From: Raillietiella orientalis
Taxonomy: Eukaryota
Length of the DNA stretch: 64,000 bases
Direction of reading: 5' to 3'
NCBI GenBank assembly: GCA_036172245.1
Contig: JAYWIR010000013.1
Span: forward strand, 3,844,001 to 3,908,000
Part shown: piece after piece, positions 1 to 64,000 of the stretch
How positions within the stretch are numbered: position 1 is the first letter of the stretch
Layout: every line of letters begins with the position of its first letter
Program-made: the position numbers and the translations under genes
The notes under the pieces: model-generated
The model's database searches: none
Seen by the model: the letters and a program-made list of their open reading frames with translations, nothing else
Told to the model about the DNA's origin: nothing

Positions 1-3000
1 TCTGCAGCCAGGGAGAAAGTATCAAGGGAGACACTCCCATGAGTTTCGACTTTAGGGATTCTAGTTGTCTGTGCAAGGAGATGCAGGGCTACGTTATCTG
101 CACGCCCGTTGCATTGCTGTAAATCTCCGTGCCTGCTGGACCAGGGTTCGAGCTCAGGGAACAGCGTCCATCTCAAGCTATCGCGCTACATATCATGTAG
201 AAGCAGCTTCCACAGCATCCTCCCTAGCGGTCCATCTAAGGGAAGGGACGGTTTCGCTTGATTTTTCCTGTAATCATCTCACTCTTTCGGCCTTCTGGAT
301 GTTCCAAGTGCTCTTCATCATTCCTGATTCCCATCTCTTGCCTCTCACTTTGGTTGTTACCGGAATCAACTACTGGTTGCCCGATCTACGCCCAGGAAAC
401 CACCAGTCCGAAGGGCTCCTCACATAATAACACAGGCGGTCGACACACATTGGTCACCTCCATTTCTGCTATTTTCTTCCTCTTGTCTGCTTCTTTCGAC
501 GCATCCCACGACCTTACCTTTGCGTGTGCATTGCATCTCATCCTTTCAGATTTTTCCTTTTTTTCCTCTTTTTCCCAAGGCTCCCTCGTCTTCTTCTGAT
601 GGAAAACTCAAATTGCATTTGTGCGGCAGTGGATGGCGTTGTCACTCGCTGCTGCTGCTGCTGCAAGCTATACAAAACCCAGCATCCCTTTCATGAGTCG
701 CTCGCCTTTACAGCTGCACAGGTGGATCCGTGTAAGGAGATGGAACCCTTCATTAAGCTCGTTTCGAAAGAGTGGCTAACAAGCGAAAATGAATATCCCT
801 CCTGGCGTCAACACGACACTGCGAGCCCTCTCGGTTTCTTGAGACTTGGGCTCGGCGTTCTGCACCAGTCTGCCGAGAGCACCATCTCGTCCTCCGTGAA
901 AAAGTTCTTCCAGGCTGCAAGAACAGAACGGGACCTTTGCTTTGGTGTCCTCGCTTGGATCCGTTTCTTGCGCCGAGCAGATTCCCCCCCCCCCCGACCA
1001 CTGCTTTGAAGCACACTGTACGAGCGTTTCCATGAGAATGGTGAGGTTTTATTCCCTCGTCATGACCTGCCGTTCAGATGACCAACTTGCAACATGCTTT
1101 TGCTCCCTTCTCGTGGCCAGTCGTTTCTGAAGTTCAGATGCCTGCCGTCCATTCTATGGAAGCGTCTTCGTTTGACGCTTGAGGCCAAAAAAAAAAAAAA
1201 AAATTCTCCCTAGGCGGCTCTTGAAGTACCTTTGAGCATTTGGATTATTTCCGGACCACCTACTGCCTATTCCATTTTCGCGGTAGAAATTGCCCTATCG
1301 CACTTATAAAACTCATCGTTGGTTGTTGTCGTCATGTAGGGTTCTTCGAATTCGGAGGATATTCGGAAATACCCGCACGTATGCGGAAGTGAATGGCCAC
1401 TCGGAGCGCAGTGGATTCGTGGTTGCACGTGGGAGGAGAACCAAACTGTCGTCAGCATCTGACGATGGAGCAGAGAAACTTCAGACACAATAGGGAAACA
1501 AGAAATAGCATGGAGAGGGCGGCGCGGCCATTTTAGTTCCAGAAGTGCTCCAATAATGGAAAGTGGGTCCATCAGGCTTGGTGGAGGTCCGATGACCAAG
1601 CAGTCAATCGGAAGTCACGAATGAAGAGGGAAGTGGCCACGAAGATTTTCGTTCCGTAAGAGCTGCCCGCGTGTTTTCATTCAAACAGGGGAGCGAGGAA
1701 CCGAATTTACTTTTGTTTTTTTTCCCTTCTTCCTCGTCGCCGTGGATACGGCTTCAACCTTGACTCATCAGCTTGCTTTATCGCCCGAGAGACGGCAAAA
1801 ATCTGATAAGGAGGAGGGAGGTGAGCTTGCAGGTCGAGACGCACCTCTCGGCTCCACTAGCAGAGCGTTTGCGAGACGCGAGCAGCCTCTGGATCTTCTC
1901 CCTCTCCTTCTCCAGATAATGTGACTGTGTGGCAGCGTTGAGTCCGGCTTTAATAAGCAGTACTCTGGACCGATGCCTCTTTGCTCAGAGGAGATGGGAA
2001 ATTTTATGATGAACGAGATAATGGCTCCTAATTGGCAGTCGTGCATCACAAGGATGGTGTGCTCGTTACGTCGTGATGAGAATCTTTATTTTGTATTCTG
2101 ACACAGGAATGCCACATTAGGGGAAGCGGGTCACGACCAGGCGTGTGGAGCTCGCCTTCATCCGCGTCAGGACCCAGGAGAGATTCCGGGAGCGAACGCT
2201 CAACAAATTCGTTCGCCGGGTGCCGGAGATGTTCGGACCCCTGGTGAGGTGCCGGTCCGAGGTGGTGGGCAGAAGCCTCCCTCGCTCGTTTCTCCTAATC
2301 CCCGCGCAATCTTGCGGTTCGTCTCCGTCGCCCGAGAGGGAGAGAGGCTCCGGAATCCTGGAGCATTCGGACGCAGCGCGATGCGGGGAGGATCGCGCCT
2401 GTTCGCAACGAAAGGGAGCTAGGAGGGATTGAAAGTTGAGATCAAGAAAGGCCTTCCTTTCCTTTTTTTTTTTTTTTTTTTTTTTTTTTTCTCTCCCCTT
2501 GCGGATTCATCCCGATCGATTGCCAAAGTCCGCTATGAGAGGGGAGCAATGAGGCGGCTCGGCAAAGTCGGTGGCTGCAGGTGCGGAGGGAGCACCCACC
2601 TTGATGCTTTGTTGGACTGGAACTAACGATGTCTGGATCTTGAGGGAGTCAGCTATCCGGTGGTCAGCAGTTCTTCTCGCACTCTCTTAATCCGAATTTT
2701 CGGCATCGTCGATTCGCCTCCCCAGCTTCTCAGCTACCTGCTCGGGTGACGAAGAGAAAGGGGGAAAGGGGGGCTGAGTTTGTTTATTATTCAGAAGTGC
2801 ACCGCCCATCTCCTTTAGCAGATACCTGTCTCCAGTTCTTGCAACATCTTTTAATTTTCATTACGATGGAACAGCCTGCAGGGAAAAGATGCGCGGGACA
2901 ATTTTGGGGCGCATTTTCCTGAAGAGAAAGAGGGGAAGGGAGAGACACTCTCCAAGTATCTTTTTCCCGGGAGTTTTCTGGGCCGTTTTTCCAAGTCATC

Positions 3001-6000
3001 ACTCGGGCGCGCGGGTGAAGAATTGCCGAGCACCATCTCGATGCGGCTCATCGAGGTGGAAGTGAAAGATCGGAAATACTGGCAAAAAAATCGAAGACCG
3101 GCAGCAGGTGAAACTCCTCCGCCACTTTTGGAACAGAGCGTTTCCATCTTGAAAGCACAAAATGGCAGGCCACTCGGACGGTTTCAGCTCCAAATGTGTC
3201 CTTCCTTTCCTCACTCCTTAACTTTGTCGTCTTGCGATGGTTGTTCCTTGCAGACGAAGGCGCTGTTGCGAAGAACGAGCGTGCGACCCCACGGTCCACT
3301 TACCGAAGCATGTTCCTCGTGAGCCTGGAAGCGTCCAAGTAAAGTCAATTTTGATCCGCTGCGCACACGTGTTTGCAGGAAGCTTGGCAACAGAAGTTCT
3401 TGGGACCTCTTTTCGTATACTCCCTGTCCGTCACTCTTCTTCCTGCTGGAGGATGAACCGAGGTGCGGAATCTTCTCAGAGTTCGGGATCCTCGTCTCAG
3501 TCTCTTGGATTTAACTGTAGGGTGTTGCGAAAGTTCCGAATTCGCCTAAAGAACACGCGCCATCGCGAATGCTGATCCAGCTTCATACGAATCGTCCGAG
3601 ATCAGGCACTACTCTCTCTTCCTCTCGACTTTTTTTTTTTCACTTCTCAGCTTCCTGCCTTGATGGTTGTGACCCTCCTCCTGTCGGAGTTTCAGTGCCT
3701 CTGTTTCTCAGAGATGTCTTGGCAGCAAGGCAGAATACCTCTTCGCTGGTAACCGGCAATCTTAAAATGGCTCGCAGAAATCGTGTTTGCATAACCAGAT
3801 GGGAAAGGAGAGCAGGTCCACTTTTTATTTGTCTTCCGACAGTCGCACAATTTTTCCTTCTCCGTTCCCAAGCATTCTCCCTTTTTGCCCCGACGTCTGC
3901 TTCTCTTGACTTGCAAGTCTATCTCTAGGACAGATTTGCATCCTTGCATTCCTTAAGATAGACATTATTCTTTGATTTCCAAAAAGACGAGCAGGATGAG
4001 GTTCCCTGCTCGCCGGGGACCTCCCCCTTAAAAAAAAGACTCCGATACCTACTCTGGCTTCTCCCAAATGCAGCATCATCGCTTCCTTTTCTCAGCGACT
4101 TCCTCGCTCTACCTTCTCCAGCAGCCTCACTCCTGCTTTTTCACTTGCAATGATTTCTTCTTCGGATGGATGTCGGGACATCATCACCACGAGCTGTCGC
4201 AGCCTAGACAGGTCTTGCTCCCTTGGCACCTGATGGGATCACACAGCAGCACGGCAGAGTTTGGACTGCAAGAGTCCTGATGGCCAGGGAGGTGTCATCG
4301 TCAGATTGGACTTTGAGAATGAGGATGGGGAGCAGTGCTTGGCCAAGAAGGAAATTAAGGGAGCTGTACAGTCTCCTCACCTTCTCACTTTAGTTTCTCC
4401 ATTATGTCTTGGTGAGGTGTGGAATCGAGTTCATCCCAGATGGACACTCGTAATCATTAAAAGATCCAGATGAAACCATGAGCTTCTGAGCTGCCTTTAG
4501 CGACATTCATGCGTCTCAGCGTTCTGCTGGTTTCAGCCATTCCTAAATCTTCCGACGTACGAAAGAGAAAGAAACGAGAAAGACAGAGGACGAACAGGAA
4601 CGAAGGCAGTGCTACAGATTCACAAACCCCCAACGGAAAGATCGATTGTGGGCTAAAAGGCAAAGAAGAATGGTACCTCTTATTTTCCGGAGTGACCATC
4701 TGGAGAAGGCTGCGTTCGAAACCTTGCCGGCCCAAGACAAAGTTTCAGTTCCTATTGATTCCCTCCGCTCTTTTAGGTTTACATGGTCTCAACGACGACC
4801 GTGCAGGTTTTCGGAATTGACACTTTCCAGATGCAGACATTTGGTGTTATTTCAAGGAAGCCTTGTCGAGCAGTCCTGAAATTTCGGAAGCACTGATTTT
4901 GCAAGCCTCCTTACGTGAGCATATCCATTTGCCTCTGCTTCAGGAAGAGGACAGGAGCGCGCACTGTTAATAATCTCCACGCAGTGAGAGATTCCGAGTT
5001 CATCTTCGGGAAGTGCTAGAAGGGGTGAAAAAGAACTCATGTTCATGGAAGGGAGTGGTTTTCTACTCGTCCATAAAGGGAAGCATCTCGTCCTACAGTT
5101 CATGGAAGTTCAGCATTCAAGATCTAGTCTGTGACATCTCCCTTTTGCATTCCCGCATACCGCAGGATGGGAGAGTCCACGAATGCCGTTAGCGCAGTCG
5201 CAGATTTCAGCTCGCCTGGCTCAGACTACAGCTCTGCTCATAGACCTGCTCATCCCCCGAATGGAGGAATTTCATCATCATCTTGGACTACCATAAGCAC
5301 TTGTTACAGTTTTGGTTAATGAGAAAAGGTCATTAAGCAATTAGTGGATGAAGAAAATTGAACCTAATTTTTGTATTCCCTGGATGGCAGGTACTAGGAA
5401 CTCCACGTTGCCATAAGCACACAAAATGACCCCAAATTTCTCACTGACTCGTTTCTTCAAAACTTAGCCTTTGGTCCAGCCATGCTGCAATCGGAGATGA
5501 GCAGCTTCAGACGAACATCCGCACATCTTCCATCAGTTTCTCTGATCGATAAAAGTATTTTCTGCTTACAAACGTTTCAGGAAGATCTTTGGAGCTTCCC
5601 ATCAAAGTAATTGAGATCGCAATGAAAAAAAAAAGAACAAGGATGTAAGAATAAATTTTTATTAATATCCTTCATTGATTTACCACTATGGAAACGTTAA
5701 AGCCTTATTCCAAGTAGGAGTGATTGTTCCCTCACTCTTAGGCAGACTTTGATTTTCAAGTAGAAAGATCAAAAGAAGCAGACTTTCAGAGTCTGATCCG
5801 ATCCACCTCGAAGAATCCCGAAGGTGAATTTCCCAATTTGAGGCAGTTTGCTTAAAGAGATGTTTCTGATTCGCAGTTTAAACGAATCGCATCTGCCACT
5901 TTTATTTGTCTATAGGAAATTGTGCTCCTCGCGTGTGTCTGCTAGAGAAACTTTCCCTATTCGATGATTCCTGAACTATGAAACTCTGAATGTACGCAAA

Positions 6001-8351
6001 AATCAAAATGCCTACAATTTCTGTACATTTAAGATCTTGAACGGTGCTGAATCATCAGTCTACACCGCCGTGGTCTGACATGTCCCCGGGAAAACGTAGA
6101 TAGGAACCACAGAGTCTTCATGGCAGTTCCTTCATCTCCTCTTTGGATCTGGTTGAAGAACCATGGATTTCGATTCAGGAAAAACTGACCTTTTGCTCAT
6201 TTTTTTGGATCATCAAACGATAGAGGACAGAAACCCAAAATTAGAAATCAACAGGACCGACTGTTCCTTCTACTAGCATTTCGTGGAGTTTCAACGGACT
6301 GAACTGAAGCCTTTATGAACCTTATGAAAATTGGCAGCCAAGAAAAAGTATTTGCTTGCATTTAAGAAAAAGAGCACTTGCCCACGGAAAGAATCCTTTC
6401 AGTTGAAGACTGGGTTCAAATCCACGGGCGGGATGATCTGCTTTTCATTTGCTGCCTTTTAACTCTAGGGGAATGGGAGGGCTTGCAGATGCCCCACTGG
6501 TTGCCCAGTTGCAAAAAGGAATTTCCTGAAATGAGAATGTTCCATGGAGGGTTCTCAGGAGAATTCCAGCTCAAGAAGACCACACTCTGCAGAATAGGGC
6601 ATATACGGTACAACAACCAGTTTCCCAATCCCAATAGGTGCTTTGTACAAATGGGAATACCAGGCAGACCAACATGCAAATTCAATCCTCAAATAAGAAG
6701 AAGACTGAAAGACATGCACGTAAAGTGACAGCGGTGAGGGCAGGGGAGACACATGAAGGGATGGATATGTGAATAGGGGTGAACGTAACTTTTTACATAA
6801 AGATAGGACCACCCGCCCGCAGAAGACCCCACGTGTACTCCCGGAGTGGGGGGGATATCATTGTGATATCCCCACTCTCATTGCATCTCGAGTATTGGTT
6901 TTCAGGGGAGATCTTGCATGTCACGCACACGTGGGTTGAGGAAGTGGATTCATGGGGAGCATCCCACGGAAATTTCGTGGTCGAGTTCTTCCCCCGGCCA
7001 TGTCCAAGAACAGTTCAACATTCAAGGATGGGAAATTTGTGGTGCTGCTTCTGTCTGCGTCTGGAAAACTTGAATCCTGGGGTGAGCTGGAAAGGGTCGA
7101 AAGTTCCGGAAATTCCCGCGCGGGAGCCCATCAAACCCAATCACTTGGAGCAGGTTCCCTTTTCTTCGTGGCAGCAAGAAAGAGTCAGCCTCCTTTAGAT
7201 CGATCCCCCACGATTCGAACCTGGGAAGAGTGGGGAAAGCACAATCACACGGGCGATCGCTGATCCCAAGCAGAATCGATCACTTTCCAATTACGAAAGT
7301 TCTTCCTCGTTCCCTGCTCTGCAGGAAAAATCACCGTCCGTCTGCATCTTCTTTGTGGCCCGCAGGCGTGGAACCGTTCCAAAGGTCTTCCGATGCTGCG
7401 GGGGAATGCGTCCGCGGGGAGCATTCCCGAGGGCACTGTGCTTCTGCATCTGTGGACCCGGGAAAAATTTCCACACCGAAATGCATGGAGCGCGTGAAGA
7501 TTCGAGCTGTCACCGCCACCACCCCAACGGCGAATTCCTGCCCTCCGGCCAAATGGGAAGAGCCCAAGTGGACCACACCTTTTGACACCCGGGATCAGCC
7601 ACCAAGTGCGTCTTGATTTCCCTATCACAAGGTAAGCCTCGTGGGGAATTATCTGCACTGTGCTGCAATCTGGAATAACCGTTTTAAAGTTACGAAGGGG
7701 GTGAGGTCCTTCCCCCCCCCCCCCCCCCCACTGGAAGTAGGAAAGGTGACATCGGCACGGTGTTGAGTGTACTGTTCAACTGGTTGCACACACGTGTTCG
7801 TGTAGTTTTTCCTTTGTTTGTTTGTCATCTGACTGTGCTTTTGCCGTTTTGCAGCTTCCATGGAAATGTATTTGGGTGAGGGGTGAGGTGAGGAGGCAAT
7901 CCATCTCCATGCAAAGCATTCCCCGTCGTTTCCTTTGTTAAAATTTCTTTGCCTCTGCCACCGTGGTTTACCTCTCGAGATGTCCGGTGGTTTGCACGAG
8001 CACCTTGCAAAGGGGGAAGCCCATAGGGAAGGAAAAAGGGGGAAAAGAAACGGTGATTCACATTCCTTGGACTTTTCAAGCTCCTGCAAAAATCGCGATG
8101 GAACAAAAGGGAACGGAAGTTTGTAAAAAAATTTTTTTTAACCGAGATGTGATTCGCAGGAAATTTCATTTCTCAGCTCATTGTGTTTTTTTTTTTTTAC
8201 CCTTTTTGATTCGATTTTTCGTTTCTCACAAGATTGCTTCCCACTGCAAAAAGTGGACTTTTGAGAAAAACGACCAGCCGTCGAATCTCTGTCAAAGTTC
8301 TCTGTGACTTTTAATGGCGCTTCATCATTCTTGAATTTCAAATTGAACTTC

Positions 8352-8398
8352 GTAAGTGCAGTGTATTTGTTAGTTTGGGGACTTGGTTGCATTTTAAG
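8352..8398 (+). other. Possible further 5'UTR intron (47 nt)
   Basis: GTAAGT...TTTTAAG, T-rich, size similar to the TRM7 introns; no coding frame to confirm it. Confidence 0.35.
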
Positions 8399-9150
8399 GC
8401 TTATCTTTTTACAATTTAGTATTCACTTGATGATTACAGTTTTGGCAGACTAATGCAAACCCTCCTTGAATAATTAAAAGTGAAATCTGCAGAGAAATAG
8501 GGAGCTCATTTTTCCTGAAGGATGAATTGTTTTAAGTGATTTCTTGAACATGCGAATCATGAAAAAATAGTTAATAAGCAATAAGAACTTAAACAATAGC
8601 AGTACTATTACATTATGTAACTTTTAGTTATACCCCCATAGCTTTAATCAATGTGCGCAAAAATTTGTAGTACATGCCACCAAAGTGATAATGAACTTAG
8701 TTTTAAAGCCATCAAAGTGAACTAACTGCCAAGAGAATATTATGGGTACAAAGACTCGGTTTGGTTACATTCAACTGCTTAATATTATTGCTCATTGGAA
8801 TGGATAATAAAGCACTAAGGCACTGGAAGGAGGTGCAAATATAGATGCAAGAAAGGAAGTTTTCAAGTACCCTGATAAATTTAAGAAAAAAGTCCGATCA
8901 AAACTGTGTTTGCAATGTTTTATGTTTTATGAATCAAAATGTTCAAGTTTCATAAAAACAGTGTTTCCTTAGAAATGATGGAATAATGTGATGAGCTTCT
9001 GAAAGTACCTGTGGTTGATTTCATTGAAAAAGTACCAAGGATATACTTTGAGATGGCTATCACAATTTCCAGCAAAAGCCTGGAATGTGATGATCATGTT
9101 TTCCATCTATTGATTTGAAACTTGTAATCTCAGAGTTACATTCCAAATAG

Positions 9151-9191
9151 GTAAAACCCTCAAAGCTTTTTGTTTGGTTTGTTTTTATTAG
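9151..9191 (+). other. Probable 5'UTR intron of TRM7 (41 nt)
   Basis: AG|GTAAAA...T-rich...TTATTAG, same size class as the coding introns, ends 12 nt before the ATG. Confidence 0.55.
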
Positions 9192-9203
9192 GGACTCCAG
9201 AAG

Positions 9204-10265
9204 ATGGGGAAATCTTCAAAAGATAAACGTGATATTTATTACCGGCTTGCCAAAGAGGAAGGTTGGAGAGCACGCAGTGCTTTCAAACTGTTACAAATTG
9301 ATGAAACTTTCCACATTTTCAAAGGTACTTGATGCTTTGGTTGGGTTGATTTTCTATGGTCACCAGGAGTAACATGTGCTGTTGATTTGTGTGCTGCACC
9401 AGGAAGTTGGAGTCAAGTATTGTCTCAGAAACTTGAGTAAGGACTGCAATGTTTCTGCATCCGTGTTATGTATTACAGGCATGCTAGTGATGATGTGTGC
9501 ATTGTGGCTGTTGATCTTCAGACAATGGCTCCTATTCCTGGTGTAATCCAGATCCAGGGTGACATCACAGAATCATCCACTGTTGCAGAAGTGCAGCAAA
9601 AGTTAAATGGTCGGCAAGTTGATTTGGTTGTGTGTGATGGAGCTCCTGATGTCACAGGAATGCATGACTTGGATGAATATATCCAAGGACAACTATTGCT
9701 TTCAGCACTCCACATTACAACCAAATTGCTCCGCTGTGGAGGTACTTTTGTTGCCAAAGTGTTCAGAGGACGAGATATTGGCCTGCTGTATTCACAGTTA
9801 TGTCTGTTCTTTGGCAAGGTGGAGATTGCCAAGCCACGGAGTTCACGTCATTCTAGTGTTGAATCCTTTGCTGTATGCAGGGAATTCACTCCTCCTCCTG
9901 GCTACACAGCAGACCATGCCCATGCTTTGCTTGAGTATTGCAGTGCAGTGGCTCGAGGAGGTACCTTTACTGGAGATACTCTGAAAGGCTTAATTCCATT
10001 TGTTGCTTGTGGAGATCTTAATGGGTGGGATGCTGACATGACATATCCCTTGCAACTGGATGACTGTCATGAGTATGTGCACTTGCCTCCGGTGCAGAGG
10101 CCTATTCATCCTCCATATGAGCATGCAGTGCGACTGAAAAGAACCAATCAGTTGGCACGGGTATGTGGACCATTTAACCATCCTCACCAGTTATTTGAGG
10201 AGACAGAAAGTGAAGACTTAACCAAATTACAAAATTTACGTTTGGATGACAATCAAAATCAATGA
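9204..10265 (+). CDS. TRM7: tRNA (cytidine32/guanosine34-2'-O)-methyltransferase, FtsJ/RrmJ family, Trm7/FTSJ1 orthologue; exons 9204-9324, 9367-9436, 9479-10265 (978 nt, 325 aa)
   Basis: Spliced translation starts [33 protein letters not shown], then [85 protein letters not shown] and [10 protein letters not shown], all typical of Trm7/FTSJ1. Removing two GT-AG introns removes two in-frame stops and restores one frame. The ORF track shows only exon 3. Confidence 0.97.
9325..9366 (+). other. Spliceosomal intron 1 of TRM7 (42 nt, phase 1)
   Basis: GTACTT...CACCAG; contains in-frame TGA; splicing joins [16 protein letters not shown]. Confidence 0.93.
9437..9478 (+). other. Spliceosomal intron 2 of TRM7 (42 nt, phase 2)
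   Basis: GTAAGG...TTACAG; in-frame TAA; splicing joins SQKL-E-HASDD. Confidence 0.92.
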
Positions 10266-10295
10266 AATAGCAGAAATTGCATTTGCAATAGTAAT

Positions 10296-10301
10296 AATAA
10301 A
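10296..10301 (+). promoter_or_regulatory. Polyadenylation signal of TRM7
   Basis: AATAAA 30 nt after the TGA stop. Confidence 0.5.
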
Positions 10302-10432
10302 TTATTGTTCCCAGTGATTTCAGTTGTCAGCATATTTTTCATCATGTACTATGCTGCTGAATGTAGCTCACAGTGGTATGGGAAAGCCCTGTTCATAAGA
10401 GTTCGTTTTAAAAGTGCACGCATCGATTCCGA

Positions 10433-11753
10433 TTAGGCTTTTAGTAGGCAAATTTTCACGGTATTTGATACGAATTGCAACAGGTGTGCCAGCTCATGCT
10501 TCAGGATGACAGAGATTATCCGCTTGCCCAAGAACTGCATTACTACCGACTTTTCAGGAAACGTGCAAGTCTGCTGAGAAGAGGTTTTGTAATCTCGGTG
10601 GCTGCATAATGTCCGCTGTGTGCGTTCATGTGGTTGGTGCGGCACAGCAGGTCCGAAATGAACACACAGGGCATCTGTGTAACCACGCGCTCAGCAAACC
10701 ACAGCAATGCCTTAGAAGTAGTGTAGTGGGGTGTTTCTTTCTTCTGCATGGTGTGCTCAAGTGTAAGGCAACCGTTAATCGATGCCGGCTGTTGTTAACA
10801 GACGTTCACTCAGTCAATTCAAAGATGTTAGGTGGATGTCAATTAATAGGCGACGTTGAATTTTTATCGGCGTTTTTATTTGTGAGGCATCAAGATAGAG
10901 AACGATAATTACATACGTCAGTACTTTCGGTATTCTGCTTCTGGTGCTGTAATTTTTCCGAATTCCTGGACACATACAGTGAAATTCCTTTCAGCTAAAA
11001 GCAAAATTCGCGTACACACGGATTCTACACTTTGACCCTAGCCAAAGGGCCGAGAAGCGATTTGTGCTTTTAAAAGGCATAAAGATAGGTCTGTGCTTGC
11101 CATCGAAAAGATCAGTGACATTTACGAGGAAACTGTGCACAAAACATCGCGTACACCGCGGTTTCCTGCTATGCAGAAACCAAAATTTTTAGCTTTTGTA
11201 GTTTACCACCGAATCCTCAGGGACCCTCAGGCATGCCAAAGTACCAACACGTTCCCTGGCGCCACTGTACCAAAAAAGATGAAGCGTACAGTGTCTTTTA
11301 ATCTCAGCATCTTCCGTCTCTGCATCAATGTAAATGATCGATCAGTTGGCACTTTCATCTACCTGCGAGGGGGCACATCGTGAGTGTACATGCGCACGAT
11401 GTACACTTCAGTGTATTAATAAGTACATTTCCCAAGGCTTCACGCATCTCTACGAATACTGTAATAAATGGGTAGGATCATTTTAAGATTCCCTGGTAAG
11501 GCTGCCAACCTCTGAAAGGTTTTTCCCTTACGGTTTTGTTTTCAATGACATCGCGAATTCGGCAGTACAAATAAATAGCCGTATGTAATGGTGCTGAGCA
11601 CCACCCGTCTCGTTTCCAGCCTCTACAAACATCCCGTGGTACAATCGGGGTATTTGTGTACAATTGGCTATTCAGAAAACGTGTCTTTGTATTTCGAATA
11701 ACGTACCGTTTTGGTCTCGGCCAATGCATCATTTCGATCGCAATTGCATCCAC
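10433..11753 (-). pseudogene. Possible decayed ankyrin-repeat gene
   Basis: Fragments DGWCSAPLHTAI, RLLTTAGID...EERNTPLHY and SGH..TEITKPLLSR resemble ankyrin consensus; many stops and frameshifts. Confidence 0.3.
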
Positions 11754-14700
11754 ACTTCCTTAATCAAACAAAAGGATGTGGGTTGAAGAAGGTCAAGTGC
11801 GTCACATCCTTTGTGGACATTCTTTTGGCTGGGAAGATTAGAAATTTTTGCTGCTGATTCGGAACCGGGTCCCCCCCCGCACGCATGAACGATCGCGAAA
11901 ATTTGCCCCTCTTGTTACTTCAGTTACATTTCCTAATTGCTATCATGCGGATACCAAAGGGCATATATTTTAAAGGAGATTTGATTTATTAATGCATTTT
12001 ATTTTGTGGGAATGGATCTTGACGCTAATTGGGGAGCGATTATGTTAATCCGGGTGACGCCGGCGTGGCATGCCCTGACAGGCCCCGAGTGGCAGCGGCC
12101 CTCGACGGTGCGTTCTCGAGTCGGAGTCACCTGGAAGACCTCGACCCCGGGTCGTTCCTTCCCGTGTTCCAGGATCCCTGCGCCGCGCGGAGATACCGAT
12201 GGTGGTGTTTCCCCGGCTCGAGTTGCAGCTGAGCAGAAGAAGTAAATCTTTCCAAACACCCGCTGATTTCCTCAGCCGATACGGACGCCCGAAAATACAA
12301 AGAGGATGGCAAGAGTCATTTTTCTTCGAGTCTCCTCCCGTGCAATTTCTTAAAGCGAAGATTGGGATTTTTATTACCGTTGTAGTCATGTTCCATACCA
12401 TGGGTTCCCTATCAAATTGGATGGCTGACTGTTTTTTTTTCTTTTTTCTTCTTGTGGGAGCCACATATGTTTCGCAATGGGCTGCGTGCGATCTCAAGTG
12501 TGTGTTTTCCACACATTCAAGGATACGATGCATAATTTCGTACGCCAGCTCCCCAATTTGCAATGTACTTCTTTTGCTGTCCTTGAATGTAATGATGTAG
12601 CGACTGCTGCATTCTGTTTGTAACGGTATTAACGAAGTATTCGACTGTGCATCATACTGTTGAATGGGAATGTTTGATTACCTGATATGGTTATGAGTGC
12701 GATGCTGCCTCCCCGCTATTACATCTCCGTGTCCATCGAGGAAGAACTCGATCCGTGCTGCAAGAATCAGCAAAGCGCGCGGAGGTCTCAGAACAAAGTA
12801 CGAATTTCGGCGCCAATGGAGAGCCAACTCGTGGTGTTCGGCAAATTCGCCTTGCAAATGAACTCTACATAGCCCATCCCCAATACCATGCAGGTACGAA
12901 CTTCGAAGGAAGACGAAAATTCGGACGTCTGATCATTCTCTTGTCGGAAATTCGGATTGCATTCGTCTGTTGTTTTCGGCCGTCGTGGATGCAGGATTTG
13001 ATGTCCTGAGTTTTCTAAATACGACGCAAATTCTAAATCGCTCGGCGCTTTGCTCCCCACGTGGCTTTCCACAAACCAGGTAAACTTGACCTTGGAGATG
13101 TGCAAGACCTCCGCCGTTGACAGCATTCTTTTCACAAGTCTTCGTTCAACTCCTGTGACCTTTAAAGGATGTCCCAGCGAAAAGAACGTCAAAGTAACAC
13201 TGCAAAGGAATGATCAAGTTCGCTTCGAAGATGGACGATGCTATTTACCGCAATCTATTTAAATGCGAAGAAGCAAATTTTGGAACTATCTAGCGGGATA
13301 TTTTGGACAGAAATGTCTTTCGGCACCGAAGGATTAGGTACGAGGCCCTTGTGATGGACAACGGATGTGCGTACCCACAGGCGTTGAAAAAACGACGGGC
13401 CGGCCAAGGGGACACTTTTGCGTCGCTTTGCCCTTTTCCCAGAGGCGGGCAAGGCAGGCGACGAGCACCAGGCGAAGACAGCCACGCAACAGCAAGGGAG
13501 AAGAGGACCAGGCGGTCTCCCCCCAGGATCAGATCCCGCCCCTGAATCGTGTAGTGGCGAGCGGGCCTGGCCGAGTCCCCCGGCAGTAAGCCGCATCACA
13601 GCAGAGCGGATAGCACTGGTCGAAAGGACACACAAGCAAACAAACTCGTTTCGAGATCACTCAGCATCATACGGGGTGGTCATGGCCAGAGGGGAGGAAT
13701 TCGCTGGCAGCAGCCATCTACGCAACCTCGTGAACCAAATCCGTGTTTGCAAGCAGATTTGTAGGGTGGGATCGCTGCTGACCATGCCAGTGTCTTACAG
13801 CTGCGTGGTTCCGTGTGGTGGACCGTCCGCTCTCGAGTGCCTCCTTTTCGCGATCCCGGGTCCTCAGATATCTGTGGGTGTCGTACCCATTGTGGGGGCT
13901 CGCGTGGAGACATCCGTGGTTTCGTTGGTGCGTCAGAAGGCAGCAACACCTGTTCTTCCTGATGCAGCGGGCGGACGGAGCTGCCCTTTGGGGGCCATCG
14001 AGACTTGGGTTTTCGGAGGAGGGATCCAAAGGTCGGATCCCAAGGTGCATCCGACTTCCCAAGAAGCGCGTTCTTACCCGGCCTATAGGCATGTCCCATC
14101 GTGGCCCCCGATGAGCGCCTTCTCACGGAATTCGGGGGTGAAGTGAAAACCGGGCAGAACGCGAAGAAAGTCCACCTCATTTGAACTCCTCAAATCCTTG
14201 TTACGCCCCTGACAAGAGGTCCTCGACGCAAACCGTTACACGGACGAAGTCCAACTTCAACGATTCGAAAAACAGCTGCGATGTGAAAGTCTTCGAGGTG
14301 GCCTGTCATTAGCGTTTGAAGTGCTGGGCGAGTATTCTTTGCTTGGTCATATCGTCACCTTGAAGTGCACAAACAATTGCACGTTTCAAATTAAGGATGT
14401 GACCTCATTCCTGTTCGTGGCGCTCCCAGACAAGCGTTCGGTGCCCCGGGCGCCGACTGGGGCTGCACGCGTACGCCGTTTTCCATCGTCTCTCCCCGGG
14501 TCTCCCTGCATCTCGGCAGACGTCCCCTAGCCGTCCTGCCGTCCGGCAAATGAGTTTTCAGCATGGTTTGAGGCACTGCAACGCTGACAGCAGCTGTCAG
14601 TGGTTGATGCTGGCGGAAGCGCCCAGAGCAAGAAAAATATGTGCAGTTTTTCTAGGGTGCTTTCGCGTCGCGCGGTTCCCTGCCCGAGTCCGCGGCGACC

Positions 14701-16886
14701 GTACGTCCGACCACAGCAACTCGTCGTCTGCGTCCGAGGATCGTTAAAGAACGATTATTTTTGTTGACGGTGATGATTTATGAGGGAGCGACCTCTCGCG
14801 AGGCCGAACGCAGCGAAATCCGTTCCTCTCGACCTGCGTTTCCGGTATACTGCACCAGGCGCCAGCGGACACCAGCAGCCTCCAGGAATCCAAGAGAGAC
14901 TGCCGGTGGAGCGCGTGCAGACGAAAAATCAGCAGCACTCGAGGGAGGCTGTGCTGCAATCGAACGACAAGCTCGTTGGTTCGTTTCGCGATCTGTGGTT
15001 GCGCTTGACGGTTCTGCGACCACACTTTGGTTTCAGTCGAGCACCGGCCGAGGGGCTTCTCGGGAGTTCGCGTCAGGGGCGACAGCTGTTGTTGCTCCAG
15101 ATGCGGAAGAAGCTGCCTCCGGGGAACTACCGCCTCTTCCGCGAGGTCCCGCAAAGATTTTCATTTCTTCTTGGTGAAAAAAAACCCTCAGTGCGCTTGC
15201 ACGTCGTTCCTTGGCATGGGCGCTCCATGCGGAGAAGAAGCGTTGTCTTCGGGAAGCAGTCGACTGCAAAGCAGTGGGAAGGAAAGATAAAAAAAAAAGG
15301 AAAAAAAGACGAGTCCCCTTTGATCTGGAGAAGGAATAACTAGGAAATAAATCCGTGGTCGTGCGTAACCAGGACAACGTCACGCTCTTTGTAGCAACGC
15401 ATAACAATCCAGCATCTCTCGAATGAAACGAGTGCAAAAAAGAAGAGGAGGAGCACGAGGGAAAACGTCCACGGAAGTGATTTCTTACCCACGTCTTTGT
15501 TCATGCATTGGGGGGGGGGGGGGGACGCGCCCTTTCTTAAGGAGACCAATGAATAATCGCGGAATGAGACGGTTCCTTTCGTTGGAACCTTCCAGAAACG
15601 TCTGACGGCCTGGAAGATGCTTTTAGGTGTCTTGGACTGGCGGCAATGCTCACCCCTTCCTCTTCACCCCCGAAATTTTCATCTTGCTGAGAATTCTATG
15701 CTATTTTAGTCTGTTTTCTTGGAGTAAAGCGAACCTGTTGCGTATCCGAGGAGGATGCTCGACAGGCACTTGCGCTGCCTCCGAGTGCTCTTCGCTGCCC
15801 GAGGTGATGCTGCGCTCTTCGGGCAACGTCGTGCCATGAGCTCGAGCACCGACGGAGCGCTGAAAGATCATTCCGTGCATCCGAACGCGAGGAATGGGAC
15901 GAGCCGTCCAGGAAATGCACGACGGAAAAGAGAAGCTGGCAGCTGCAGCGCATCCGAAGACTTCTCGGTTGGGGATGGACCGCCCTCTTACGGCTAATCT
16001 GCGCTGCCGCAGATTTGCCCTTTTCGGTATTTCGGTCCGTTCGTTCTCTTTCGACACGCTGACTTTCGTGGAAGTTCGGGCGTCCCAGGCGACAAGTTCT
16101 CCTGCAGTCAATCAGCTACCTCGGAGACCGAACGTCTCCCGGGTAGCTGAGTCATGACCAGCCAGATCCCCCATTCGGTGACACAGTGTGTGTTTTTGGC
16201 GCTTGCTTGCTGCTGACCACGGAATGGATTGCTTGCCCCGTGCGGTGGTCAGCTGCTCGAAATTTCCGAGTTGCGTTGCATCGCTGAGCGGACGGATTCC
16301 CTCCTCATGCGGTGGGCTTCCACGCTTTCCCGGAAGGCGAGACTCGTGCCGTGGACCCGGTCCTTCGGCTGCCGTGCCTTCCTCCTCTCCGGCCGGAAGA
16401 TCGGAAGGCGGTTGCCCAGGCGACGCAAGGCTGACGCAAAGCTCCTCCGATTATCGTCCGTTCGTGGCACACGGACACACCGCTCGGTGTTATGCATTCC
16501 CTTTTATCAGCAGGGCGAAATTGAGAAGATGCCTTGTCGCTGCTCTTTTACAAATATTGAATTCAACATCTTCCCCCGCTATGGCTTCCTGCTGGTTCGC
16601 GGTTTCCTGAAACACTGTGTGTTCTGTTGGGTCTCCGTTCCGCAGGGTTCGGGATGTTGATTCAGCGCCTGCTGCTTCCGGTGCTTCGATTTCCGTGCGT
16701 GGACGGCGCTCTCTAAATTAGACGCGCTCATCATCATCCGCGTGCAGGCGTCCTCCCCCGCCGGAGGAGGAACCTTATCTCGGGATGGCTCCGTGGCGGA
16801 TGGTTTCTGGGCCGCGCGCCGCCGATGGCCCTCGCAAGGCGAACCTCCTCGGACGCGATTTACCTTTTTTTTTTTTTTTTTCTTCC

Positions 16887-16917
16887 GTTTGTTTGTTTGT
16901 TTGTTTGTTTGTTTGTT
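16887..16917. repeat. (GTTT)7 microsatellite next to a poly-T tract
   Basis: Direct reading. Confidence 0.95.
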
Positions 16918-19900
16918 CTGCTGCGCTCACATCCCACTCTGATTAGCGGAGTTCAAATTTCACGACAGGTTGGGATCCGACTTTGCTCAGCGGGGAGCGC
17001 CTGTGCAAACGGAACAGAATCCTTTCGCTGTGAGAACGGGGCTGCTGATCCGCCGCGCGCGGGATGATGAGAAGAGGAGAGCAAAGGAAACGGCGAAGAA
17101 GTGTTGGCGAAAGGTGGTGATGGAGGTCCGCGTGTAAACTCTCATTTGCAGCTCTCATGTTGCAATTGCGCTGACGTGAAAGTTCGAATGTGACAACTTG
17201 AGCAAACAAAGGTTCGTTTCCAGGGGGGGGAAATGAGCTCGGAGCGAGGAGAGGCCCCGCGGAAAAGCCCGCGGAGCCTCGGATGCCCGCGGCAGGAAGC
17301 GCGCGCGCTCGTGGGTGCCCGGCTGGTGACCACCACCTCGCAGACCCGTCCTGGGCTCCGGGGCGCACGCCGGCTCTCTCCGGAAGATTTACTCCTTCCT
17401 TGCGAACCGAAGCTGGAGAAGCGCGCTCGACGTGCGGGCGCGCGAGCCCTCCCTCCTCCGCACACCCCCCTTGGTCAAGCGGCGGTCAGAAGGGAACGCC
17501 GAGGACCCGGCAGGCGCCCGCGCGTCTTCCTCCGCTGGACCGTTCCGACACGGGACCGCGTTCCGCTCGCGCGCAGCTCGTCTTTGCCCGGCGGCCGCGC
17601 GGGCAGGCCCTTCCGTCGCGTCTTCGTACAAAGAAGAGCGCGGATGCGCCCATGTACAGAGAGAGAGTCAGGTGTGCGACCTTCGCTCCTTGAGGCTTGC
17701 TGCGCTCCCGGTCACCGCGACGGATCCCTGCGGGCAGACTTTGTGTTCGCAGATCGCTTCCCCGTCCCCCTCCTTCCCATGCGGCCATCCTGGAAGGGGC
17801 CCGCGGCACGGGGTCGCGGGTGCGGGCCGCGTGACGTGACCTCACGGTTCGCAGGAAGAGGCGATTCGCGAAATTTCCGTCAGGAATGTGATTTGTGGAT
17901 GTGAATTATTTGGACCTTTTTAATTATCGTGGACGATTCGACATTGGAATCGAATGAATCAATGTCATACTTAATATTGTGAAAAATCGATCCCGGGTGA
18001 TTCCTGCTAAATTAACTGATAATAATTCATTTCCGTTTCGCCTTTCGCTCGCCTTTTTTTTTTTTTTCCTTCTTCTTTTCTTCTTCTTCTCCTTTTTTTT
18101 TTCCTTTTGATTTACTTTTGCTGCGCTCTCATTTTTTTTTGCGCGCACTTTCACGTCCCTTCTTTTCTCAATCCGTCCTCCGCACACTTCGCTTCAGCGT
18201 TTGCGTCTCGCTGGACGGCCTTTCCTCTTCAGCTCCGTCCCTCCCCCCAGCACTCTGTAGGGGACGTGGGGGAGGACCCTACTCCAGCGTGGCGTGGGTC
18301 CCTCCGGGAGATTTCACTTGCCATCTCCCTGAAGTGCGTGGGAGGAGGAGAGCCTCGCTCGCGGAAACTCAATTCCAGGCGTCGCCCCCCTCCCCCTACC
18401 CTCCTTTTTTTTTTTTTTTTTCTCTTTTCTTCCCCCCCCCCCCCCGTCCTAGCTACCCTCTCCTTCCCAATCAGTAGAGTGCCTGCCTTTCCGTCTTTGG
18501 GGCCCTTTCGGCTCGAGTTGCGCGCGCGTTTTCCCTCCAAGACACTGCGTGCGTGCGTGCGTTACGAGCGCGCGCGCGCGCTCGTTGACGGGCACGCGGG
18601 GGGGGGGGGGGGGTTCGCTGCTCCTGGCTGCAGGCTTGGCAGAACCTGCTAATCGCACGGGATGCTGCCGGATGGACACGTCGGGAGTTCCGGCCATTCC
18701 CTCCTTCTCTTTTTGCCGCGGATACGCGTTTTTGATTCATTAGATCCTTCTGCAGGCAGCTTCCATCCCGTTCCTATGCAACGTGTGATTACGCTCTCGG
18801 CATCCGGCATCTTCTTCCCTCCGTGCCTGCTGGGAACCCTCCCGCTTTCCCTGTCCAATCGCTCGAAAAACGCTGCTCGGGAAGTTCGTTCCTTTTCAAC
18901 GCAGCGCGGTCCCGCCGACCGACTGCACAAAGATTATCCGTTTTGCATATAATTAGCGGAAGTCCTTTTTTTCCCTCTCCCCCCCCCCCCCTTTCCCTGT
19001 TGTTGTTCCGGTCGAAAGGCGGATGAGCTGGCTTCCGGATCGGGAAACAACAAAACGCTTCCCGTCCCTCCTCCCCAGCTCCCCACTCATCCGTCCACCG
19101 CCCGGATCGGTGTTTTTTCCCTTTCCGAGGACGCCCCGGGGAACGGTCCTGCCCGGGGCCGCGCTGCGAGCCTTGGCTTCGAGGTGTTCCCGGGACTCGG
19201 TGCGTGCAAGTGCTCCCGCGCTGTCCTCGTGCATCCAATGTCCTTCCTCCGCCGCCCTTTCCTTTTGTTTCGCCGAAGGTGTTGACGAGGCGTTGGCGTG
19301 CGGGCGTCGGATGTTCGGGGAATACGAGTCACGTGTGCGATCCGGGCCTGCCTCCAGTGGACGGCGTCCGTCAGGAAGGGGGGGCGGGGGAGGAAGCCCC
19401 CGCGAGAGGTCCAGCACGTCCGGCCTGCATCCTGCGCGGGACCCGCGGGCACGGGTGGAGGCGTGGGCAAGGGAACGGGAGCGACCGCTCGCCTGAATCG
19501 GTGCCTCGACGTGTGTGACCCAGGGGATGGAATCGCAAGATCTCCAGGAGCCGGTTTGACCGGTGGATGCCGAGTTGCTAGGAGCGGTTTCTCTAAAGGG
19601 TTCCGTCTTCGAGAAGAGGTCGCCGGTCAGGCGTGCATCGAACTGCACCGGGAAGAAGTGGGTTCGTTTCCTGGGAACGGAAGGCGAGGGAGGCCTTTTC
19701 GATGCAAGGTGCGTCCTCCGCACGAAGGCACGACGAAATGACCGCACGAGTGTGCCGCGTCAGTTGCGTGGATGGGGGGGGGGGCACTTTGATTTTCGAC
19801 GGGAGGACCCGGCAGCTCCTCCCGGCCGCAGCATCTGCCGGAGGAGGCGTCCGCGCCACTTCTGCTTGCGTCGGCGCCCGCACGAGGCTACTCGGAGGAC

Positions 19901-22900
19901 GCACGGCAGCGTCTTCTGCGAAGCGTCCGCCCCCCAACGGCGGAGGCTCGGAGAATGGGTCGGGGAGCGATGCCCAGAAGTAGGGGAACGCCGCGAGACG
20001 GGAGTTCCCGAGACCTTGGAGCGTGTCGGTGCTGCTGCTGACCGTCGTCCGCGAGGGATCCGAGGCGCGGAGCCGTGGAGAGGTCGGTCGCTGCCACCGT
20101 TCGAGGAGGAGGGCGAAGAAAAACCGGACCTCGGTCAATAAAGTATGCCGGAAGAAACGTTCGGGCGATGCTTTGGATCGGAAAGAATTTCTGCCCGAAA
20201 GTACCAAGCGCGATCTTGACTGATGGTGGGGGCGGGAGGGGGCGAGGGAACAAAACAAACGGAAATGAGGGAGGGGAATGGCGCTGATTTAGGAGGCAGC
20301 GCGTTCCTAAACTCCGTCCTGCAGTGGTTTCTGCAGAGCATTCCAGAAGACGGGTTCACCCCGACGGGTCAGAGGAACGAATCCAAGCGGTCACGACACG
20401 AAGGCGCCAACAACCCCTGCGACGAGGTGTTTCTTTCTTTCTTTCTTTTTCTTTTTTTTCCCTCCTCCTCCTCCTTCTTCTTCTGCTTCTTCCCGTTCCG
20501 CCTGCTGTCGGCGCATGCGCGAACGCTTCGTTTATCTGCGCGTACGATAAATCCCGAGGCAGCTCGGAGGAGGAGGCGAATGGCGCGAAGATGCACACAG
20601 ATCTCGTTTTCCTGGGTCTTCGGGCAAACTTTGCACCCGAAAGTGAGTATGTTGTGCTTTTCCGCCGTTATCGTGCCCCAAGGCCACCGCCGCGGTGCGC
20701 TCTCGCCAAATTCCAGCAGACAATTCCGCTGCACATCCGGCATGGCGGCTTGGAATTTCGGTTTGCCTTTCTGGAGCTCCCGGGCGACAGCTCCATTCTT
20801 CAGGAAAGGGAATGTAAATTTCACGTCCACTCGCCCGTCCTCTCTCTTGGTTTAGTTGGCAGCGGCGGCAGCAGCAGCAGCACTGTTTTTTTTTTTTTTT
20901 TTTTTTTCTCTTTTTTTTTTTTTTTATCGTCACTCCGGGATCCGATAACGTAACGAGGCATCCAGGAAACGCTGTGCATTTTGTTTCCTGCAGATAAAGC
21001 CCTGCCTGAGCAGAATACACGGAATGCATCGAGAAAGCTGAAGACGTACGTCTCCGTCGTGTGCGCCCGACGTGCGCGTGGCGCTCTTTCCGTTGCAACG
21101 CCCACAGCTGTTTTCCCATTTGCACATCACCTCGGAGACGGATGGCGCGCCGAGGGAGGCACTCCGCGAGCGCAGGAGTCACCGCGGAAGGGGGACGACT
21201 CGCCATCGTGGGAAGTTTGGGAGGAGGCGTCCGAGCATGGCACGGCCCCTTATCGGCACGGATCGAGGCTGGGGCTTGTGCCCGTTCCACCCCCGGTTCA
21301 CCTCCGGGAATGACCCCTCGGGCTCGACCCGTCGGCGAGCGCACGAGCCCGCGGCTGCTTCCCGAAGAGCGGCAGAGAGGCGCTCCGTTCCGTTTCCGAT
21401 GCGGAAAGTACTGCCATCTATGCGCGTGGCCGTCAATTGCACGTGCTGCTGGCTATCCATATCAAACAGGTCGTGTTTTCGGCATGACTTGTTTAGGATT
21501 TGGAAGAACAACCGAAACAGAAACACGCCTCGGGCGCTCGCTCCTTTCCAAACTCGATTGCGTCACACTTTCCATGTCGCAGCCCACCACGATCTCTGCC
21601 TTGTCGCTTGCAACAACATGGTAGGTGCACTAAACGTGCCTAATCTTTTACGAAAACTTCAGAAGCCTTCTTTGGGAATTTCCGATCGAAAGTATTTCCA
21701 AATCCCACGGACGGAGATTGCCAACAGCAGCGGAGAAAGAAAGAAAATTCCTTTCCAACCCGTGGGGTATGTCGCTCTTAAGAAGTTTATCCTGGGATCC
21801 ATCGGATGGCGGGGAACCGCTGAGCAAAGAAAAGTGGTTGGAACTGCAACTTTGCGCCAGCGGAGCAGTGGTTATTCCTCGAGTGGTTTTCGGGGATGGG
21901 TTGGTGGTGGGAACACGCACGCGGTCTCGACACGTGGGGGACACTCAAACCGTGGGCCCGAACTGAGGTTTTGCTCCGAACCACAACTTTTCAGTTGCAC
22001 TTCTGCAACTCCCGAGAGCATGCCGCGGGACCAATTCCATGGGACTTACGTCCCGGGGATCGTGCCACGTCTCGGACAGGGACCCTTCTTCCGGGACCCA
22101 CGGGGTCCCTCTCTGATCGTAACGCGACGGATACGACGGATTCCAGCAGAATTGTGGTCTCGAGCGTCCTTGTCGCCGCTTTCCCGCTGGGGCTCTCTCT
22201 CAGCTGCTTCCTGGTGCCGGATGAATCCAGCGTACTTCATCTCTGGAGAGTCTGCCGCTTAGGATTCATCTTTCCGGGATTGCTCCTCGAACTGCAGCAC
22301 CGATTCCATGAATCCAAATGGATAGCGCAGTGGATAGCACTTTCTTCGCTCGCTAATTACTGATCCCTCCTCTCTAATGCTCGCGAGCATTCGCATGTTA
22401 GCAAATTGCCTGCGCATCCCCGAAAGTACTCCTGCAGCTCCATCCTTCTTGCTTCCATCTCCGGTCCCTGCCGTTCTGTTTACCCGAAATCCAAAGTGCT
22501 GCAACTGCCACGAGGATCTCGTATTCGACGATCGCGAAGGAACGCCATCTCCGTCCGTTTCTCAAAGAGAATCTCTTGCGGTTGAAAAATGGGCTCATGG
22601 GCAAATGAGATGGTTGGTTTCATCGCTTGTGCTGAAGCTCGAGCACCTACAAGAAGTTTCTTCTTTTCCTCCTCCAGCAAGTCGTGTGACCCGTCCGTGC
22701 CATCAGACATTTGGCTCCAGAAGGCGGTACAGCGCGTTTCAGCACTCTCTTGCATCCGATGGCACTTACGGACGCCTACTTGTAGTTCCGTGCTCCTCGT
22801 TGAACGGACATAGCGCGAGGGATGCACTGATCCTCTGTACCCGAGCACACGGGAAACTCATTTCTTGTCATCGCGGTCTCGTCTATCTCTGCCTGCTGTC

Positions 22901-24509
22901 TGCCGTGCCACCGGCTCCGGCGGGTGATACCGATCGCCCGAGTATTTCATCTCTTCGCGTGTCTTCCAATCGCATGGGGCGAGCCGACACTATCTCACAA
23001 AGTCTCACCACGAGATCGCCGATTCCATCGGGTGGGTGCGCAAGAAGTGTCTCTGCAGCGGTATGGTTAACGGACGAAGTCCTGTCTCGGGCCGCACGCA
23101 TTCCGAAGACGTCGAGGCATTCTTCCCTACAGCTGTGCTGCATCCGGTTCTCAGCGGCTCGAGCAGCGACTCACGCATGTGAATCTTTCACACTGCGCTG
23201 CCTGCAGCCTCGGCCGGCATCTGATAGACGCTGCGCGTTTCCTCGGATGCAAGAAAAAAAAAGGAAAAACGGCTCTCCTCGTTCGCCCTAGCATTCGCAG
23301 ACAGATCTGCAGACGCTGCTGTATATGCAGACGTTTTCCTCCTCTGAGGTCGGCAGGCGCTCTGCAGTCTCTCCCTCTGCATGTTTTTTTTCTTTCCTTT
23401 TAGCGTTGCTTAGAATCCTTCATCCGCTTTCAGCAACTCCCAGCTTTGATTTCAACACTTTATTGGGTGCTTTCACCGCTTCGGCTCGCGCACGGGCCAG
23501 AGGTCGGCGCGACGAACCGTTGATTTTTCTTGGCCCGATCGCTCCGGAGCAATCCCGTGCTCCACTGCCGATGCGAACAGACATCCTGAGGTTTCGAGCT
23601 GGCTCTAATCTTTCCGGGAACTCTCCGGGAATGCTGGAGTCACCCCGGTAACTGCGACTTCGACCTGCGGTTGAAATTCAACGGAGGCTCCGACCGTCGA
23701 GATGGATTTCCGAGCTTCTTCGCATCTGGCCTGTTCTCGTGCTTGCGGAAGCCTCGTGCTCCATTGATGGATGACCACCGACGCTTTTTCCCGAGTTTTC
23801 CGTAAGTTGAAGACGCCTTGCTCCAAGAGCTCTTGGATGGATGCAGGTGACTGCACCCAACACCGGATTCCGTTCTGTTGCTTCCAGCATCCCTCTGGAG
23901 CAGCCATCAAAGTTTTTGCTTACTGCCATGCTGTGACGGAAGTTTCTGCCATTTTCACCACGAATTTCCAAATCTTCCTGAAGGAACCAATCCATGAGAT
24001 TGTTCATTTCTATTTCATTGCCGTCACTACAGCAATGGCTTTTCTTTCGTTGCACCGTAGGTTTCGTTGTGCCTATGTGGTCTTCTTCTTGCAACTTCGT
24101 TGTCCTGTCCCTTTAGTCCATTTACCTTTGTTGTCCACGTCACCTATGCGCACCTATGATGTATGCACTTCCGATTTCAATATTGCCTGTGGACTTGACT
24201 CTTCACACGCTTACAAGTCATTGTGTCCTTCCACTAGCCAGTGCTTGTTGATGCTTAGAATCTTCGAAAGGTCATCCTCACTCACCTATCTATCGTGCGT
24301 AGAGTATCTAGCTAGCGCAGGGCAAAAACAATTCTTTGCGGTGGTTTATACCTGCGCCCCCGGACCTCGCTGTCATCGAAGGAACGCCGTGGTCCTCTGC
24401 ATTGCTGCAGTTCGATCGAACGTGTCTTTGTGGGTTTTTGGGGTGAGCGTTTCCTTGCGAGAGCGTAAAGACAGACAGGGCAACTGATGGTGGATGCTTT
24501 CCTAACAGC

Positions 24510-24786
24510 GGGGTCCCTCCGGGGAGAACAAGGAAGGAGCTTCCCTTCGGGAATCCCTGCCCGGGCATGAGAGGAACGGATTCCCTCCTCCGAAGTCCCT
24601 TCCTGGATTCAAAAGGTGGTCACCTCCCGGGGTGCCCCCAATCTTGAAGAGTTGACACGCACCCTCGGGTGGCGTGGAACAGCGTCAAAGAGCCGCCGCC
24701 AGGGGCGCGACGGTTTTCGAGGTACTCAGCGAACCCCCCCCAAAAAAAGGGGCGAAAGGGAAACAGAGAAGACAGAAAACTCGAAA
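24510..24786 (+). mobile_element. Third copy of the hairpin-array element (3' part only, 5' truncated)
   Basis: Colinear with 57768-58123: GTCCCTCC, GGAAGGAG, TCCCTTCGGG, TGAGAGGAACGGA, CTTCCTGGATTCA, ATCTTGAAGA, ACGCACCCTC, GGTGGCGTGGAAC, AAAGAGCC, GAGGTACT, GAAAGGGAAA tail. Confidence 0.85.
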
Positions 24787-26152
24787 TCCAAGCGCATCAC
24801 TGCAGATGCTCGAGAGGAGATTTCTGCGGAAGCTGTGCGACATGCGACGGCGTGCACTTCTGGTTGATGCATTCCAGAGTGCCCCCATTGTACGAATTAG
24901 CACGTGAGAGTGTCTCTTCGAATGGGTGCGTTCCTTCTTGCGTGTGCACGGGGAGGATCTTGGAGCTATGATCGGAGAATGAGTCCATCATCTCCTGAAG
25001 CCAAGTGTTGGAGCCAGTCGTTGAATGCTGTTGTGTGGGAACACAATGACGTCGAGCAAGTTGTGTACGTTTTTTTTCTTCAATTTGAATAACCGTATAC
25101 ATGCGTATGTTTTCCTGATGATGCTCGCAAGGTGTGGTCGGAGCGGAATCACCACCGTTTCGTGATGTTCCCGCAAAGGAGCACTCGTGATTCGCGCCAG
25201 GACTGTGCGAAGGGCCGAGTTGGGCGGATAGGAAGGGTGCTGCTTTGGGACACGTCCAGGAAGCTCCCAACCCCCCGCGCAAGACCTCGCACGAGGCTGG
25301 AGGAACAGGCGAAGACTACTATGGAGCTCAACATGGCGATTTCCGTTTCTTGGATGCTGCGCTGTTCTCATTAGGTTGCCGTCGCGCACTCACCTTTATC
25401 GTGACGTTCCTGGAATTCGCACGGCGGCTGGAGTCAGTTTCCATCGGAAAACGCGGATGTGTCTCCACGATAAGTGTTCTCTTTCGTTCACAGATCCTCC
25501 CTGAAGTGATTTGGAAGGCGAAGCGAACCCCAAAGGCCGAAATCTCGCGTGATCTCTCGCATTCATTACCTCCTGTGAAGATGGGGGTCCGAGGCGCCGC
25601 AAGCGCTCACTGCTCCTGCAGATGTTTTCCTGCGGCAGCCGATTCGCCGTTCCCCGCGTTTCGCTTTCTGCTGGAACGCGGTTTCCATCATTTCACGAGC
25701 TGCTCCTCTGGACCAGGTGTTTGGGCGAGCCTCGAAGGAAACACCTTTTCGAAACACCTCCCTCACCTCTGTGCTTCGAGAAGCGGATCCACGGCCCCCC
25801 GGAGGCTGCTTAGTCGGCACCGTGATTTCGTTCCTCCCGTCATTTTACACTTCTCCGGCAGCTGAGTTCATCCTTTTGGACTTTTCCATCCCCCATAGGG
25901 AATCCTTACGATGTTTAAGCAAGGGGAAAATTCCTCGACTACGCAAACGTTTTCCGTGCACTGTCATTTTCTTCTATGGGGTAAGGGTGGGGAGGAAACT
26001 CGTGGGCAGAGATCGATTTTCGAAGAGCACTGCCTACCCCCGCGTTGGTTCTCCTGTAGGAGGTCAACGGCGTCATCGCCGCCGAACGTGTTTCTCCCTG
26101 ACTTCGAGATTTCCAGGGCCTTTTCACGCATGGATGTGGAGTAGGACGCACC

Positions 26153-26584
26153 AATTTTCGGAGCAAGAGTTGCGAACGGCGGCAGCCTACAAAGAGGGGG
26201 GGAAAATGGGTCATCTCTTCGTCCTCATCAGTCTGCAGCCCAATCGAAATGTCCCGTCGTTGCGTCACTCTTCTCGCGAGCTGCTTTGTCAGGTCCGGGC
26301 GGAATGCCACCCTACGAAAGAGGAATGGAAATTCCGATCCCGCCTCTCGCATCCGAAGTACCGATGACCCCCACGCCAGCGGCAGGTCGCTTTTCCATCT
26401 GCGCGGCGGCGGAGAACTTGCGGCTGGAGGAGGCTTCCGCGGAGTCCCGCTGGCAACGGTCAGCGGACCGCAAGCGGCAAACCTTTCCGCCTTCCAAAGG
26501 CGTGACTCCCTGCGCATCGGTCGTGTGAGCGTCTCAGTTGGCCATCACGTGCTGCGCAGCATCGTTCGAGCGAGTGGCTACTCT
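26153..26584 (+). repeat. Left arm of a 432-bp near-perfect inverted repeat
   Basis: Reverse complement of 28058-28489; only a handful of mismatches, several near the outer end; ORF track shows near-identical peptides on opposite strands. Confidence 0.97.
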
Positions 26585-27922
26585 TGCCAGCTTCCTCTCA
26601 TCTTCGCGCTTGTTTCACGCCGAGCACTCGCATCCTGTCAGCCTGGAGCAGGGAACCCTCCTGCCGTCGCCAATCAAGATGTCATCTCTCTGTAACCCAT
26701 CAGCAGGCAGCTGCCCTAAGAGGCACGACTCCAGCCGAAGGTAAACTCCCCGCGAGTCGTCACTCCTGGCGGGTGATTAAGGCGCACTTGAGGTGGTGGC
26801 CGAACAGGCTTGCTCCCCGAATGGCGCACCTCGACAAGAAGCGCTCGTGCGTACTTGAAGACCTGAGCAAACATCGTTTCGTTCTTGCGGCTTCACCTCC
26901 TTCTCCCCGTTTGCCTCGAAGAATGAAAAAAAGTGAAAGGGAAGAAGAGCGCTCAGGTTGGCAAACAAATCTGCCGCCTGGGTCTCTCTCTCTCCCTCTC
27001 CCCTCTGCCCGGGAGAGGTGCGCGCGCAAGCGTGCCCCCGCACTTGAACGCATTCTTCGGGAAGGCTCGAACGAGGGTGAATCGAATGAAGATGGGCAAG
27101 CCGAGCACTTCTTGCGCAGCATTCTCGGTCGGTGCTCCTCCCGCTCTCCGGCGCACCCGCTATTGGGGGGAGGGGTCGGAGGGGGCAGCGAAGCACAAGC
27201 GTTCCTCCTGGAAGGCGCTTGCATCGGATCGGTCCAACAGGAAGCGGAAGTCCCAGGTGCGATCGAATTTGCGCACGGCGACGGGCGGGACGTTTGTTTG
27301 CAGCAAAAACGAACGCTCCTACGCCTGAAGGGATGAGTGCAGCCAGCGCAAGAGTCCCTAGTGCGGTGCAGGAAGAGCAAAGGAAGGAGTAGATCACCCG
27401 GTTTGGGGTGCCTCTTTCCCTGCGAATGATTGCCTGCAGCTCTTCGTGGACTCTTGTCTCAAGGCACTTACACTTACAGCTACTCCGAGCAGCCTCCTAG
27501 TCATCTGGAAGACGTCCTTACAGAATCTTTGCTGTTTCAGGGAGTAGCTGGCCACCACGGCTGCACGTACAATGTAGGCGATGGTGACAGAGTCCACCTT
27601 CGATAGGGCGTCTTGTCGGAAGAGCTCTTCGAGGAACCCAGTTTGGGAGGGGCAGGCTTCGTGCATTCCGCGAGGATGTGCGGAAGGGTTCCCTTTTCGC
27701 CGCATCTCTCGAATAGGGGGGTCATCTTCCTCCCTTGGTGAGACGGCATGGTCCGGTTGAGGCCAACAGGAGTTGGACCTTCAAGGGAAATCAGCGCTGA
27801 TGCTCGAAACGTGGACGGAACCGACACCGTGCTTTCGGGGAGATCCAGGTAGATCGCCCACTGTCTTGACCCTTTGGCTCCGGATGTTTTTCGCAGTGAC
27901 GCCGCCACCGGGCTGGACCCGA

Positions 27923-27954
27923 AGCTCCCCACAGACACCTCTCTGTGGGGAGCT
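27923..27954. repeat. Perfect 13-bp hairpin inside the inverted-repeat spacer
   Basis: AGCTCCCCACAGA-CACCTC-TCTGTGGGGAGCT. Confidence 0.95.
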
Positions 27955-28057
27955 GCGAGGTCTGTGGGAAAGTCAGGTCGAGGAACGGATTTCGCCTCTT
28001 TCGGTCTCGCTATCGTTCTCTTCTGCTGATAAATCGTAGAAATAATTGTAGTTTAAT

Positions 28058-28489
28058 AGAATAGCCACTCGCTCGAACGATGCTGCGCAGCACGAGATGG
28101 CCAACTGAGACGCTCACACGACCGATGCGCAGGGAGTCACGCCTTTGAAAGGCGGAAAGGTTTGCCGCTTGCGGTCCGCTGACCGTTGCCAGCGGGACTC
28201 CGCGGAAGCCTCCTCCAGCCGCAAGTTCTCCGCCGCCGCGCAGATGGAAAAGCGACCTGCCGCTGGCGTGGGGGTCATCGGTACTTCGGCTGCGAGAGGC
28301 GGGATCGGAATTTCCATTCCTCTTTCGTAGGGTGGCATTCCGCCCGGACCTGACAAAGCAGCTCGCGAGAAGAGTGACGCAACGACGGGACATTTCGATT
28401 GGGCTGCAGACTGATGAGGACGAAGAGATGACCCATTTTCCCCCCCTCTTTGTAGGCTGCCGCCGTTCGCAACTCTTGTTTTGAAAATT
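28058..28489 (-). repeat. Right arm of the 432-bp inverted repeat (spacer 1473 bp)
   Basis: Reverse complement of 26153-26584. Confidence 0.97.
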
Positions 28490-30956
28490 CTCCAATCCGT
28501 GATGCGCCCTCCGTCTCTGTCTTGCTGAAGCCACACCACCGTGGCACAAGTCCACACCATTCTGCGCATCATGGAAAGGACTTCCCCTAAGGAGCAAGAG
28601 AATTCAAAGAAATGGAAGCTGTGCGAGCTCTTGCACAACTCTCAAAAGATCGGGTCTTCGTCAGAGATCGGGATTTCTCTAAAGTCTTCGAGCTGGAACC
28701 AAATTGAACCGAAGGAGTCGTGGGGTCACAGGCCTTGCAGGGCAGCGTCTCTCAGCCTCTCCAGATCGTCTTGGCCATCGGAGGGTTTCGGCCATCTTCG
28801 TTGGGTTCCCGGGCGCATCTCGGAAGTCGCGCAGCGGACGGAACGCAGTGGTCGCAGTGCTTTTGCACTGAAGACTGAAAGGACACGAGGCACGTCAGGA
28901 GAATTCTGGAGCAGACGCGGAAGATGAAAGTTTACTAGAGGGATTTAGGGTCATATAAGAAAGTGCGAGGTGGAGATTTCCCTCAACTTCAACCGCTTCC
29001 TCGACCTGCAGAGGTTCCTCGGTCGTTTTTCGAGGGAGGCTGGTCCGAGAGAAGTGTCCAAGAGTGACGAGGGGAAGGGGCGGTGTTCTGTGTGGGAAGA
29101 GAGGGCATTTCGTCTTTTTCGTTCGGTGCCAGAGGGTTTCTTCTGCTCGTCCAAGCCTTCTTGCTTCCATTGCAGTGCTACAAGCTGGTAGTGCTTTTCT
29201 GACTCGACCGAGTAGGTCTGCTTTCGGTCTCTTGGAAGATCTCCTAGCTGGTCACATTCATCGGATGTCCAGGATGGTCTGGAAGCTGGACGACAGTATC
29301 ATATCGTGACATCATCCTGCGGCTATAACCCTGACAAAATAAAGCTCCTTGCGGTTGCTTCCGATGTCCGATATAGCCGTGACATTCCACTGGACTCGTG
29401 GGATCGGGCATCCTCCGGATGAAGGAGACATCAGAACGAAGGGCAGTGGTGTCCTACGGCTGGTACCAGCTGATGGAACCGGAGAATTTTGGGAAATGAT
29501 GGCGTGACCTCACGCAGACGGAACAAGAAGACTGTGCAGGATCTGAAGGCGGTGAAGTTTGCTCGGCTGGAGAGGGTGTTTTGTTCGACCCTTTTGTTCC
29601 ACGTGATTTCTCCCGTGTTCAGGGAGGGAGCACAGTGATTTCTCCGTTCTCGGAATTCCCAGCTCCTGAGGAAGGACGCCTCCGTTCCCGCATCTCCTGC
29701 GTTTCACGAGGGTTCGGAGCCAGGTTCGGGAAGGTGTTTTCCAAACGCGCGGTTCCCGTCGGGAACTGGCTTCGAGCCTCATCGCCTATCCGGATGCGAT
29801 GGAGTTTCCGGGAGAGGATCCGAAATCCTAGTGCGTCCGGCGCTAGGTTCCGCATCCTGCGTTGGACCGCCTGCAGTTCGATGTCCAGTAGTCCTGGCCA
29901 CCGAAATCCAGGTTGGGAGTGCGGTTTCGCCTCGTAGGAAGCGGGGAGGGTGACCCTTCCAGCGTGTGCCGGGGAGGGCTAACGGTGGCATCTCTGCGGT
30001 CGGAGAGCGGAGAAGAATCTGCCTTGTCCCGTCGCTCTCGTGCGTTCGATTCGCCAGTGCGACATCGCAACCAGCGATGGTTCCGTGGCTCTGGTGGACT
30101 AAGGCGCGATCGCGCCCTCCACGGGCGGAGGGAAGCGACGGAATTTGCCGGGCGGAGGAGCAGAGGCTTCCAGGCGCAGAAGACGGAAGAGCTGGGCTTT
30201 CGCTTGCCCCCCCCCCCCCCCCCCATACTCATCTTTACTCCTTTTCACGATTCCGAAATGCCATGCGGCAGAATCGCATCGGCGCAGAGGAGTGCGGAGA
30301 AGACACTGACCGATCTGCTTCTGCGCTGAAGATGGAAAATGGGAATGAAATTGGTTTCGCTGATCATCCGCACGTTCCTCAGAAAATTTAAGAGAAGGGA
30401 GAATCGCTCTCCTCAAATTGTCCTTAATGTGGCTGCGTGTGACAATCCGCGATCTCCGAACGTGCTAATCTGACAAACCTCCGCTTTATCTGTTGTTGCC
30501 TTGGGGACGTTCGGCTCCTTGCGGCTTGCATCAGCGCCAGAGCGCGCACAGGAACTTCCAGAGACACAAATCAGCGTGCCCAGCAGTGTGCCCGAAGAGA
30601 CCATTTGGAAGATGGAATGGAGTCTGCTTTGACGACCATTTATGATGTAAGGAGCGGGAAGGAACGGAAACCTCGTAATTACTGCGATCGTAGGGAGCAC
30701 GACTTCGATCTGCATCCATCTTCCATGTCGATAAGGTGGTCTTCTCCGGAGCTTCCCTGTTCAAGTATCGCAATTACGGTTTTCCGTACCTTTCTGCTTC
30801 CTATTTTTTTCCCCCCTTCTTCTTCGCATAATGGTTTCGGAGATGCCCACTTCTCGATAACATCTGCTGGCAGTCTTTCCTTCCTCCTTTGGGTAGATAA
30901 GATTAGCCGGATTCAAGGAAAGAGACAAATCAGCGTCACAGAATTTAATTTCGAAA

Positions 30957-31529
30957 TTGAAAACAACACGAACCATGAAATACAATTCTACAAGCAGCCG
31001 TAAATTTAGAGAGAGGCCAAAGTGGGTAGCCCGAAGAGGAGGAGGAGGATCCGGAAGAGGGGAGACTCTGCTGCTTGCCACAGCCGGAAACGGTACCACG
31101 CAATGCAACCTGATGTCTTTCCGATGTCGGCCGAAACGCCAGACCATCTCCTTCGATGTCAACGGCTCTTGGGTCGTGCCTGCGGCGAGCACCTTGGTCA
31201 CCGCGATCGCCGTCAGTTGGGGGTGGTGGTCAGCATCGACGGCGGCGGTCCTTACGTTGGTCACAGGATGAACGTTGGCTGTGGAGGATGGAACATCGGA
31301 GCAAACAACAGGGAAAGTCCCGTACGATCCGTGGAGGCAGTCGATTATCTACGTGGAAGAGATCAGAGTGCCATGGGATGGGCTCCTCGCTTCTGCTGGA
31401 AGACCCCGGAATCTCCCCCAGCAGCTGCAGATGCTTCAACGCTTTGTCGGAAGCTCCATGGACGTACACTTAGTGCCCGTCCGGGCTCTCGCCGAGACAG
31501 ACGTCGGAGCTTATGAGGACTCACTATAG
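30957..31529 (+). pseudogene. Possible WD40-like gene fragment (one frame, single internal TGA at 31269-31271)
   Basis: LLATAGNG, ISFDVNGSWVV, VTAIAVS and LAVEDGT resemble WD40 strands; no complete repeat. Confidence 0.25.
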
Positions 31530-33559
31530 ACCCGAAATGAATTTTTCTTCGTTGCGTTGCATCCTCGAAGGTCGCCTTCTCGCCGTAGCATCAGTGCTCG
31601 CTGTGGAAACCCCAGTTTGCCTCAGAAGACAGATTGCTGCATCCTGGGATCGTGCTCAGAGATGGCATGGCATAAAAAATGACCCCCTAGGCACTCTGAA
31701 AACGGAAAATACACCAAAACAGATTACTAACTGCGTAAGGAATTTCGAAATTAACATTGACCCGGTGTCAAGTCTCTGCTACTCCTACGTGTGTTTCAGC
31801 TCCCGAAAACCGTATTCCCGCATATTTGCCAATCAAAAACGAGGAACTGATTTGTACGCACATCACCATGAAATAAAACGTAATACAAATAATGTGATTT
31901 ATATTTGATTGTTTACCATATTCAGCTTAAACTTAATTTCCCTCCGACGCAAAAGACTCTGACCTCATCTGACCCACTTCTGCTTTCAGCGCTTTACTCC
32001 ATCACCAGACAATTAATTTATTATTCATAGGTTTACAGTTTTTGCTGTCTTGGGCGACGGCCTGAGCTTCGCAGCACTTTTTCCTTCGCCACCGGTTCCC
32101 CAGCGACCAGCCCTCCAGGGCTTTCAGCTACCAAATTTTGGACTCCATGCGGTCTCTGGCTGATGATACATTCTGTCTCCAGATCAAGATTCTGGATTCT
32201 CTTGTTCCATGTGGAAGTGGGAGCTCCATCTTGCAAAGCAGCAGTAGGCTTATTCGTTCTACTTTTTCAGTTCTTCTCCGAGACCTATGAGTGCGTGCTA
32301 ATGATCTGATCTGTGGAATATTCCAGCTCCAGAGACCAGACGTCCAGCAAGCAGGCCGGTCCACGTTTTCGATGGTGCGCCGCTGCCAAAACTGCACGCT
32401 TTGTGCGACAGCTCACACAGAAAGTGCTGGTCATACCCGATATCTGCTCGCAGGCCATCGCTGACCTGTGACTTCAGTGAGCGCAGCTGCTGCTCCAGGA
32501 ATTTGCTTCTGCGTCCGCAATGAATGGGTACCTTTTCTCTCGAAAACCTTCGCGCTGAGACTTTTTTCCTTTTTAAATCTTAGTTTTGGAATCAGGATTC
32601 TGGGTTTCAGCCAGGCACACGCTGTTTCCAAGGTGACCACGGCGTTTCCTTACGAAGGAAACGTACCCTTCTCTTGGTCTTCATGATATCCCCAGAGAAT
32701 CATGGCATGAATAGGGCGCAAATTACTTTCCGGTCCAGGTGAGGTCAACTGATGTTGAACTCATCTTCTGTATTTATCGTGCATGTGCTCTTACGAGCTT
32801 TTCATTCCCGCAGGTTCCGTGCGTGTTTCGAGAGCATGCACGTGATAAGGCACATCCTCTTTAGGGTGGCCTATTTAGTCGCGTGGTCATTCCCGATGCC
32901 GCTTGCCCATATGAGGAACGCCCCTATAGCATTAAAAGAAGCTCAACAAGGGAAAAATAAATACTAAATACGGGAAACTTTTTCTGGGAGATCCGAGAGA
33001 ACATTGGTAGTAGGGGTCCCTGGAAAGCTCTGACGCGAAGAACGACGAGGTGCTCCGGGAACCCGAGAATATCCCGCACAGAAACGAAAAGCACGGGAAG
33101 AGTCCTCCAACATCCAGCACAGTTGCGGCAGGCACTTGGATCGCCGTCCAGGACAAACCGCCAGAGGGCCTCCGTACCAGAGGACGGGATGGTGGAACGC
33201 TGCGAGGAATGTCTCTACTCGGACATCCGCTGAATGCGGCAGATTCGCAGCGAGGACTTTCGGAAGGCCGCAGAATCTCCTTCAATCCCGTTGCCATCCG
33301 AGAGGGAGCAACGAATTCGATCGGAACGGAGATCTTTCTCGAAAAAACGACATTCGAAGGAGGCGGGGGGCAGCAGGCGTCCTAGAGGAGTCACATTCGA
33401 GAAGTGGAGATCAGTGCCGCAGAATCAGGGGAGGGGGGTTGCGCGCGCGCGCGTGTGATGAGGGGTAGTCCCGGTCGCTGGTGACTTTTGACTCCCTGCG
33501 TCCATGCAGGTCGCAGGCCGGCTTCGCGCGCGCGGGATTCGGGGTTCCGGACGCTGTTC

Positions 33560-34360
33560 GGACTCTTGCACGGTTGCAGATCGTTGCGGTCCAGCGACTT
33601 TCAAAGCGATGAGATGCTGCGAGAACTGGAGGTCTTTCGGATTGCACGCAGACCGAGTGCGTGAGCTGATGGTCTCAAGACAACCGTACGGAACAGAAGC
33701 GATATTTATCGGGCTCTCAGGCTAGGTTGCCCTGCGGGTGAAGCGCTGGTCCTGTCCCCCGGAATTATGATGCTCGATAAACAAGATTTTCGGCAGCAAG
33801 TGGCACATGCAAGTGGACCATCTTGGAGCTCAGTGGAGTCTTTCGCAAAGAGTGCAAAAATCGCAGAGTCTCCCCCTTAATGTATGTTTGTACCTTCTTT
33901 ACCATTTCACCTTGTACAAGGAGCACAAAGACGTGTGTGAAGGGAGGAACTTGTACGATTCGTTCTGGTTAGGAAGTCGAAATGAATGCTCCATCTTCGG
34001 TACGAGGTGCGAAGTCGTATTCATCATCGACCTTTGTGTACAAGGACGTGAGCTTGGATGGAGGCTATGGTCAGTTCCGGGATTATAATGGCTATGGAGG
34101 GATAAAATTGATAAGAGTAGCTGAGGATATGATAAGGACGTGGTCGGCGGTGATCTTGGCTGTGAGTCGTGGGGAAAATGATGTTGGTTGAATTATGAGT
34201 CTTGTAGTTTGTAGGAGCGGGATGAAGAGAGATAGGGATATTTGGGCTCCTTCTGTAGTGTGATGGGTAAGCAAATGTCGGGGGGTTAAGGAAGATGAAA
34301 CAAAGTTGTCAGTTTGATAAGGCAATGAACCAGCAAGGAGATACGGGCGCTGCGTGGATA
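33560..34360 (-). mobile_element. Possible heavily degraded Penelope-like retroelement remnant
   Basis: Colinear motif-like peptides across frameshifts: IHAAPVS..FIA, HVL..S..LIN, SLYTKVD, NESYKFLP, YIKGETLRF, ENLVY; these resemble PLE RT (IHK.P..RPI, SLYTNID), thumb (YLP..S.HP..FIKGE..R) and GIY-YIG (NVVY) motifs; no ADD core seen. Confidence 0.4.
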
Positions 34361-35875
34361 TTATTATTCTTATTATTTTTTATGGTGGTCTTCAGGTTTC
34401 AGGCTTATCCCTCCAGAGAAACTCGCATTTTTTAAAAGCTGTTGATTTCGCGAGTTCCCTGATTTTGAAGGCTCCTGTCTTGGTTCCCCCGTTGGAAGCT
34501 TCAGTGCCTCATCGCAGCATCGGCAGGTGATCACCGAGTCGAGACCGACTCGAAAAGACATGCACGCACCTTATAAGGAATCTGACTGGATGAACGGAAA
34601 GAGGTACATCTCATGTAGAGCGTCGCACGCTCAAGAAGAGGGAGAATGGAGGAGTTGAATGGATGAAAGCGAAGCAGAAGAGCCACGGCAAAGCGAGCAG
34701 CTTTAGAAACGGTCTCCGTCGGATCGAAAGCGTCCTCAGCAAAAGAGACGCTCAGGAATGGCATCAGAAGAACACTGAGGACGGAAGGGTCGGTCAGCAG
34801 GAGAAAGAAGGATTCTGCCCGCGAAGATGCGAGGGTATCATCTGAAGGGAACGAATCCACTGGGTGCTCAGACTGCAACGCATCAATGCAGGTTGGTGAG
34901 AGAGGACGAAATCTCGATCTTGAATAGCATCCTGGATCCACTAAGGGATGACAGTCTTCTCATGAGACAGGAAGCGAGGAGGAACCAAATTTGCTGATGG
35001 AACACCTCCGTGATGGAAAGGCAGTCGAGGAAAGTTTCCCACCTCAACCAATGAGTTCTTGCAAAGAACGACGGAGTGCATCCGCCTTCCGAGAAACGAC
35101 GCGATCATCCCCGAACTCGCAGGAGTTCTTTCGGCGCCTCCTCCTCGGCGGAACGACTGCCTGCAGCGAGGACGCCATGCCGAGCGCTCCCCGCTCCAAA
35201 TCCGGAGTGCCATCAAACGCAATTGGAAACCGCGCCAGAAGCAACCCAATCCCCAGCCACTGCTTTCAGGAACCTTTGCCGAACCCCGCATGCGCTCAGA
35301 ATAGTCCCTGAGGTTGCGGCGATCACTCCCTCATCATCGGAACCGGAGCTTCGGATCAAAAAAAAAAAAAACCGGGAATCTCATCGTCTGCGGAATGCCG
35401 TCGAATGCCACACTCCCGGGAACGAAGGAAGACGGTTCTCCGCCCTGCACCGAAGACAGCCATTCCGCAAGAGCCGAAAGTTGCTATCCGGCTATCGTTG
35501 CGGCACTGCGCGGGAGCCGATCTTCTGCTCCTCCTGCAAGATGCAGTATTGATTTCGGCGAGATGGGAGATTTCGTCGGGAAATGAAATGGCACGCTTGA
35601 TCAAAGTGCAGATGAAATCCAGTATCTGAGCGTTTGTTTACTGGACCTGCTTTCGTCGAGATCAATCATCAAGCCGCGACTCGAAAAGGGATGCACCAGC
35701 TGCACGGTAGATGCTTGTAGGAATGGAAGCCGTTAGCGTGGGCCGAGAGAGAGCATGTTTCCTCCTGGAACGGCATCTAGATCTTCAGGAAGAGGAAGCA
35801 AAGTGGAGATTTTTCGGAAAGCACTTTGCTCCGTTGTGCCTAACGATTCCGAAGAAAGGGCTTAGGGTTTCGATG

Positions 35876-36411
35876 CTGCCCACGCTAAAGGCTGTGTGGG
35901 GCTGCGGCCTCCGCGAGCGGTACCCAACTGGTTGCTGGTTCGAATCCAACCGGGGAAGGATCGACGGCGAGAAGTCGGTGGTGCATTGTGGGTTTCGAGA
36001 AGACCCCTCTCCTGCAGGATGACGCCGGTTGCCCTACTGGCTTCGGGTCCGGCACTGGTGGATGCAGCCGGAAGTCGTATGACTGTGCCCACTGACTGTC
36101 CGAAATCGGAAGCTGACCCTCCGGGCTCCATCCAGGAATCAAGGAGCACCGGTTCTTTTCGACAATCCCCTCTGGGTGTGAAAATGGAGCCGTACTATGG
36201 TGCTGGTTGACTCCTTCCTCGAGGGCTGTCTCTCCGGAGCTCCATTCGGGGAGCTCCCCTTCAGAGAACTTGGGAGGCGTGTCTTCGGGATTTCTTTTGA
36301 AGACAACCAGGGTGAGAATTTTCCTTCGGGTTCCCCTACGAGGCGTAAGAGGAAAGCGCTCCTTCCTCCGGAGCCCTTTCTGCATCCCACAGGGTGGTTC
36401 ACTCCGCAGGG
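35876..36411 (+). mobile_element. Second copy of the hairpin-array element (head plus part of array, internally deleted, 3' truncated)
   Basis: CTGCCC...AGGCTGTGTGG 35889-35899, perfect B box GGTTCGAATCC 35937-35947; colinear blocks TCTCCTGCA, GGTGGAT..AGCCGG, CCAGGAAT(C/A)AAGGAG, AGACAACCAGG, CGT(A/G)AGAGGAA and CACAGGG shared with the 57151 copy. Confidence 0.75.
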
Positions 36412-39400
36412 GAAGTAGAAATGGGAATGTGGAATCTTCGCATCAGGGCAGCTAAGATGCCTGCGTACGGAAATTTTTTCGATCTTCATCTCGGGAAGCA
36501 GCAAGAATCGATCTTCTAGAGCGAAACCGCCAATGAGCTGGTTTTCCTTGAGTCCCTCCCGCTCTTGAGCTCACCGCACGATTGTGGCCGCGGATACTTG
36601 CCCTTACAGTTCACCGCCAAGAGATCTCGTCGTGACGTTGCAAGTTGAGATGAGTGCAGCCTTCAAGTAGCTTAATTTTTTGGCAACAAAGAAGCAACCG
36701 CTCGGGACTTCCCGGAGGACCGCCCGGGATGTTTGCAGAAGCCGTGCCCTGGGCTTTCCACGGTCGCTGCCGGCCGCGAGACCGAGTGCGAGGAGATCTG
36801 TCGAACTCGGGTTTGTGCGCAGGTGAGCTCCTGCCCGGGACCCGCGAACTGGGAAGATGCGGGGAATCGAGCAAACGGTCAGTCCGGGATCTCAGCTGGA
36901 GGGGGAAGATTCCTCCTCCGCACCGTCGAGACGGTAAGAAGAAGCCTCAAGGTTTTCCCAATTCCTCACAGTCGAAAGAGCAAAGGGCGATCGAAGAACT
37001 TGCCCATTTGCATTCTTTTTCCCTCCCTCTGACTCCAGTTGCATTCTTCTAGGTGGGTGGTGGAAGCGGCCGCCACGTGCGCTCCAAGTTTTGGGGGGGA
37101 GCCCAAAAGTGAAACCGTCATGACCACGATGCAGGGAGACTTCGCGTTTTTTTTTTTTCCCGTGGGAGGGGGTCAGAGGATGAAAACGGACTCCCCTCGC
37201 ACGACTCGGAGGATCGCCCGAGTCCTGTGTGAGCGGGGAAGATCACTCCACTCGCATCCATTCTTGATGCTGCTGACTGTTTGCATTCAGCACGGAAAGG
37301 ACGAGGTCGATCTGAGGTCTCATAAGATGGCGTGATGCGCCGCACTGCAAACAGAGCCTCCTTGAGGGAGCAGAGTCCGCGAATTCCAGTTTGCTGACGT
37401 TATAAACAGCGTGCGTTTGGTGCACGTTTGTAGCAAATGCTGCCGACGGAGCGGACGCAAGAAGAAAGATGAGGGCTCGCAAAGCGCGAGGCTGATCGAA
37501 CGTGGCTGCATCGGAATCAAAGCCTCGACTTCTGGCAGCTCTGTTTTCAGAAGCCTCGCTATGGGATTCACGGAATCTTCCCAAGTGGACGAATCAGACC
37601 CCTGGAGTTGTTGAGGATGTAGTGACTGCTCGAAGAAGCCAGGAGTTTTGGGGGAAAAATGAGGGTTCCCTTTGGAAGAAGGATTTTTTGTGTGTCCAGA
37701 TGACACACTCATTTCGATTCGACACTCATCTTGCGAACCCAGAACGGGTGCTCTCTGTGTTCCTGTCCGTTTTCCGGTTAAGGATAAAAGAATTCAATGG
37801 GGATTTCGGATAAATACTGTGTTGGAAAAAGAAGAGTGAAATGCTCAATACTTCCGTGCTTAATACACTCGAACATTCGTGTAGTAGCAGCAGTAGTCGG
37901 TATTCTCCTGTACATTCAGCTCATCGACGAGCGCCCCGTATTTTGCCTCGTCGAGTATTTCCGTGATAGCTGACGGATCAGATGCATCGATTACTTGATT
38001 TGATTGAAATTCCGAGGTCCGGACAAGATGCGAAAGAGACGAAGGATGTGAGCAGGGTTTCCTCCCGGTTGTCGTGGGGACCACAGAAAAGCAGATCCCT
38101 TTGCTTGCCTTGAAAGTAAAGATAATCTGGCATGCATACGAACGAAAGGATTCCCCGTTGCTAATCGGTCCCACCGCGAGTCCTCTTCTTCTGCCCACTG
38201 TTTTACGCAACTTCCATTTCAGAATGGCAGAATCAGTTCACGAAACGTTTCAATGCAGTTCAGTCGGTCCACCAATCAACGACATTCCTAACAATCTTCA
38301 GAAATCCTGCCGCATCACGGGAGGTCTTGCAGCTTGCGATCACACCATGGCAACCACCACACGGCTGCAGCAGCCTTTCCGGCACTGCACATCACACGAC
38401 CCATAACCACCTATTAGTTACGAATCAACACACGGGAGTCTTCCTCCGTTCTGCCATCATTATGCGCCTGCGTTCACACACGCGACCATCTTCTCGAAAT
38501 GGACTGCCGCCCTTCTTTCGCCATTAAACTTAAGAGCGGGCACCCTCCTCTGGGAGCTTTCCAAACATTCCGTGTCGACTAACCACGTGCGATCACCGTC
38601 CCTCCAGAGGAGCACTAGAGCCTGCATAATTGTCACACCTCTTCCCTGCAAGTAAGCGGTGGGTGCAACGTCCGGCTGTCCCTATCAAGAATCCACCGGC
38701 CGTGGCGCGTTCCCTTGCGGTCGAACGTATCTGACGGAGTATCTGCTGCGGATTCTCGAGAGGCTGCGGCGCACCCCGAGGGTTCCGTCGAACCCGCAGG
38801 GGATACCGCATCGGACACGACAAGGACTTACCAAGTCCCCATTACGATGCTGTGCCACGATTCCGTTCCAGCCACGTGTGCGTCAGCCGTTCGAGGATGC
38901 CTACTCTTTTCCTACCCATCCTCTCACGGTCATGCAAATCATCCACCCTCCCGCATTCCGGAACACTTCACGTCCGTTGCCAAGAGGACGGAGGTTGGAC
39001 CGTCGTCGGCGGGTTGAAGCAGTCCTCCCTGTTCCTGGAGACGCGCGGCGGTACAGATATCTGTATCAGCCCTGTTTCCCGTTCTCGGTGCGGTCGCATG
39101 GCAGGAGCATTTTTCTCCGATTGGCCACGGAGATTGTTTCCACGGAGGAAATGCGAGACGAGCGAGGATGGTCGCCCACAGCAATTTGATTTCGTTTCCT
39201 TCGGCGCTTAATCGATTCATCTTAGCTATCCTCGTGATCGGTTCGAGCCGTAATCAATTCTCAGCTCATATACATGCAGCGACCATCCTTCCCGTGCATC
39301 GGCACGTGATCGCTCCACAGAGAGCATCGCTGGGTATCCAGTGTTGCTGTTTCGCTTTGGCTGGCAGCAGTTGCGAAAGACTATTTGCATAATTAAAAAA

Positions 39401-42120
39401 TTCTTTTCTCTCCAAGCGGGGAGAGCGATGGGAAAAAGCTCGGATGCCATCAAGGTCCTCGAGTGTGAGGTGCGCCGGTGGAGCCGGCAGCGAATCGCAG
39501 AGGTGGATTCGGCCTCGGCCCGGCCACGGGCTGGTTGCCCCCTCAGCTGAAGATCCGGGAGTCTCGAGAGTCGCGTCTTCAGCCGGGGTCCTCGGGCTGG
39601 AAACGCCGACTGACCAGCGTCAGGTGTCCAGAGGTTGACTTCCTCGACCTTCCCTCGGATCGCCAGGGATCGATCGATCGGGGGGGGATGTCCTAAACTA
39701 TCTCAGCGCCGTGCTGGTTGCCGAAGAAGAGTGGAATACAGCGTGGAGGGAAGGCTGAAGGCTTTTGCCAAGCCTCCGGTGTGGCCTTTGACTGCTGCAG
39801 GCGCGCATCGGAACCCTCCATTCAGGTCTGCTGCTCCATTAGCGCTCTCGGACAGGTGCCGTAGCGGCAAGTTGCCCCGACGCATCTTTGTCATCTGTAG
39901 AGACAGCAATCGAGAAGACCCGAATTGCCATAAGGAGCAGTTCGAGCGTTCCGCATGCGACTTCACAGTTCGAGTCGTCACACACGAAACTCCGACTTTC
40001 AAGAGAGATGCTGCTTCCTGAATCTGATGCGGAACAACGACCGAAGAGCACAAAACGCAGCCTTTTTCTGTCGTTCGAATACAAGAAGGATTCGGCAGAG
40101 CTCCCTCGATAAATAAATAAACAATAACTGTTCAATGAATGATGGATCCTCTATTTGAACGTTTCCCTTTGCCTGCTGACTTGCAACTTTCGCCGGCTGA
40201 CCTCTTATGGTGCAATCTGTTGGTAAGCTCCACTGCTGTGGCTTAAATGAGAGAGAGGGAGACTTTTGGTCCGCTTCGAAATCGAGCGTTACGCTGACAT
40301 TTGATCTTCATTTGTCGATTCTCTGTTTGGATTCTTTCCGGACTCGTGCTTTGGGAGCTCTGAGAACACCGTACGACCACCCACAGACCAGCGGCATTCA
40401 AATCTAGGTTTACCGTATTGCGTGACCTCTGCTAGGAAGAACAAGTGATACAGTCGGATCTTATCACTATAAGAAACTGGAAATTCGGTTCTCCGTGTGC
40501 GATCGAATGCTGCTGCTCTTTGTAGCAGGCTCAGATGACCAGCAACGGTATCCGTTGGAGCTGTGCCGACCGGGCAGTTCCCTCGATGAGACGAGGGCAT
40601 CTGAACTCGACGGGGAAGAGGAAAAAAAAAATGCGCTTTTCGAAACTCAACTGGTCAACTGGTCAGCGGCTGGGTATCTGCCTCATTTGATTCCGAGTCT
40701 TGCAGCTGGAGTGCACGGAGGCGGAAACCGACGGATGACCTCCTACTATCCCGAGCAGAGATCTAATCTGGATAGCAGGGCGGCCTCCATGCTTCCGATG
40801 CGACCTACTGTTCCCACTTGAAGCCCGGAAGTGAAAGGGGGAATGGTTTTGTCGACGCGGCACTTGGTAAATTCCGTGATGCTGATAATTTTGCAAGTCC
40901 AGCCTCGCTCCAGGGACCCATATCCTCAAAGAAGCTCAACCTAGGTTGGTTTTCTCGAGGTTTGTCAAGGCCAACAGATAGGTTTTGTTCAGAGCACCGT
41001 TACAGCACTTGCATTTCGTCGTTTTTCGAAGGCACTGATTCCCGCTCAGCACTCCCCGCAGCGCTTCCGAGCAGGAATTCTGCCTGTAAATTCCTGTCTT
41101 GAATTTTCTCAGAAGCAGCATCTTTCCCCCTAAATCTCCATTCTTCAGCCTCTTTCCTTCGGAACATGGAATCTTGAGATTCCTCAGGGCACCTCAAACG
41201 CACGATGGACGTCCGGCCAAGCTACGAGACCCAAACCGGGAATTCGAATAAGGAATCGTGCTGCGAGTGGGAAGTGCACTTGTCCTGCTCGCCCGAGGCT
41301 CACTTCGTTTCCCTCTCGGGGAGCGCTCGTCGGGTTTTCTTGAAACGTCCGATCCCTTCCAGGCCGAAGACCCGCAACAGCTCTCGCACGTCCCTGCCAT
41401 TCAGTTCCCATTCTCTCCTGGAAACCGGCTTGCGAGACTTCTGGAGTCCCACGCACTCCGTCTGTTTTCTTCTTACCCACTGCTATCGTTTTTCTCCTCG
41501 AGATCGGGGTCCGGATGTACAGTGGCTTTCACCTGAGAAGAGTTTCGGGCATACCCCGAAGCATTGAGAGTACTGGTGCAGAATGAACACGCGGTCTCAT
41601 CCTGAGAATCCCTGCTACTCGTGTTCATTGATACCCTTCCCTGCTTCGAAAGCAGTTGCTCCCAATTGACCATGCAACAGCTACTCTGCTCAGCATTCCT
41701 ACCAGATGATTGTCCTTGCGGAGGAGAAATAGGAATAACATTATTAACAAGAGCAATGATAGCCAAATCGAGAAGTCCAGAGAGTATCAATAAATTTTTT
41801 TTTTTTTGTATTTAGCAATCCAACCTCAAAGTGTTCCTCAAGTAAGAGTTCGGTGCGCTCTTGGCACTGCAGATGCTTCTTGGAGATTTTGCGTCATCAT
41901 TCAGACATGGGACGCTGTCCCCATGGCGTGATTTGCCTGGAGCGCCGATGGAAAGTGTTCTGACATCTCAAAGCGATGGAAGGCAAAAGGGGGTGTTCTT
42001 CAAGACTTCAGACGCAGAGATCGAAGGGGAAGCATTGGACAGGAAAAGCTCCCACGAGCTGCTTTTGGGAGCCTAAATCTAAGCGGAACAGCGGAGCAGG
42101 TGGACCGAAGCACAGAGTCA

Positions 42121-42424
42121 TGGAATGATACGAAGCTAAGATCCCCACTGAACCTCCTGGCCCTTTGAAATCCAAAAATTCTAGCTCATTTCACCATCAG
42201 GAAGATAATGGCTTTCTAGCTCACCATTCTGGAGTTGTAAAGGTGCACCTGATGTCTACGAACGAGTAGCCTTGCTATCCGGCAGTCTCCAAGAGCATCC
42301 ATCATAGCACACCACTAGAAAGTCAGGACTCCCATGCGATCGCATCAAACGATCGGGTCAAATCATAGGAGGGCAATACAGACCTACCTTGATGGATATG
42401 CATGGTAAATTGCTCTATCATCAA
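42121..42424 (+). pseudogene. Decayed coding fragment, paralogue A of an unknown protein family
   Basis: Direct repeat of 43947-44272; translates QEDNGFLAHHSGVVKVHLMSTNE* and IKRSGQIIGGQYRP; stops and frameshifts present. Confidence 0.6.
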
Positions 42425-43946
42425 CGAAAGCGTTTGAGCACAGTGAGTGATTCCACAGAAGGTCGCAGCAGCGCCTTCGGAAATCATCTTTAGACATTTA
42501 ATGGTCACCCGCTGGGAGATATGCGTTCGCAAGATGCCTCTCTGTCAATTAAACGTGGAGATTTGTGTACCGACTGTGCCGTGAAAAGGTTTCTCGTAGC
42601 GACAGCAAAATTGCCACGAAACATTCCTTGAAGAAAGTGCTACCGGAGGTGCGGTGGCTGCTCTTTTACGTCCCTGGCGTGGAAAACAAAAGCAAATGGA
42701 ATGCGGCACGAGAGATCTTCAAAGTTGGGAAAGTTGAAAACGCAGCTTTCTTCCAAGAAAGTCACAGTGGCCTTGTTCTCGGAAGGAACACAGATCGGCT
42801 GGACAGTATGAATTTTTTTCGGGTCAAAGTGGAGGATTACTACAGAAAAAGAGAAGCCAAAAAATATGCTTAAAGACAGAAAAAAAAAAAAGAATGCATT
42901 TAGAAGATTTCTATGGTGTCTGCCTTTCCTCTTAATCTACAGAACATTCAGGAGACAGAAAGTCATCTCTCTTTTTTTCGTACCTAGACTATCACGAGAC
43001 CAGATCTCCCTGTTGACTTTAACTGCTTGACCACTGAAAACCAGCTTCGAGAATATCACTTTCTCCCGAGAAAGGTCAGGAAAATGGAGAAAAGAAGTAG
43101 TCGTTTCTTGGAGGAGCTTGAAAGCAATGGACAAGAGCATTGCCTCAAAGACAACAACAAGAAGCAATGTGCGATTTCCGTGGGGACTTTTGAGGAATCA
43201 TGGCTTCCTGGATGTACTGAAGGAGTTCATGATACTTTAGTAATAGGTACTCAGGGAACCAGAGGATCAAAAGGGGTAGTTTGGTCGCCAGACTAAGTGT
43301 CGCGAGGAAGACTCAGAGGAGGTCCGGTCCAAGAATGGCAGCAAATAGCCTCAAGAACCAGGACGTTGAGCTGTCAACAGCTGGCAGTTAACGATTTGAA
43401 TCTCGTATCCTGGCAATGGTAAAAACAGTCTCTTCCGGAAGCACTGCTGCAGCAGCTCTTTACGTTCATGGATCCTCAACGGGTTTGCTGCCGTGATAAA
43501 GCGGCAGTGATGAGGGACGTGGGACCAAACGGCGCTCTCCTCTCCCTCGGATTTGGAACCTTTGCAAGAAGCTGCGTGGACTTGAGCATCACCCTAATGA
43601 AACAAAAATGAGGCTGGTCGCAAATCAGACGGCTAAATGGCGTAATAGGTGAATGGGTGAGTTCGAAAAGCCATCAGTGTGAGCGTGCGGTCGGGAAGGT
43701 GCGAAGTGAAGCAGACGCAGAGCCGTGCGTCCAAGAAAGAATCTCGTGATGGCGACTCGTTGCCCTTCCCCGGTCCCTCAGCTTCTCTGAATCAGGTTTG
43801 CCCGCTCCTCGAGACTCATCGAGGACTAGAGGAGTGAAACGGGGTGGATCTTTAGAGGTGGGGAACATTTCTTTCTGAGCATGCAACATGGAACAGAGGT
43901 GGGCACTTTCTCGCTTCGCTTCCACCCGGAAGAAAAGCCACCGTGC

Positions 43947-44272
43947 TGGACGATATGAAAGTGGTGATCCCACCGAACCTCCCCGACCTTGAAATCCCAA
44001 ACTCCGAGATCGGTTTCACTTATCAGGAGGATAATGGTTTTCTAGCTCACCATTCTGGAGTTCTGAAAGTCCACCAGATATCTGAGAATGAGCAGAGCCT
44101 CGGCATCAGGCAGTCTCCAAGAGGTTCATAACACATTACTAGAAAGGCGGCACTCGTATGAATCACTTCCTATCAGAAGATCGGATCAAACCATCGGAGG
44201 GCAATACAAATCTGGCTGGAGCCAGGAAATCTTGATATGCATCCATGGTAAATTATTGTACTATCTATCAAA
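43947..44272 (+). pseudogene. Decayed coding fragment, paralogue B of the same unknown family
   Basis: Translates QEDNGFLAHHSGVLKVHQISENEQ and IRRSDQTIGGQYKS; many differences from copy A are synonymous third-position changes. Confidence 0.6.
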
Positions 44273-46543
44273 GACTGATGACTTTAATGATGTCTGCGTT
44301 TCAAATGCTTCTTTATAGTGATAACCGCAGAAGCTGTAAATAAGAATAACACAACATTTATAACTATAAAGAAGCACTTAAAAAGCTTTTGCTATTATCA
44401 CTATAAATTGGTACATCATGCTGAAGAGCAGAGTTCCACAAAAACGTGTTTCCAGGAACTTATTCAGATCATACTCAGACCTTTTGTTGCTATGAGGTAG
44501 GAGATGAAGAAAGATTAGCGGTAGCAGGCCATGGTCATTAGCATCGTGTCTTTTGTGAGTGGACTTCTGGATGGGTTTCTAATCAGGGCTTTGCTTCTGA
44601 TCGTTTGCAAACAAGGGGACAGCGATAATCTGCAAGTAAAAGTGTTGCCTCCTTTGAAGGATTGAGAACGAGTGAGCAGGCAGTTCCTCGTCCGCCCGCA
44701 TCGAGACAAATGATCTTGAAATGACGCACGTAGTTGTTGGTCTTTGCCCTACGATCTCTTCCGCGTCGTGTACGGTACATCCTTACTCGGCACGCTCGCG
44801 TTCCTCCTCCTTGTCACACTACCCTAGATGCGAAGACGAGTGCAAGTGGTCCAGAAAATCAAATCTCGCAGAGCTCCTCCCCGCGGGTTTCCAAGCACCG
44901 GAAGCCCAGGGGACTGCTTGCTGCTCGGTCGCTGCGTCCACGCCAGCTCCAGAGCTTCAGGCAGGTTGACCGAAGATTCGAACCTGAGCTTCTTCGAGGC
45001 GCTCGGAGCATTCATGCGGACGCGAGAGTCCGGGCGGCACCGTTTGGGCCCTACTGAGCAAGTGTGCGCTCCCTATTGAGCAGGTGTCCAAAAAAAGTGG
45101 TTTCAAGTGTCGCGGAAACATCCTCTGCTCCGGGACAGCTCCGCAGCTTCGTCCACGCCAGTCAACGTACGCTCTATTTGAAAAACTTCCAGTCCTGTAT
45201 TCCTTCTATTTTCCGCCCGGCGAGCTACGATCGGGAGGAAGTCTCGCGTGCCCCTGAAGTCAGCGCTTAGTTCTTCTGATTCCCTGCCACGATTCTGGAG
45301 GCCCGGTGAGCTGGCACGAGGATGGCGCATTTTTAGAAGTGCCCATTTTTAGAAGGATGGCGATTCGAGAGTAAGATGATGATCACCTTCCTCAGATGGG
45401 GGGTCATCTCAGGTACGACTGCTCTTGCGTCCTCTCAAGCAGCGAGCTAGGCAGAGACTTTCTTTCCCGAAGATGACAATTTATTAGGCAGGACATCTCT
45501 GAACTCCTGAACTCTCGAAATTATCCTGCTTCCATGATGGATCACAAGTGGACAGAGATCGGAGCGGCCGTGTGCGATAATCACCGCAGTGCTTTTCCGA
45601 CCCTCCGCTACAGAGGGCCCAGGGCCTCTTTCCAGAGTCAACAACAGCGGTCCAGTGCGAGCGCTAATCATCCATATTCTCTTCATTTCTGGGCGCGTGG
45701 TTTGTTGTGGACAAAGTATAACACGACGCTAAGGACAAAGACCGATTCGGGGTCGCTGGAGCACGCTTTCGTCATTACGGCCCTCGTGGGCATCTTGCTT
45801 CTCAATAATTACACTTTTACGCCGAAATGCAGTTCCTGGAAGTCGTTCATTCAGGAGATTGCACAATCGTCCTCTTAGGAGGGGAAGGGGGGGGGAGAGA
45901 ACCTGCCCGGCAGTGGGCGCGGAGACGCCATCCTCGGGAAAATGCCCGCCCGCCCTCCTACGAAAGGAATCCAAGAATCCGAGCGAGGCAGAGAGGAGCC
46001 GACGACGACAGGACGAGCGCGCATTTTCTCGTTTCGCTCTTCTGCTCCTCGTCCCCTTTCGGCTCCCGGAAGCATCTTCGCTCACCCCTTTCCCTTCAGC
46101 AGCGAAAAGTCTCTGGAACCCTCCCGAATTACCTGCCCCCCGCACTCAACAGACGGACAGGCGAAATTCTTCGAAGGACCTCCTCTCCGTTTCCTGCGTT
46201 CTTTCGCTCAAGGCGCAAGGGTTTTCCACTCCCAAGCCTTGGATGAGTCCAGCAGGTCCAGAACTCCGCTCCTTATCCCATACAGATGCTACTGATGCAC
46301 CATCATCGATGCCTTTCTGCAGGAGCTCGTTCCTTGATCCCTGTTTTCCTCACTGGAACGAAACGAGAGCAAATAGGCTCATGAAAGTTTCTAGATCTCC
46401 TACTCTTAATTGGTTTCCGGCTAGAGGAGCAGCTGGCAAGTGAATTCTGTAGGATGAATGTCTCTGCAAACCCACCGGCAGGAAGCCGTCGGCGTCTGTT
46501 GGCGTGTCCTCACCCAGCCGTCCCAAGGTCATCTTCCCGGAAT

Positions 46544-47496
46544 CTCGGCAGGCGGAGGGGTAATTCATGGAACCTTCGGATGGCAGAGGAGCTGTCCCGT
46601 GCACGTTGGCGCAGAAGGCATTCGATCAAGGAGGTCCCGATGCAATGGCCGACGGGTTCCCTCCGATCGCACCTCGTGGCATCAACCTGCCTCCGGCAGC
46701 CGTGACTCCCAGCTCAGCCCCCTTCAAGCAGGGAGTCCACCCAGGGCCCACGGAAGCACCGGGAGTAAGAGATGGCCTTGCAGCCTGCGCTTCTGCCACC
46801 ATCGCTTCGTACAGGGGGCTCTCTCCGGCTCACCGCTGCCCCTACGAAGACGTGGCGTGGCGTGAGACGAGGGGCGCCGCGGGATCTGCTTTGCCACTGA
46901 CAGATCTCATCGTCGGAGGACCACCACCCGGATGCGCCGGGGCGTTCACTTCATATATAAAAATAAACATTCATAATCCCTGTGATTGGGACCGGTGGTC
47001 CAATCATGTCCTTTCCAGATGAAAAAAACCCTGCCGCATCAGCGGTGCGCACGGTACGGTGAGATCCACCACGGCAGCAGAGGGGAGGGGGCAGACGAAA
47101 AGAAAAAGAAACCAAAATAAAAACAAATAAATGAATTTGAGGTGGGGATGGACGGGGGGCTGGAGGAAGGGATCACGTTCTTCTGGGGGCGGTTCTCTGC
47201 ATCCTTTGGAAGATGCCGGCAAGGTCTTGCTGGATGTTGTAATCCAGGTGGAGCCATCTCTCAGGAAGCGGACGGCGAAGTGGAGGTGGCACCCCTGTCG
47301 CTTGGTCCTCCTCTTGAGTCGCTCCAGCTAACAACGGTCCGCATAGGCAGCAGAGAGCTGCCAGCGAGGCTGCCGGCTGAAGGGCGTCGCGTAGGAGGAG
47401 GGGGCCGCAAAGCGTTCCCAGATGGGCCGGAGGGCAGCACGATCCATTAGCAGGTGCGGGAAGGATTCGTCGGGAGAGGCTCAACGGTCCACTGCA
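46544..47496. repeat. Diverged direct repeat, unit 1
   Basis: Colinear with 48397-49320: CTCGGCAGG, CAGAAGGCA, CTGCCTCCGGC, CACCCGG..CGCCGGGGC, identical 26-mer AAAAGAAAAAGAAACCAAAATAAAAA, GGCAAGGTC, ATCCATTA, GTCCAC.GCA. Confidence 0.75.
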
Positions 47497-48396
47497 CCGC
47501 GTCGAAGAGGCCGCGCAAACAGAGGGCCTCTTGGACGTGGAGGCTCCTCCAGCGGAGCACAGGCCCGGGTACAGAGTGAGTGGTAGCCTCCTCTTCGGTA
47601 TCGTGGGATCGGAGAAACGGAGTGCTGCAGGATCATCACTCTCATGCCGACCGCGTGCCCTTGGCTAGGAAGCTGTGGTTAACTGGTGCCGGTATGAGGA
47701 GACTGGTTGCTGTTGGGAACCAGTGGCCGCGCTGGTGAGCAGCAACGGAGAAGAATCCCCACTTCGGATGATCGAAATCTGTCCAGGCTCCGGAGGCGCG
47801 AGAGTCGCATCTCCCGACACCGAATCCGTTCGACTCCCTCAATCCTCAGGAGTCCCTCTGTCTGTCTGTCCGTCCTTCCGCCTCCCGGCTTCGGTTTCCT
47901 CGCCACTGACGAACCGAGCTCATCCCGACGGACTCATATCATTTTCGCCCTCTCCTGCGGAAAGCGGCCGCCCGTTCCTCCCCGGGTGCTTCGAAGGCAC
48001 CAGGAACCGCTGGACCCGCAGCCACGCTCTCCCAGCACTGTACGTGGCCGCCGTCGCGCGCGCGCTTCGTCCGGGATGCGCGGCTTCCTCCGAGAGACTT
48101 CGCTCGCTTTCCTTCGCTTGCTTCGCGCTGGAGGGTGACGAAAGACAGGCTGGAGACGAAGAGGAGCGGCCCCACCACGGAGACAAAGGAAACGAAGAAC
48201 TCCCGCGCGAGCGACGGACGGACGGAGCGGGCAGCGCGCGCGCCCCGCTGTTCTCCCCTCCCCCCAACCAGAACTCGTGGAACTTTTTTTTTTTTTTTAC
48301 CTCCGCAAGCGACCGCGTTATGTGGCTGACCGCTGCGGTCAGCACTGCCAGGCGCTCGGGGAGTAAGCGAAGACTGCGGATTCCCTGTTTCGCTCG

Positions 48397-49320
48397 CTCG
48401 GCAGGGAGGCGCGGACGTGAGTGGAATCGCGGTTGGCCTCTTTTCTGCGGTGCGCGTGGGCCGTGTTGGTCCCTCGTTTTACCAGAAGGCAGCGCGGCAG
48501 TCCGATGTCAGTGGTGGTTGGCGTCCGGAACGCTTGCGCTGCCTCCGGCGCAGGCGAGACGAGCAGCGGGCAGTTGGCGTCGTCGAGTTGGGGGCCAAGG
48601 TGGCGGGGCGTTCTTGCGGGAGAGATCGGCGGACGGTCGTGGATTCTCACCCGGGTACGCCGGGGCATTTATTAAGACAAATTAAGAAGGCATTCACTAT
48701 TTCTGTGGCTGGACCAACCTCGTCCTTATTAGATCAAACTTGCCTCCACGTTACCGGTTCGCGGACCGGTGAGGTCCACCGCGGCCGCAGAGGAGAGGGA
48801 GCAAACAAAAAGAAAAAGAAACCAAAATAAAAATAGAGCATCTTTTCGGGGGGGGTGAGGGGGATGGGGTGAGGGAAGGAATGTCACTGTCTTCTGCGTC
48901 CTTTGTAGGATGCCGTCGGGGGGCAAGGTCATGCTGCATGCGGCTGTCCAAGTAAGGCCCCTCCTCCTGGTGGCTGCACGCTGGTTCCGAAACCGGGAAG
49001 CGGGGGAGGCCTCGGGCCGGGGGGTCCCGAGGAAGCGAACCACGCTCTCCCCCGCACTCCCTCTCCGTTCGCGAGCTGGGCAAGACACGTCAGTTGCTCT
49101 CGGCACTGGTGAAAAGCAGCGAGAGGATACGAGCGGGGGTCACCGGAGGCGCTGACCTTTCCGGGCATCCATCTTTGCATGCCGCCGGGAACGCGGCGAA
49201 TTCGGAACGGGAAGAATCCATTCGCTGATCCGTCGACCCGCCCTGGAAGAGTCGCCAGCGTGCGGACCGCTCGGAAATTCCGCAGAGGGGCATCCATTAC
49301 AGGATTCATCGTCCACGGCA
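48397..49320. repeat. Diverged direct repeat, unit 2
   Basis: Colinear with 46544-47496, offset 1.7-1.85 kb. Confidence 0.75.
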
Positions 49321-52300
49321 GGATGCACGCTTCTTGCCTTCTCTAATGAGCTATTTATCTGTCCAATTACTTATTGCCTTTGCTGTAACGGTTTGAAGGA
49401 TGCTGGAAAAAGCGGAGAAGAATGGAACCAAGAAGAGCAAACGAACGAGAGCGGGGACGAAGGGGGGAAAAAAAAGGCGACGTATGAAAACGAATGTCGG
49501 ATGCTGCGAACCCGCGGGGCTCCCTCGTTCCGTGTTCGGGAAAGCCCCAAGACGGGGGGGGGGGAACAGGACGGGAGGCTGGCAGGGAGCGGAGGCCGTT
49601 CGATGAAAGCCGGCAGACGTGCAACAGACTGTGAAAAGGAAGCGCATGGTTGTACGGAGGCTGCGGAGAGCTGCATCGCATCACGAGATTCGCTGGCTGC
49701 GCGTTTTCATCTCACGCGCTCCTTTCCCCTCCTCCTCTCCTTTCTTCCCTGGCTTCCCGTGACTCGAAGCGCGCTCACGACACCCAATCCATTTGTTAAC
49801 GAATTCATCAGCTTCGTCAGATCGAACGCTCCGTTAATTAAATGTTGACTAAAAGGACGTCAGAAATGTCAATCATTTCCGTTCATCAAGGGGAGAGGAC
49901 CCAAAGGAACCGGGAAGAAACCCAAATGGAGTAATCAGTTCCGAGTTCCTGAAAAGCCAAAGGAAAAAAAAGGGGGAAACCTCAGACCGCGGAGGAAAGG
50001 CTAAGGTGCTGCTGCTGCTGCTGGGTCCCAGGGAGACGGAACAAATAGCGGAGCGCTGTGCATGGCAACGCGGGGGCGTACGTGTGCGCGAGCACGTTCG
50101 TGGCCGCTGGATGGATGCGCACCCTCTCGACAGACGCGGTTTCGACGGAAGGACGGCCCCGGCGCAAGCGCCGCCGCGGCGGTCGACGGGGAGATTCCGA
50201 AAGAGATTCCAGCAAGCTGCGATCCGCGGCTCACGGCCGGCGAGATTGCGAGGGGGAAGCGTGGAGTTTTTTTTTCCCCCCAGGCAGGGGAGGAGGGATG
50301 GTGATGGTGATGATGATGACGACGAGGAGGAGGGGAAGGAGAGCGTTCGGATGGCGCGCGGGTCCGGCCCCCGTTCCTCCTCTCGAAGAGCGAGTTTCCG
50401 GGCGGGCGCGCGGGAGGAAGGACTCCTCGGGAACGGCGTCGCTGCGGGAAGAGTCCGGGAATCCCCAGTGGGCCGCACCGCGGAATGCCCTTCGCTCTCG
50501 TGCCGCGACAGCTCCTGCGGCCCCCAGTGCACACGCCAGGCACCCGGGTCGAGTTTCCGAACGCACTCGGCCATACCCCCGGGAAATCGTCCGGCCGATT
50601 CAAATTCGACCGGCGCGGGTCCGCGAAAGAAAGTAACCCGAAGCTTCCAGCGGGGAGAAATCCGAACTTCCATCTTCGAAGAAGCGTTTATTGTCTATTA
50701 CGATTCATGCGTGAAACACTGAATCACATCAGAACCCGGGATAACGATTTCGATCTCGTGATTGCGGAGGGAAGGATTGAATCTCACGAAGACGCCGGTG
50801 GCGCTGGCGGGGGTTACGTGGCAACCGCTCGCTTTCGCCTTTCCTCGCTGCTCACGTCCTCCCTTCTTACGGTTGGCGACGTTGCGCTGCCGTTGTCTGT
50901 TTACGCTGTCTTACCTCTCGCTGTTCCTTCCTCTTCTTCGTGCCCTCTGTTGCCGCCTCCTTTGCCCCTTCTTCCGGTGCTCGAAGCTCCTCTTTGCTTT
51001 CCAGCGTGGCAGGGTCTCCCCCTGGGCCGCGGCTCCTCCCGGGCAGGTCAAGGCGACGCAGCTCCGGCTTTGCTTCCGATCGGGAACAGGAGAGGAGGAA
51101 GGACCACCGGACTGCGGGATGCTGCACGAGCTGGAATTTCTGCTTTTGCTGAATCGAACTTTCGCACTCGGACGTTCCACCTCCCCCTTTTGAATTCCCT
51201 CTCCTCCAAAGCCGTTGGATCTCAGCCCCATGCTCCGAGGACCCTACAATGTATCTTTCGCCCCCGTCCACGTGTTTTGCAACACTGTTCCTCAGCAGGA
51301 ACAAAAGTCTTGGAAACGATTCTTCCAGTCAGCCAGGATGCCTCTTGTCCCATCAGCCTGGAAGAGGAACAGACGCTTCCATTTTTTCTTGATCCAATAA
51401 AAAACAGCACACGCCGTCGTAAATGTGTCCTCTTGTCACCCTCTAACTTTGATTCGTTATTGATCGCTCGCCTTGCTCGTAAACCTGTTACGCACCGTCA
51501 TAGGTCGTAACTCTTCCATTCAGGATTCTCTGCACCAGCATATCTTATCTAATTTACTTCTTGTCGGTAGCACATTACTCCTTGAGATCAAATTTATGAG
51601 TGTGGAAGAAGGTTCTTCCACCGGTGGGGGCCACCAAAATAATTTACTCCATGTGCTTCCTCCTCCAAGCGAAAGCCGAGGGCCTGCTCGCCTATGTGCG
51701 ATTTTTTCTGTTCCTCTCCATCTCATTTATGTTTTTGCTTCTTTTCGGCAACCCTTCTTCCCCCCGAGCCAGCGGTCCCCTGGCAGATAAATCGGTTCTC
51801 CAGCACTTGGACGGTCCACGCTCCTCCGAGGTCAGTTCTTTGCTGAGCGAAGAAGCGCCGAGCGATGCAGCAGACCCCAGGGGGACCCCAGCAAGGATTT
51901 GCTGCTAAGAGATGCGCCGCGATGCTGCGTTCCACTGCGCTCTTTCGGGATTGTGCAACCGCTGGATTCCATCGATTCCGGAGGAGGCGTTTCCTCTTCG
52001 AGTCCGTCGCAGGAAGTGTTTGGGGGGGAGAAACCGCCAGGCGTATGCCAAGAGGAATCCGCATGGCCGCCACGTGTCTTCCTTTAAGTTAATTATCGCG
52101 GAGTAACTTATAATTTGGGCGTTGATGAACAAAGAGCTGATGATTGCGACGTGATTAATGAGGAAGGAATGAGAGGCTCAGGTACTGTGATTCCTGAGCC
52201 CAGGGCAAATGCCGCCATTCGGAAGCGGCGGTTCCACCACGGAAGGGTACGGTAATGTTGAGAGGAAGGTCAAGAAAAGCTCGGCACATGGTTGCCCATT

Positions 52301-55141
52301 CAGTCATCGAAATGAGCGCATCATCAGAAAGGAAAGGATTCTGCAAGGATGGATGTGACCGCTGGGCTAGTGCGGACGTAGTAAGTGCTTTCGTAGGTGG
52401 AACCCCAAGATGCTTCTAAGAGGGAACACCTTTCTGTGGCAAACATTCAGCCAGATCTCATGAAAGTCTTCTCCGTCTCCTTTACTGTAGGTCACTTCGC
52501 AAGAGTAGGTCTGCATGTCCGGCATTAGACGGTTTACGAGGAAGGGGAAACGTTCAGTTTCTCAGCTCCAAATATGATCGATCCACTTCGAGAGAGAGCC
52601 CGCATAGGTAGCAAGAAAAAAGACATTGCGGTCCTATGTCTTCCTTCATCTGCTTGGTGCTCTTGATTTTTTCGCAATCTGCAGGTGGACAGGTCGGTTT
52701 CTTCCACCGCTACTCCAACTTCCAATTTAGAACGCCATAGCTCGTCTCGGGAACGTTTCACAGAGTGAAAAACAAGTAGTTCCTGTGTGATGCTCTGCCA
52801 CAAACTGGAACAGCAGTTGTCTTAATGATGGCGGCGTGTGTTCCCCGAACTCACCAACGCTGTTCTTCGTGGTAGTTGGTTTGGACAGTGAGAAGAATTG
52901 GCTCCGCGCCAGAACATCGCGAGCAATTTGGAGACGCTTGGGGAGGATCGTAGGTGACCCCAAAATGCGACACCCGTCACCCAAGATGGATGCCGCCGTG
53001 GAAGACGCTGCGCTTGGAAAGGCCGAGGGTGATGAATGATGGCCACACGTTGAAGACCGAGACCAGCCTATGCCGAGCACGAAGGTTCGGAACTCCCAGA
53101 TCCCGGCATGCCGAACGAAAGCCTTATGTCCCCTCGTACGCAGAGTAGAAGTCTTTTGCTTACCTCCCTGCGAAATATAAAGAAGCATCTGTTGTGTCAA
53201 ACGGTGAGGCTCTCAGCCCAAAGTGTATAAGTTGTTTCTCCGAGAATCCGCATGCATACACAAACTGCTTTGAGGCACTCTCTGGTGTACATTGAAAACT
53301 GCCGGCAATCCTCGTTTACTAATGGTTGCTGTCTGTGGGTCCATTCATCAAGAGAGATGTCTCTTGAACTTGGCTTGTTCAATGATAACCCAGGACTAGC
53401 ATTCCCGATTTTCCTTACAGAATCCGACGATCTATTTTGAAATTCATGTCATGAATCTGGTGGAATTGAGAACTGCATAATCCTTTGATGACAAACGCAA
53501 TCTCGCAACGTAAGGAACGTCAGATTTTTCTGCATTTCTCTCTGCATCTATCAGGGAACTGAGGATTGCAACGAAAGAGGTATCCCCTAGAGATCAAGCG
53601 ATGGTATCCATTTCCGCCGTCAGCTGATCAGCAGTGGAAGAATCCTCTCTTAAGGAATGATGAGTCAAATCAGTACCACGAATTGAAATGTGAACAACTC
53701 TGGAAAAATGGATGTCTTCTGCGAGCAGCTTTGGAGCGCAGCCCTTGTTTTCTCCTTTTGTTCTTCAAATTCCGTTTCTTGGTAAATCCCGCCGTCTGGT
53801 TCGAAGGATAGAAAAGGAATTCATCTTGCGAGAAAGATACACAACGTTTGTCAGTGCCACGTTGGTTTCCTCAGGATGCGGCTGCCTCCGGCAGAGAAAC
53901 AGATCAGAGGAATGGATGCCTGAATTCTCAAACTACGGTGCTCTTCGCAGACTCGGAACCGCAGAATCCGGATGATCCCGTCTCCTCCTCCGGATGCATC
54001 ATAATTCCAGAGTGAATAAAGTGTGATCCCTGAGCAAGGACCTTTGGCTTCACAGCAAGGAATTTCCCGCTTTCGTCCGGTCCTCCACGGCTCACCTCCA
54101 AGAGCATCTGACCGCGCTTCCGGATCGGCCAACCGAATCGAATACCGTGGGTTTCCTTGACAGCCGCAACGAGTAGCCCCGCTCGTTCCTGGAAGACGAT
54201 GAAGCCGCATGTCCGTCTCTGTTGATCTTTCCCCAATGATGGATCGTGAATCCGACGGGATCCCAATGCTGAGACCGGGAAGATCCGACGAACTTCATCG
54301 AGTCGACTGGCGGGTCTTCGCGAGCGGCATCCGACACGTGAGATTCTGGAGTGCCTCCAGCAGCGGAACAGGATGCATCCAGGATTCCAGGACGCAGCCT
54401 GCGAGCGCTCACCGTTTCCCAGGTGCCACCAGCCTGCTCGTGCTCAATGGGAATCACGTCCAGCAAGCACGGATGCGTGTTGAGCACCGCGCATTCGGAA
54501 CTCAAGAAACGGAGTTCGCTCGGTGTTTTGCTTTCGTGCCCTTTCCCCGCTTCTCAAATCGAATCGGAGCTTCTGAGCTGGGATGTGAGTTCTGGACCTC
54601 AGAATGGGATCGCTCGGGGAGGCGATGCGTGCTCGTGGGGGGAGAGTACGAAACTCTTCAGCACACGACTTAGAGCGTTCTTCGGCCGTTCGTCGCAGCG
54701 ATAAACTTCCCTTCGATTCTCGCGCAAAGATCGTACACTTTCAGCCATCTCCTTTTCTTTTTCCTCGGACGCATTGGGGATGCTGCAAAAATCGAAGCTT
54801 TAGATGATAACGGATGTTGCACGGAAACTGGTTCCGTGCTGCACTTCTTCATTATGTGCATCGCAACCATTCTTGCGCATCTTCTTACCCCTTACCTTTG
54901 AAGATGAGTTCCACAGGCTGCATGCCTCCATTAGCAGACTCCGAAAACCTTCCTGAAAGCTGCGCCACTCATCCACTCGTCCATCATTCCCTATCCGTGT
55001 ATAATTATTAGCGCTTCTCCCCCCATTGATTTAATATTTCCACTTGCGTGACAGTGCCGTTTTCCCTTCAGTGAGCTCTTACGCGGGGATCCTTTTACCG
55101 AAAATGCTGGAGTACGTTTGGCAATAAGAAAGCAAACACTT

Positions 55142-55352
55142 ATCCACATGTACCACCCACATGTGGATGCATTTGCATTTTCGTATGGGCGTGCACTTGC
55201 TTATTTCCTTACATGTGCTCAAGAGCCGTTTCCGAATACTGATGTGGTTTTTTACACCGCTCGAAGTGTATACATGTTTGGCAACTCTTGCATCAACATG
55301 TAATGTTCATGAATGCATATGTGTACACATATTGCTTGCGGCATGTATACAC
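55142..55352. repeat. Cluster of nested CA/TG/TA-rich palindromes
   Basis: ATCCACATGT/ACATGTGGAT 55142-55168; GTGTATACATG 55266-55276 / CATGTATACAC 55342-55352 enclosing palindrome ATATGTGTACACATAT 55317-55332. Confidence 0.8.
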
Positions 55353-56046
55353 GCTGCAATAATAGGTGATCCAGGAAAATCGCGCCTCCCTCCACTTGTA
55401 GCGTTCTTCGGGTGTTTGCCTTTCACTGCCGGGGTGTCTGCTGAAAGTGGAAGGTACAAGGCAGTGCACAAAGGAGGAGGGAGCAAGTCGAGCTGATTTC
55501 GCATCGAGCGGATTCGGTTCCAGAATCTTCTCGGAGAAGCACACTGCCATCAGAGGAGGCACCTGCGAGCCGGGAAAAGCACGTCTTTGAGAGAGCTGTC
55601 ACCGCGCGCTGAACGTTTGGAGCAATTGAGAGGTCATGCACGTCCTCTCAGGTTTCGGATCAACCAGGACCCGATTCACGCTGCTTGCGCTCAGCATCCA
55701 TCCGCTTGAAAATTCCTGTTAGAGCTCCGCCAGTGGAAACACCACTGACATAGATACCGGAAACGGATTAGACACTTCCCTTCGCTTATCGAGTCATTCC
55801 TTGACGAAGAGAGTGCATTCTGCCTCGAGATGGGTACTTCTTGCGCGTACCCTAATCCCTATCGCGACTGACCTATCATTCGCTTCGGTCCGGAAACCGA
55901 TGGCGCCTTCTCCAGAGGACAAACTTGATTCGGTGGTGGACGCAGTAGCATGAAAAGAATCGGACGATTTTGATCTTGAAAGGCGAGAGGACCACTTCGT
56001 GCTTCGGCCACCGATCGCCGAATCCTCTGCTTCAAATGCTGTCTTG

Positions 56047-56081
56047 TCTGTAAGGAAAACTGATTTAGTTTTCCTTACAGA
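56047..56081. repeat. Perfect 15-bp inverted repeat with 5-nt spacer
   Basis: TCTGTAAGGAAAACT-GATTT-AGTTTTCCTTACAGA. Confidence 0.95.
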
Positions 56082-57150
56082 ATCAGTGCCACGAGAGCAG
56101 ATGTGCGACGTACAATTGAACCGCTGCTAATGCTTGCGAAGGTCGGACCCAGCAAAATGGAGCATCATCAGGGCCTTCCTCCTTTCTCCTCTGAAGTTTT
56201 TCTCCGCCTTATAAGTAGGATGAACCTTAGCTATGCAGAAGAATTTTTTTCCGTTCCGTTTCAGGGGTCGTTGATTACCTATTCCTCATCGATCTCCTGA
56301 TTCTTCTTCTTCCCCTAACTTTTGTTCATGTCAAATTCAAGCCGCTTCCTGGAAGCAAACTAGTCCCTATCGTCCTCGATGGTGTTTTCAGTTCTGTCAC
56401 GTGACCCTCATTCTTCAACTTGCATTTCATCTTCCCACTGTCTCCGAACACATACGAAAAAATACAAAGTTCGGAGCGGCTGCGGAGAAGCTATGATCCC
56501 ACGGCTCAGTGGAGGAAAAAGCTCAACGGAATGCCAAAGTGGGCTCAGGAGATAATCTCACCAGGGTTTCTCTTCATCCTTCCGTTTTGTGAGCGCCGTC
56601 CGCGGCTAGAGCTCCAGACAAGCAATCTGTGAAGGATTACCAATGCTTGCATTATGGGGTCAATCCCTGGTACGTGCGGAGCGCTGTTAGAACGCACGGC
56701 GGTAAAGTTCATGGAAGACTCTTTCAGCTCAGATAAGTTTAGTCAGTGGATGAGGAAAATCGGGTGCAGGCACAGCAGCCCGCTGCAACGTCTTCTCGCC
56801 GCAGGGTTTTTGTTCCTTGCTGCTCACTGCTTGCATCCTGCTATCCTGTACCTAGGAGGCGGTGCAAATAGGAAAATTGATAAGTGTAATTATTACTGAC
56901 CACTCAGCTCAGGAGGCTACTTTTCCTCGAACATAAACCAGAAGACTACCATTGTATGGGATATTCAAATACTTCAGCTCTGACACTGGGCAACCAACTC
57001 GAGAACGTGTTAAGCTCTCACGAAGAGAAATCCGGTGCAAGAGGTTGGTTACGATTATGCCACTATTTTCTGACCCAGGCTTTTTCTGTAGCTGTTCAAG
57101 AAACGACGTTATGCTTGCCTGCCATCTCGAGTGAAATGTTCCTTCAAGAC

Positions 57151-57226
57151 CTGCCCGCGTCGGAGGCTGTGTGGTTAAGGCTTCCTCGCGTGGCCCCGTG
57201 CGTCGCGGGTTCGAATACTCCGGCAG
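57151..57226 (+). promoter_or_regulatory. tRNA-derived internal (type 2) Pol III promoter head
   Basis: GGCTGTGTGGTTAAGGC resembles the tRNA-Ser/Leu D-arm GGCCGAGTGGTTAAGGC; GCGGGTTCGAATAC resembles a T-arm; CTGCC...GGCAG can close it; no intact anticodon arm, so not a tRNA gene. Confidence 0.6.
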
Positions 57227-57351
57227 AAACCGACGCCACTGCGTCGTCGAGTTCCGAGTTTCTCCTGCAACGGCGCTGGTTGGCCGAGACATTCGGGCGT
57301 GGCTCCGGCGGTGGATTAAGCCGGGAGGTCCCCGATGAAGGCCGGAACAAT

Positions 57352-57965
57352 GGGAGTCGACCTTCGGGTCCTCCCAGGAATAAAGGAGTGGAGAGTTCCC
57401 CCTCCTGTCGTGCAGCGCAGAGCGGACCCCCCCACCAGGGGACCCCTTCGGTTTCAAGATGGAGCAGGAGCCCTCACGGGCACCTCTCCAGTTGTTCAAA
57501 GGAGCGGACCTCCCCATGTTGCGAGGGGGGACCCTCCGAGTCTTCAGCTCTTCACAGAGTGCAAGGAAGCAATCGAGAGAGATCCCCCTGCGGGAAGCTG
57601 CAGCGCCCCTTCTGAATTTCGGAAGCGTCTCTTTGGGGTTCTCTTCAGAGTAGTGAAAAGGAGCGGTTCCCTCGCGGGTTCCCTCCGGAGAAGGAATTCC
57701 TACAAGCGGATCCTTTCCGGGTTCCCTTCGGAGAAGTTGAAATGGAGAGGACCACCCCCCATTAGGGGGTGTCCCTCCAGAGAGAATGAGGAAGGAGATT
57801 CCCTTCGGGGTTCCCCTTCGTAGACAACCAGGATAGGAGGTGCGATCCCCCCTCCCCAAACGTGAGAGGAACGGACTCGAGCCTTCCTGGATTCACAGGG
57901 CGGACCCCTTCCGGGGTGCCCCCCCTATCTTGAAGAATAATACGCACCCTCCGCGGGGGTGGCGT
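57352..57965 (+). repeat. Array of ~14 imperfect palindromes (consensus GGAG-c-GG-n-CCC-loop-GGG-n-CC-CTCC) separated by mostly 8-18 nt unique linkers
   Basis: Examples: GGGAGtcGACC-TTCG-GGTCCTCCC 57352-57375; GGAGcAGGaGCCC-TCAC-GGGCaCCTCTCC 57461-57489; GGAGcGGttCCC-TCGC-GGGttCCCTCC 57660-57686; GGAGaGGACcACCCCC-CATTA-GGGGGTGTCCCTCC 57744-57778; GGGcGGACCCC-TTCC-GGGGTgCCCCC 57898-57923. Confidence 0.85.
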
Positions 57966-58175
57966 GGAACAACAGTGCTAAAGAGCCACATGATCCGCGA
58001 GGCAGCGACCGGCTCTTGAGGTACTTAGTGAACCACAAAAAAGAAAACCTGAAAAACCTGAAAAAAAAAAAAAAAAGAAATGCTGAAAGGGAAAAAACAG
58101 CGAAGACGGAAAAGAACTCAAAAGGATTTCCATCATTCCATTTCTTTTTTTCAGACGAGGTATGAGGCAAAATAC

Positions 58176-58223
58176 ACCACGTGGACTTTTTCCTTTTTTC
58201 AGGCGAGGGAAAGTCCACGTGGT
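58176..58223. repeat. Perfect 14-bp inverted repeat with 20-nt spacer
   Basis: ACCACGTGGACTTT 58176-58189 / AAAGTCCACGTGGT 58210-58223. Confidence 0.95.
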
Positions 58224-61200
58224 TTATGGAGCACTCAGGAGAAATTTCCAATTGAGGAAAGTGCGTACGGAGGTGGTGGTGGGTGACCTCACTCATGCAG
58301 CTCGGAACGTCCGGCGACGAAGGCAGACTACCAGTGCGAAAGGTCTTCAGCAATTTAATGAACCCATGACGTCATTCGCGTTAATTTATTACGAGCAAAT
58401 TAAGCAACCTCGGAAATGCAGCACGGATTCCGTGTGGCAAGCCGTACCAGCAAAACTCATGCATCATCCCTAATCATTGGCATTACCTCTTACTTTCACG
58501 GGCTGCTCTCATTCCCGATCCCGCTCGCCACCTTCGCGGTCCGGTCTGTTCGGTCGCCACCTTGGAACTTGGCACCGCATGAATAATGACGAGCAGCTTC
58601 CTATACCTTCTAATAATCTCCCAGCGGCCTTTTCCCTATTGCTCGCACACGTTGGAACCGTTGCGAAACAGCCGGTGCTCTTGAGTCTCCCGATTTTTGT
58701 TCGGGAAATCCCTGGATGGCAGCCACCTATCGGAGCCTTTCCGCCAAAAGGCATGGGCTTATCACGAAAGCTCGCGCAGCCCTTCCGCGAAAGGCCTCCT
58801 TCTTCATCTCTCCTTTCAGAACGGACCTCCAGCCGGCGTTCGGAGGTGTCTTCCTTTTGTCCACCGGTCTTGCCGCTGTTCTTTTACCGCAGTGCGCGAA
58901 CGGATGCTCTGTCGCAGATGCGCCGGATGAACTCGCGAGGCGTCGCTCCAGACTCCACAAATCACCCCAACCCCCGTTTCTTCTGACATTTGGCGGCAAA
59001 ACAGAAAACCGAGGTTTCCCTCGGAGAGGATCTCCTCCTGAAAAGATGCGGGAGGAGAAGGTCTCCTCCCCGCATCTTGTGAGAGGACCAGCACCGTCGT
59101 CGCTCGCATGTTTTCCCGGCTGAAGGCAGTTTTGGCGGGCTCAGCAGGGAAGCTCCCCTGCCGACCGCTTGAGTGGACCTGTCTGAGGTCGCAGCTGCCT
59201 CGTCAGCACGTACAGATAGACTATACAAACGTTCATGTGTTCCAGGAACTCGTCACCAGCGAACCGTTCTCATCCTGGACGAAATCCTCAGGCCAATCTC
59301 CGTGTTAAGGTGGTGGAAGAAGGTCTGTCGTCTCCCTGAGACGCCACCCAAAGCGGCTTTTGCGGTTTTCCCAGAGAAGAATTCGTTTGCTTCGTGCGGT
59401 CTGTTTTCTTTGATCGTCTGGTCAGCTACAAACTCTTCTCGGGAACATCCCACCTCGTTCTCGACGAGTTTTCTAGAAAGCTCGCGGCTGGGCACTGCAC
59501 ACTCAAAGGAAGCGCATCGAGCCTCGTCTCATCGCATGATTGGTCCACTGGAGTACTGTTGAAAAAGATCGTAAGAATCGTGGCAGCTGCCAACGTTGGT
59601 ATCTTTATTCTTCGAAAGAAAACGGAAAGAGCGCCCGTTTTATTTTCGTCAGTTCCACCCTCCTCGTCCTGCAACTCTTTCACAGTCGGGTTGCGGAAGC
59701 GACGTCTGCTCTATACCTTGAAGGGGGAAAGAAAATCCACCGACGTCAGGTCCCGCTGTTTACAGGCTGTCACATCTTCATCAGATAAAGGAGTGCGCAT
59801 GCCATCGCGAGACTTAGATGGCTCGTTAGGGAGTCCCGCTGAAAAAGGGACGCTTCGCCCGTCCCTTCAGGGAATTCGCATTCTCTGCATTCTGAGTCAG
59901 AATGACGACATCTGTGGCAGCAGCACCCACGCTGCGGACCCAGGATCCCGCTCAGATCGCACCAGATCGGAAATGATGCGCCGTGGTCGAGAATATGCTC
60001 TGCCGGCTCGGAAGCTGCAGATGACCGAACGTTCCTTCAGACGTTTGGGTGGAGGATGAAACGTCTCCATTACCCCGCGTATCCTCTGCACCGCGTCCCT
60101 CGTGGACGTCCACGAGCAAGCAGACTGCACTAAGGAATTCTGACCGACGAGATGAACTGGACCCGAAAGAAAATGCATTTCTGGAGAAAGATGCGATCCC
60201 GAGAAAAATCCGCACTGGACATTCCGACGTGAGCTGCAAGGATTGGCTCGTCTTTTAAATGAGAAGTGCCATCTTTCTGTGATGGCGGATGGCATCCTCA
60301 TGAAAGTTGAATGGAAAATTCGAAAGGATCTTGAAATTCCAGTTGCTCCAGACGTTCCTGAAGCCAGCAGGAAGCGAAAACGACGGGTCCACCATTCCAC
60401 ATCAATGGAAAACCCAGGAATGCATCCTCGATCGATATTTGCTACACACCTATTGCTGTAAACAAAAGCGGAAGCGGATAGCTTGCTCTGGAGTTTCAAG
60501 ATTCGAAGGCTGAAGTCAGATCTGGTGATTGAGGGCGAGAAGAAGGTGACCGTGCTGGACGCCGTTCGTTCCCACGGGTATTTATCAACGGCGCTGCAAG
60601 ATGCGAGGCAGGAGAAGAGCAGCCGTGGCCTTGGATTTCGTCTTCAGTGGGGCGCAGCGCAGCGTAAGAGCAAGAGTCACGTGACCTGCATCCGAGAATT
60701 GACGAAGTGTTGGGAATCTGGAATCAAGACTTTTGAAGGGAGCACATCGGAAAACAGATGGAGCGCTCAAGCGTGCACTGTTCCCGAGGTGCACACGGAA
60801 AACACCACATCGATTGGCACTCGCAATCCGTAACCACAGATTACGCTGAAGAGAAGAGACAAAAGGAGAAGGTGGTGGCAACTTCTCCCTCCATTTTTCT
60901 TTTTTTCCATCATCGTGGCGATCTGAGCAGCAGCTCCTGCAACCGTTTTCTTGCACGAGTTTTCTGAAGCTTCAAGAAGTTTTCTGAAGCAGTCAAGGTC
61001 CCTGGGGTTCATGAACGAGAAACGTAAGGACTGATGGGGTTACTCCTTTGATGGTTCTCCCGGAAGGTGCGTACCCGAATCCTGTGAGAGCTTCCCACTC
61101 CTTCCGTCTTTTTGTTTCTGGAAACGACCCAGTCCGGATGTTCCCTTTCTGGGAATTCCGCTGACATCTCCAGCCTTCAAGAAGTCTGCTGGCTCCCCGT

Positions 61201-63272
61201 GCGCTTTCCTTGTCGGCTCTCCCCCGCAGGCTGCGGGGCTGGGGTGCCGAAGAGGGGAAACCCGTTCAAGCCAGCTTGCGTTCAAGGGCGTTCTTCAGTT
61301 TCTCTTTCGACATAGCGTTTGGTTGCAAGCAGCATCCCGTTCCATCGCAATCATCTCCTCCACTGGTGCCACGAGCGACTCTCTCTGAACGTTTCCAACG
61401 GTCGGATCGTCGCTCTCCCGGAAGTTTTCTCGGCGCTCCCGTAGAAACCCCGCGATTTCCCGATGCGACGAATCAGAAGGCGTGCAAGCGGATGCCCTCC
61501 AACGAGAACTTGGGAGCGGGCAGCCTGCAGAAGCGAAAGATCGGTACTGCGATCGAAGGCAGCGGCTTCCTCCCGGTTCGCGCGCGAACCAATAAACTCG
61601 CGAAGAGCCCGTTTCCCGGAGGAAGCTGCGTCTCAGATGCGAGATCCGGAACCCGGCTCGCATCGAAGAAAGGTGCGCAGTGATTCAGGCACCGGCTGTG
61701 ATCCCGCAAAGAGGCTGGCAGGAAACCAGGAAGATTTGACGACGCCCTCTGCTAAAGATGTCGATGACCTTTACGATGCGCTGAACTCTTGGTGTTCCGG
61801 ACAAGTCAGAATTTTAAAAGACCGCTAATGGACCACTCGCTCCGTTATTCACTCCTCTTCAGGATGACTAGCGCATCCTGGAAACGAAAGGGTAGAACGG
61901 AAAAGGAATGGCGCTTGCCGTATGGATATTCGTTGCCACGGCAAGTAGGGTGTGAAAATTCTTTGGAGGGATTGCCGGCCCGATGGAGGAGCTGCTTGTT
62001 GCTCCTGATCCCCGAAGTACCAAGGAAAGAGTCCAGCGAGCAGCTGTCGAGGTGTCATCCGCGATTCTTTTATTCCACGATCAGGAAGAACGGTGCCCTC
62101 AACTCGGAGCAGTGACTCTCTTCTGGAAGGTTCCGCAGGCCATCATCGTTGAAGATCCCTTCCAGAAGAGCGGCCTTTGACCTCGCTCCGTCAGAAGTTG
62201 TGTTTCAGGTGGCGACTCATTCTAAAAAAGGACGGAGATCCTTTGCTTTGGAAGTGGTCGACTGCTCAAGAGTCACGTGGAAGAACCGTCTTAAGCGTGC
62301 AGCCTGGAGGAGGAAGAAGGGGGGAGGAGAAAACTGCCTCCTTGTGCGTGTCTTGTTGAAAGAGCTGGTCCGCCGCCTTCGCAGCGGCAGCACGATGCAG
62401 CCACGTCTGGGGGATGGGATGGGGAGGCGCTCGCGTTTTCGGAATTTCTCCTCTATCCTCCGATGCTTGTGAGAAGCCAAGAGCAGCATGGGATGCTGCG
62501 AACTTTGTTCTCGGAAGTCCCGATGCGTTCCCCCCGAATGCCCGTCGAGCGGGAAGCCGCCCGACGGCCTTCCGTGCATGCAGGTGCGACGCAGGAAGCC
62601 TGGAGAGCTGATCAGCGGGAGCAGCGCTGTCGATGCAGAGAGCAAGCCGGTTTTGCTCATCTTTGGTGTTCCCACCCGCCCACCCCATTCCGGCCACGCG
62701 ACCGAAAGGAGGACCACCGGCTCGCAAATCGGGATTGCTTCCCGGAGGAGGGAGGCGCTCGCCTTCCAAGAGTTCCTCCGCGTCTTTCCGGGCAGTACCG
62801 AGAAAGACCAGAAAGAAGGGCACGATTTGCATTTTCTGTAACAAGCTGCGCAGGTTCCCCGCGCTCCGGTCACGAATTCTTGGTTAACCTTATGGACCGG
62901 AAAGTGGTCGTGGTCCAAAGAAATCCGTGTTATCAAAATAAATCTCCTCCCCCCCTCCCCCCCTGCTTTCCATTCGGCGTGAAAGAATCCGCACAGCCAA
63001 GTCCGGCAGACTTCCGCCATTCTTCCGATGTTTTTTTTTTGCGTGTGTTCCTTTGCCCGTGGCGCTTTCGGCCGCTTCGATTTCGGTTCCTGCAGCCTCC
63101 TCCATCAGGCATAGCGCCCGGGTTCTCCCTGGCTCTCCTTTCTTCTTGCAGACGTGAAACACGAGCGCTCGTGTGTTTGGAAACCCAAAGCTATCGAATT
63201 CCCAGCGCAGGGCATCACGTTCGCCTTATTAATGGACTCACGTGTAGGCCGCAGGGCATCCCGACCTCTCGC

Positions 63273-63303
63273 GTGTGTGTGTGTGTATGTGTTTGTGTAT
63301 GTG
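63273..63303. repeat. Imperfect (GT)n microsatellite
   Basis: Direct reading. Confidence 0.9.
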
Positions 63304-64000
63304 CTTTTCAGCTCGGCGGTGGAGTCCGGAGGTGACGGAGAAGAAGGCTGCCCCTCCAGGAATCCAAAAGGAGTGAAGGAGGAGGGCCGAGGAGTGACTT
63401 TCGGGCTCGGACGCTGTTGCCGCAATAGCCAGGGGTCGACGGTCGGTCCGAGCTCACTCCTGGGGATCCGGCTGGCACCGAGTATTCGCTGGAAAAGGGA
63501 TGTTTTTTTTTTCGTGTGTGTGTTTTCCCGGGGTGCGAACGCGCACGTTTGCGAGCCTGCGTGCCGGGGCGGGGTCAATTGGAACGCGAGTGCTGCGACC
63601 CGACCTTGCTGCTGCTGCCCATCACCGCTGCCGATGGCTCCCGTCATTTCGCCTGGTTTCGGACTTGCAAAGGTCCATTCGAAAAAAAAAAAAAAAAAAA
63701 AAAAACGAGAGAAAAAACGGATGCGGGAATCTGAGGGTTGCAAAATCCTTCAGGATTCGTTTGGCTTCTCCTGTGGCTTTTCAGGTCAGGATGTGGGTCG
63801 ATCCTCTCTCTCCCCACATGGAGGGAGAAAGCGAAGGGAATGGGGGAATTCGTCCCCGTTTCATTCCTGTGTCCTTGCTGCGGAATGACAATTTTAATCT
63901 CGTCCGAATGAGGGACACCCCTCCGCCCCCACTCCACCCTCTTCTTCCTCCACCGCAGCTGCTATTCGGATCGGCCACGGAGTCCGCTTCCAGATTACCT

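Follow-up and report, generated by a model that had tools for sequence, protein, structure and literature searches.

SINEs span a length range of ~80-700 nt, and eel UnaL2/UnaSINE1 is an example of recognition through a 3' stem-loop. SVA, a primate-specific composite retroposon, has no Pol III-type head, and the units of its internal GC-rich VNTR are not palindromes with a bulge. The Xist A-repeat joins tandem GC-rich hairpins by U-rich linkers and acts as a multivalent protein platform. tRNA-derived SINEs as a class have been reviewed (PMC3747384; PMC4494074), and 'stringent-type' LINE reverse transcriptases are described as recognising the 3'-end stem-loop of LINE and SINE RNA (PMC5135761). 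SB1 SINE RNA is reported to bind the dsRNA-binding protein HYL1 in Arabidopsis (PMC2408557), and the account of a 64-genome apicomplexan survey states that tRNA-containing repeat models were judged too long for SINEs (PMC9141347).

In the window, the whole 64-kb stretch of DNA analysed here, a non-coding dispersed repeat is present in three diverged copies, the best preserved of which lies at positions 57151-58131. What is new here is that the element forms a dispersed family, with three plus-strand copies in 64 kb. The original prediction had described an element that is repeated and retroposon-like and whose head is of Pol III type, and this was supported by two more copies in the window, one of them 5'-truncated, by boxes identical between the main copy and copy3, and by the absence of TTTT for 1063 nt. 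The features of the element and its copies are as follows:

57151-58131, plus strand: main copy, apparently full-length, ~980 nt; the 5' limit is the onset of similarity to copy3 (CTGCCC), the 3' limit the fading of similarity to copy2
57157-57236, plus strand: tRNA-like head with a 7-bp closing stem (57157-57163 with 57230-57236)
57164-57174, plus strand: A-box-like motif AGGCTGTGTGG, read from the sequence
57208-57218, plus strand: B-box-like motif GGTTCGAATAC, read from the sequence
57237-57351, plus strand: head-proximal body common to the main copy and copy3, with a CCGGC...GCCGG stem (alignment; blastn)
57352-57925, plus strand: array of 14 stem-loop units, U1-U14, with a start-to-start spacing of 31-64 nt
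57942-57965, plus strand: hairpin U15 (ACGCACCC.../...GGGTGGCGT), of which copy2 keeps the stem sequence, with a 5-nt loop deletion
57981-58017, plus strand: terminal long hairpin U16 with a 7-bp stem, AAGAGCC/GGCTCTT, in which two G-C pairs have become G-T in copy2
58018-58034, plus strand: conserved 3' block GAGGTACTTAGTGAACC (the GAGGTACTYAGYGAACC block, next to U16), identical in copy2 at 15 of 17 positions, both differences being transitions
58035-58131, plus strand: internal A-rich segment, (AAAACCTGA) x 2.4 plus a run of A, followed by the conserved end ...GAAGACGGAAAAGAACTCAAAAGGATTTCC (TRF, alignments to copy2)
58145-58151, plus strand: T7 run in the flank, a possible Pol III stop and the first run of at least four T after 1063 nt
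24498-24789, plus strand: copy2, 5'-truncated, from part of U10 to the 3' end (blastn, alignments, nhmmer E 5e-25)
35875-~36410, plus strand: copy3, with the head, U1-U2 and U10-U14-like units, without U3-U9 and the 3' end (blastn, nhmmer)

The repeat resembles tRNA-derived SINEs in being a non-coding dispersed family whose A- and B-box-like blocks, spaced by 44 nt, precede a unique body and a 3' region rich in A, and in having one copy truncated at its 5' end; it differs from them in its length of ~980 nt, its negative results with tRNA finders, the lack of target-site duplications and of a terminal poly(A), and its hairpin-array body. With SVA it shares an apparently non-autonomous nature and a GC-rich tandem middle of ~35-50-nt units whose number varies between copies, whereas the Pol III-type head and the bulged palindromic units seen here are absent from SVA. 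The U16 hairpin and the following block, better conserved between the main copy and copy2 than any other part, may correspond to the 3' stem-loop recognised in stringent-type LINE/SINE systems. With ~8-14 short GC hairpins predicted to be strung along a single RNA by A/U-rich linkers, the array would recall the Xist A-repeat, but there is no homology and it lies within a dispersed, decaying repeat, the analogy being one of action and not of membership. SB1, a short plant SINE without a hairpin array, offers a precedent for the titration of a host RNA-binding protein by the stem-loops of a SINE RNA. No tRNA-headed element with a hairpin-array body was found described in the literature, a search that lay outside Dfam, Repbase and SINEBase and does not establish novelty.

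The main copy gave self and cross matches with nhmmer, the latter at 24498-24779 (E 5e-25) and 35877-36500 (E 1e-13), and blastn aligned 57151-57388 with 35876-36146 in copy3. No further copies were found in the window by blastn, Smith-Waterman or nhmmer (other matches had E values of at least 0.3, except for the element's own antisense), and whole-window searches matched the elements only. The main copy and copy3 start together at CTGCCC, upstream of which their sequences are unrelated, and when 57151-57770 was compared with the upstream 807 nt of copy2, the score did not exceed that of control segments. Truncated and rearranged copies lie within 33 kb; in copy2, a deletion of 37-46 nt fuses U11 with U12, and a TTTT has arisen in U16. 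The A-rich tail that had been predicted is present as an A-rich stretch after the final hairpin, but this stretch is internal and not a terminal poly(A), as conserved sequence continues beyond it to ~58131. At the main copy no exact flanking repeat of at least 8 nt was found, one 8-mer near copy2 lies within the element, and gapped flank alignments stayed at the null median, with scores of 5.5 and 6.0 where the null averaged 5.6. The copies may be too old for target-site duplications to persist. Scans of metagenomes with exact words gave 0 matches for the first pattern and 9 for the second, which shared only the 21-mer; in prokaryote genome contigs the first gave 0 and the second 1 unrelated bacterial match without a tRNA. 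Diverged relatives would escape such exact-word scans.

The head is tRNA-like by its motifs only and is not recognisably a tRNA. Both predicted box-like motifs are in the sequence, and their starts are separated by 44 nt in the main copy and by 48 nt in copy3. An 11-nt A-box-like block and a 9-nt B-box-like block are the same in the main copy and copy3, within a head alignment otherwise ~60% identical, and few parts of the head are as well conserved. An exact GGTTCGANNCC occurs once in the window, at 35937 in copy3. Counted with the general A- and B-box consensus motifs, box-like motifs occur window-wide at chance frequency at this stringency (21 vs 21.1 expected; 256 vs 253). ARAGORN at default thresholds detected 0 tRNA genes in the whole 64 kb; the main-copy head yielded only a poor cloverleaf at 80% of the ARAGORN thresholds, and the copy3 head a 92-nt cloverleaf with a long variable arm at 90%. 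Rfam tRNA, at E values up to 10, had no match in 56900-58400, 35800-36500 or 35860-35970 (111 nt alone), and RNAalifold on the heads of the main copy and copy3 gave no cloverleaf. The description of the element as tRNA-headed is not supported. The T7 run noted downstream was confirmed, and TTTT is absent from 57082-58144 (1063 nt up to T7); 139 of 6301 windows of equal length (2.2%) are likewise free of T4, hence this stretch is only mildly unusual.

The body, judged by its sequence, repeats one short GC-rich hairpin unit in a tandem array that has strongly decayed. Its units are degenerate direct repeats at a spacing of 40-46 nt, with direct-repeat families at 65-84% identity (D1, D2 and D5 are spaced 40-43 nt) and U8 matching U9 at 84% identity over 32 nt. 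The linkers quoted in the original prediction are present, but they are not unique as it had held, falling instead into direct-repeat families D4, D8, D9 and D11. TRF reported solely the A-rich tail repeats and none for the hairpin array, and nhmmer also matched the element to its own antisense (E 7.8e-07). The ~575-nt body can be read as a degenerate tandem array with a period of ~40-46 nt, each unit consisting of a ~28-nt GC-rich imperfect palindrome and an A/T-rich linker. Unit duplication and deletion probably built the array and remodelled it, as the direct-repeat families, the unit-to-unit deletion in copy2 and the different unit number of copy3 indicate.

The hairpin array exceeds chance. 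Nine units fit the consensus GaGcGGaCcCCC-UucC-GGGuucCCCuCC, and the hairpins are 21-37 nt long. A post hoc descriptor (an outer helix with a purine 4-mer, then a bulge, 2 bp, a small internal loop and a stem of 3 bp or more) matched 7 units on the plus strand and 10 on the minus strand in 57320-58030, compared with dinucleotide-shuffle means of 2.2 and 2.9; these counts were attained by 1/500 and 0/500 shuffles, respectively, and the maximum per 711 nt elsewhere in the window was 6 (plus) and 5 (minus). The summed energy of non-overlapping local hairpins in the main copy gave z -2.4 on the plus strand and -3.0 on the minus strand, attained by 0/40 shuffles, with sums of -210.6 and -217.6 kcal/mol on the two strands, neither being favoured. 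The whole-element fold on the plus strand reached a z of only -1.1. Among the delimited single stem-loops, 4/16 (U1, U4, U8 and U10) were at z <= -2, with 0-7 of 200 shuffles folding equally well, and U6 and U7 folded worse than their own shuffles. One covariance model fits nine units, all nine being its training set, and both this model and the descriptor were designed after inspection of these units. Outside the element the model had one match, an isolated hairpin at 27387-27417 (E 0.11), and GGAGCGGNNCC is not enriched window-wide (27 vs 22.6 expected).

As for the details given in the original prediction, the outer helices GGAG/CTCC, GAAG/CTTC, GGAA/TTCC and GGG/CCC, the loops TTCG, TCAC, TCGC and TTCC, and the final AAGAGCC/GGCTCTT hairpin (57981-58017) were all located. 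The ~14 structurally conserved bulged hairpins it had counted hold good as an array beyond shuffles, but only the four stem-loops named above fold distinctly better than shuffles and only nine units fit one model. Likewise, folding beyond dinucleotide-shuffled controls was found for the descriptor count and the local hairpin energy but not for the whole-element fold.

Across the aligned units, stems are 71% identical vs 40% for bulges and internal loops, and because the stems are the more sequence-conserved part, the units are homologous repeats and not look-alikes in structure only. Two-sided changes occur in 3/8 pairs, amounting to 5 cells vs 1.5 in shuffles (attained by 1/500) in an alignment that was fitted to the structure. 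The bulge lies on the 5' arm in 9/9 aligned units and is C in 6/9. G-U pairs number 9 per strand, favouring neither, and the model alignment holds 9 G-U cells vs 4 A-C cells, counted from the alignment columns. Between copies, U13 has an A-T pair in copy2 where copy3 has G-C, and U10 folds in both the main copy and copy3 although its stems differ in sequence between them. At paired positions of the main copy vs copy2, excluding pairs lost to indels, 3 changes keep pairing and 4 break it. Neither copy2 nor copy3 has a hairpin excess (z ~-0.6 each), which is confined to the main copy. The proposal that pairing is kept while sequence drifts is thus only weakly true: two-sided changes exist, but the stems are the most sequence-conserved part. 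The accompanying proposal of selection at the RNA level draws on the covariation among units, which is modest, and is opposed by the lack of a G-U strand bias and of a hairpin excess in copy2 and copy3; the evidence for it is thin.

Three overlapping reading frames are open across the region; they contain no repeated peptide, and the unit spacing does not keep to a reading frame. The element has no Pfam match, and the 327-aa minus-strand ORF has no protein homologue of 179-573 aa at E values up to 0.001. A protein-coding repeat, which the original prediction had set out as a competing identity, was rejected on these grounds. Reverse transcriptase, endonuclease and transposase domains were absent from the 264 of 341 ORFs (at least 90 aa) scanned, including the ORFs adjoining all three copies, and the same 264/341 ORFs revealed no partner LINE in the window. 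Rfam gave 0 matches at gathering threshold in the whole window; at E values up to 10, 56900-58400 gave 13 matches of 11-22 bits vs gathering thresholds of 37-80. Helitrons end in 5'-TC and 3'-CTRR, and by eye the ends found here (CTGCCC... and ...GGATTTCC, limits uncertain by several nt) are unlike these.

We put at about even the chance that the family is a long SINE-like, non-autonomous retroposon with an internally amplified hairpin unit. The ~80-nt head, with A- and B-box-like blocks at tRNA-gene spacing, would drive Pol III, which would read the T4-free body as far as the first T run in the flank. In the RNA, each unit is predicted to fold into a bulged hairpin, giving a transcript like beads on a string. 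The longer 3' hairpin, the conserved 17-nt block and the A-rich end would be recognised by a partner reverse transcriptase, and the 5' truncation of copy2 would stem from incomplete reverse transcription. Older copies would decay neutrally, which is why the main copy alone retains the hairpin excess. This origin is favoured by the three copies, the 5' truncation of copy2, the common 5' start, the identical boxes, the T4-free main copy, the non-coding nature, the tandem units, the hairpin excess and some compensation. It is opposed by the absence of target-site duplications and terminal poly(A), a head that fails tRNA finders, boxes at chance frequency, the ~980-nt length, the lack of a partner reverse transcriptase in the scanned ORFs, a T4-free stretch that is only mildly unusual, the equal standing of the two strands, copy2 and copy3 without hairpin excess, and the post hoc descriptor and model. 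The 3' truncation of copy3 also counts against it, because retroposition does not predict it.

The repeat could instead be a fragment or derivative of another mobile element, either an autonomous non-LTR retrotransposon, whose 3' untranslated end it would be, or a DNA transposon or rolling-circle element, of which it would be a relic; the box motifs would then be coincidental. Such an origin, which we consider unlikely, would fit the missing target-site duplications, the head that fails tRNA tests, the chance frequency of box motifs, the truncation of copies at either end and the ~1-kb length; however, the main copy and copy3 have the same 5' start next to unrelated upstream sequence, the box-like blocks are among the best-conserved head parts, and the 264 scanned ORFs, including the neighbours of all three copies, lack reverse transcriptase, endonuclease and transposase domains. 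Quite unlikely, in our view, is that these are host genes of one family encoding a long structured non-coding RNA made by Pol III or Pol II, with hairpins serving as a multivalent platform or a small-RNA source and with copy2 and copy3 as decayed pseudogenes. The truncated, rearranged copies within 33 kb resemble transposon decay, the modest covariation comes from a structure-fitted alignment, there is no strand asymmetry and no Rfam family match, and typical miRNA precursors are longer than the 21-37-nt hairpins seen here. A host gene would nevertheless agree with the confinement of the hairpin excess to the main copy, the greater conservation of stems than of loops, some compensatory changes, and a T4-free body followed by T7.

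The equal folding of both strands and their 9 G-U pairs each also bear on the idea that the palindromes matter as DNA only, as inverted-repeat protein-binding sites or a slippage-prone minisatellite with RNA hairpins as a by-product. The match of the element to its own antisense and the variable copy number of its direct repeats point the same way, but the constant placement of the bulge on the 5' arm (C in 6/9) and the 9 G-U vs 4 A-C cells, which weakly favour plus-strand RNA, do not, and the head, the 3' block and the dispersal are left unexplained; we hold this idea to be highly improbable. Chance, meaning a GC-rich stretch with purine/pyrimidine runs that happens to fold, would be compatible with the weak whole-element fold, with 12/16 single hairpins no better than z -2 and with the unremarkable frequency of GGAGCGGNNCC. 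It is effectively refuted by the two further homologous copies, and the descriptor counts, so rarely attained by shuffles, and the internal direct-repeat families leave it a negligible probability.

It is very unlikely that the intact source element gives a ~1-kb Pol III transcript with at least nine near-identical bulged hairpins, amplified under selection to offer a single RNA-binding protein a multivalent platform. That protein may then be the reverse transcriptase or chaperone of a partner element, or a host dsRNA- or bulge-binding protein, and the multiplied recognition hairpin may raise the element's own 'valency' or sponge a host factor. If the SINE-like reading is true, the family is unusually long, with a Pol III-type head and an amplified hairpin module as its body, and it would offer a natural case for the multiplication and loss of structured RNA modules in mobile elements and for asking whether hairpin valency aids retroposition. 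Should the host lineage have no reported SINEs, describing the family would also close a gap in annotation. As a genomic repeat, the hairpin array is curious yet of a fairly ordinary kind, and the practical upshot is to mask the locus as a repeat and to annotate neither a gene nor the 327-aa ORF. The window also contains an FTSJ1-like exon, whose best homologue is 61% identical and whose top matches are animal and metagenome proteins.

Reading of 56800-58500 matched the original prediction almost word for word. The main copy (57151-58131, + strand) is GC-rich, starts at about 57151 and carries short stem-loops from 57352. Each has a purine-rich outer helix (GGAG/CTCC, GAAG/CTTC, GGAA/TTCC or GGG/CCC), usually a single bulged base and, beyond a small internal loop, a G/C stem; the loops TTCG, TCAC, TCGC and TTCC were all seen. 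A 7-bp AAGAGCC/GGCTCTT hairpin (57981-58017), an A-rich stretch and a seven-T run (58145-58151) follow, and we delimited 16 stem-loops (U1 to U16). The A-rich stretch had been taken for a tail, but it is internal and not a terminal poly(A), since conserved sequence comes after it, and the seven-T run lies in the flank. TTTT was absent from 57082-58144 (1063 nt); only three gaps of this kind in the window are longer, and 2.2% of equal-length windows were free of TTTT. Both of the other copies found contain it. The parts of the element and these copies were as follows.

Box-like blocks and further copies of the element
57164-57174, + strand: A-box-like block AGGCTGTGTGG, from sequence reading
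57208-57218, + strand: B-box-like block GGTTCGAATAC, from sequence reading
24498-24789, + strand: second copy, 5'-truncated, running from inside U10 through U11-U16, GAGGTACTYAGYGAACC and the A-rich segment
35875-36410, + strand: third copy, with the head, U1-U2 and U10-U14-like units, lacking U3-U9 and the 3' end

The decisive new fact on the element was its dispersal as a family. A second copy at about 24500-24790 (+) emerged when the element was compared with the window by BLASTN, and a Smith-Waterman sweep and nhmmer added the third, whose nhmmer match reached 36500. The nhmmer E-values were 5e-25 (second copy) and 1e-13 (third copy), with no other significant match in the window. The main and third copies share the 5' start CTGCCC, while the second ends in ...AAATCC, with GAGGTACTYAGYGAACC as the conserved block upstream of its A-rich segment; its upstream flank, the one flank compared, was unrelated to the main copy. 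Within the second copy, a deletion of 37-46 nt has left a hybrid of U11 (5' half) and U12 (3' half), the type of event expected between repeated units. Identity between copies was only about 60-80%, indicating that they are old. The three copies share one orientation (+) and fall in a span of 33 kb; this may be chance (1 in 4) or a bias in orientation, such as might arise if they sat in a single long transcription unit.

Judged from sequence similarity, the units are homologous repeats and not look-alikes in structure only. Direct-repeat families D1, D2 and D5 were spaced 40-43 nt apart, and U8 and U9 were 84% identical over 32 nt. The linkers had been described as unique, which did not hold, because families D4, D8, D9 and D11 cover them. 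Several linkers contained TTCAA or TTGAA, and two linkers 440 nt apart (57453-57473 and 57914-57934) were 71% complementary over 21 nt, including TTCAAGAT/ATCTTGAA; long-range pairing between linkers is possible on this basis and may be chance.

RNAalifold of ten units gave a 3-bp outer helix followed by a bulge, two more base pairs, an internal loop and a final 3 bp, and the covariance model built from them had the consensus GaGcGGaCcCCC-UucC-GGGuucCCCuCC. Run unfiltered over the full 64 kb, the model recovered the ten units it was trained on, two more in the second copy and one weak match in the third (11.7 bits, E 5.5). In addition, an isolated hairpin at 27383-27420 (+) resembled one array unit (19.3 bits, E 0.11), with no other element sequence around it; the rest of the matches were at chance level or were these units read in antisense. 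The prediction of conserved pairing with drifting sequence was borne out only weakly: pairing was kept with a little compensation, but the stem sequence itself was conserved (between-unit identity 71% in paired columns versus 40% in bulge and internal-loop columns), which mostly accounts for the pairing. In a nine-unit model alignment, itself fitted to the structure, 91.7% of cells paired versus 86.0% with partners shuffled (reached by 1 of 500 shuffles). Two-sided changes occurred in three of the eight pairs, all in the outer helix, with 5 such cells observed versus 1.5 expected (attained by 1 of 500). Between the main and second copies, three changes at paired positions kept pairing and four broke it, indel-lost pairs excluded. 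U13 provided a compensatory case (A-T in the second copy, G-C in the third), and the U10 stems of the main and third copies differ in sequence and both fold.

The hairpins folded better than dinucleotide shuffles collectively, but the predicted excess did not extend to the whole + strand fold (z -1.1; 5 of 20 shuffles equally good; - strand z -2.8) or to most single hairpins. Only 4 of the 16 (U1, U4, U8 and U10) reached z <= -2, and U6 and U7 folded worse than their own shuffles. The optimal choice of simple, non-overlapping hairpins in 57320-58030 (+) summed to -210.6 kcal/mol; the 40 dinucleotide shuffles gave -183.5 +/- 11.2, and not one of them got that low (z -2.4; minus strand, z -3.0). 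Flanking control segments gave z of about 0, and the excess was absent from the bodies of the second and third copies (z about -0.6 each). A descriptor of the shared architecture found 7 (+) and 10 (-) units versus 2.2 and 2.9 in 500 shuffles (attained by 1 and 0 of 500), with maxima elsewhere in the window of 6 (+) and 5 (-) per 711 nt; these figures are optimistic, as the descriptor was composed after the units had been seen. The collective hairpin signal in the main copy is clear.

For the head, the tRNA-like 5' part (57157-57236), the box-like motifs were as predicted, but the tRNA itself was not recovered: ARAGORN at default thresholds found none anywhere in the window, Rfam gave no match at gathering thresholds and, with E relaxed to 10, still no tRNA, not even when 111 nt were submitted alone, and RNAalifold of the two heads contained no cloverleaf. 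At 90% of ARAGORN thresholds the third-copy head formed a cloverleaf of 92 nt whose variable arm is long and whose T arm reads GCTGG-TTCGAAT-CCAAC; the main-copy head formed only a poor one, at 80%. AGGCTGTGTGG and GGTTCGAATAC, whose starts are 44 nt apart in the main copy, resemble the A-box and B-box consensus motifs. Both blocks were 100% identical between the main and third copies, versus about 60% for the rest of the head. With one or two mismatches allowed, both motifs occurred at chance frequency in the window, and exact GGTTCGANNCC was found in the third copy only. A tRNA-related, Pol III-type head is plausible, not demonstrated.

It is nearly certain that we are dealing with a non-coding, dispersed repeat containing a palindromic tandem array that has decayed. 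A protein-coding reading was rejected: three frames are open, but there was no Pfam match, and a 327-aa minus-strand ORF had no homologue. The best-supported picture, to which we give about an even chance, is a non-autonomous SINE-like retroposon family. Its body would be an internally amplified hairpin-plus-linker unit, with the main copy best preserved and the others old, truncated and rearranged. Target-site duplications were looked for and not found. Membership of another class of mobile element is unlikely; no reverse transcriptase, endonuclease or transposase domain was found in the 264 ORFs scanned out of the window's 341 with 90 aa or more, or in 13 of the longest ORFs read from stop to stop (>=239 aa). 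A host structured-RNA gene with pseudogenes is quite unlikely, and evidence for an RNA-level function of the element is weak. Its suggested roles as a scaffold, a sponge or a precursor of small RNAs are hypothetical. A palindromic minisatellite acting purely at the DNA level we consider very unlikely. In its favour, the two strands have 9 G-U pairs each and the minus strand folds slightly better, so that neither wobble pairing nor folding energy singles out a strand. Chance is extremely improbable. The feature is real, its ordinary explanation as a repeat family is sensible, and the architecture of its body is unusual.

Among known systems, the closest working likeness to this putative SINE-like family is a tRNA-headed SINE, although the element falls short on the defining features of tRNA identity, target-site duplications and length. 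A LINE partner is a further defining feature of that class, and no LINE was seen among the scanned window ORFs. SVA-type composite retroposons have a variable GC-rich internal array, as the element does, and the Xist A-repeat consists of bead-like hairpins, a likeness by analogy only. A search limited to the published literature found no matching description. The 3' hairpin and conserved block recall the stem-loops that stringent-type LINE reverse transcriptases read (PMC5135761).

Elsewhere in the window, a near-perfect inverted repeat (58172-58227, +) lies about 20 nt past the seven-T run. Its arms are about 18 nt long (CCACGTGGACTTTTTCC ... GGGAAAGTCCACGTGG) and each contains a CACGTG palindrome; its miRNA-like Rfam matches were all sub-threshold (best E 0.35). 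Pfam domains were almost absent from about 270 scanned ORFs, indicating that the window is largely non-coding. A single open exon at 9441-10265 (+) encodes most of an FTSJ1/TRM7-type tRNA 2'-O-methyltransferase (Pfam FtsJ, E 7.9e-35); even the closest homologues reach only about 60% identity, indicating that the protein collection contains no close annotated relative of the source organism. A 95-aa ORF at 34095-34379 (-) matched ATP synthase subunit a (PF00119) below threshold (E 5.7e-05; 23.5 bits versus a cut-off of 33.9), with ATP-synt_A clusters first in the protein atlas (0.89), and may represent either a diverged piece of a nuclear gene or inserted mitochondrial DNA. Homopolymer runs were T28 at 2463-2490, T40 (89% pure) at 20886-20925 and A24 at 63682-63705.
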